42,466 nucleotides of DNA, taken from the NCBI GenBank assembly GCA_016839815.1, contig JAEOTM010000146.1, forward strand, positions 1 through 42,466, given 5' to 3'. Shown here piece after piece: positions 1 to 42,466 of the stretch. This DNA is from Candidatus Hodarchaeota archaeon (GTDB taxonomy: Archaea; Asgardarchaeota; Heimdallarchaeia; Hodarchaeales; Hodarchaeaceae). The translations under genes and the position numbers were made by a program. The notes below the pieces were generated by a model. It had not been told where the DNA came from and did not search any database. It was given only the letters and a program-made list of their open reading frames with translations. Position 1 is the stretch's first letter. Every line of letters begins with the position of its first letter.

Positions 1-2
1 GC

Positions 3-2612
3 GGAACCTCGATATCCTCTCATGAAGTTGCGCAAGGATATGCTGAAACAACAGATCCAAGTATATTCATAAAATTCCAAGTAAAAGGAGATCCTGAACG
101 ACATTTTCTTGCGTGGACAACTACTCCTTGGACACTCCTATCAAATTTGGTTCTTGCCGTAAACGAAGAGGAGAGTTATATAGAAGTTGAGCATGAGGGA
201 GAAAGTCTAATATTCGCAAAAGATTTACTACCAAGGATCTTTTCCACCAAAAAAACAGTCATTAAGGAATATGTAGGCAAAGACCTACTTGGTATGGAAT
301 ATGAAGCCCTTTTCCCCTATACGGCTGAAAATAAAACTGGAAAAGCCCATTTTGTTGTTGCAGCTGACTTTGTTTCAATGGAAGATGGTACTGGGATTGT
401 TCATTGTGCTCCTGCATTTGGTATCGAAGACTATGAACTCTGTCAGGAAATCGGAGTAGATATGTTTAATCCCGTCTTAGAAAATGGAAATTTTGTTAAT
501 GATATGCCAGATTTTGGAGGGATGCATGTAAAAGAGGCCGATCCCCATATCATGGAGCAGTTGAAAGCAGAAAACAAGTTATTACGTGTAGAATCGATTA
601 CTCACACGTATCCGTTTTGTTGGAGATGTGATTCACCCTTACTTTACTATGCCATGGAATCTTGGTTCATAGGAATGAGTCAAGTGCGGGAACGGATTCG
701 TGAATTAAATCAACAAATCCGTTGGGTCCCTAAACATTTGAAGGATGGACGATTTGGAAATTTTCTGGATGAACTTAAAGATTGGTCACTCTCTCGCTCA
801 CGATACTGGGGTACACCATTACCAATCTGGACTTGTGAGAAAGGCCATGAATTTATTGTTGGAAGTAGAAAGGAGTTAAATACACTAACAAAAGGGGGAT
901 TACCTAAAGATTTCTCACTCCATAAACCAGATGTAGACAACATCGAAGTACACTGCCCCACGTGTAAAGCTAAAGCAACTCGGGAAGAATATGTTATTGA
1001 TGCTTGGTATGACTCTGGAGCAGCATCTTTTGCCCAATGGCATTATCCCTTTGAGAATAAAGAAGAGTTTGATAAACATTTCCCCATAGATTTCATAACA
1101 GAAGCAATTGATCAAACACGGGGTTGGTTCTACTCCCTCCTTGCTATTTCAACAGTAGTTTTTGATAAAAATCCCTATAAATCGTGTTTAACTATGGGAC
1201 ATGTGCTTACTGCTGAAGGGAAGAAAATGTCCAAATCAAAAGGTAGTGCTATCTATTCTGAGGAAGCATTTGAGAAGTTCGGGGCAGATCCAGTCCGTTG
1301 GCTCTATCTTAGTGGACCGACTTGGAATGATGTTCGATTTGGATTTGGTTTACTTGAAGATGAAATCAAAGAATTTATCCTTCCCTTATGGAATGTTTTG
1401 TCATTTTTCATCACGTATGCCAATCTTGACGAATATTCTCCCAACATGAAGAAATACAAAGTAGCATATTCCAAAAGACCATTAATAGATCGCTGGATCC
1501 TTTCGAGGTATCACAATACACTGAAAGATGTTCATTCGGCTTTCGAGAATTTGTCAATTCACCAAGCGACGAAAGCACTAAAGAGTTTTTTGACGAATGA
1601 TCTTTCAAATCTATGGATACGCCAATCACGACGTCGTTTTTGGGAAAAATCGTTAACTATCTCAAAAAAATCAGCATATTCAACGATGTATGAGGTACTG
1701 GAATCTTTATCCAAGGTTTTAGCACCTATCATTCCTTTTTTATCCGAGGAAATGTATAGAATTCTCGTTCGGAGTCAAGGAAATGGTCTAGATAGTGTTC
1801 ATTTGGAAAATTATCCTGTTTCGGACGAGAAGAGAATAAAAACAAATATAGAAGAAAGTGTGGCAATATCTCGTGAAGTTATAACAAATGGAAGGTCTAT
1901 CAGAGCCAAGAAAGATCTAAAAGCACGTTGGCCACTTCAAGAGGTAATTTTAGTTACGAATGCAGCTGGAAAGAAAGCCATAACATCGTGTAAGGATTTA
2001 ATCCTGCAAGAACTGAATGTTAAATCATTAGAATTTTCTGATGATCCTTTGGCATTTCAAGACATTGAATTTGCTCCTAACTTCAAACAACTTGGCCCAA
2101 AGTTTAAGAAAAACGCAAATGATGTTGCAACATGGATGAAATCCCAAAAAGGTGAAACAGCTAAAGAAATTGCTCAGATTTTAACAGAAAAAGGTGAATA
2201 TCAACTCACTCTAAACGGGGATGATCTTACCATAAGTAAAGAGGACTTGGAAGTTAGAATCACGGAAAAAGAAGGATTTAGTGGAGCTAGCTTTAAGGAA
2301 GGTGATCTTTTCTTGAATCTATCCCAGACTGATGAGCTCATTCATGAAGGATTTATCAGAGATCTAATCCGTCGAATCCAATCTATGCGAAAAGATTTGG
2401 AGTTAGTTTATGACGCGAACATTTCTGTTCATCTTACTAAATTAGATCCCACAACAAAGAAAATTGTTAAGGAATTTTCCTCATTAATTCAAGAGGAAGT
2501 GTTGGCGACGAATTTGGATTTTTCAGCTATTAAAAAAGGATTCAAAAAGGATTGGGCAATCCAAGATCCTCAAGGAAATACACGCAACGTCTTAATAAAT
2601 ATTGAATCTTAA
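3..2612 (+). CDS. ileS: Isoleucine--tRNA ligase, archaeal/eukaryote type; 5' end lies outside the window
   Basis: Frame is open from nt 3 (GTSISSHEVAQGY...AWTTTPWTLLSN). Motifs: GTGIVHCAPAFG (CP1 editing), WSLSRSRYWGTP, DQTRGWF, KMSKS, C-terminal EGFIRDLIRRIQSMRK. Confidence 0.97.
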   Translation, partial: GTSISSHEVAQGYAETTDPSIFIKFQVKGDPERHFLAWTTTPWTLLSNLVLAVNEEESYIEVEHEGESLIFAKDLLPRIFSTKKTVIKEYVGKDLLGMEYEALFPYTAENKTGKAHFVVAADFVSMEDGTGIVHCAPAFGIEDYELCQEIGVDMFNPVLENGNFVNDMPDFGGMHVKEADPHIMEQLKAENKLLRVESITHTYPFCWRCDSPLLYYAMESWFIGMSQVRERIRELNQQIRWVPKHLKDGRFGNFLDELKDWSLSRSRYWGTPLPIWTCEKGHEFIVGSRKELNTLTKGGLPKDFSLHKPDVDNIEVHCPTCKAKATREEYVIDAWYDSGAASFAQWHYPFENKEEFDKHFPIDFITEAIDQTRGWFYSLLAISTVVFDKNPYKSCLTMGHVLTAEGKKMSKSKGSAIYSEEAFEKFGADPVRWLYLSGPTWNDVRFGFGLLEDEIKEFILPLWNVLSFFITYANLDEYSPNMKKYKVAYSKRPLIDRWILSRYHNTLKDVHSAFENLSIHQATKALKSFLTNDLSNLWIRQSRRRFWEKSLTISKKSAYSTMYEVLESLSKVLAPIIPFLSEEMYRILVRSQGNGLDSVHLENYPVSDEKRIKTNIEESVAISREVITNGRSIRAKKDLKARWPLQEVILVTNAAGKKAITSCKDLILQELNVKSLEFSDDPLAFQDIEFAPNFKQLGPKFKKNANDVATWMKSQKGETAKEIAQILTEKGEYQLTLNGDDLTISKEDLEVRITEKEGFSGASFKEGDLFLNLSQTDELIHEGFIRDLIRRIQSMRKDLELVYDANISVHLTKLDPTTKKIVKEFSSLIQEEVLATNLDFSAIKKGFKKDWAIQDPQGNTRNVLINIES

Positions 2613-2642
2613 TACAAATTTACAATGACGAGGAGACAAGCT

Positions 2643-4418
2643 ATGGATTCGAACACCTTAAGAAAAATGTATTTACAGTTCTTTGAGGATAAAAACCATG
2701 TAATTATTCCTTCAGCATCAATTTTTCCAGAAAATGACCCCACAGTGTTATTTACTACGGCAGGGATGCATCCCTTACAAGTTTATTTCACTGGAGAACC
2801 ACATCCCTCTGGAAAACGTATTACCAATAGCCAAAAATGCATTCGTACTGGAGATATTGATGATGTAGGAGACCCTACTCATCTTACCTTTTTTGAAATG
2901 CTAGGAAATTGGTCATTAGGCGATTATTTCAAAGAAGAAGCCATTACGATGAGCTGGGAATTCCTTACATCACCTGATTGGCTAGGAATTGACCCTGAAC
3001 GTTTGTCAGTTACTGTCTTTGAAGGAGATGAAGATGTCCCCAGAGATGAGGAATCAGCATCAATATGGCAAAAAATGGGGGTACCTGATAAACGTATTTA
3101 TTTTCTTCCACGAGAGGATAATTGGTGGGGTCCGGCAGGTTCCACAGGACCTTGTGGACCTGACACCGAGATATTTTTTGATACAGGAAGAGAATCGTGT
3201 TCAAAGGAGTGTCGTCCTGGTTGTCATTGTGGCAAGTACTTTGAAATCTGGAATGACGTCTTTATGAGCTATAATAAATTAGCAGATGGTTCATTCGAAA
3301 AATTAGCCCAACATAATGTCGATACTGGAATGGGTATCGAACGGACAGTTGCAGTACTTAATGGAGCAACTACCATTCATGAAATCGATACGATTCAACC
3401 AATCACCGATCGTGTGAAGAGATATGCAAAAATTAAAACTGAGCCTACCGATGAGCAACGAAAATCGATAAACATCATTGCAGATCATATTCGATCCGCA
3501 ACCTTTATTCTAGGTGATGACAAGAGTGTCTCCCCTTCCAACTTAGGACAAGGATATGTCCTTCGAAGGTTTATTCGAGGAATAATTCGACAAGGAAATC
3601 AGTTGAATATTAAACAACGCTTTCTTCCTACACTAGCTGAAATTGTTATAGGAATATATTCTGACGTTTACCCAGAACTTGAACGAAACAAAGTTTTCAT
3701 TATTGAGAATTTAACTCAAGAGGAAAAGAAATTTTCAACCACTTTGAAACGAGGCCTTAAGCGTCTAAGTAAAATTTTAGATGAAACAGGAACATTGACA
3801 GGCGAGGATGCATTTCTTCTATTCACATCATTTGGTTTTCCATTAGAAATGACCATGGAAATCGCGAAGGAAAAGAATATCACCATAGATACTCAAGCAT
3901 TCCAAAAAGAATTCACTCAACACAAAGATCTTTCAAGAAAAGCCACTTCTGGTACATTTAAGAGCGGTCTCGCTGATCACACAGAGAAGACAACTCGTCT
4001 TCATACAGCCACTCATCTATTACAGCAAGCTTTACGAGATGTCCTAGGGAACCATGTCGAGCAAAAAGGAAGTAATATCACTCCAGAGCGAACAAGATTT
4101 GATTTTACTCACCCTGAAAAGCTTACACCAGAGGAAATTAAAAAAGTAGAACAAATTGTCAATAATAAAATAAAAGAGAGTCTTGCGGTAAAAAGCGAAA
4201 TCGTTTCTCCTATCGAAGCAAAAAACAGTGGAGCATTAGGATTTTTTGAAGACAAGTACCAAACAAAAGTATCTGTATATTCTGTGGGTGAATTTTCTAA
4301 AGAGATCTGTACAGGTCCTCATGTTAAAAATACTAAGGAAATTGGAAAATTTATCATTCAAAAACAGAAAAATATTGGCGCAGGCCTAATGAGAATCCGA
4401 GCAAAAATTGAACCTTAG
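2643..4418 (+). CDS. alaS: Alanine--tRNA ligase, short form (~590 aa) lacking the C-Ala domain
   Basis: LFTTAGM, QKCIR, HLTFFEMLGNWS, EIWNDVFM, DTGMGIER, ADHIR, SN..GYVLRR; editing HTATH and CTGPH; ends right after the editing domain. AGGAG at 2631 precedes ATG 2643 (ORF track starts at 2625). Confidence 0.96.
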   Translation: MDSNTLRKMYLQFFEDKNHVIIPSASIFPENDPTVLFTTAGMHPLQVYFTGEPHPSGKRITNSQKCIRTGDIDDVGDPTHLTFFEMLGNWSLGDYFKEEAITMSWEFLTSPDWLGIDPERLSVTVFEGDEDVPRDEESASIWQKMGVPDKRIYFLPREDNWWGPAGSTGPCGPDTEIFFDTGRESCSKECRPGCHCGKYFEIWNDVFMSYNKLADGSFEKLAQHNVDTGMGIERTVAVLNGATTIHEIDTIQPITDRVKRYAKIKTEPTDEQRKSINIIADHIRSATFILGDDKSVSPSNLGQGYVLRRFIRGIIRQGNQLNIKQRFLPTLAEIVIGIYSDVYPELERNKVFIIENLTQEEKKFSTTLKRGLKRLSKILDETGTLTGEDAFLLFTSFGFPLEMTMEIAKEKNITIDTQAFQKEFTQHKDLSRKATSGTFKSGLADHTEKTTRLHTATHLLQQALRDVLGNHVEQKGSNITPERTRFDFTHPEKLTPEEIKKVEQIVNNKIKESLAVKSEIVSPIEAKNSGALGFFEDKYQTKVSVYSVGEFSKEICTGPHVKNTKEIGKFIIQKQKNIGAGLMRIRAKIEP

Positions 4419-4424
4419 TAAAAA

Positions 4425-5186
4425 TTAAAAACCAGTTAACTTAATTTGGGGAGGGGTTCCAATGATAGATAGAATACTGTGGTTTGGGATTTCGCTCCAA
4501 GAGGAATCTTTAATCCCCCCTAAATCAAGTTTCTCTGAGCAAATAGTTACACCTAATTTAGATTTATAATAAAATAATGAATAGTAATCCTGGTGCTCTG
4601 CAGCACAACGGACTGCATAAAGCTCCTGTCCATTACTCATGATACTGTTGAGTGCAGAATACTGAACATCAATTCGTGTAAGATTTTTGATCAATTTACG
4701 AACTTTAGAATCAGTATTTTTTTCTTCAATCAAATCTGTTAAGAGGTAGTGAAAAAAAAATTCCGAATCAGAATTGTCTGAGGTAATTTGGTACTGTTTG
4801 GATTGCGTCAAGTTTTCTGCGTTATAAACTGTTCCATTATGGATAAAAGCCCAAGATGAGGAAAGAAAAGGTTGGCTATTTGGTAAGGAAACTCGAATTT
4901 TCGGACTAGCTTTTCTCAGATGGTACAATAGCACACGAGGTTGGAAAGCAAACGAGTGAACTATAGAATCATATTCTGGCGCTGTCATAGCATTCCCTAA
5001 AAATTTTCCAGTCAGTTCCATGCCTGAATTATCAGATTTTAACGCAGCTACTCCCCATCCGTCTAGGTGACCAGGTAAGATATTTGGGAGCCTTAGTATC
5101 TTGCCCTTTTCCGATAATTCTTGGAATTCGTGTAAAATCTCCTTCCAACATTCTACTGACCCTAAGATTCCAAGAAGTCGACACAT
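4425..5186 (-). CDS. Class II (Ntn) glutamine amidotransferase / gamma-glutamyl amidohydrolase, YafJ/EgtC/Dug3-like
   Basis: M-CRLLG with Cys1 nucleophile if started at ATG 5186; DGWG, HLRKAS, N.QPF, FIHNG, SDSE motifs. Confidence 0.88.
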   Translation of the reverse strand: MCRLLGILGSVECWKEILHEFQELSEKGKILRLPNILPGHLDGWGVAALKSDNSGMELTGKFLGNAMTAPEYDSIVHSFAFQPRVLLYHLRKASPKIRVSLPNSQPFLSSSWAFIHNGTVYNAENLTQSKQYQITSDNSDSEFFFHYLLTDLIEEKNTDSKVRKLIKNLTRIDVQYSALNSIMSNGQELYAVRCAAEHQDYYSLFYYKSKLGVTICSEKLDLGGIKDSSWSEIPNHSILSIIGTPPQIKLTGF

Positions 5187-5223
5187 ATGACTCACAAAAT
5201 TCCGATTTTTTGATTTAACTCGG

Positions 5224-6081
5224 TTAAAAATGTTTGGGCTTGGTTAATGGTATCCGCCAATCAATATTGGGGGTTCGTACTCCTAATTTGAAAATGATTG
5301 GCCCTCTTCTTTTGTGTTCACTGGTATATATTAGAGCTCTTACTTTTTTAATCTCAGAGAGAGGGAATTTTGTTAGCTCAACAATCTGTTGATCGGTTTG
5401 GAAGAGTTCAAGTCCATAGAGTATCGAATCAAGCTGTGTATAGCTCATCCCTATTTCAGCTTCATCTGTTTGACCTTTGGTTAACCCTGCACTTGGAGGC
5501 TTTTCTAAAAACGGTTTAGGCAGTTTTAAGTACTTTGCCAGCTGGTAAACATGTGTCTTATACACATCACCAATTGGTAGGATATCTACGCCTCCGTCGC
5601 CATATTTAGTAAAATATCCGATCATTATTTCGCTTTTATTCCCTGCTCCACAAACTAAATAGTTCTTTTTATTAGCATGAAAGTACAAGTAAGTTTGTAA
5701 CAGTCGTGGTTTAATATTCATCCATGCCAAGTCAGATAAATCCTCTTTTTCGTCAATAGTATTTGAAAATTGATCTATAACACTTTGAATGTCAAATTGG
5801 TTTAATTCAAGCTTCAATTGTTTACATAATGTTTTTATATCCGCAATATCAGATTCTAATGAATTATTATTTCGTAAAAATATTGGAAAAACATTCTTTG
5901 CTCCTAAAGACTTTGTAGCAAGTGTAACAACTACAGCAGAGTCGATACCTCCACTTAACCCCATAACTATTCCTTTTACATCCGCTTCTGATATTCGTGT
6001 TTGGATAAAATCTTGAATAAGTTCACTTGTTCTAACAACATCAATGGAAGGAATACTTTGAATTTTTGATTTAGATGTCAT
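5224..6081 (-). CDS. nadE: NAD+ synthetase (single-domain)
   Basis: SGGIDS P-loop, GNKSE, GYFTKYGDG, PPSAGL..GQTDE, SEHKR. Confidence 0.96.
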   Translation of the reverse strand: MTSKSKIQSIPSIDVVRTSELIQDFIQTRISEADVKGIVMGLSGGIDSAVVVTLATKSLGAKNVFPIFLRNNNSLESDIADIKTLCKQLKLELNQFDIQSVIDQFSNTIDEKEDLSDLAWMNIKPRLLQTYLYFHANKKNYLVCGAGNKSEIMIGYFTKYGDGGVDILPIGDVYKTHVYQLAKYLKLPKPFLEKPPSAGLTKGQTDEAEIGMSYTQLDSILYGLELFQTDQQIVELTKFPLSEIKKVRALIYTSEHKRRGPIIFKLGVRTPNIDWRIPLTKPKHF

Positions 6082-6901
6082 AATAACTCTCTTCCAATTG
6101 TTTGAAAATCCAAGAGGGTAAATCTTTCAATGTAGGAACAAAATTCTTGGCGCTTCGAGCACTTTCCATAGATAAAGTATAAATTCCAAAATCAGGTTTA
6201 TCGTAGGAGAGCTTTGCGATTTGTTTCCCTGTTGCAGAACGAACCTCTGATCCACCCCAAAAAATCAAATCATCTTGAATTCCTGATTGATTAACATAGA
6301 TAAAATTTATCGTGTTTTCCATCGCCCTGGCTGGAATGAATGTTTCAAAATATTGTCGTCTTACCCCAGGGGAAGCTGATATACATATGCTTGTATGAGC
6401 TCCTAGAAGTGCATGAGCTCGTGTGATTTCAGGACTAAAGATATCATAACATATTTGCATACCAATCTTCCCCATTGGAGTATCAATTACATTTATTACT
6501 GGAGAAGTCCTGAAATATCGCCTTTCATTAAAAACAGAATGGTTAGGAAGAAATATCTTTCGACTTTTTCCAAGAAAACCTTCTGGCCCAAACATCACGG
6601 CAGTATTATAAAGTAACCCAGGAACAGACGACTCTGGTAAACCTGCGATTAAATAACAAGCATTTTTCTGTGAAATCTCCCTAAGTTGCTTACTTAGAGG
6701 ACCCGAGGGGACTGGTTCAGCTAGTTGATATACATCATCATGCATTAGATAGCCAGTCACGGATAATTCAGGAAAAACAACAACGGTTTCTAGATCGTTA
6801 TCCACCTCAAGGTTTTCACAGATATCGGAGATTATGCGTAAATTGGATTCTGGATCAGCTTGATGTGAATGAATTTGTGCAAGTGCTACACGAAACTTCA
6901 C
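6071..6901 (-). CDS. Nitrilase-family C-N hydrolase; probable stand-alone glutaminase subunit of NAD synthetase
   Basis: E-K-C triad (FPELS, RKIFLPN..VFNERRYF, ICYD), SASP motif; overlaps nadE start by 11 nt; GAGGT RBS before GTG. Confidence 0.8.
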   Translation of the reverse strand: MKFRVALAQIHSHQADPESNLRIISDICENLEVDNDLETVVVFPELSVTGYLMHDDVYQLAEPVPSGPLSKQLREISQKNACYLIAGLPESSVPGLLYNTAVMFGPEGFLGKSRKIFLPNHSVFNERRYFRTSPVINVIDTPMGKIGMQICYDIFSPEITRAHALLGAHTSICISASPGVRRQYFETFIPARAMENTINFIYVNQSGIQDDLIFWGGSEVRSATGKQIAKLSYDKPDFGIYTLSMESARSAKNFVPTLKDLPSWIFKQLEESYYDI

Positions 6902-6919
6902 TTGGTTTACCTCATATTC

Positions 6920-8200
6920 TTAAACGTCAATATATTCTTTCCAATCCCAATCAGTAACTTGGGTAGAATATTGAAGCCATTCTTTTTTCTTTAATTTAAT
7001 GAAATGATCAAAGATATGGGAACCCAGCGCTTTTTGAATAACACGATCATTTTCCAAACAGGTTAGCGCCTGGAAAAGATTTCCAGGAAGATTTCTTACA
7101 CCAAGTTTTTCTCGCTCCTGAGATGTTAAATCAAAGATATTAGATTTGACTGGAGGTGGAAGTTCTAACTCACGATCGATACCATCCATACCTGCTGCAA
7201 TTATTGCGGTTAAAGCTAAGTAAGGATTAGTGCTTGGATCAGGACATCGATATTCAAATCGTGCTGAATTTGGATCTTGAAACATTGGGATTCTGCATAA
7301 TGTAGATCTATTTAATGGGGCCCATGCAATATAAACTGGTGCTTCGAACCCTGGTACAAGTCGTTTAAACGAATTTACAGTAGGTGCTACTATAACAGTC
7401 AATGCTTCTGCATGATCAAGGATTCCTGCCATAAATTGTTCTCCAAGGGTGGATACTTCGCTGGGTTTTCCAGAGCTAAATAGATTTGTTTCCCCTTCCC
7501 AAAGAGAGAGATGAAAATGCATTCCATTTCCATTAGCGTCTCCGAACGGTTTTGGCATGAAAGTCGCCGAATAGCCAATCTTTGCAGCAAGAGCTCGGAC
7601 TACTGCTTTATAGGTGACAATTGAGTCCGCTGTATGCAATGCTTCTGAGTGTTTTATTTCAATTTCATATTGGCCTGATCCAACCTCATGGTGATGTACT
7701 TTGCAAGTGATGCCAGCTTTCTCCAAATGAGAGGGAAAGCGTTTAATTACTCCCTCTGCGATTGCATTGGGAAATATGTCAGCATATTTTCCCGTATCTA
7801 CTGGCTTATTATCCTCTAAAAGGAAAAATTCCGGTTCGGGGCCAACTTTTAGGATCCAATCACGAGGTTTTAATTTTTCTTCAATTAAAGCCTTTAACCG
7901 TGAACGTGTATCTCCCACAAACACTTTATCATGTTGACGAACCTCACACATTACTGCTATTTTTGGTTCTTCAGTATAGGATAGTTCAATTATACTTTCT
8001 GGATCGGGAATTAAATGTAGGTCTGAATTTTCAAGTGGAGTAAATCCAGCAACGGAACTACCATCTATATTCGCTCCCTCGGAAAATACGGGATCTGATT
8101 GAGCCGTTTGAAAATCGTGAATGTCAACTGGAACATTCATTGCTTTAAGTTTTCCATGAATATCTACAAAACGAATTTCTAGAACGCTAAACACGGTCAT
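6920..8200 (-). CDS. glnA: Glutamine synthetase type I (GSI-alpha-like)
   Basis: DGSS, GPEPEF, HHEV..GQYE, FMPKP...NGNGMH.H, KRLVPGFEAP, NRS...R.P, EYRCPD...NPYL all intact. Confidence 0.93.
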   Translation of the reverse strand: MTVFSVLEIRFVDIHGKLKAMNVPVDIHDFQTAQSDPVFSEGANIDGSSVAGFTPLENSDLHLIPDPESIIELSYTEEPKIAVMCEVRQHDKVFVGDTRSRLKALIEEKLKPRDWILKVGPEPEFFLLEDNKPVDTGKYADIFPNAIAEGVIKRFPSHLEKAGITCKVHHHEVGSGQYEIEIKHSEALHTADSIVTYKAVVRALAAKIGYSATFMPKPFGDANGNGMHFHLSLWEGETNLFSSGKPSEVSTLGEQFMAGILDHAEALTVIVAPTVNSFKRLVPGFEAPVYIAWAPLNRSTLCRIPMFQDPNSARFEYRCPDPSTNPYLALTAIIAAGMDGIDRELELPPPVKSNIFDLTSQEREKLGVRNLPGNLFQALTCLENDRVIQKALGSHIFDHFIKLKKKEWLQYSTQVTDWDWKEYIDV

Positions 8201-8248
8201 TACCTTAGCTACAAACGAGAAATCCGTCCTATTTAACCTAAGCTATAT

Positions 8249-9136
8249 TTACCTTCGGAAAACATCTCGGATTTTTCGGTATCCAATTATGGTAATATCC
8301 AGCTTTTCCACTGCTTCGCGAAGATCAGGATCCGTAAAGGCCTTATAATCTTGATTCCGCCATTCAGCCGAATCAGGGGTTATAGATCGTAACTCAGGGG
8401 TCATTTTTGCAGGATGGAAGATTAAATGAGTCAATCCAGGTTCTAAGCCTTTCAATAAATCCAGATAATATTGAGTTTTATTCGGATAGACTCCACCAGT
8501 GTCAATGATCATATGATCGATGAGTGGAAAGCCCCTAGATTCAAGAGAATCCAGCAAATTCCGATAAATCTCCGCGTATTCTCCTAATCCCATTAGGAAT
8601 AGCTGTTCCTCTGAAATTTTAGGTAGAAATGCGGGAATATTGTATTCAAAAGCAAGGGAAAGATAAGTCTGAATAAATTTAGGATCCATAACTGTTCCCA
8701 TATGTGTATCCAAATGTGTTAAGTCGATTCCTGATTGTTTTGCATATTGGATTTGCATCCGCATCTCACTTTCAGCTGCATCTGCTGTGACATTTGCAAT
8801 CGCTTCTTCTGTAGTTTTCCAGAGACATCTATCTTCAGCTAATAATCCCGATTCAGGATCAATACTACTAAGAGCACGCCATCGATACGTATCATATTCA
8901 CAGGTTAGGGTCAGATGTACCCCTATGTCGTACTTTGATTTCTTTGCTAGTTCAGCCACTTCAAGAAACCATGGCGAGGGAACAATAACAGACCCACAGG
9001 AAGCAATATCAAAATCTAAACACTCAAAAGCTGCTTCATTCGCTGCATGTGAAAAACCCATGTCATCTATATGCAAAATGACAATTTTATCATTCTGAGA
9101 AAACCCTAGTTTTTGTAGAATTGGTTCATCTGTCAT
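8249..9136 (-). CDS. ChbG/YdjC-family (NodB-fold) carbohydrate deacetylase
   Basis: HIDDMG, GVHLTL, THLDTHMG, IFHP motifs. Confidence 0.88.
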   Translation of the reverse strand: MTDEPILQKLGFSQNDKIVILHIDDMGFSHAANEAAFECLDFDIASCGSVIVPSPWFLEVAELAKKSKYDIGVHLTLTCEYDTYRWRALSSIDPESGLLAEDRCLWKTTEEAIANVTADAAESEMRMQIQYAKQSGIDLTHLDTHMGTVMDPKFIQTYLSLAFEYNIPAFLPKISEEQLFLMGLGEYAEIYRNLLDSLESRGFPLIDHMIIDTGGVYPNKTQYYLDLLKGLEPGLTHLIFHPAKMTPELRSITPDSAEWRNQDYKAFTDPDLREAVEKLDITIIGYRKIRDVFRR

Positions 9137-9148
9137 TATTTTCCATTC

Positions 9149-9970
9149 CTATCTGAGAGATTTATGGATGATTTCATTAACTTGATTGGGAGCCTCTTGA
9201 AAGATGAAATGCCCCGCTTCCTCAATGAGAAAGAGCTCTGAATTTGAAATATTCTCATGAAGGTATCGTGAGAACTTAGGAGGTGTCATTTGATCTTGAT
9301 CTCCACAGAGAATGATGGTTGGAATATCAATTAGTCTTAAATCCTTCCTTACATCAAAATATCGACAAGCATCAAGGTCATTATATAATACATGCCAACC
9401 ATTTTTTGTTAGGATTTCTTGGTTTTTTTGTTTTATTTGTAGTTCTGCTTTAGAACCGTAACTAAATTTACTCATCAATTTTAGTGCTTCATTATAATCC
9501 TTTTTGAGTAAATCAAAGAATATTGGTGCAACATTTAGTTTTGCTCCAGTACTCATGAGAAATATCACTGCAGGCAAAGGTGGAGGTTTTTTGAATTCCT
9601 GTTTCTTGATAAATAAGACATAATTTAAGACAATAGCTCCTCCCATGGAATGGCCCACAAGAGAATAGCTTTCTAATTTCAAATAGGAGATGATATTGAT
9701 AACTTCTCTTGTATATTGATCAATCAAGGTTTGGTTTACAGAAACTGGATTGATAGAATTATTTAGAGCTGATAAACTCTCCCCATGGTTATTTAAACTT
9801 ATCGCTAGGGTTCCATATCCATTTTCCAAAAGGAAATTCACCTGGGAATCCCACTGAGTCCGATCACCTCCTGCACCGTGAATAAACACTATATTGGGAA
9901 GTAATTCGTTTTGAGGGGAGTGGAATTCGTAATCGAGTCCATCTATCCCTTTTGATTCCAAATAAGTCAA
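9149..9970 (-). CDS. Alpha/beta-fold hydrolase
   Basis: FIHGAGG oxyanion loop, GHSMGG nucleophile elbow, GDQD, AGH; TTG start after GGAGG. Confidence 0.9.
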   Translation of the reverse strand: MTYLESKGIDGLDYEFHSPQNELLPNIVFIHGAGGDRTQWDSQVNFLLENGYGTLAISLNNHGESLSALNNSINPVSVNQTLIDQYTREVINIISYLKLESYSLVGHSMGGAIVLNYVLFIKKQEFKKPPPLPAVIFLMSTGAKLNVAPIFFDLLKKDYNEALKLMSKFSYGSKAELQIKQKNQEILTKNGWHVLYNDLDACRYFDVRKDLRLIDIPTIILCGDQDQMTPPKFSRYLHENISNSELFLIEEAGHFIFQEAPNQVNEIIHKSLR

Positions 9971-9984
9971 TCCTCCGATTTTTT

Positions 9985-10797
9985 CTAGGTATCAAATCCT
10001 CCCCATTTATCTTTCTTCCACTTCGGTGACCGTTTTTCCAAAAATGCTTTTAGACCTTCTTTACCTTCTGGTGAAGTTCTAACTTCTGCGATCTTGTTTA
10101 TTAAATATGAACGAACTTCTTCAAAGCTGGTTGTCCGGTTTTTTTCCAGCATTTCCTTAATTTGGGCCATGGCTATCGGCCCACTTGTAAGAAGATGGTT
10201 TACAACAGTAGTAACTTTCTGATTCAACTCTTCAGTGTCTGTTGCTGTTTCGTGAATTAAACCAATCCTCAATGCAGTTTTAACATCTATACGTTCTCCA
10301 GTCAAAAAATATCTCGTTGCTTGAGAGTATCCGATTTTTGGTATCACATAGGGACTGATCACTGCAGGCATAATTCCTAGGTTTACTTCAGAAAATGCAA
10401 AAATGGCCGATTCTACTGCAATTGCAACATCACAGAGTGTTACAAGACCAACTCCTCCACCGAAGGCCGCTCCGTTTATTCTCCCGACAATAGGCTTAGA
10501 TGTAGTATAGATTGTATTGAAAAGTTTTTCTAACTTTACTGCATCTTGCTGATTCTCATCTAGTGTGAAATCTTTACTTGCTTCCATATAAAGTAGGTCA
10601 GCACCCGCGGAAAAGGATTTTCCATCTCCTGTTAATACTATTACACGAATTTCAGGATTTCTACTTTGTGCAGTAAATTCGTTCGTCAGTTCAGAGATCA
10701 TTTGAGGATTAAAGGCATTATGAACCTGTGCACGATTCAAAGTTATTATACAAACGTCATCAACCTGTTCTGAAGTAATTGTTTCATACTTTGTCAT
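9985..10797 (-). CDS. Crotonase-family enzyme, probable methylglutaconyl-CoA hydratase (LiuC-like)
   Basis: LNR...HNAF, FSAGADL, AFGGGVGL, FSEVNLG..PAVISPYV, EGKEGL.AFLEKR.P.W; directly downstream of the MCC beta gene. ATG 10797 preferred over the track's 10821. Confidence 0.85.
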   Translation of the reverse strand: MTKYETITSEQVDDVCIITLNRAQVHNAFNPQMISELTNEFTAQSRNPEIRVIVLTGDGKSFSAGADLLYMEASKDFTLDENQQDAVKLEKLFNTIYTTSKPIVGRINGAAFGGGVGLVTLCDVAIAVESAIFAFSEVNLGIMPAVISPYVIPKIGYSQATRYFLTGERIDVKTALRIGLIHETATDTEELNQKVTTVVNHLLTSGPIAMAQIKEMLEKNRTTSFEEVRSYLINKIAEVRTSPEGKEGLKAFLEKRSPKWKKDKWGGFDT

Positions 10798-10820
10798 ATT
10801 AAACCTGTCCAAATAGCACA

Positions 10821-12425
10821 CTACATACGAAATACACCGTAATTTGTATCAGGAATTTTAGCATTCAAAGACGCTGCGATGCATAATGCTAGGATAATAC
10901 GTGTATCTGCAGGGTCTATTATTCCATCATCCCATAACCGTGCAGTACTATAATACGAGCTAGATTCTTTATTATACTTTGCCAGAATCGGTTTCATAAT
11001 TTCCTCCCGTTGTTCCGGAGATAATGTCTTTCCTTGGGTTGCGAGTTGTGTTTCTTTAACAGTAGCCAATACATTAGCGGCCTGTTCACCACCCATTACA
11101 GAAATTCGGGCATTGGGCCACATGAATAAGAATCGTGGAGAATACGCACGCCCGGCCATTCCATAATTTCCAGCTCCATACGAACCACCAATCACAACAG
11201 TAAATTTAGGTACTTGAGCATTACTTACAGCCATTACTAGTTTTGCACCATCTTTGGCAATTCCACCAGATTCTGCTTCACTTCCAACAATAAATCCTGT
11301 GATGTTTTGTAAGAAAATAAGGGGTAAATTTCGCTGTGTGCATAGATTAATGAAGTGAGCACCCTTTAATGCACTTTCGGAGAATAAAACACCGTTATTT
11401 GCAAGTATTCCAACTGGATATCCCATAATTCGTGCAAAACCACAGACCAAGGTAGAACCATATAGAGCTTTGAATTCATGAAATCGAGAGCCATCCACCA
11501 ATCGTGCAATGATTTCATGAACATCGTAAGCTTGTCGTGCATCTTTAGGTAAAATGCCATAAATTTCGTCAATTTCATATAAAGGTGGTTCTGGAGTCCG
11601 GAAATCAAGTGTGGTTTTTGGAGGTAAATTCAAATGCTCAATTATATTTCTGGTGATCCTTAGTGCATGTTCATCATTTGTCGCGTAATGATCCGCAACT
11701 CCTGATGTACGACAATGTACATCAGCTCCTCCTAAATCTTCAGCTGATACTTCTTCACCAGTAGCTGCTTTTACTAGTGGAGGTCCTCCTAGAAATATAG
11801 TTCCTGTTCCTTTTACAATTACTGTTTCATCTGACATTGCAGGAACATACGCACCACCAGCTGTACAGGATCCCATTACAACACTTATTTGAGGTATTGC
11901 TTTTGATGACATTTGAGCTTGATTATAGAAAATTCTTCCAAAGTGTTCTTTATCAGGAAAGACTTCTGCTTGAAGAGGTAAAAACGCTCCACCTGAATCT
12001 ACTAAGTATACACAGGGGAGATTATTTTGTTCTGCAATCTCCTGAGCTCGGAGATGCTTTTTAACTGTCATCGGAAAGTAGGTTCCTCCTTTAATTGTTG
12101 CATCATTAGCGATAAACATGATTTCTCTTCCTGCAACTAAGCCAATGCCAGTTACAATTCCTGCATATGGTGCAGAATTATCATATAAGTTGTAGGCAGC
12201 TAATGGGCTTAATTCCATAAATGGGGTATCGGGATCAAGAACCGTTTTTATTCGCTGACGCGCGGGAATTTTTCCCCTTTCAAGATGCTTTTCCATCGCC
12301 TTAGGGTTACCTGATCTCACTGATTCAAGAATCTCTCGATAATCTTCCAGGATTTTTTGAAAATGCTTGTAATTGTCTTGAAAATCTGACGATCTCACAT
12401 CTACTTTCGATTTAATTATAGCCAT
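10821..12425 (-). CDS. mccB: 3-methylcrotonyl-CoA carboxylase, carboxyltransferase (beta) subunit
   Basis: [67 protein letters not shown]-terminal GVFRM. Confidence 0.93.
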
Positions 12426-12535
12426 CAATTATACCTCGAAAAATACAGCTCTAAGGAGGATAAATGTTCTAAAATTTTTACTTAAAGTATTTCGTGGAAG
12501 TAAGTCCCCCCTTTTTCCCTTATAGTCTGAAAGTG

Positions 12536-13069
12536 TTAATCCTCTTCAGATGGTTCAGACTGTTGAATTTCCATTAATGGTACATTTGCTTCAATCTGAT
12601 CCCCTTCCGAGTAAAAAATCTCAGTAACTGTCCCCTCAAATGGAGAAACTACCTTATTTTCCATTTTCATTGCCTCTACTACCAATAAATCCTCGCTCTT
12701 TTGCACTTTGTCCCCTATTTTTACAAGAAGCTTCACGATTCTTCCTGGCATTGGACTGGATAAACTTCCTTCATCAATGGTCTCTTCAAAATCTTCCTCC
12801 TCTTGTTCAGTAACTCGTCGAAGCTCATAATCCGCTCCATCTAAATGAATAAATCTTAAATCTCCATCCTTTGCTACTGAACACTTGTAGATAATATTAT
12901 CCAGCGTAAATTGAAACTGACCTGATCCAAGGACTTTTGCAGTCACTGTAATCTCTTTCTCATTATCCTCATGATCTTTAATGATGACAGAATATCCATT
13001 ATTATCATCACGCCGAAGACGGACTTCAAACCTATTTTTCCCATCATCAAAATTGAAAACTTCACTCAT
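12536..13069 (-). CDS. Biotin carboxyl carrier protein with N-terminal BT-barrel-like domain (C-terminal part of a split MCC alpha)
   Basis: SPMPG..., VEAMKMEN biotinylation motif; beta-rich N-terminal ~85 aa, then an acidic linker. Confidence 0.9.
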   Translation of the reverse strand: MSEVFNFDDGKNRFEVRLRRDDNNGYSVIIKDHEDNEKEITVTAKVLGSGQFQFTLDNIIYKCSVAKDGDLRFIHLDGADYELRRVTEQEEEDFEETIDEGSLSSPMPGRIVKLLVKIGDKVQKSEDLLVVEAMKMENKVVSPFEGTVTEIFYSEGDQIEANVPLMEIQQSEPSEED

Positions 13070-13088
13070 AAGGAGTCACTATACAGGC

Positions 13089-14789
13089 TTAAAATTTACG
13101 ACTCTTCTTCTTATTATGTTCCCATGCACCAATTTTTTTCCATGGGGAATGAGGATCTAAATCTCTTATGAAAGAGGATTTTAAATCATCACTTTTGACT
13201 GGTATGATCTTTTTAATAGCTGCTTTTCCCTTTCCTAACGTACCTGAAACACGATCAGTGATAACATCAAGACTTTCTCGGCCCCAAGTTCCAATTTTCT
13301 GCCAGGGAGAATGAGGATCAATTCCATTCAATACAGATACTGTTTCACCATTTGTATTACCCCCCATAAATGGTTCCATCACTTCAAAGAGTGCAGCAGC
13401 TAATAATACTTGAAATGGAGTTTCTTTCTTGCCATTTTTCCACTTGTTAAAGTGTTCTTCCACAAAATCAGTATGAGTATATCCAGAGATAAAATCTGGA
13501 TGAGTTAGAACTTCTCGTAGAAATGGAATGTTGGTGGGTATCCCAAGGGCTGCATAATTTCTTAGTGCCCAGGTCATTTTTTGAATGGCGTCCTCTCGAG
13601 TTTCAGCATGAACTATCAGCTTAGCTATCATAGGATCATAAAAAGTAGAGATTTCTCCGCCAGTTGTAGATATTCCTAAGTCATTTCGAATATTAACACC
13701 GACAGGTACTTGAACTGTCCTTATTTTACCAGAGGTAGGAAGAAATTGCTTTTCGGGATTCTCAGCATAAATCCGAAATTCAAGGGAGTGTCCACGACTG
13801 ACGATATCTTTTTGTTCTATTTGTAATTCTTGTCCAGCCGCTATTTTTAACTGCCATCGGACGAGGTCTATCCCTGTTACTGCTTCTGTTATTGCATGTT
13901 CAACTTGCAGCCGTGCGTTGATTTCTAGAAAATAGAATATATTATCTTTCTCGTCAAGTACGAACTCAACTGATCCTGCATTTGTATAATTCACCGCCTT
14001 AGCGGCTGCAATGGCTACATCTCCCATCTCTTTTCTTAAAGCCTCATCGAGAGCTGTAGACGGAGTTTCTTCTATGATCTTTTGATGCCTACGTTGAATA
14101 GAACATTCTCTTTCATTTAAATGGAGAATATTTCCAAAATGATCTCCAAGAATTTGAAACTCGATATGGCGAATATGCGTAAAGTATTTTTCTAGAAAAA
14201 CATCCCCGTTTCCAAACGCATTTTTCGCCTCACGACGTGCACTTTCATAAGCGGCTGAGAATTCATGTTCAGAATTTACAATCCGCATTCCACGTCCACC
14301 CCCACCAGCTGTGGCTTTTATAAGCAGAGGGTACCCAATTTCTTTAGCTTTCTGTTTTAAGAATTTTTTATTTGTAGATCCGCCATGATAACCGGGAATA
14401 ACAGGAATATTCGCTGCTTTCATGGTCTTTTTTGCCTGTATCTTGTCACCTACCGCATGAATCGCTTTGGGACTAGGACCAATCCAAATTAATCCCGCCT
14501 CTTGGACACGTTTAGCAAATTCGGCATTTTCCGACAGGAAGCCATACCCAGGATGAATAGCTTCAGATTTACTTTCCAACGCAATATCAATTATTTTATC
14601 CATATTTAGATAACTTTCAGATGGAACAGGGTTTCCTAACGGATACGAATAATCAGCGGTATGAACATGTACAGATTCTTCATCTACGTCAGAATAAATT
14701 GCAACTGTTTCAATCCCCATCTCTTGTGCACTTGCCATTATACGACTCGCGATCTCTCCACGATTCGCGATAAGAATTCGATTAAACAT
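13089..14789 (-). CDS. Biotin carboxylase (N-terminal part of a split MCC alpha subunit)
   Basis: ILIANRGEIA, HPGYGFLSEN, KA.AGGGGRGMR, ERECSIQRRHQK, FLEINARLQVEH, YDPMIAKL; no biotinyl domain. ATG 14789 preferred. Confidence 0.93.
   Translation of the reverse strand: MFNRILIANRGEIASRIMASAQEMGIETVAIYSDVDEESVHVHTADYSYPLGNPVPSESYLNMDKIIDIALESKSEAIHPGYGFLSENAEFAKRVQEAGLIWIGPSPKAIHAVGDKIQAKKTMKAANIPVIPGYHGGSTNKKFLKQKAKEIGYPLLIKATAGGGGRGMRIVNSEHEFSAAYESARREAKNAFGNGDVFLEKYFTHIRHIEFQILGDHFGNILHLNERECSIQRRHQKIIEETPSTALDEALRKEMGDVAIAAAKAVNYTNAGSVEFVLDEKDNIFYFLEINARLQVEHAITEAVTGIDLVRWQLKIAAGQELQIEQKDIVSRGHSLEFRIYAENPEKQFLPTSGKIRTVQVPVGVNIRNDLGISTTGGEISTFYDPMIAKLIVHAETREDAIQKMTWALRNYAALGIPTNIPFLREVLTHPDFISGYTHTDFVEEHFNKWKNGKKETPFQVLLAAALFEVMEPFMGGNTNGETVSVLNGIDPHSPWQKIGTWGRESLDVITDRVSGTLGKGKAAIKKIIPVKSDDLKSSFIRDLDPHSPWKKIGAWEHNKKKSRKF
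13122..13319 (-). repeat. Two 36-bp imperfect direct repeats encoding DPHSPW(Q/K)KIG(T/A)W, 162 bp apart
   Basis: Copies at 13284-13319 and 13122-13157; 29/36 nt and 10/12 aa identical by manual alignment. Confidence 0.9.
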
Positions 14790-14996
14790 ACAAATCACTT
14801 ATTCATTGCATAGAAGCAAAGAATGAAAGGACTTCTTGACAGTATTAACTTATAATATTCCTTCTTAACCAGAGGAATAAATCGCTTCTAGCCATATACA
14901 CCAGTATATCCTAGTAATTATTCTGTTTCTACCATCCTTTAAAAAGACTGAGATGTAATTTAAGTGTTTGTCAGCCCGATGTTCTGGGAACTAAAA

Positions 14997-15023
14997 TTAT
15001 AAAAGGAGAGAGATATCTGAGGT
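14997..15023 (+). promoter_or_regulatory. Candidate archaeal TATA box (TTATAAAA, 14997-15004) and RBS (GAGGT, 15019-15023) for the NfeD-flotillin genes
   Basis: A-rich run then TTATAAAA ~30 nt upstream of ATG 15035, within a divergent intergenic region. Confidence 0.45.
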
Positions 15024-15034
15024 AATCGAGTATC

Positions 15035-15796
15035 ATGACTGAAATCGATGTCCCCTTACTTCTCCTCATCTTAAAACAGATCTGCTTTGGAAGTTTGATT
15101 TCAGGATTATTGATCTTCTTTTTAACTTTGATTCTCCAAGGAGGTCATCTTTTTGACCATGATACTGATATAGATCATGATTTTGACCATGATTTCGATC
15201 ATAGTGTAGGATTTGACCATGATATCGGGGATGTTGATTTTGACGCTGATGTAGATTTAGATTCCGACATAACAATTGGTGCAGATAAAGATATTCACAT
15301 AGGTATGGATAAAGACATATCTTTACATGATCAGGACGTAGGGGCTGATACCCCCGCTCCTTTAATGCTACTACTAGGTACTTTTATGATTTCATTTGGA
15401 GGAACAGGGGTTATTCTGATTGATGATACAATAAATCTTTTTCTTCTGCTAGCTGTATTAGTTATGATTCCTCTTGGAACTACTTATCTTATTTCCAAGG
15501 TATGGGCAAAGGTTGCTGTCTCAGAAACTTATGAAACCCCATTAGAAACTATAAAAGTTGATGATGAAGTAAAAACTTTGACAACAGTAGATACCGAAGG
15601 TGGTTTGGTTCTTATCCAAACTAGTTCAATTCATGGACCTGTTAAAATGTCAGCAAAAACAGAATCAGGAGCTATTGCTAAAGGTATGGTTGCTTACGTT
15701 GTTAAAGTTGAAAAAAATTCACTGATAATTGATGAATGGCCTTCAACAGAAAAATCGAAAAAAGAAACTCCCGAGGGATCGATTACTTGGGATTAA
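15035..15796 (+). CDS. NfeD/YqiJ-like membrane protein with Asp/His-rich loop and C-terminal OB-like domain
   Basis: TM, then DHD-rich segment, two TMs, and a beta-rich C-terminus (G.V...A.....I.KG..A.VV.V); directly upstream of an SPFH gene. Confidence 0.8.
   Translation: MTEIDVPLLLLILKQICFGSLISGLLIFFLTLILQGGHLFDHDTDIDHDFDHDFDHSVGFDHDIGDVDFDADVDLDSDITIGADKDIHIGMDKDISLHDQDVGADTPAPLMLLLGTFMISFGGTGVILIDDTINLFLLLAVLVMIPLGTTYLISKVWAKVAVSETYETPLETIKVDDEVKTLTTVDTEGGLVLIQTSSIHGPVKMSAKTESGAIAKGMVAYVVKVEKNSLIIDEWPSTEKSKKETPEGSITWD
15152..15223 (+). repeat. TTTGACCATGAT (FDHD) x3 at exact 30-bp period, within the coding sequence
   Basis: Copies begin at 15152, 15182 and 15212. Confidence 0.9.
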
Positions 15797-15834
15797 AATT
15801 AATGAAAATGTATGAATTGGGTGAAAAAACAAAA

Positions 15835-17088
15835 ATGGAAAAAATATTCTTCTTACAAGAAAGCACAGGAAACGCGTTATTAGATAATCTCTGGTTAGTA
15901 ATTGTCTTAATGTTCATTATCTTCTTTTTATTTATAATAATTTTAGTATCTCGCTATCGAAAATACAAAACAAATGAGTATGTGATTCATTTTCGTCGTG
16001 GAAAGATTAGGAGAGCGGGTACAGGTGGAACGGTCGTTTTATGGCCGGTATTTGATGAAGTAATTGTTATACCCACCACTGTCCAACAGACTTTGCTAGA
16101 GGCAAGAGAAAAAGTAGTGAGTTATGAATACCAAGATGTAGCATTAACAGCGTTTGTTTATTGGCGGGTTACTAATCCGGAAGTATCCTATTCAAAAGTG
16201 AGTTGGAATCCCGCTCGTTCAGATTACGTTGAGAAAGCAATTAAAAATGCCACCGAAGCAATCATTCGTACAACCTGTGCAAATATGAAAATCGAACAGA
16301 TAATTCGTAATCGAGTTGAAATCATAAAGAATGTTACTAGTGAACTACATCATCTTGCAGGAGATTGGGGAATAACAGTTGAATCAGTAGAAATTCGAGA
16401 TGTGGAAGTTCTAGATCAACGCTTAAAAGAAAATCTTGAGGCGGTAAAAAAGATCGAAGAAGCTCAAACAGCACAGTTAAGACAAGCAGAATTGGAAGAA
16501 AGCGTTCAGTTAAGAAATCTTGATGTACGGCAACGTACAGGTGAACAGGATCAAGCGGTGAAGCTCATAATCGAGAGGAAAGCCAAAGAACGTGAGATTC
16601 AGATTGTGCAACTTGAGCAGCAGAGAGCCATAATTGCAGCTGAAACTGAACGGAAACAAAAGCAGATTGAATCGGAAGCGGAAAAATATCTGCGAGTTAC
16701 TCAGGAGGTAGGAGTAGAGGTAGAACGTATTCGTCAAGAAGCTCAAGCTCACAAAGATCAACTTTTAGCTGAAGCTGAAGGTGAATCAGCAAAAATTAGT
16801 CAAACACAGATTGCATATGCACAAGGTATCTTGGAACAGGCAAAAGCATTGAGTCAAGCTGATGAAAAGTATATTCAGATGAAAGCAATCGAAATGCTAC
16901 CTGATATTTTCAAAAACATTGCTGTAGATAAGATGATATTACTTGGGGAAGGACAGGATGCATATAAATCTATAGCACAGATGGTTATCCCATTTCTTGA
17001 GGTAGCGAAAGAAATAGGTTTTCCTAATGGCGAGAAAAAAACAGAGTCTTCTGATAAGAAACAGATCCGAAAACGGTCAACTAGTTAA
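15835..17088 (+). CDS. Flotillin-like SPFH (band 7) protein
   Basis: N-terminal TM, SPFH domain (GG..LWPVF, WG..VESVEIRDV), long Q/E/A coiled coil with AEAEGE motifs. GGTGA RBS favours ATG 15835 over the track's 15736. Confidence 0.9.
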   Translation: MEKIFFLQESTGNALLDNLWLVIVLMFIIFFLFIIILVSRYRKYKTNEYVIHFRRGKIRRAGTGGTVVLWPVFDEVIVIPTTVQQTLLEAREKVVSYEYQDVALTAFVYWRVTNPEVSYSKVSWNPARSDYVEKAIKNATEAIIRTTCANMKIEQIIRNRVEIIKNVTSELHHLAGDWGITVESVEIRDVEVLDQRLKENLEAVKKIEEAQTAQLRQAELEESVQLRNLDVRQRTGEQDQAVKLIIERKAKEREIQIVQLEQQRAIIAAETERKQKQIESEAEKYLRVTQEVGVEVERIRQEAQAHKDQLLAEAEGESAKISQTQIAYAQGILEQAKALSQADEKYIQMKAIEMLPDIFKNIAVDKMILLGEGQDAYKSIAQMVIPFLEVAKEIGFPNGEKKTESSDKKQIRKRSTS

Positions 17089-17133
17089 TTATCAATAAGG
17101 AATTGTCCTTTCCAGGACATATCTCTTTTCTTT

Positions 17134-18156
17134 TTAAATATCCCCAAACAGCATATTCCGTGAGATACGAACAGACTCTTTACGCTCTCTCATCCGTGAA
17201 AATCCTCCTTCAACCCAGTTTTTTGCTTCTTGATCTCGTCCCAATTTTCGGTAGATTGATCCGATTGTTAAATATAACACTGAATCATCTTTCAATTGAT
17301 TTGCTCTAATATAAAATTCAACAGCTTTCTCATATTCCAGTGCTTGTTGAGATTTTATTGCTTTCCAATAGAATAGATTCCCTATCCGCACAAGTACCGA
17401 AACTTCCACAATTTCCTTCACAGTATCCTTGTCTTCCCCATCTAATCGAGCAAGTATTTTTTCATATCGCGATATTTGAGGAATGATTTTTACAAAATCC
17501 TCTGGTTTGATTGTGGGTCGCATATAAAATGCACCTTCCAAGATTGGAGTGTCCGTAAAAACCATTGATTCATCTAATAATGCTGTTAAGGAGGCTTGGA
17601 TCTGTGTTACATCACGAATAATGCTTGATAGAATTTGATGACGCTCATGGTCTATCTGAATTCGTTCCAAATCTGAAGTTGACTGTTTTATTGCAGCAGG
17701 GGTGCTTTGACCTTCCGCAGATGAAATCGTACTTTCTATATTCCTATAGATTGATTTTATTAAATCTAGAGTTAAATCATCCTGAGAGTGGATCGCATTA
17801 ATATCTCGTGTTAGAATTCTTTCGATCAAGTTATAATTCGCTAAAACCCTACTTTTTGAGTCACGTAAGAACAATAAGAATAATGTACAATAACGGCCGT
17901 ATTCTTGGATTCTAGGATCAGATGAGTTTGAAGATTTTACTGTAAAGGGATAAGCAATTGCTAATTCCTTTCGACTAGGAACAGGAAAAGAACCATGAAG
18001 CTGATTCAACTGATCTTGACTTTCTCCTAGTCCGAGGGCTGTCATCAGACTGATACTAAGTTTCATGGAGCTTGTGTCATCTAATTTTGAGAGGTTAATC
18101 TCTGTGATCGGCCCCGTATCAGCCATTACGGATAAAAGCACACCTTCAAATAACAT
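17134..18156 (-). CDS. Putative uDENN/longin-like domain + coiled coil + C-terminal TPR pair
   Basis: N-terminal hydrophobic strand-GP motif (VLLSVMADTGP) and D.R....R.hhh motif; C-terminal IGNLFY..YEKAVEFY..A / LYLTIGSIYRKLG...EA TPR-like helices. Confidence 0.55.
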   Translation of the reverse strand: MLFEGVLLSVMADTGPITEINLSKLDDTSSMKLSISLMTALGLGESQDQLNQLHGSFPVPSRKELAIAYPFTVKSSNSSDPRIQEYGRYCTLFLLFLRDSKSRVLANYNLIERILTRDINAIHSQDDLTLDLIKSIYRNIESTISSAEGQSTPAAIKQSTSDLERIQIDHERHQILSSIIRDVTQIQASLTALLDESMVFTDTPILEGAFYMRPTIKPEDFVKIIPQISRYEKILARLDGEDKDTVKEIVEVSVLVRIGNLFYWKAIKSQQALEYEKAVEFYIRANQLKDDSVLYLTIGSIYRKLGRDQEAKNWVEGGFSRMRERKESVRISRNMLFGDI

Positions 18157-18387
18157 AGGAGAATCACTTGTTTAACTTGCTCTTACATTTATCAAGGGCT
18201 TTTTTATACTTCCATGGGAGGTTGGGAGAATTAAACTTCCTCATATCAGTTAAATTCTAGTTTCAATTTTCTATGATATATTTTATTTTCTTACCGATTT
18301 AAACCATTGTCTATTGAATTTTTATAAAGTTTGGTAAATCTGCGTTCAATCTAATTTATCTTAGATTCTTTCCCTATTACGTTCATT

Positions 18388-19950
18388 TCATTCGGATATT
18401 CTCTTTTTCACCCGTTTTTTTGGGGGACTGGGTAGCTCACGTTCAGTCATTTCCAGTCTTCGTCTAGAGTAGTTAGCTAGAGAATTTGTTAATGCAACTT
18501 GGTCTGTAGATATTCGTTTATAATTTCCCAATGTAGGTGTATACAACGATTTAATGTCTAATTTGTAGTTATTCAGTAAATTCCATGAATTTCTAACAGC
18601 TAAAAGATCATATAAGTAATATGCTGAATCCATACACTCAACAATTTGTTTCTTTGTCTTTAAATCTAAATTTAAAATATTCGGACGGTTTAATATCTCT
18701 AACAATAACTGTAGTATCTCCACAAGCTCGTTTAGGTCCTCTTCTGCAGGATCTTTTTTTTCAAAATAGGCTCCTAATAGGTTAATCTCCGTGTTAAGCC
18801 GATCTAACTGATGAGTTAGCAATTGAGTACTGCGTACAAACTTTCTTTTATCCAATCGTTTAATAAGTAACCTTAAAGTTTTCATAGAAGCTTGAGGTTT
18901 GTAGGTTTTGGTACCTAGATGTCTTAAAAATCGAGCAAGTCTACCACTAAGCTTGAGTTGATTCGATATCTCTCTAGTTTTGCCTAAATCCAGTTTATAA
19001 TGACGATCCATTATCTCAAGGACAAATTGAGGTTCAACGTCAGTTGGATATCCTAATTCTGTTAATAAGAAATACGACTCTAAAATTCGTGTCGGATTCT
19101 CTATATCCGTTAATCGCTTTTTAAGGAAGGAAGAAAGTAGCAAACGATCGCTTTCGGTTAGATGTTCTAGTTTTCCTAGTCGATGAATGAGAAATGTAAA
19201 TCCGACAATAGAATCCTCAACAAGTGAAGATTCTAGCCCCTGTTCAATCAATCTAAAAACAAATTCTGACACGATATCATTCAAGTGTTCTTTTGGTCCC
19301 ATTATTAACGATGAGATATCCATTAATGTGTTAAGATTGTTTATCTCGTGCGGGGAAGTAGAAAACCTTTCTACTATCCGATTCATTTCTTTTTCTCCCT
19401 CTACTGTGATCCGTTTGACAAAAGAATAATTAGACAGCTGGGTAATTGTATCCTCTGGAACTCTAAATTCTTCAACTAGTTCATTCAATACCTTTTCAGA
19501 TTGCTTTTTTCCTTGAATACTTCCTTCTAATAAACCCTGCAATAATTCTTGTGGTATTTCTTCGTTTGTTTCCTTTGCGATACTGTAGGATAACGGAATG
19601 GATATTTTTTCAAGGAGAGATTCCACTCGTTCAAGCTTATCTAAGATCTGTTGATGTTCATCTGTTAATTGGGAAAGAGAATTGGTAATAAGCTGATCAA
19701 GATCTCTCCGTGAGGAGTAAGCCCCAAGTTCCTCATGTACCACCTCTCGTACTTGTTTTAGCCTATCAGGTGTTAACTTGTTCTTTAAAAAGTCTTTTCC
19801 GAACTTTGATTCCAGCTTTCCATCAATTCGCTCTACCAAATAGGACTTTGCAATTTTCTTACGAGAAATATTGGCTGTGTACTCAGCTACAACCGCTTTG
19901 ATGAGCGCTGCGACAGTTAAGCCTGCAAAGCCTATAAATGGAGCAACCAC
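18388..19950 (-). CDS. Hypothetical all-helical protein (520 aa)
   Basis: Long Leu/Glu-rich ORF with hydrophobic N-terminal helix, coiled coil and basic C-terminal tail; no recognised catalytic motif. Confidence 0.8.
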   Translation of the reverse strand: MVAPFIGFAGLTVAALIKAVVAEYTANISRKKIAKSYLVERIDGKLESKFGKDFLKNKLTPDRLKQVREVVHEELGAYSSRRDLDQLITNSLSQLTDEHQQILDKLERVESLLEKISIPLSYSIAKETNEEIPQELLQGLLEGSIQGKKQSEKVLNELVEEFRVPEDTITQLSNYSFVKRITVEGEKEMNRIVERFSTSPHEINNLNTLMDISSLIMGPKEHLNDIVSEFVFRLIEQGLESSLVEDSIVGFTFLIHRLGKLEHLTESDRLLLSSFLKKRLTDIENPTRILESYFLLTELGYPTDVEPQFVLEIMDRHYKLDLGKTREISNQLKLSGRLARFLRHLGTKTYKPQASMKTLRLLIKRLDKRKFVRSTQLLTHQLDRLNTEINLLGAYFEKKDPAEEDLNELVEILQLLLEILNRPNILNLDLKTKKQIVECMDSAYYLYDLLAVRNSWNLLNNYKLDIKSLYTPTLGNYKRISTDQVALTNSLANYSRRRLEMTERELPSPPKKRVKKRISE

Positions 19951-20116
19951 AATTATTCACTATTAACTATTAATTCCCAAGCTCTTTAAAATATAACTCA
20001 ACATACCACTTATAGAAGACGACGAGGTACAAATTTTTCTTTCAGCGGAAACTTTGTTCAAGAAATCCCTTACAGAGGGCAATGTGATTACTTTTCGTCG
20101 TTCAGAGGCATCTACA

Positions 20117-20962
20117 ATGAAGAAATACTCCATCACTGATTTATGGCTTCGTGTTATTCTTTTCTTTTCAATTTGTGTTGTTCTAATTTTCAGTTTTCAA
20201 GTATTTGTACTCCCCCTCGTGACTACCGTGTTTAACAACGGCGAGGAATACCCTGAAACAATAGGAATAAATATTCAAAGGGCAATGAACGGGATAGTGG
20301 GAATTGGACTGGTTTATGTTTTCTTACGGATGGATCGACTTAAAATAAAAGTATCGGGTTTTGAATGGAATAAATACATGGTAAAAGAATGGATCCTTTT
20401 GAGTATTCCAATTGCCCTTGCAGGGTTAATCCCTACTGTAATAATCGAGAATATTTTTGAGATTATAGAGATTAAGGATCTTCTTGATATATATGGAATA
20501 ATTTTAACACTCTTTGTGACCATTTTCATGATCGGGATCGGGGAAGAAATTCTTTTCCGGGGGTATCTGCAAAGAATCTTGGAATCAAGGTACACTTTTC
20601 GGAATTCAGCTATAATATCAGCATTTCTCTTCGGATTTTTACATTTCTGGTTGGCAGGTACTACTGGTAACGTGAAATATATGATAGCAATTCTTTTTAG
20701 CGCTTTTGCTATTGGACTAACATTTTCATACGCTTTCAAGATTACAAACTATAATTTGATCTTTCCTGTTGCTATTCACGGCTTTTGGGACTTCTTTCTC
20801 TTCATTTTTGAAGCTGATTTTTCTTATGATACTTGGTTACAAGTTGTCATGGAAATCTCTGCCTCAATTATCGGTGCAATAGTGATTTTTCTCCTTGTCA
20901 AATATTATGCTGAGAACTATCAGAAGATCCCAAATCAAGATTCAGAAGAAGTATCTGTATGA
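20117..20962 (+). CDS. CPBP/Abi (Rce1-like) intramembrane metalloprotease
   Basis: EEILFRG, F...H, AIHGFWD motifs and multiple TMs. ATG 20117 follows GAGG. Confidence 0.92.
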   Translation: MKKYSITDLWLRVILFFSICVVLIFSFQVFVLPLVTTVFNNGEEYPETIGINIQRAMNGIVGIGLVYVFLRMDRLKIKVSGFEWNKYMVKEWILLSIPIALAGLIPTVIIENIFEIIEIKDLLDIYGIILTLFVTIFMIGIGEEILFRGYLQRILESRYTFRNSAIISAFLFGFLHFWLAGTTGNVKYMIAILFSAFAIGLTFSYAFKITNYNLIFPVAIHGFWDFFLFIFEADFSYDTWLQVVMEISASIIGAIVIFLLVKYYAENYQKIPNQDSEEVSV

Positions 20963-21783
20963 AAGAAAAAATAAGCATTACTTTAGTCCAAATGGATGTA
21001 GTGGTAGGCAAAAAAGATAATAATTTAGCTAAAATTGAATCTATGATTGCAAAAAGTACTTCCTCGGAGTTAAAAAAGCATTCTCACATTATTTGTCTCC
21101 CAGAGTTGTGTTCTACTGGATTCGATTTAAAAAATTATAAGGAAATTGCAGAGAAAATACCTGAAGGCAGATCATTCCAGTTTTTACAGAAGCTTGCAGT
21201 GAAACACTCTGTGTATCTAATTACCAGTATTATTGAAGAATTTGAAGGTGAATACTATAACTGTGCCATTTGTATTGACCCTTCTGGGAATTTACTCACA
21301 AAATATCGGAAAGTTCACCTTTTTCCGCTGAAACCGATGGAGGAGGCTGAATTTTTCACCAGCGGTGAAATTTTTGGTCCTTCCAACATGCAAACAATTT
21401 TCAATGTAGATGGAATGAACATCGGTGTTTTGGTTTGTTTTGATGTTCGTTATCCCGAGATTAGTCGTCGATTAGTCGTAGATGGGGCTGATTGCCTTAT
21501 TTATTTGGCAGAATTTCCTAATCCTAGAGATGATGTTTGGAGTACATTACTGAAAGCAAGAGCGATTGAAAATCAGATCTTTGTTGCTGGAGTGAATCGA
21601 GTTGGAGGGAATATAGAAGCCTCATTTTTCGGTAAATCTATGGTAGTAGACCCATTTGGCAATACTTTAGTCCAAGGTACAGATCAAGAAGAAATATTGA
21701 TGATTACACTAGATCCAACCCTCCTCGCAGATGCTAAATCCTTTATCCCCACTCTAGATCTTCGTCGATCAAACCAATATTAG
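20959..21783 (+). CDS. Nitrilase-family amidase (Nit2/YafV/MtnU omega-amidase-like)
   Basis: LPELCSTGF, YRKVHLF, VCFDVRYPE, ARAIENQ, NRVG; ATGA overlap with the CPBP gene. Confidence 0.88.
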   Translation: MKEKISITLVQMDVVVGKKDNNLAKIESMIAKSTSSELKKHSHIICLPELCSTGFDLKNYKEIAEKIPEGRSFQFLQKLAVKHSVYLITSIIEEFEGEYYNCAICIDPSGNLLTKYRKVHLFPLKPMEEAEFFTSGEIFGPSNMQTIFNVDGMNIGVLVCFDVRYPEISRRLVVDGADCLIYLAEFPNPRDDVWSTLLKARAIENQIFVAGVNRVGGNIEASFFGKSMVVDPFGNTLVQGTDQEEILMITLDPTLLADAKSFIPTLDLRRSNQY

Positions 21784-21792
21784 AATAAAAAT

Positions 21793-23979
21793 CTAAATTG
21801 TTATTTGCGAGCCGAGGGAGGGGATTTTCATTGTTTCAAGGTCGTACTGCTCTCGTTTGTTCTCCTTGGATATTGTAAAGGGATCTTTAGTAATTTCACC
21901 AAGATGTACAAGAGCTTTCATTCCTTTCGTGGAGGAAAAAAACTTATGTAACGTGGTATTACTCGAATGGGCACTGAATCGCGTATACACAATTTTTTGT
22001 TTATATTCAGATTCTAATCCATGGAGTAGTCTGAAAGCTAAAGTATTCTTGGCTAGGTATCCACATAAAATAATCGAGGTATTGGGATCAGTTTTTGTTT
22101 CCTCAACAAGCATTCGAGCATGACCACCGTTTAACATTCCTCCTCCAGCAATAATAACCTCATTCTCAAAGGGTTGGGCAAGTCGATCACTTAAATGAGC
22201 TTTTGTTTTTAATCCAGATATCCTGGTAACCTTAGAGGCCATACCTAGTAAGGTAACCTTATGGTTTCTAGTTATTCCTTCTTTTTCAAGTTTTAATAAT
22301 ATTTCTTGAGCTCTTCCAACACTAAAGGCAGGAATTATGACTCTATCTGATTCTTTTATTGTTTGAAATAGCAATTTATCTCGGATAGCGGAATCAATCT
22401 CTGGTTGCAAATAATATGTGCCATCAACAATCGAAAGATCGGAATCAAGAGGAATATCAGGAATTTTTTGACGAAATAGCGCACAGGGATCAAAATTTAT
22501 GTCACCCGTAAATAAAACTTTCTTTCCATTACTTTCAATCTGATAAGCATATGACCCCTGAATATGATGAGCATTAAAGGGTTTAACTATAATATCTGGT
22601 GTTATTTGATACTCTTCACCTGATTTAATGGGGATAAAACGTTCTAACATTTGATAAAGGAATGATTCATGTGCTAAGGCTTTAAAACGATAATCCGAAG
22701 CCAGAACAGCTTGTGAAAAATTCTGAGACATCAGTTTTTGACTATCAGCAAGTAAGTAACTGGAAAGTTGCTTTGTCATTGAGCTACCAAAGATATATCC
22801 AGAGTAACCTTGACTAAATAGATATGGGATAGCTCCAGAATGATCCAGATGTGCATGCGTAAGGAAAATACCATCAATATTCGGTAAACTTTCATGCCAA
22901 TAAGGAATTTGGTAGTTTGCAACAGATAAACCGTAATCTATCAAGATATTTGACGTAGGAGTTGAAATCAGAATTCCCATGGTACCAATTTGCGCTCCTC
23001 CTAAAAAAGTTATTATTAGATCCTTTTCTTTGCTTAAAACTGGATAAGCTAATCTTTCAAGATATCCAGGCAAGATCTCTTTTGGAATTGTTGAAGGAAG
23101 CTTCGTAGCGTGAACAGTGTTTGCAGAGATTTCCTTGATATTTGGTTTCACATACGCGTTATGGCTTAAAGGGATCGAAACGATACATTTTTTCTTTCGT
23201 TGGGACTCTAATTCACTAAAAAAGCTTTCATTTGAATCATATTTAGAAATTTTCCATTTATCGAAAAATTGAGCTAATTTTTGTTTAGTAATCTGGTTTA
23301 AAACTGTGTGATCTACCCATTTCTTCAAGATAGGAACAGATTTGTCATAGTTTAATTTTTCAACCATTTCTGGAATATATTCAGGATAATTTTGGCATGA
23401 ATTAATTGGTAATTCGGTGAGGGTATTTAGCTCTTTCTTTCGCTTTGGAAAAGCTTCTGAAAACTTCTTAATGAGTTCATCAAACCCTGTAGGAGGAATT
23501 CCTAAGAATCGAATCATTTGTACTAGTTTTTCAATAGGATCTTCCTTAGAAGAAACATAAAAACTAATTAAATCAACAATACTCTCGTTAATCTTAATTA
23601 ATGTAAATTTAGGATCAAGACTATGAGTATAAAGGAATCTAACAACACTTCTAAAATCCTCTATATCAAGAAAGTCGAGAAAAACCCCAATCTGAACAAA
23701 AATAAGGACTTGGTCCTGCTGTTCAAGTAGTTTTTCCGTTTCAGTGTATTCACTTTTAAAAATGCATTGAATTCTTTGCCAAAGAGTATTTTCAACCTTA
23801 AAAAGGTCATGCTTTACCCAATTCGTCCGCGATATTAACCAGAATAACTGAGATTTCTCTTTAGTTTTTAAAATGAGTATCTTTTTCGCAATTTCTTCTT
23901 CAATAGATTGTTCTGTAGTTTCATTTAGAGTAATACTCAGATCCTTAATAAGAGTAGATGGAGTAGTCAGATTCCTCAC
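21793..23979 (-). CDS. Metallo-beta-lactamase/beta-CASP ribonuclease (CPSF73/aCPSF-like) with ~320-aa N-terminal helical extension
   Basis: FLGGAQIG, IDYG, THAHLDHSG, AHHIQGS, FTGD, DGTY, IPAFSVGRAQE, GML.GG, FSAH, LVH. Confidence 0.88.
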   Translation of the reverse strand: MRNLTTPSTLIKDLSITLNETTEQSIEEEIAKKILILKTKEKSQLFWLISRTNWVKHDLFKVENTLWQRIQCIFKSEYTETEKLLEQQDQVLIFVQIGVFLDFLDIEDFRSVVRFLYTHSLDPKFTLIKINESIVDLISFYVSSKEDPIEKLVQMIRFLGIPPTGFDELIKKFSEAFPKRKKELNTLTELPINSCQNYPEYIPEMVEKLNYDKSVPILKKWVDHTVLNQITKQKLAQFFDKWKISKYDSNESFFSELESQRKKKCIVSIPLSHNAYVKPNIKEISANTVHATKLPSTIPKEILPGYLERLAYPVLSKEKDLIITFLGGAQIGTMGILISTPTSNILIDYGLSVANYQIPYWHESLPNIDGIFLTHAHLDHSGAIPYLFSQGYSGYIFGSSMTKQLSSYLLADSQKLMSQNFSQAVLASDYRFKALAHESFLYQMLERFIPIKSGEEYQITPDIIVKPFNAHHIQGSYAYQIESNGKKVLFTGDINFDPCALFRQKIPDIPLDSDLSIVDGTYYLQPEIDSAIRDKLLFQTIKESDRVIIPAFSVGRAQEILLKLEKEGITRNHKVTLLGMASKVTRISGLKTKAHLSDRLAQPFENEVIIAGGGMLNGGHARMLVEETKTDPNTSIILCGYLAKNTLAFRLLHGLESEYKQKIVYTRFSAHSSNTTLHKFFSSTKGMKALVHLGEITKDPFTISKENKREQYDLETMKIPSLGSQITI

Positions 23980-24004
23980 CTTTAATAAATGGTTTAATTT
24001 ATGC

Positions 24005-25420
24005 TTAAAGTACTGGTGTAATAGTATAATCGATATAACCCTTTACAAGTACTGATTCAATAGCAAAAAATTCGGTAGCGGGAATTAATCCTTCTAAAAC
24101 TAACGCACGATTGATTAAATCAATTTTCCAATGAGATGTAGCCGCTGTTGTACCACCACGATACTCTTGATTTTCTTTCAACCAACTAACCACAACATCA
24201 CCCTCTAATCTTGCTTTAGAAACAAGAATAGCAATAAATTCATTTAATGCGGGAATTCCGTACATATTTTCTAGAACATCCAGTCCTATATTAATGAGGA
24301 TTGTTTGTTCATTTTCTGCTCGGAAATTTTGTTTGATCTCTTCAATTTGATCAAGTAGTTCCTCAATTGTTTGAGGTAATGCAATTCTGTGAGGTTCTTT
24401 TCCTGGAACAAATCTCTCAAAAGTGATAGTTTGGTCTATCCAATTCTTATTTCCTGTAAATACATCGAAATATGGTTGTTTAGTATCAAAGGTAATTCCC
24501 TCACGTAAGATACTAATAACTGCACGATTATTATTCAAATGGTTTGTAATGAGAGGAAATAGGATAATATCTAGTCCATCACCGACAATTGTAGATACCT
24601 CAAACAAATTGTAAGACCCTTTTTGAAATCCTCCACCTAAGAGAGAATCAAAATCTACTGATCCAGAAGAAATATGTTGTTCATCAGAATCTGGAATCGA
24701 TTTGGATTTAAGCAATATTGCTGGAAAGCGATATTTAAAGGGGGGAAAAGTTTTCATACGCCCTTTCGTTAGTGTAGATAAATAGGTTTCATTGGAAATT
24801 TCGATTCCTCGCATTTTAGGAAATGTAAGCTCTCGAATTCTTCGTGAAATCCCATGTGATGAAGTAATATTCCTTTTGCTTAGTATTGCATGACCATCGA
24901 CCATCCAATCAAGTGTTGAGTCTTTAATACCCTCTTCAACAAAGATTATTTTATCATTTTTACCCTGAACTCTTTGAACAATCGCCGACTCCCAATGGTG
25001 GATCTGAGTCTCAGATAAATTTCCTATAACCGCATTCCAGCTATCGATTACAAATATCCGGTGTTTTAATTTTGGTCCCAAGGTAAAAAGCTGTTGAACG
25101 AATTCAGGAATTGTTTCAAAATTCATTTTTTGTATAGACTTACTTTTTGTGACCTTTCCTGACCGTGTGGCATCAATAAAAAATGGATATTTACGATCTT
25201 TAGGAATTATTTCACTCAACCATAACGAATCTTCAAGAATTGCTTCTGGATCAATACGTGTACTTATAAAAAAGGAATTTGGTGATCTAGCTACCAATTC
25301 AAGTGCTAAACTTGATTTCCCAGTCCCAGGTAACCCTTTAATTAGTAATGAATAACTCTTATCAGTAATTGCGAAATTTGAGAATTCCTCTGGTAGTAAA
25401 TTTTTGAATGTGCTCATCAC
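24005..25420 (-). CDS. GvpD-like / KaiC-RAD55 family ATPase with two RecA-fold domains, the second degenerate
   Basis: SLLIKGLPGTGKS Walker A, VIDSW Walker B, LDWMVDG, R.L...KMRG, then SSG..DFD.LLGGG starting a second domain without a Walker A lysine. Confidence 0.82.
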   Translation of the reverse strand: MMSTFKNLLPEEFSNFAITDKSYSLLIKGLPGTGKSSLALELVARSPNSFFISTRIDPEAILEDSLWLSEIIPKDRKYPFFIDATRSGKVTKSKSIQKMNFETIPEFVQQLFTLGPKLKHRIFVIDSWNAVIGNLSETQIHHWESAIVQRVQGKNDKIIFVEEGIKDSTLDWMVDGHAILSKRNITSSHGISRRIRELTFPKMRGIEISNETYLSTLTKGRMKTFPPFKYRFPAILLKSKSIPDSDEQHISSGSVDFDSLLGGGFQKGSYNLFEVSTIVGDGLDIILFPLITNHLNNNRAVISILREGITFDTKQPYFDVFTGNKNWIDQTITFERFVPGKEPHRIALPQTIEELLDQIEEIKQNFRAENEQTILINIGLDVLENMYGIPALNEFIAILVSKARLEGDVVVSWLKENQEYRGGTTAATSHWKIDLINRALVLEGLIPATEFFAIESVLVKGYIDYTITPVL

Positions 25421-25478
25421 ATAACTCTCGAAATTTCATTATAAATCGTTCAGATGGCTTACTTAATTTTTACAAGAG

Positions 25479-25790
25479 TTACTGGTTTAAAAACACTTGG
25501 AGTTGATCAAAGTCATGGAATAATTTAATTTTATTTGACAAAGTTGGTTCCATTAGATTATTAATTGGGTCTAATAATAAAATTTGGTTTTTAGAAACGC
25601 GAGAAAGCTCTCTTTCTGCAGCTAATAATCCTGCAAGGGTTTTGCTAACACCTAATGTATAGTTCTTCTTACGAAATCTCTTCTTTGAGCGTAGTTCTAT
25701 TGATACGTATTTCTGATGTGATGAGATGGTTTCGAGTTCAAAACCACAGAATGTGACTGTTGACCTTATTTGATTGATAATTTGCTTCAT
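25479..25790 (-). CDS. Hypothetical small alpha/beta protein (103 aa)
   Basis: ATG start with GAGGT RBS; co-oriented upstream of the ATPase. Confidence 0.7.
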   Translation of the reverse strand: MKQIINQIRSTVTFCGFELETISSHQKYVSIELRSKKRFRKKNYTLGVSKTLAGLLAAERELSRVSKNQILLLDPINNLMEPTLSNKIKLFHDFDQLQVFLNQ

Positions 25791-25895
25791 GTCAATGTTA
25801 CCTCACAGCTGTTCAATGCTAGATTTCAGAACGAATTATGTTGATTTTATGAATCATCTTTTAAAAAGGTTCTATATACATTCTTCTTGTTTCTT

Positions 25896-26957
25896 CTAGT
25901 TCATGTATTTTTGAATTAGTTGCTGCTTAGAGAGTATACCATGCGGAGTAATATAGCCAGTTAATAATTCAGCAGGAGTGACATCAAATGCGGGATTATA
26001 ACAATGAGTATTATCCTGGTATGCTTGAATAGAAGTCTGTTCCTTCGAGATTGTAGAAATACCTCTGACTTCATAAATTTCCTGTGGATCACGTTTCTCA
26101 ATTCTAATATCTGCTCCTGATTCTGAGTTGATATCGAATGTAGTATCTGGAAAAGCCGAGTAAAATGGAATGGAATAATATTTGGCGATTACTGCTAGAT
26201 TATGGGTTCCAATCTTGTTTGCTACATCTCCATTTCGAGTAACCCGATCAGCTCCCAGAATCACTAAATCGACTTTCCCTGTTGCCATTAAGTGTCCGCT
26301 TGCGGAATCACAAATAACAGTATGATTAACTCCATATTGCCTTAATTCCCATGAAGTTAGTCGTCCTTGCATACGAGGACGAGTTTCGTCAACATAAACA
26401 TGAAAACGCACCCCTTCTTTCCAAGATGCGATTAATGGGGCAATTGCAGATCCATAATCTACTAAAGCCAACGCTCCGGTATGGCAATGAGTAAGAATAT
26501 TCATATTTTCTTTGATCAGACTTTTTCCTACCTCTCCAATTTTCTTTCCTTGCATAGAAATTCTAGATGCGAATTTTTGGGCATATACGATTGCTTCTTT
26601 TGCTGAATCTGTCCATATTTCTCTCACATAGTCCAACCCATTCTTTAAATCAACAGCTGTCGGTCGTGACGATAATAACTGGTCATAAGCAGATTGGATA
26701 TTTGACAAATAATCATCCTTCCCCCAAAATTCGTTTATAGCCTGTGCTAAACCATAAGCGGCTGCAGCTCCAATTGATGGAGCTCCACGAATTTTCATTG
26801 TTTTTATTGCATCCACAACATCCAGATACGTTTTGCAGGAATGAATAGAACATTGAAAGGGTAGTTTTGTTTGATCAATGAGCTGAACGATTTTTTGTTC
26901 AGAATGCCACCACACTGCGGGTAAATCAGTTTCTCTTCCATCGACGGTAAGTTTCAT
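25896..26957 (-). CDS. mtnA: S-methyl-5-thioribose-1-phosphate isomerase (eIF-2B family)
   Basis: IDQTKLP, IRGAPSIG, SRPTAVDL, LTHCHTGALA, DETRP..QG.LT.WEL, GADR, ANKIGT, NPAFDVTP. Confidence 0.92.
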   Translation of the reverse strand: MKLTVDGRETDLPAVWWHSEQKIVQLIDQTKLPFQCSIHSCKTYLDVVDAIKTMKIRGAPSIGAAAAYGLAQAINEFWGKDDYLSNIQSAYDQLLSSRPTAVDLKNGLDYVREIWTDSAKEAIVYAQKFASRISMQGKKIGEVGKSLIKENMNILTHCHTGALALVDYGSAIAPLIASWKEGVRFHVYVDETRPRMQGRLTSWELRQYGVNHTVICDSASGHLMATGKVDLVILGADRVTRNGDVANKIGTHNLAVIAKYYSIPFYSAFPDTTFDINSESGADIRIEKRDPQEIYEVRGISTISKEQTSIQAYQDNTHCYNPAFDVTPAELLTGYITPHGILSKQQLIQKYMN

Positions 26958-27081
26958 GATGAATTACTCTCTAGACTTTCATTTTTTTACGGAATGATTG
27001 GTACTGAAGATTTATTTTCTTATACCATACATCCACCTGTATAGGTGTAATATTTTTAGATAGATTTTGGACGACTCTTTG

Positions 27082-28083
27082 ATGATTTATCTTCTCGTAA
27101 AACTTGCTAGATTTGTCACACAAAAAGAACAGGATCAGCTTGCTAAGGAATTGAATTATACATTAGGGGAATACTCTAATATCGTTCGAATTGTCAATGA
27201 TACTTGGGGGAGTCGAAATAGACTTTTAATTCAGCTTCCTGATGTTACAAAGCTCTCGTCAAAAATTCGGAAAACGATTTTACATTCTCCAGGAGTTAAC
27301 ACTTTAGTTCTTTTCACAAAAGACAATTTTGAATATGAAACGAGTTCATTATCTCACTTATTAACCACCTTAGAAGATTATATTTCTAATACTGTAAAAA
27401 CTAATACTGTGGAAATTAATTTTCAAGCTTTTGGTCGTGTACCATTTCATAAAAAAGCTCTTCTCGACCGATTGAAGAAGAAAGGAATTCTTCATCAAAA
27501 AGCAGCAAAATTTCATCTGTATCTTGAAGTAAAACAGGATATTCAGGTAAAAGAGTCAATCCCCATTATTAAAGTTCGTTTAGGAGAAAAATTTCTCATG
27601 AACGCCTCTGTAGAGAATAAACCTGAACCTCCATCACTGGTTTTATATTCTCCTTATACTACACAGGAAGTAGCTGACTTTTTTCGCTTGGCTCTGACTT
27701 TTAATGTAAATCTCTTGTTTACTGATGAAAATAGATCTGTAAAACAAGTAATCGCAAAAGTTGAAACCACAATATTCAAGGGAATCTCAAAAGTAAAGTA
27801 TCGAGTAGTCCCATCTCTCACCAAGATTCTACAAGAAAATGAGAAAGAAGGCATCTTTGGGTTTTCTTTATGGGGATCAGAACCAATAATAAACTTACCA
27901 AAAGTAATAGCTTCAACTGGAAAAAATACCAGAGAATTATTCTTTATCTTTGGAAATGAAGAGACTGGCATCCCTTTAGCTGTAAGAAAATTAGTAAAAA
28001 TGTTTTATATAGGAAATAAGGCTTCAGAACCTCTTCGTGCTTCTCAAGCAGCTGCGTACGCACTCGGGTTGCTCAAAATCTAG
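27082..28083 (+). CDS. Putative SPOUT RNA methyltransferase with N-terminal THUMP-like region
   Basis: C-terminal trefoil-knot motif FIFGNEETGIP and PLRASQAAAYAL; N-terminal alpha/beta ferredoxin/THUMP-like pattern. ATG 27082 (track TTG 27067). Confidence 0.65.
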   Translation: MIYLLVKLARFVTQKEQDQLAKELNYTLGEYSNIVRIVNDTWGSRNRLLIQLPDVTKLSSKIRKTILHSPGVNTLVLFTKDNFEYETSSLSHLLTTLEDYISNTVKTNTVEINFQAFGRVPFHKKALLDRLKKKGILHQKAAKFHLYLEVKQDIQVKESIPIIKVRLGEKFLMNASVENKPEPPSLVLYSPYTTQEVADFFRLALTFNVNLLFTDENRSVKQVIAKVETTIFKGISKVKYRVVPSLTKILQENEKEGIFGFSLWGSEPIINLPKVIASTGKNTRELFFIFGNEETGIPLAVRKLVKMFYIGNKASEPLRASQAAAYALGLLKI

Positions 28084-28108
28084 GATTTTATGATAGATTA
28101 AACTTTGC

Positions 28109-29161
28109 CTATTCCTCAAGTAGTTTGGAGACAGGCATTTCATGAATGAAATGCTGGCCTAGTTTTATCAATACCTCTGCAATATGTTTTTCCCAGAGAC
28201 CAGCCCGAATAATTAGATGACTACCAAGGAAAAAGTCAATTGGTAAACGAGAATAAATCTGGGAGATATCATATGTCTGTTTATAAGTGGTTAATATTAA
28301 TGGCACCCAAGAGCGAGTGATGGAAGAACTCAGGATATTTATGTCAATACCTATAGAAATATTCTTTGCTACTTCTTCTTGGACTACATGACTAAGGATG
28401 TACCCTATATCATCCATTCTATCTAGCTTAGGTAACATTATCGAATCTATCCAAGCAATACTAGCAGGTGAAACTAGAATATTACTCATATGGCTGTCGC
28501 CATGTATAAATTCCACTCCTCCTTTTGATTGTTCTAGCACAGTAATCCAATAATCTAAATACCGTTCATCAATGTACTGTTTTAGTAATTTAAAAAGAGG
28601 ATTATACAGTTGTACACTAGTTTGAATTTGTTCTGATCCATGTAGTCTCGCCAGCGCGTATCCGGCGTACCCCCACCGATCATTTGGTTCCAAAGTATGT
28701 TGGAGTAATGGATTGAATCCACTCAAAAATTCCAGAATTAGAGCTTTCACCTCTGGAATGACTTGAATGACTTGAGGCGAGAATACATGGTCAGGATATC
28801 GGCGAATTCGTGATGGTAGGTCATGATTCTCTTTCCACCGGTCCCAATCACGTTGACGTATGGTTAAATGTCTTGCTAATCTTTCTGCATTACTAACTTC
28901 AGCATCTAAATCATTAGCAAATTTTAACACAATTCCTCCATCGATTTCTCCTGCTAATGATGTGGATAATGCCGCTTCAATGACATAAGTTTTTCCTCCA
29001 GCCCCAGAAAAACAACGAATCTGTTTAAGTCGGGTATCCGATATTAAACCCGTTACAACTCTCACATTTGCAGTAATTTTATCACTAGATTGAAGAATGA
29101 TTGTACGAACACGATCATGTATTTTTTGCTGCTTTTCGGATGATTCATCTATATTGGACAT
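28109..29161 (-). CDS. Protein-kinase-like phosphotransferase (APH/choline-kinase superfamily)
   Basis: Gly loop SGAGG, VLKF, helix-C Glu, LILEF, LARLH, Brenner-type HGDSHMSN, WID. Confidence 0.8.
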   Translation of the reverse strand: MSNIDESSEKQQKIHDRVRTIILQSSDKITANVRVVTGLISDTRLKQIRCFSGAGGKTYVIEAALSTSLAGEIDGGIVLKFANDLDAEVSNAERLARHLTIRQRDWDRWKENHDLPSRIRRYPDHVFSPQVIQVIPEVKALILEFLSGFNPLLQHTLEPNDRWGYAGYALARLHGSEQIQTSVQLYNPLFKLLKQYIDERYLDYWITVLEQSKGGVEFIHGDSHMSNILVSPASIAWIDSIMLPKLDRMDDIGYILSHVVQEEVAKNISIGIDINILSSSITRSWVPLILTTYKQTYDISQIYSRLPIDFFLGSHLIIRAGLWEKHIAEVLIKLGQHFIHEMPVSKLLEE

Positions 29162-29173
29162 AGTATACCCCTC

Positions 29174-30556
29174 TTAATACAGATATTTCTGCAATATACG
29201 GCCTCTTTCGACTAATGCATACATCCCATCTACAGAATCCTCCGCTGTACGAAATACTGGGATTCCATAGCTTTCAAATTCAGCATTTACGGTTGGATCA
29301 GGAAGATTATACACTAATATTGGTTTTTCTGGAAACTCGCGCTTAAGGAGAGCTATTCGCGCAGGGGCATCTTTTGATACAACGGGTGCATCACTTCTAG
29401 GAACAACAATTAATCCTGATACATTTTTCTCCTTCAAAAATATCCTAGATATTCCAGTAATGACTTCTGTAGTCGCTGAGCCTGTTAAATCCATAAATGC
29501 AAGTGGATCATTATTTTTATCTCTTGAGATAGCGGTTTGAACATCGTGCTTTTCTATCACTACCTCTGTTTCTCTCCAAACTCGTTCTGGTAATTTTGCT
29601 AGTTCAAGTTTATACCTATTCATTCGATACAGAGCCATCGCAGCTGGGCCTCCTGTATTAGTAACAAGTGCTATACTATTACCAAATGCAGGAGGTTGTG
29701 TATAGAGGGCTTTAATCGAATTAATAAATTGAGATGTGCTATCGCATTGAATAATTCCTGATTGTCGTAATATTTCCTTGTAAATACCCATTGTGCTAGC
29801 TACCGCACCTGTATGTCCTCTAGCTGCCATAGAAACATTTTCTGTTGAAGGAAGCTTAAGAACGACAATAGCTTTTTTACGAGCTACAGATTTTGAAACT
29901 TTAATGAACTTACGCCCTGCTTTTACTCCTTCTATATATGCTCCAATTACTTTCGTGTCTGGATCTTGACCAAAATATTCCATGAAGTCAGTTTCATTCA
30001 AATCTGCAGCGTTTCCATAGGAAACAAAACGTTTGAGCCCAATTTTATTTTGTTGTAGAGCCAGAAGTAGATCGATAGCTAGGGATCCCGATTGAGATAT
30101 TAATGAGACATTCCCTTTTTCTGGAAGTTCAAAATTAGGAAACAAAGTGTTTACCTGGGAATGAGTATCAACAATACCAAGACAATTTGGTCCAATTAGG
30201 CGCGAATCTCCTAAAGCATTTACTAATTCTTCTTGTAAATCGTCTCTTCCGACTTCAGAGAAACCTGCAGTAATACACACAATGGCTGGTATTCCTCTTT
30301 TTGAAGCATCCGCAACAGCTTGAATAGCTAATTTTGTTGGTAATACAACCACAGCCAAGTCAGGTACCTCTGGTAAATCGAATACACTTTTGTAACATTT
30401 TATTCCCATGATTTCTTTTACACGGGGGTTTATTGGAAAGACTCTTTTAAAATAAGGAACTACGAAGTGATTAAAGATTAAGCGGCCATACTTTTTTTCA
30501 TCAGAAGAGGCACCTAGAATGGCAACAGATCGTGGTTCAAAGAAAAAATCAAGCAT
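29174..30556 (-). CDS. acdA: Acetate/acyl-CoA ligase (ADP-forming), alpha subunit
   Basis: P.SVAILGAS, PINP, TAGFSE, IGPNCLG, SQSG, GN.ADL.E, YIEG, GHTG phospho-His, TNTGGP. Start uncertain (30556, 30568 or 30601). Confidence 0.9.
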   Translation of the reverse strand: MLDFFFEPRSVAILGASSDEKKYGRLIFNHFVVPYFKRVFPINPRVKEIMGIKCYKSVFDLPEVPDLAVVVLPTKLAIQAVADASKRGIPAIVCITAGFSEVGRDDLQEELVNALGDSRLIGPNCLGIVDTHSQVNTLFPNFELPEKGNVSLISQSGSLAIDLLLALQQNKIGLKRFVSYGNAADLNETDFMEYFGQDPDTKVIGAYIEGVKAGRKFIKVSKSVARKKAIVVLKLPSTENVSMAARGHTGAVASTMGIYKEILRQSGIIQCDSTSQFINSIKALYTQPPAFGNSIALVTNTGGPAAMALYRMNRYKLELAKLPERVWRETEVVIEKHDVQTAISRDKNNDPLAFMDLTGSATTEVITGISRIFLKEKNVSGLIVVPRSDAPVVSKDAPARIALLKREFPEKPILVYNLPDPTVNAEFESYGIPVFRTAEDSVDGMYALVERGRILQKYLY

Positions 30557-30653
30557 TACGAGTTTCATCCAACTTATATACCGAAATTCATTTCTCAACA
30601 ATCATAGGAGAAGGAGAAATTATTTTCTTTCCACTCTATTAAATTACCTCTTA

Positions 30654-31505
30654 TTAAATAAAATTCTTGTTTCGCGGTTTTTGGCAAAATCGACAAAAAT
30701 TTGTCACCTTTCGATTTGCTTTAATTGAGGAAATAACTTTTCCACATTTTTGACAAGATTCTCCACCTTTAAGATGGACTTTAAACAATTCTTTTCTCCA
30801 GAACCGCTGATTATCCAGTTTATCTGTTGTATTCAGCCAATTAGTGATTTTGAATTCAGCATGATCGAAAAGGTTCTTACACGTTAGAAAGAGTTTTTCA
30901 ATTTCTTTTGAGTCTAAATGTGTGATGTTTGTAAAAGGATGAATTTTTGCTTCAAATAGAATTTCGTCGGCATAAGCATTCCCTATCCCTGACACTAATT
31001 CTTTCTTGGTTAAAACTTCTTTGATCTCTCCTTTAAACTTTTTAATTCTTGACTTAAATTCATTTAGGGATATCGATAGAACATCAGGACCGAATTTTCT
31101 ATTCATAATAGCGGAAGGCATTTTTTCAATTTCTTTGTCAGAAAACAACCAAATAGAGCCTTGTAAACGTCTGTCATGAAAAATTAATGATGATTCTGAT
31201 TGGAAAACTAATTTTAGAACCGTTTTTGCATGTAGTTTCTTATCTCCCCACGCGAATCGACTTGTTATCCCAAATCCAATGTACAAAATCAGAGGGAGAT
31301 GTTCTTTTTCCAATTCTACTAGTAAGAATTTTCCTTTTCTAAACATCTTTTTAAATTTTGAACCCAGGAGTAATGTTTTAAATTCATTTAATTGAGGTTT
31401 TCTGACTACTGTGTGAAAATATGTTTCGACTTCGGTGATAATTTCCCCAGATAACTTCTTAGTTAAGTATTTGCTTATGGCTTCAAGCTCCGGTAATTCT
31501 GGCAT
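30654..31505 (-). CDS. mutM: Fpg/Nei-family DNA glycosylase/AP lyase
   Basis: N-terminal PELPE, RKGK, H2TH SGIGNAYADEILF.A.IHP, C4 zinc finger CQKC...FCRFCQ; GGAGGT RBS. Confidence 0.9.
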   Translation of the reverse strand: MPELPELEAISKYLTKKLSGEIITEVETYFHTVVRKPQLNEFKTLLLGSKFKKMFRKGKFLLVELEKEHLPLILYIGFGITSRFAWGDKKLHAKTVLKLVFQSESSLIFHDRRLQGSIWLFSDKEIEKMPSAIMNRKFGPDVLSISLNEFKSRIKKFKGEIKEVLTKKELVSGIGNAYADEILFEAKIHPFTNITHLDSKEIEKLFLTCKNLFDHAEFKITNWLNTTDKLDNQRFWRKELFKVHLKGGESCQKCGKVISSIKANRKVTNFCRFCQKPRNKNFI

Positions 31506-31627
31506 AATCTACCTCCATTAATACTTTGACAGTTCTAAGTAATTAGGGTGAAAAGACTCTTTAATGAGTCTCCATGAGATTAATACTCACTGTAATCTGA
31601 AATAAGGATATATAAGGATTAATTTAA

Positions 31628-32305
31628 ATGGTTACTGACAGGATTTCGTTTGAAAAGATTAAATCAAGAGATACACAATACATAAGAGATTCATTATTAA
31701 ATCTCCCTAAATGGTTTTTAGGAATCTGGATTGCTATAAATTTAATCATCCCTTTCTATGGAGCTCTCCTTTATTATTGGCAGTATGCATATTACCATCC
31801 AATATTCTGGATTTTTATTCCAGATTCCAGCACGTTTGCAATCCTGTTTGGAATCTTCCTTATAGTTACTTTTTGGTTTAAGAAAAACATTCAAGTATTA
31901 AATCTAATCACTTTTATTGGTTTAATTAGGGTTTTTTTTGGGTATATTGTTGTTTTTACAGTACAGCCATCATTTTTCGATATTGTTTCACTAGCTGCTC
32001 ATACTTTCGAATTATGTGAAGGACTCGTAGTCTTACTCTTTATTAAGACAGATTTAAAACATTATAGTGCTGCAGCGAGTATTTCTTTGATGGATTGGTT
32101 TTTTGACTTTCTAAATCCTTTCGACTTACCCACATTAGTTTTATATCCGTTTGATGCTGATATAAATCCAAATAATACTGCCCCCTTCATTCATATTTTT
32201 GCAGTAGTGTTTATAACAGTAATTATTGGATGTTTGATTCTTATACGGAGAAAATATTGGCTTGCAGATGAGAAGAATATAGCTTGGATCAATAATCTAG
32301 AGTAA
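31628..32305 (+). CDS. DUF1405-like polytopic membrane protein
   Basis: N..G..YY..Q....P...W.FIPDS motif, later H and D conserved-looking residues, ~6 TMs. Confidence 0.65.
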   Translation: MVTDRISFEKIKSRDTQYIRDSLLNLPKWFLGIWIAINLIIPFYGALLYYWQYAYYHPIFWIFIPDSSTFAILFGIFLIVTFWFKKNIQVLNLITFIGLIRVFFGYIVVFTVQPSFFDIVSLAAHTFELCEGLVVLLFIKTDLKHYSAAASISLMDWFFDFLNPFDLPTLVLYPFDADINPNNTAPFIHIFAVVFITVIIGCLILIRRKYWLADEKNIAWINNLE

Positions 32306-32325
32306 ACTCTAGAGATGTAGTATAC

Positions 32326-33054
32326 TTAGAGTGAACTTACGATCCTACTTTTTAACCGAATGATCTCTTTAAGCGCCTTCTCTCGATTTTTCTTCAAAAC
32401 AATAATAATTACTACATATTTTCGGAAACGATCCACAAAAACCATGAATTCCCTGCCTAATGAGAATTGTAGCTGCTCAATTTCTTGACCTATTAAAATA
32501 CTGGATTCTATTATCACTTTACACATTTGGGCAAGGGAATTAGCATGGGGATGAATATCAGGAATTGAGATTGTTGTGAAAACCTGGTGAAAATTTGGTT
32601 TTTCCAAGAGGATATAGTCAGAGAAAAACGAGTCATCCATTATATCAATAATTTTACTCAGACCGACAACATCAATCGAAATTAAGGAATTATATTCGTT
32701 TTTTAAAAAATCGTTGAAATCTACGAATTGATGGTCATCAAAGGATAGTTCCTGTAATTCATCCTTGAAAGTGGCTTCAAATCGTCTTATAGTCGTATTA
32801 GCAAAGTTCATTTCCTTTAAATCATGTTCATGGGAGAAGAATATACCATAAGTGTACTCTCCTTCAATGATATGTACAATATACTTTCCCTGGTCAATTG
32901 TTTTAATACCTGTATCATCAGTTTCTTTAACTGCATTGAGAACCGCACTCATTAAGCCTGCACGTAAATCTTCGTCAACATCAGAAAAACCAGGCATAAA
33001 GGAATGAGAAAAAAGTAAAAGCCCATTCTTTGTTGTGATATTGACGCCTATCAA
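32326..33054 (-). CDS. Longin-like domain + roadblock-like domain protein (Asgard type)
   Basis: I..KNGLLLF....D.DL.AGL.SAV....KE....I..I pattern and F..E...RFE..F helix; second ~110-aa helix-strand domain ending in strands plus a helix. Confidence 0.7.
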   Translation of the reverse strand: MIGVNITTKNGLLLFSHSFMPGFSDVDEDLRAGLMSAVLNAVKETDDTGIKTIDQGKYIVHIIEGEYTYGIFFSHEHDLKEMNFANTTIRRFEATFKDELQELSFDDHQFVDFNDFLKNEYNSLISIDVVGLSKIIDIMDDSFFSDYILLEKPNFHQVFTTISIPDIHPHANSLAQMCKVIIESSILIGQEIEQLQFSLGREFMVFVDRFRKYVVIIIVLKKNREKALKEIIRLKSRIVSSL

Positions 33055-33302
33055 CTCTATTACCTAGATTCTGTTCTACTCAAAAATTGATGAGAAACTA
33101 TCTCTAAATCTTTATGTACGTTGAGTAGATCTTTTGGATAAGTATTCTTTATTGCTACTTCTGTGGCTGGAATGAAAACGGTATATTGGATATGGGTAAT
33201 CGGGACACTAAAATAATTTTAGGAACAGATTAATAATTTACCAAAGTTTTCTTGCTGGATATATGATGAATTTATACATTTAACGATTCAGTTTAATTGA
33301 GG

Positions 33303-34538
33303 ATGACTGTGTTAATAATTGATCCTAGTATTTCTGGTGCGGCAGGTGATATGTTGATTGCCGCGTTATTAGATTTGCACTCTGAAGAGCAACGTAGCTC
33401 CTTTTGTAATATGTTTCAATCGAAGTTGATTGAATATGATCCTCAATTTCAACTGAGATGGGAGAAAATTACCATTGACGGTTTTTCAGGTATTCAACTT
33501 ATCACAGAGGCAAAAAAACGTTTTCCTCCCCATGTATTAGAATCACATCTGAATGCTTTAGGTCAATCGTTACTTAAGAATGAGCGATTTATTCGCAAAA
33601 CAAAAACAGCTCTTAACTATTTATTCGAGGCCGAGAAATCTATACACGGAATTAAAAGTGATAATTTCCATTTTCACGAATTAGCCACAATTGACACGAT
33701 CTTAGATATTGTGGGAGTCTTCTACCTTCTCGAATCTCTCCAACTTGAGGAATCCAAGTTATTTTTATTACCTATAGCAGTAGGGGGAGGTCAAAAAAGA
33801 ATTTCTCATGGTTTAGTTTCCATTCCAGCCCCAGCTACTACAAAAATCATTGAAATGGGTAATTTAAAGATTCAAGGAGGGCCTGTAGGGGGAGAATTAT
33901 TAACCCCTAGTGGTGCTGCGATTTTAGCATCCTTAGAGGCAATACCTATTCAATTTTTACCAGAGATGCATTTTGATAAAACAGGTAGAAGCTTCGGAAC
34001 TTTTTCTCCTAAAGAAGGAAAACAAGCGTTCCTGCAAGTAATTCTTGGAAAAACCCAAACGCACTTACATTCAGAGAGAATAATGACTCTAGAAACTAAT
34101 GTTGATGATGTAGATGGTGAAACTATCGGTTACTTGTTCGATATTCTATACCGTGAGAATCTAGTCTTGGATTTCATTGTAATTCATACCCTAATGAAGA
34201 AGAACAGACCGGGATATCTTCTTCAAGCCATAGTTGAACCAGATAAAGTACAGGAAGTATCCCTATTACTAATACGGGAATTAGGAACTCTAGGAGTTCG
34301 GGTGTTATCAGGTTATAGGCATATTATTCCCAGAAATTATACTACTCACAAAATTAAAATCAATCAGGGAGAGGATAGTGTTACTGTAAAACGAGGTTAT
34401 ATTGGCGAGGAAATGGTTACTGAAAAAGTGGAGTACGAGGATTTAAAACGAGTAGCGATTGCGAAAAAACAATCTCTCAGGAAAATCCGAAAAAATATTA
34501 CTATGAACATAGATAACGAGGAGAAGACCAATGAATGA
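33303..34538 (+). CDS. larC: Nickel-pincer cofactor Ni-insertion protein LarC
   Basis: DP..SG.AGDM..AAL.D, AE..IHG....HFHE....D...D, HG....PAPAT, EL.TP.GAA, LETNVDD, MKK.RPG, GTLGVR, EYED. Confidence 0.93.
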   Translation: MTVLIIDPSISGAAGDMLIAALLDLHSEEQRSSFCNMFQSKLIEYDPQFQLRWEKITIDGFSGIQLITEAKKRFPPHVLESHLNALGQSLLKNERFIRKTKTALNYLFEAEKSIHGIKSDNFHFHELATIDTILDIVGVFYLLESLQLEESKLFLLPIAVGGGQKRISHGLVSIPAPATTKIIEMGNLKIQGGPVGGELLTPSGAAILASLEAIPIQFLPEMHFDKTGRSFGTFSPKEGKQAFLQVILGKTQTHLHSERIMTLETNVDDVDGETIGYLFDILYRENLVLDFIVIHTLMKKNRPGYLLQAIVEPDKVQEVSLLLIRELGTLGVRVLSGYRHIIPRNYTTHKIKINQGEDSVTVKRGYIGEEMVTEKVEYEDLKRVAIAKKQSLRKIRKNITMNIDNEEKTNE

Positions 34539-35307
34539 TTTAGAGGAAATTTTAACAAAATTACAAGATGGAAAACTCAATGTTGAGGAAGCTATTAAAT
34601 TAATCAATCTTTTTGGTCTTGATTTTATAGCAGAGGGCGCAAAAGTGGATACTAGTCGTCATTTAAGACGTGGAATACCAGAAATTATTTTTGTTGAAAA
34701 AAAACGCCCCCCACTTGTCGTAGATATCGTTTCTTCTATTATGGAATCTCACCAAGTATGTTTACTCTCCCGAGTAATGGAAAAACACTTGACTCTTCTG
34801 AAAAGTGAATTAGACTCTACTTATACACTTGATATGTCATCTGAATCAGAACCCTATACTGTAACTGTTAAACGTAGTGATTACTCTCCACCCAATCCTA
34901 CACAAAATATTGGTATACTAACTGCTGGTTCCTCAGATATTCCAATTGCAGAAGAAGCAGAAGCAATTGCTCGTATTATGGGAGTTGGAGTTCTATCCTT
35001 TCATGACGTTGGAATTGCAGGAGTACATAGGTTATTCAGCCCATTAAAAGAACTTATAAATCAAAATGTAAAAGCTATTATTGTTATAGCAGGCATGGAA
35101 GGAGCTCTCCCCGCTATTGTCTCGAGTTTGGTTAGAGTTCCTGTAATTGGAGTTCCCGCTTCTACAGGCTATGGTTACGGGGGAGAAGGAAAAGCTGCAT
35201 TAATGTCCATGCTTCAAAGTTGCTCTCCTGGATTAGTTGTCGTGAATATTGATAATGGAATTAATGCAGGAGCAACAGCCGCGTTGATTGCTAAACAAAG
35301 TAAATAA
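34531..35307 (+). CDS. larB: Nickel-pincer cofactor NaAD carboxylase/hydrolase LarB
   Basis: D..R..R.G.PE.I, TAG.SD...AEEA, DVG.AG.HRL, AGMEGALP, PVIGVP.S.GYG, L.SC.PG..VVNIDNG; 8-nt overlap with larC. Confidence 0.95.
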   Translation: MNDLEEILTKLQDGKLNVEEAIKLINLFGLDFIAEGAKVDTSRHLRRGIPEIIFVEKKRPPLVVDIVSSIMESHQVCLLSRVMEKHLTLLKSELDSTYTLDMSSESEPYTVTVKRSDYSPPNPTQNIGILTAGSSDIPIAEEAEAIARIMGVGVLSFHDVGIAGVHRLFSPLKELINQNVKAIIVIAGMEGALPAIVSSLVRVPVIGVPASTGYGYGGEGKAALMSMLQSCSPGLVVVNIDNGINAGATAALIAKQSK

Positions 35308-35377
35308 ATATGGTATATTCGAGAAACACATAATCATAATTCATTGGATATTCGAGTTTGAGTGAGGCTTTAGATAA

Positions 35378-36052
35378 ATGTCAGAAGAAAAATCAAAATC
35401 GGATCAGACAGACGATAAGAAAGACGAAGATGTGGTGAAGAACGAGGAAGATGAAAAATCCTCACCTCCAGCTGAAGATAAACCACCTAAGAAGAAGTAT
35501 GTCTTCAATTGTACCAAATGTGGGCAATGCTGTGAGAAACGAGAGTATGTTCCTGTTTCATTTGATGATATTCGGAAGTGGACTCAATCAGGAGTTATCA
35601 ATTCCGTTTTTCCTAATTTAAAAATGCAAACTTTCCCAACCCAGATTCAGGGAGAAGTTAGAGAAGTTGTTTCGATTGTCATTTCAGCCTTGGATAAAGG
35701 AGGATGTCCTTTATTTGATCAAGAAAACAAGCTCTGTAATATCTATCATTCGATGCCTCTGGAGTGCCTCGCTTTTCCCCTTGGGTATAATGGAACTCAA
35801 TATTACGTAAAAGATAAAACTGTTCCAGGTCTGGGGAATGGAACAATGACAAAAGAACAACTCATTATAGATCGCGATAATGCAAGAAAAGATTTTGAAG
35901 CACGAGTAGACACACAAACTCTTCTCCCATTTACTTACACTCTTTTCATGCAAAATTTAATAGAACAACAACAGAAAATTCGCGAAGAAATGCCAGAAGA
36001 AAAACGAAAACAGCTAGATGACCTATTAAATACTGATAAACCAAAAGAATAG
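35378..36052 (+). CDS. YkgJ/FliB-family CxxCxxCC cysteine-cluster (Zn or Fe-S) protein
   Basis: F.CTKCGQCC, CPLF.....C.IY...P..C..FP; acidic low-complexity N-terminus. Confidence 0.88.
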   Translation: MSEEKSKSDQTDDKKDEDVVKNEEDEKSSPPAEDKPPKKKYVFNCTKCGQCCEKREYVPVSFDDIRKWTQSGVINSVFPNLKMQTFPTQIQGEVREVVSIVISALDKGGCPLFDQENKLCNIYHSMPLECLAFPLGYNGTQYYVKDKTVPGLGNGTMTKEQLIIDRDNARKDFEARVDTQTLLPFTYTLFMQNLIEQQQKIREEMPEEKRKQLDDLLNTDKPKE

Positions 36053-36061
36053 ATAGTTTCA

Positions 36062-36781
36062 TTACTGTGAGGGAGAATAATTACATTTCGAACAGATCCA
36101 CTTAGCAAAGGGCAAAATTAAATCATCTCTACCTTCCTGTTCCATTTTTTCTGAATAAGGTAATAAATGTCCCTTCCTACATTCAGGACAAGGAGGAGTG
36201 GTTATAACGCTGGTATTCTGGGGAATATAACTCTCCAAAGAAACTACATCCGCGCCACGAGGTTTAGGAGTTACTTTTTGGGTTTTTGTAGATGCTTTCT
36301 GACTAGTAGTTCTAGTCGAAGGCTTTTTTGCAGGTGTTTTACGAGTAGAAGGTTTGCGTGTTGTTTTTGAGGTAGATGTCTTTTTTGGTGTAGATTTGGT
36401 TTTTTTTGTACTTTTTTTCTTTGATCTTGTTGGTTTGGTTTTTTTGGCTGTTTTGCTCTCTTTGCCACCATCAGCTAGTTCTGGAACCAATCCATTTTTT
36501 GGAATGGATTCAATGCACTCTAAGAATTCTCGTGCCTCTTCACCTTGATCTACTGTTTGTACACGATAAGTTAACCCATAAATTCTACGGATCTCTGTCG
36601 CAGCAGTAGAAGCAATAAACCGAGTCTTAACAGCGGCTCCTTTTCCAATCCAAATCCAGATTTTCTTTTTTTCAACACCCACAAGAATAAAAACTGCTTC
36701 TGCTTTGAGTTCTTTTGGGGAAAAAGCCACTGGATCCCAATGTCCGTCAGGTGTTACGGAATATGCAACGAGTCGCGTCAA
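36062..36781 (-). CDS. Gelsolin-like domain + Lys/Thr/Ser-rich linker + C4 zinc ribbon
   Basis: L...AVFILV.....IWIWIGK.A....RF.A...A..I......V..VDQGEE..EF gelsolin-repeat pattern; aa 109-175 basic; CPEC...WICSKC. Confidence 0.8.
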   Translation of the reverse strand: MTRLVAYSVTPDGHWDPVAFSPKELKAEAVFILVGVEKKKIWIWIGKGAAVKTRFIASTAATEIRRIYGLTYRVQTVDQGEEAREFLECIESIPKNGLVPELADGGKESKTAKKTKPTRSKKKSTKKTKSTPKKTSTSKTTRKPSTRKTPAKKPSTRTTSQKASTKTQKVTPKPRGADVVSLESYIPQNTSVITTPPCPECRKGHLLPYSEKMEQEGRDDLILPFAKWICSKCNYSPSQ

Positions 36782-36826
36782 TTATTCATCTACTGCCTTT
36801 TCACATAATATAGGAGAATTTCCCAG

Positions 36827-36842
36827 TATATAATGCAAAAAA
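36827..36842 (-). promoter_or_regulatory. Candidate T6 terminator of the upstream gene followed by TTATATA TATA box for the gelsolin gene
   Basis: Minus strand reads ...TTCTTTTTTGCATTATATAC..., ~45 nt upstream of the 36781 start. Confidence 0.35.
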
Positions 36843-36892
36843 GAAGGGGGGGTTAAAGTTTTCCCATCAGATTCTTTGAAGTTATCAAACTC

Positions 36893-37549
36893 CTATCGGG
36901 CTTGATTATTTTTTTTTTCAGAATATCCCATTAAAGCTCTTATTCTAACCAGTAGTAAAGGAATATTTCTAATATCTACAGTCTTGTGTAAAAGTACATG
37001 GTTTTTTGCATATTTCACCTTCTCACCAACGAGAAAATCAAATATTCGTTTTTTCTCTGGAAAATCCAAAGGAAGAAAAACAGTAAAATTCAATTCCTGC
37101 AGAAATAATCCTTTCAATGAGGTTAATTTTCGTGAGACTCTTACCGAGTAATTACCGAATGGTATTGTGTACCCTCTCACAGGTAGATAAAAACGCTTCG
37201 TTGAAAACTGAGATTTTAGTTGGGGCTTAGATATCCCTAAATTCGATACTGTTGGGATATAAGCAATTATTATAGTTCCTGCTAGAATTAATGGTACGAA
37301 AACCCAGATAGAATTGCTAACAAATATAGAAAGATTAAAATTGCGTGCTGCTGCTTCGTCATAAGTTACATTCTCTACTAGTGGAGGATCAGTTTCGGGA
37401 TTTGAACTCAATGAAGAATTAATACTATTTAACAGTAGAAGTGTTGACCCAATGAAACAGATCGAAATCAAAAGGACATATGATAACTGAGCAAGCCTTA
37501 TGTTAAAACTTGGACCGCGTAACATTCTTATTTTACCCCTATACTTCAT
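36893..37549 (-). CDS. Hypothetical two-TM membrane protein with basic C-terminal soluble domain
   Basis: Two hydrophobic segments flanking a Ser/Asn/Pro-rich loop containing NxS/T sequons; ATGA overlap with the upstream wHTH gene. Confidence 0.75.
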   Translation of the reverse strand: MKYRGKIRMLRGPSFNIRLAQLSYVLLISICFIGSTLLLLNSINSSLSSNPETDPPLVENVTYDEAAARNFNLSIFVSNSIWVFVPLILAGTIIIAYIPTVSNLGISKPQLKSQFSTKRFYLPVRGYTIPFGNYSVRVSRKLTSLKGLFLQELNFTVFLPLDFPEKKRIFDFLVGEKVKYAKNHVLLHKTVDIRNIPLLLVRIRALMGYSEKKNNQAR

Positions 37550-38022
37550 TCATTCTTGATGATAGTGTCTAATTCTCTACCATGTAGTTTCACAAGTTCA
37601 ATGAGTCTTTCCATGAAGCGATTTTCAGCATTCGCATAGATCAATTTTAACCGTGGATGAATATCTTCTGTGGAAACTAAATGTTGAGTACGTAAAAACT
37701 TTAAATCTCTATATATTGACTTACTTTTTTCCGAAATTCCTAAACTTCTAGCTAATTCAATTCCCGAACTACCTTTCGGATAGATAGTAACCAACTGCAT
37801 AAGTATCAACCGTTGATGTAATGAAAGTGGGGATGTAAATAGATAGAGAATTGCTGCATAATAATCACGTGTTAGATCTGTAATACGGGTAGATAATGTA
37901 TCCAGATAATCCTTGATTTCAGGTTTCACTTGGGAGGTTGTATTTAATGATGCAAGGATTTTTTCTAATGTGTCATTATCCTTTTTATCGTCCTCTAGTA
38001 TCCGAAAAGTCATAATTTCCAC
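37546..38022 (-). CDS. Winged-helix transcriptional regulator (ArsR/MarR-like)
   Basis: IL..L....P.G.S..ELA..LG.....KSIYR.LK.L....LV HTH pattern and wing. Confidence 0.78.
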   Translation of the reverse strand: MEIMTFRILEDDKKDNDTLEKILASLNTTSQVKPEIKDYLDTLSTRITDLTRDYYAAILYLFTSPLSLHQRLILMQLVTIYPKGSSGIELARSLGISEKSKSIYRDLKFLRTQHLVSTEDIHPRLKLIYANAENRFMERLIELVKLHGRELDTIIKNE

Positions 38023-38192
38023 TTACTCTATCTATATTTTGGGGTTTATTAAGTCTAAAGGAGGTGTATTCTGCTACACAAATATCCTCTTGATGATCAT
38101 GAATAAATTGAGATCAAGATATAAATTGAAAAGGTTTTTTTGAGGTACAAAGGTTGAAGGTTTATACAAAAAGAGTGGTTAATAGGAGAGGA

Positions 38193-38645
38193 ATGACAGT
38201 CAGCGAGGATCAGCCAGTCAATTATGAGACTGCAATTAAGGGTACAACGCTGGATGTCTATTTCTACTTACTACGAAAAAAAGAAGCGGCTGGAGTCCGG
38301 GAGATTCAACGCAGTTTGGGCCTTTCATCCCCTAGTGTATCAAGCTATCATTTAGATAAATTAGAATCTCTGGGGGTTATCAGAAAAAATCGATTTGGAA
38401 ATTTTGAAATCGCAAAAAAAATTGATATCGGTGCATTAAACCAATTCATACTTGTCAGAAATTTTACTCTTCCCCGTTTCCTCTTCTATGCTGTTTTTAT
38501 CTCTATACTCTTTGTAGGTTACATTCTTTTTTTCTTCACCCTTCCCCTAACAACCGGAAAATTATTTGCACTCCTATTTGGAGCGATAGCTACAGCAATT
38601 TGCTGGATAGAGACTTATCTTTCCTGGTTGAAACGTCCATTTTAG
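38193..38645 (+). CDS. Winged-helix regulator with two C-terminal TM helices
   Basis: GTTL.VY.YLL......GVREIQR.LG.SSPS...YHL.KL...G; two hydrophobic helices. AGGAG before ATG 38193. Confidence 0.85.
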   Translation: MTVSEDQPVNYETAIKGTTLDVYFYLLRKKEAAGVREIQRSLGLSSPSVSSYHLDKLESLGVIRKNRFGNFEIAKKIDIGALNQFILVRNFTLPRFLFYAVFISILFVGYILFFFTLPLTTGKLFALLFGAIATAICWIETYLSWLKRPF

Positions 38646-38651
38646 AAATAA

Positions 38652-39179
38652 TTAAAGGAATCTTACTCTTTCGCTAATATCAATAGCAGGAAATTTTGGT
38701 TCTTGTTCAGTTTGCCTCCATAACTCCTCCAACTTGAATTCTTCAAGTAGTGCAGCTACTTCTTTAACAAAATGAATCAATTCGCGTATTTTTCGTGAAA
38801 ATCGATACATAGTGACTTCATCTAGCCGATACCCTAAAAATATTCGTAGATCTTCATTGGGACCAGTTGTAATCACTCTACTAGTAAAGTACTTTCCCTG
38901 AATTTGAAGTAATCTTCGTAAAAAAGAAAGAACAGATTCTTCAGGTTCCTTTTTTAGACTCGTCAACCCATTTGAGAAGAACGAAATATGCGTAAAATTA
39001 CTTTCCAAAGCAATATGAATATCGGGACAATTCTTTATGGGAAGTAAAATATTAAAGGCATTATCATGAGTGTCTTTTAACAAAACGTGTTCTAACCCAA
39101 GGAGATCCAACCAGTGTTTAATTTGCTCCACTTTTTGGGGAAGAACGGCTTGTGATTTTACAGGTTGAGTAGTTCGCAT
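38652..39179 (-). CDS. Hypothetical protein, possible YbjN / type III secretion chaperone fold
   Basis: helix (I..WL..LGL), 3 strands, helix (L..LL..), 2 strands, long C-terminal helix. Confidence 0.5.
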   Translation of the reverse strand: MRTTQPVKSQAVLPQKVEQIKHWLDLLGLEHVLLKDTHDNAFNILLPIKNCPDIHIALESNFTHISFFSNGLTSLKKEPEESVLSFLRRLLQIQGKYFTSRVITTGPNEDLRIFLGYRLDEVTMYRFSRKIRELIHFVKEVAALLEEFKLEELWRQTEQEPKFPAIDISERVRFL

Positions 39180-39331
39180 ACGTTAGATTTCCTTTAGTTA
39201 GATTAGAATGGTTCCTTTATCGATGAATACCTTGAACAAGATAACTTCAGATCCTTCTATCCATAAATGTTTTCATTTCATCAAGGAGTGGATTTAAATT
39301 AGAAATACTTGAATACAAATTATCTGTTTAG

Positions 39332-39883
39332 CTATTTCTCAGGAAAGATACGCGGATTTAAATACGGAACTAAAGCCATTATTACACTTTGCTTGAGAAC
39401 ATCATATCGGGTAACAAAATTCTGACTGAAGAATCCTACAACTCCTTGTTTCTTTTTTATATCTGGTACCCCGCTTTTTTGTTCAGCAAGATCCCCTAGT
39501 TCATTATATTTATGTGTTGTTAATGCATCATACCATTCTATTGGTAAAGGAATTCCACAGCCTCTAATTGTCTCAATAGTTGATTCATTGCCGATTGATG
39601 AATAAACTACTATTCGAGCTTTATTTGAAGCCGCTTTCACAACACCTCCTTCTATACCTACGTAATAGTTATATCCTTGGTACTTTTCGCGTGCTTGCAA
39701 AACTCTTAATCTTGAATGTTCCCTTGTTTGTTTTTCTCCAATAGGTTGAGAGGCATTAGCAGTTAGAACTACTACTTCTTGTGAATTGATTTGAAAGTCC
39801 TTGAAAAAAGGTTGAAAAGCATCTGTTGTAGCTTTTATTTTCACTGGGTTCTTACTGGCTACTAAAACTTTGATATTTGTCAT
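39332..39883 (-). CDS. yjjX: Inosine/xanthosine triphosphatase (YjjX/DUF84)
   Basis: VAS.NPVK..A, QP.G, VGIEGG, ELG, K..GVVG......VTR. Confidence 0.9.
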   Translation of the reverse strand: MTNIKVLVASKNPVKIKATTDAFQPFFKDFQINSQEVVVLTANASQPIGEKQTREHSRLRVLQAREKYQGYNYYVGIEGGVVKAASNKARIVVYSSIGNESTIETIRGCGIPLPIEWYDALTTHKYNELGDLAEQKSGVPDIKKKQGVVGFFSQNFVTRYDVLKQSVIMALVPYLNPRIFPEK

Positions 39884-39896
39884 GATTGAAATGTCC

Positions 39897-40589
39897 TTAT
39901 CGCAGTAATTGATCTTCTAGCATATGGATCAGACGTGAGGATATTGTCCATGCTGGTTTAGTCTCTTTGTAAAACGAAATTTGATGAAAATCAGAATAGG
40001 ATTTAAATTCCGTGTTAGCAATGAATGAGGGTTCCCCAGACTGAAATCCTCCAATCAAAAATACTATATCTTCATCTACTAAGCTTTCTAATGATTTTAC
40101 AACTGAAGAATTTCCTTTCGGTTTTTCTAGAAGGATAATTCTTTGCTGGATATAGTGTTGTATCAATTCCTTTATTGGACTTCGAAAAGATGTAAGAATT
40201 GCTTCTCCTTCAACTGGTATCCTTTTCTTAAATAATAACTGTGAAAATAAACCAACAAAACGGTTGTAATTAACTGGAATTCGCCATTGGGGAGGTATAC
40301 GTATACATTGATCTGTATATGTATGAATTATGATCTCAATTTTTTTTTCAGCCATAAGAGGAGAGTAAAGGAGATTTAGAAGCGAATAATATATTATATC
40401 TGGTCTACCACGTTTTTCTTTTTCTGCTAATTGCATCATTAGAGAACTATGAATTGCTGTATCCAGGAGTATACCTCGGTTTTTTTTGCGAGTAGTCGTT
40501 TTCCAATCTTTCCGCACTAGAGGATGGTTCCTTAGTGATTCAGGAATCAGTTCAATAGCAGATTCAAAAAAAATGATCGTTATAACCAT
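39897..40589 (-). CDS. nep1: 16S rRNA pseudouridine N1-methyltransferase Nep1/Emg1 (SPOUT)
   Basis: ESA.ELIP, LLD...H, KRGRPDI, SPL, IHT, RIP.NYNRF.GL..QL, IGGF..G. Confidence 0.92.
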   Translation of the reverse strand: MVITIIFFESAIELIPESLRNHPLVRKDWKTTTRKKNRGILLDTAIHSSLMMQLAEKEKRGRPDIIYYSLLNLLYSPLMAEKKIEIIIHTYTDQCIRIPPQWRIPVNYNRFVGLFSQLLFKKRIPVEGEAILTSFRSPIKELIQHYIQQRIILLEKPKGNSSVVKSLESLVDEDIVFLIGGFQSGEPSFIANTEFKSYSDFHQISFYKETKPAWTISSRLIHMLEDQLLR

Positions 40590-40859
40590 ATTTTGTCAAA
40601 TACTTGGTAAACAACCTTATTATTTGTTTTTACCTTTCAAATAATTTGTAAGATTTATTTAGTTCGTAAAATAATTGAAAATCCGACAATAAATGAAAGG
40701 GGAAAAACTGTAGACAGAGTCAGGCTTTAACTTTGTATATTTCAACTGCATATCAGAAAACAATAATCCTGTCTTCTAGAATCCTTTATTCAACCTATGT
40801 ACACTCTTAATCATATTCATTCTTGGATTTTGCAGTCCTTTAAGTAATTAAAACCAGCC

Positions 40860-41069
40860 TTGTTTATCGTATTTGATGTTCAAATGTTGTTACGCAATCT
40901 AAAATTACCCAATAAATTACGAACTAAACATCATCCTGGTCAGAAAGTGGAGATTTGGATGAATTGTCAAAAAGTAAGAACCCTTGAAGACTTTTCATCT
41001 AGTGATCGCCTCTTTTTAAAGCAATTTATCACCAATCTAGAAGAGATGGGCTGGAGAGTCTTAATCTAA
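40860..41069 (+). CDS. Possible small protein or gene remnant
   Basis: Only sizeable ORF in a ~500-bp gap; protein-like C-terminus (FITNLEEMGWRVL); no clear RBS. Confidence 0.35.
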   Translation: MFIVFDVQMLLRNLKLPNKLRTKHHPGQKVEIWMNCQKVRTLEDFSSSDRLFLKQFITNLEEMGWRVLI

Positions 41070-41095
41070 TTAATTTTAAGTTTGGTAAATGTCTT

Positions 41096-42325
41096 TTAAT
41101 CAACATACACATCAAGAACTGCATGGAGAGGTAAAAAATCTTCTTCGTCAGGTGTATGATTTTTTAGAATCGACGCTAATTGCTTCACTAACCCTTTATC
41201 TTCCAATTTAGCAAAGAGTTTTTCATAGGTTGAGGCTGGAACCTGTGCAAGAATATCTCCTATTTCAGCATAATAATCTTCAGAAATTTCCTCATTATTC
41301 AGTAATTCAATTAAAATGGGAAATGTTACTAGTTTTTTTGTCATTAAAACATCCTTAATTGTGGATTTTTCTTCTTCTTCAGCGGTTTCAAGATATTTAA
41401 TCAGACTTTCATAAGCTTCTTTCGTCCCAATCTCATGTAAGGCATAAATGGTTTGCAGGAGAGTATACTCCTCCGATGATGAATTATTCAGAAGTTTTTC
41501 TAATGAGGGGATTACGCTAGAGGAACCTATCTTTCCCAATATTTCCGCTAACGCTCCACAATTCATATCATCCTCGCATGTATCGAGAGCGGATGTAACA
41601 TAGGGAATTGCTAGCTCACCAAACCTAGCTACAACTGCACGAATTGTGGTTCCTTGACGTGCATCAGTCTGTCCAAGGAGAGATAATACTGGTTCAATTC
41701 CACTCTCTTCTTTCATTTCTGCGAGAGCATATGCTGCTGCCAATCGAACATCCATTTCATATGATTCAGTTGTTAATACTTCATACAATTTTGTACTGGC
41801 TGAATTAGCTCGTTCTTTCATCGCCCCTAGAATAAAGGCTAATTGCTGTTGTCTCTTTGGAGGAACCGTATCGAAAACATTGATTATTGATGGAACACGT
41901 TGTGGCCAACATTCTAACCACATATTCTCAAAATGACATTTTTTAAATGCTTGAATATCTAATTCCTCAATTTGTTCCGCGATGCAATTGAATTTGAAAA
42001 ATCTCCTTTGCAAAAAAGGGCACTTTGTTTTATAATTCAAATACGGGATTCCTGTACGCCAGGAAGCTGATTGATACGCCATGACACTCAAGAATTCACT
42101 AAATCTCGCGAACGTATAGGTCAAGAGAAACATCATTATTATCATTGAGCCGATAAGTCCTAGGAATTCAAATTGGATTGCAAGAAATGGATATACTAAA
42201 TTAAAGAAAACGAACCAAATAGCTATTACTAGAAATACCATACTAATAGCCCCTATAAAATCTGATACAAAATCAGGAGCCATCTCAGAGGATATCATGG
42301 GAGTATCAATTTGATCATCAGACAT
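41096..42325 (-). CDS. Membrane-anchored HEAT/PBS-lyase-repeat protein
   Basis: Two N-terminal TMs, four spaced Cys, then repeats such as VRLAAAYALAEM, ALAEILGKIG..VIPSLEKLL, IYALHEIG. GGTGA RBS before ATG 42325. Confidence 0.85.
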   Translation of the reverse strand: MSDDQIDTPMISSEMAPDFVSDFIGAISMVFLVIAIWFVFFNLVYPFLAIQFEFLGLIGSMIIMMFLLTYTFARFSEFLSVMAYQSASWRTGIPYLNYKTKCPFLQRRFFKFNCIAEQIEELDIQAFKKCHFENMWLECWPQRVPSIINVFDTVPPKRQQQLAFILGAMKERANSASTKLYEVLTTESYEMDVRLAAAYALAEMKEESGIEPVLSLLGQTDARQGTTIRAVVARFGELAIPYVTSALDTCEDDMNCGALAEILGKIGSSSVIPSLEKLLNNSSSEEYTLLQTIYALHEIGTKEAYESLIKYLETAEEEEKSTIKDVLMTKKLVTFPILIELLNNEEISEDYYAEIGDILAQVPASTYEKLFAKLEDKGLVKQLASILKNHTPDEEDFLPLHAVLDVYVD

Positions 42326-42466
42326 ACTTAAGTTCACCTTGAAGAGAATTCAAAAAAAACGTTTTTCGCTGAAAAAAAACTGATCCCAGTAGTTAATTTG
42401 AATATTTGCTTTGGTATATTTGGATCTTGAATTCAGAGAATGAAGTTTAATGTCTTAAAATCCATA

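Follow-up and report, generated by a model that had tools for sequence, protein, structure and literature searches.

A ProGel-like gelsolin domain, a polybasic linker and a putative zinc ribbon in one genus of Hodarchaeales: a candidate Ca2+-independent actin regulator

What might be the role, in an archaeon, of a protein in which a gelsolin domain is followed by a strongly basic tail and a C-terminal zinc ribbon? In Asgard archaea, profilins and small gelsolins are the main regulators of an actin cytoskeleton that resembles that of eukaryotes. The gene that raises the question lies in a window of 42,466 nucleotides, the whole stretch of DNA that was analysed (contig JAEOTM010000146.1 of the Candidatus Hodarchaeota assembly GCA_016839815.1), where it occupies positions 36062..36781 of the minus strand, stop codon included, and codes for a protein of 239 residues. 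A sequence-only reading had proposed that the protein might link actin to DNA or to a membrane. The names ProGel, 1DGelX (a gelsolin domain plus a domain X) and 2DGel, used throughout, were defined by Akıl et al. (2020; PNAS 117:19904; PMC7444086).

The TTG start codon (36781-36779, minus strand; the stop codon is at 36064-36062) is immediately preceded by an in-frame TAA. We judged this start to be correct because the orthologues begin M-T-R-L-V-A-Y at the matching position of the family alignment, that is, with Met at the same residue, and because any later start would remove the first strand of the predicted fold. A database protein, P0002, was 100% identical to the translation, and 31 homologues were found besides. 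The spacer upstream of the gene (111 nt; 36782..36892, minus strand) shows, when the sequence is read by eye, two A/T-rich boxes resembling TATA elements, which lie some 30-36 and 56-62 nt upstream of the TTG, and possibly provides the gene with a promoter of its own.

Of the 21 genomes sampled from the genus to which the window belongs, 20 have the fusion, each in single copy. When 301 genomes of the phylum were scanned with the ribbon profile, widened for the purpose with lone ribbon mini-proteins (profile A3), the fusion was found in no other family sampled; elsewhere the scan returned only short frames coding for a ribbon alone, for example in three of the four genomes of one family. In the genome to which the window belongs the ribbon is present once only. 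The fusion is carried by records of metagenome-assembled genomes named 'Candidatus Hodarchaeota' and 'Heimdallarchaeota', B3_Heim included. Among the genomes sampled, the gene is specific to one genus-level group of Hodarchaeales (Asgard archaea).

The order of the surrounding genes is also conserved, and runs from a wHTH protein and a protein with two membrane-spanning helices through the gelsolin-ribbon gene to a CxxCxxCC protein, LarB and LarC; it is retained down to 40% identity, within one genus only. The two genes upstream, coding for the wHTH-like and the two-helix membrane protein, lie on the same strand, are unannotated and have reading frames that overlap by 4 nt, and the other housekeeping neighbours include Nep1 and an ITPase-like NTPase. 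P0044, a distant relative to which we return below, has different neighbours, an ATP-grasp protein and an ABC permease. Because the whole region is syntenic in one genus and the neighbours of P0044 differ, we infer no function from the gene order. Nor did the neighbours of one lone ribbon mini-protein from a different Asgard family, a CobW-type GTPase and a 2-hydroxyacid dehydrogenase, offer a lead.

Residues 1-96 (36494..36781, minus strand) were assigned to a gelsolin-homology domain by Pfam, AF2 and Foldseek. PF00626 matched residues 17-87 (36521-36733, minus strand) with 23.6 bits, the gathering cut-off being 21, and with 26 bits in the genome scan; this is the only Pfam gelsolin stretch in the protein, and an extension of 143 residues follows the domain. 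By sequence, the best solved relative was domain 2 of the Heimdall 2DGel (7whf_G, E 2.4e-7), followed by villin, the Loki 2DGel and Thor 2DGel3/ProGel. In the AF2 model, which was built on 28 homologues, pLDDT is about 80 across residues 1-96. Foldseek placed Thor ProGel (7c2f_B) first, with a TM score of 0.92 on the target and an rmsd of 1.2 Å over 87 columns; 113 PDB matches to the model of the domain had E<=0.001, and the best 50 of these 113 were all gelsolin-family domains. The single gelsolin repeat that had been recognized by eye at residues ~1-92 is thus borne out, both by a Pfam score above the cut-off and by the ProGel-like fold. A kinship with proteins that combine a Sec23/24-type zinc finger with a gelsolin domain was considered and rejected, as their domains come in the opposite order and every match obtained, by sequence or by fold, is to a member of the gelsolin, villin or Asgard gelsolin families.

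In the family alignment, the WxG motif corresponds to W44-I45-G46, with W44 and G46 invariant, and the long helix formed by residues 51-68 bears most of the invariant residues (V51, R54, F55, I56, S58, A61, E63, I64, R65, R66 and G69). The long helix of gelsolin G1 and of ProGel inserts between actin subdomains 1 and 3, and the closest solved structures matched here are of Asgard gelsolins crystallised on actin. From the fold and the conserved helix we infer that the domain is of the actin-binding, ProGel-like type. Conservation extends beyond the domain into residues 92-103 (S-I-P-K-N-G-L-V-P-E-L; 36473..36508, minus strand), a segment delimited by its invariant columns and in which G97 and P100 are invariant. 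The first 10-20 residues of the Loki2DGel linker lie on actin (PMC9433394) and, by analogy, residues 92-103 may continue the actin interface.

The sequence-only reading had also suggested that the Type II Ca2+ ligands of the domain are replaced. To read the ligand positions we used an alignment with both domains of the genome's own 2DGel and with Heim2DGel. The Type II Asp, which lies in GD-x-Y/F two positions ahead of the aromatic residue of the central strand, corresponds to Ala29, at a position that is variable among the orthologues (A/S/T/V/E/Q/K), and the Type II Glu at the start of the helix, seven residues past the Gly of WxG, corresponds to Thr53, which is nearly invariant among them. 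Aligned to Ca-binding 2DGel domains, both Type II ligands are therefore indeed replaced. Moreover, the Type I Asp, located on the helix, corresponds to Arg65/66. The 2DGel of the same genome retains acidic residues at the Type II positions of both domains (D/D and D/E), and the other one-domain gelsolins of the genome likewise have no acidic residue at the start of the helix. This pattern fits the published rule that Asgard two-domain gelsolins bind Ca2+ and one-domain gelsolins do not (PMC7444086). We read the protein as Ca2+-independent because the Type II and Type I ligands are replaced here and in all of the one-domain paralogues, and because the published Asgard one-domain gelsolins are without Ca2+ control.

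As to the possible partner of the domain, the actin of a cultured Hodarchaeales strain, HC1, has been purified and its structure solved (PDB 9wc4). Against it, the main actin of the genome scored 714 bits, with an identity of roughly 83% as counted by eye in the alignment; against eukaryotic actins the score was about 545 bits. By these scores the genome encodes a bona fide lokiactin, and this actin is acidic (pI 5.75, net charge -7). The genome also encodes two ProGels of 117 and 118 residues, two further one-domain gelsolins of 297 and 314 residues, which combine Pro/Lys- or Pro/Thr/Ser-rich linkers with unrelated domains at the C-terminus, and a 2DGel of 417 residues that has an acidic, Pro-rich linker as well as a further domain. 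Among the gelsolins of the genome, an extreme lysine-rich linker is found only in the paralogue that bears the ribbon. The comparison of the paralogues points to a recurring plan, in which a floppy linker joins a head that binds actin to a C-terminal module that varies, and this modular plan supports the idea that the ribbon serves as a targeting or docking tag.

The ribbon itself, delimited by alignment and AF2, comprises the last 47 residues (193-239; 36065..36205, minus strand) and follows a linker of 96 residues. It contains the knuckles CPEC (36179-36190, minus strand) and CSKC (36083-36094, minus strand), in the arrangement CPEC-x28-CSKC that had been noticed at the C-terminus before. 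C198, C230 and C233 are invariant in the family alignment and C201 is found in 27 of the 28 sequences; the motifs T-P-x-C-P, G-x-L-L-P-Y-S, L-P-x-x-x-W-x-C-S-x-C and S-P are also invariant. In the full model a long two-stranded beta-hairpin joins the knuckles, with a pLDDT of 80-85, and the ribbon modelled alone has a pLDDT of 83. The segment is thus modelled as a conserved C4 zinc ribbon and is a putative zinc binder. Its charge is near neutral (pI 5.7, with 6 K/R and 6 D/E), which makes it a poor candidate for the binding of polyanions.

Even with E values of up to 10 allowed, Pfam offered no family for either linker or ribbon. When the model of the ribbon was compared with the PDB by Foldseek and VIA-align (wide), only weak matches were obtained, to the N-domain of MqsA, RNA polymerase I A12.2, ZPR1, TFIIS and L37ae (E of at least 0.37; Z 2.1-2.9). 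Searches of the PDB sequences with the single sequence and with the profile gave chance-level matches to the RNF141 RING, S27ae and Hpy99I (E of at least 0.05), and searches of the ESM Atlas by shape and by features with the model of the ribbon returned only generic small zinc ribbons and mini-proteins. Against 1.84 billion representative proteins, the ribbon profile detected 26 proteins at E<=0.001, which comprise the fusion family and, besides it, about 15 lone proteins of 49-84 residues with the signature C-P-x-C, G-x-L-x-P-x-S, W-x-C-x-x-C. One of the 26, a C2H2 finger protein, was discarded as a false positive. The distant relative P0044 (199 residues) combines a gelsolin domain and the same ribbon with an acidic, proline-rich linker.

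Residues 97-192 (96 residues; 36206..36493, minus strand) form the linker, which was judged to be disordered from the AF2 model. The pLDDT of the model is 34-50 over these residues, and no helix is seen after residue 91, only the disordered linker and the beta-hairpin of the ribbon. The linker has 27 K/R and 5 D/E, and a pI of 11.4 when computed on residues 101-181. A composition count defines within it a polybasic core free of acidic residues (residues 109-175; 36257..36457, minus strand), whose 67 residues include 21 K, 5 R, 18 T, 10 S and 7 P, with the motifs TPKK at residue 131, TPAKK at 149 and TPKP near 171, and with KPSTR occurring twice, at 143 and 153. The 26 K/R, the absence of D/E, the three motifs and the duplicate are exactly as had been counted by the sequence-only reading. 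Tandem repeats at the DNA level are short and weak in the linker (scores 30-50) and give no grounds for proposing that repeats expanded recently. We conclude that the gene is real and conserved and codes for a protein of three parts, a gelsolin domain, a basic disordered linker and a zinc ribbon.

How unusual is such a linker? With a basic window defined as 50 residues that include 15 or more K/R and no more than 2 D/E, 54 of the 4606 ORFs of at least 100 residues in the 4.24-Mb assembly were found to have one, and the gelsolin/ribbon protein ties for the most basic window genome-wide, with a net charge of +21. This ranking argues that the basic run is not a chance outcome of an AT-rich genome. 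Among the 28 homologues, the mean pairwise identity is 70.5% in the gelsolin domain, nearly the same in the ribbon (70%) and much lower in the linker (28%), the length of which ranges from 40 to 93 residues within the genus. The net charge of the linker is +15 to +29 in 27 of the 28 metagenome homologues and +6 in the remaining one, and it is +5 to +27 in the species representatives of the genus, whose linkers measure 40-89 residues. What the linker conserves is positive charge, not sequence, and the charge of the tail, on which the earlier proposal depended, is kept in every member of the genus (net +5 to +29).

The low identity and the variable length would also be in line with a plain spacer, the charge of which keeps the linker extended and soluble, with function residing in the gelsolin domain and in targeting mediated by the ribbon. 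The paralogues and the Loki 2DGels place Pro-rich or acidic linkers between gelsolin and C-terminal domain, P0044 pairs its acidic linker with the same ribbon, and the ribbon, with many invariant residues other than Cys, is as conserved as the gelsolin domain. However, a linker that is net positive in every member of the genus, that nearly excludes acidic residues over 60-90 residues and that ties for the most basic window of the genome exceeds the needs of a spacer. We regard this explanation as doubtful, if still credible.

The composition of the linker suggested a different possibility, in which a tail rich in Ser, Thr, Pro and Lys binds DNA, RNA or ribosomes in the manner of the tails of histone H1 or of ribosomal proteins, and the gelsolin domain ties them to actin. 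The 67-residue core is free of acidic residues, rich in lysine and has three motifs of the S/T-P-x-K type; 1.4 are expected in the protein from shuffled sequences, so that the enrichment is not significant (p ~0.15). Family-wide, 60 motifs were counted against 31 expected, an enrichment of about 2-fold among sequences that are related, and 4 of the 28 members have no such motif. The tail has a weak, non-significant similarity to the extension of L23a, as has the ribbon to the S27ae, TFIIS and Rpb9-type ribbons. The only other strong K/T/S-rich tail of similar style in the genome is found on a translation factor, aIF2-gamma, where a K-rich N-terminal tail is in frame in 5 of 6 sampled relatives of the genus; this is of slight help to the idea. 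Conversely, the Pfam scan of the protein detected neither a Linker_histone (H1 globular) domain nor any nucleic-acid-binding family, the composition is Thr/Ser-rich and not Ala-rich, the ribbon is near neutral, the linker of P0044 is acidic, and the neighbours are unrelated housekeeping genes. Coupling of actin to nucleic acids is, in our view, unlikely.

What remains of the histone H1-like tail proposed by the sequence-only reading is the conserved positive charge; the match to Linker_histone is missing, and the motifs are neither significantly enriched in the protein nor found in all of its homologues. With no H1 domain, a near-neutral ribbon, S/TPKK motifs that are weak and not universal and an acidic linker in P0044, the actin-to-DNA link lacks specific evidence. 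A protein dedicated to coupling actin to the chromosome, or to ribosomes or RNA, through an H1-like tail, possibly tuned by phosphorylation at Ser/Thr-Pro, seems to us highly improbable. If true, such coupling would represent a primitive, actin-based positioning of DNA or of the translation machinery, in Hodarchaeales, the archaeal group proposed as closest to eukaryotes.

The polybasic regions of gelsolin and twinfilin bind PIP2. Given the high density of positive charge, it could be envisaged that the linker binds anionic archaeal lipids, and thereby places a capping or severing domain at the membrane or in protrusions. The linker, however, lacks hydrophobic and aromatic residues, and neither an amphipathic helix nor a lipidation motif is seen in it. 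The domain X of the Thor protein is of a different nature, a predicted coiled coil, and its localisation is therefore not transferable, and the two-helix membrane protein encoded upstream is linked to the gene by genus-wide synteny only and is not found beside P0044. A role as a membrane tether thus appears quite improbable.

The interpretation that we favor, with a probability of roughly 0.55, is that the protein belongs to the 1DGelX kind and regulates actin independently of Ca2+, its basic linker binding F-actin and its ribbon docking on a partner. The gelsolin domain would sit in the cleft between subdomains 1 and 3 of the host lokiactin, by analogy with ProGel and gelsolin G1, and the polybasic linker would bind along the negatively charged side of the filament, raising both the affinity and the local concentration of the domain. 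Polycations reportedly bundle F-actin, a finding attributed to Tang and Janmey in 1996. With the help of the linker, a single weak gelsolin domain might cap, sever or bundle filaments, which is the function suggested by Akıl et al. for the Thor 1DGelX extension. The ribbon, in turn, would act as a docking tag for a cellular partner and not as a polyanion binder.

Some observations call for caution with the actin reading. A ProGel-like domain is no guarantee of strong binding, as the Kd of ~337 µM of Thor ProGel illustrates, and extensions do not always bind filaments, as in the case of the Zn domain of Loki2DGel and the tail of Heim2DGel. The acidic linker of P0044 implies that positive charge is not needed by every member of the wider family. 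Also, a polybasic tail can be expected to bind polyanions of any kind in vitro, F-actin being only the most economical candidate.

How added tails give one- and two-domain gelsolins new activities is a question raised by both papers of Akıl et al. (PMC7444086; PMC9433394). Nature provides a clean test of activity added by a tail in this case, where a ProGel-like domain bears an extremely polycationic linker. If charge alone turns a weak binder into a protein that binds the side of filaments, severs or bundles them, this would be a simple, pre-eukaryotic route to functional diversification.

It remains to compare the protein with known systems. The tail shares with the C-terminal tail of histone H1 and its SPKK motifs a lysine-rich, acid-free and disordered nature and a few S/T-P-x-K motifs. 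The Hodarchaeales protein differs in that it has no winged-helix globular domain, and its tail is rich in Thr and Ser, with motifs that are neither significant nor universal; the tails of H1 are Ala-rich. As judged from the sequences, the resemblance is one of composition only.

A closer parallel is with the one-domain gelsolins of Thorarchaeota, the Thor proteins. Thor ProGel (7C2F) is the best structural match and, like the domain described here, is a one-domain gelsolin without Ca2+ sites, the difference being that ProGel has no extension; alone, it binds rabbit actin very weakly, with a Kd of ~337 µM (PMC7444086). Thor 1DGelX binds actin with a Kd of 7.7 µM and nucleates and severs in the absence of Ca2+, and the authors proposed that its extension supplies binding to the side of filaments (PMC7444086). 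It resembles the Hodarchaeales protein in having one gelsolin domain without Ca2+ sites, followed by a C-terminal extension that is not a gelsolin domain. Its domain X is a predicted coiled coil, and 1DGelX runs near the size of actin on gels (PMC7444086); here, in contrast, the extension consists of a disordered polybasic linker and a ribbon of 47 residues, so that the two are set apart by description.

The other parallel is with Loki2DGel and MKD1-2DGel, which have two gelsolin domains, a linker of 69-79 residues and a (CxxC)2 Zn domain (Akıl et al., 2022; Commun Biol 5:890; PMC9433394; PDB 7WHG). Both designs have gelsolin domain(s), a linker of 70-90 residues and, at the C-terminus, a zinc domain of the (CxxC)2 type that includes a long hairpin, and the zinc domain of each also exists as a lone mini-protein. 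The Zn domain of the Loki proteins is found on other proteins too and as a lone protein of 64 residues, and the authors found none outside Loki; neither this domain of Loki2DGel nor the tail of Heim2DGel co-sedimented with F-actin (PMC9433394). The Loki proteins have two Ca2+-binding gelsolin domains, whereas the Hodarchaeales protein has one, without Ca2+ ligands, and the Loki linkers are acidic (pI 4.6-4.7) or made of PEPVQV repeats, whereas the Hodarchaeales linker is polybasic. Nor do the zinc domains show significant similarity in profile comparison. As a reference we used 11 Loki-type C-termini (set A4), extracted from genomes that belong to a different family within the phylum, which have the pattern CPKC-x30-CGxCG with an invariant D-Y-P-R-x-Y-G. 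When the Hodarchaeales ribbon (A2 and A3) was aligned to these 11 C-termini with hhalign, the probabilities were 6.5% and 22%, the latter in the wrong register. Among the PDB sequences, the ribbon profile did not match the full-length Loki2DGel chain 7whg_G, and the widened profile A3 matched, weakly, 2 of the 68 genomes of the Loki-type family. The Hodarchaeales and Loki ribbons may thus be independent recruitments of small zinc ribbons, or may be very divergent.

In a full-text search of the literature, no paper was found to bring together gelsolin, a zinc ribbon and archaea, and those in which gelsolin is mentioned along with Hodarchaeales contained nothing on an architecture of gelsolin, basic linker and ribbon. 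The architecture had been thought undescribed, but 1DGelX (PMC7444086) and the gelsolin-linker-(CxxC)2 design of Loki2DGel and MKD1-2DGel (PMC9433394) were already published, and the protein is a variant of these Asgard gelsolin designs (1DGelX; Loki 2DGel-Link-Zn). What appears to be new is the polybasic linker, together with a zinc ribbon without detectable kinship to that of Loki. The design of gelsolin, linker and zinc-ribbon tag thus arose with two seemingly unrelated ribbons, in the Loki-type and in the Hodarchaeales lineages, which points to a general docking of actin regulators onto cellular partners.

Two unannotated genes lie upstream of the gelsolin-ribbon gene, on the same (minus) strand, at 36893-38022, and their location was conserved across every relative examined. 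The reading frames of the two genes overlap by 4 nt. One product is a wHTH-like protein of 158 residues; the other, of 218 residues, has two predicted membrane helices and a cytoplasmic domain of about 120 residues. Neither protein had a match in Pfam. A protein of 163 residues is encoded on the plus strand (38154-38645). It combines an ArsR/TrmB-like winged helix at the N-terminus with hydrophobic helices at the C-terminus, and may be a membrane-anchored transcription regulator.

The plus-strand genes at 33297-36052 code for LarC, a protein of nickel insertion, for a LarB-like protein of the AIR-carboxylase type with a SHOCT-like N-terminus and, following these, for a CxxCxxCC metal-binding protein whose N-terminal tail has both acidic and basic residues. 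The first two form a nickel-pincer cofactor gene pair; no LarE was seen near them. The conserved 242-residue protein encoded at 32326-33054 (minus strand) had no Pfam match; judged by eye, its N-terminal pattern resembles a longin or roadblock-type regulatory domain.

Elsewhere in the genome, the gene for aIF2-gamma (contig C64, 7253-8732; positions 251-1732 of locus L089; minus strand) codes for a polybasic N-terminal extension rich in Lys, Thr, Ser and Ala. Among the sampled relatives of the genus (loci L095-L100), five of six carry the extension in frame after an ATG, TTG or GTG start, with a length of 36-85 residues and 13-23 Lys/Arg. In this genome and in a second one, G119, the aIF2-gamma frame lacks a start codon ahead of the G-H-V-D-H-G-K motif. 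The ATG of the former lies in a different frame, 5' of an A-run, so the frame break is an assembly frameshift or homopolymer slippage.

The genome also encodes two additional one-domain gelsolins, of 297 (contig C109; L006, 898-1788, minus strand) and 314 residues (contig C118; L007, 1447-2388, plus strand). Their C-terminal domains had no Pfam match, and their linkers are rich in Pro/Lys or Pro/Thr/Ser; that of the C118 protein runs for about 70 residues without an acidic one and repeats S-T-P-K/R-P. P0044, a 199-residue relative from a different lineage (metagenome contig L093, 1083-1682), likewise combines a gelsolin domain with a zinc ribbon of the type seen in the gelsolin-ribbon protein; the linker that connects them is acidic and proline-rich. 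Its gene is flanked by an ATP-grasp gene on one side and by one for an ABC permease on the other.
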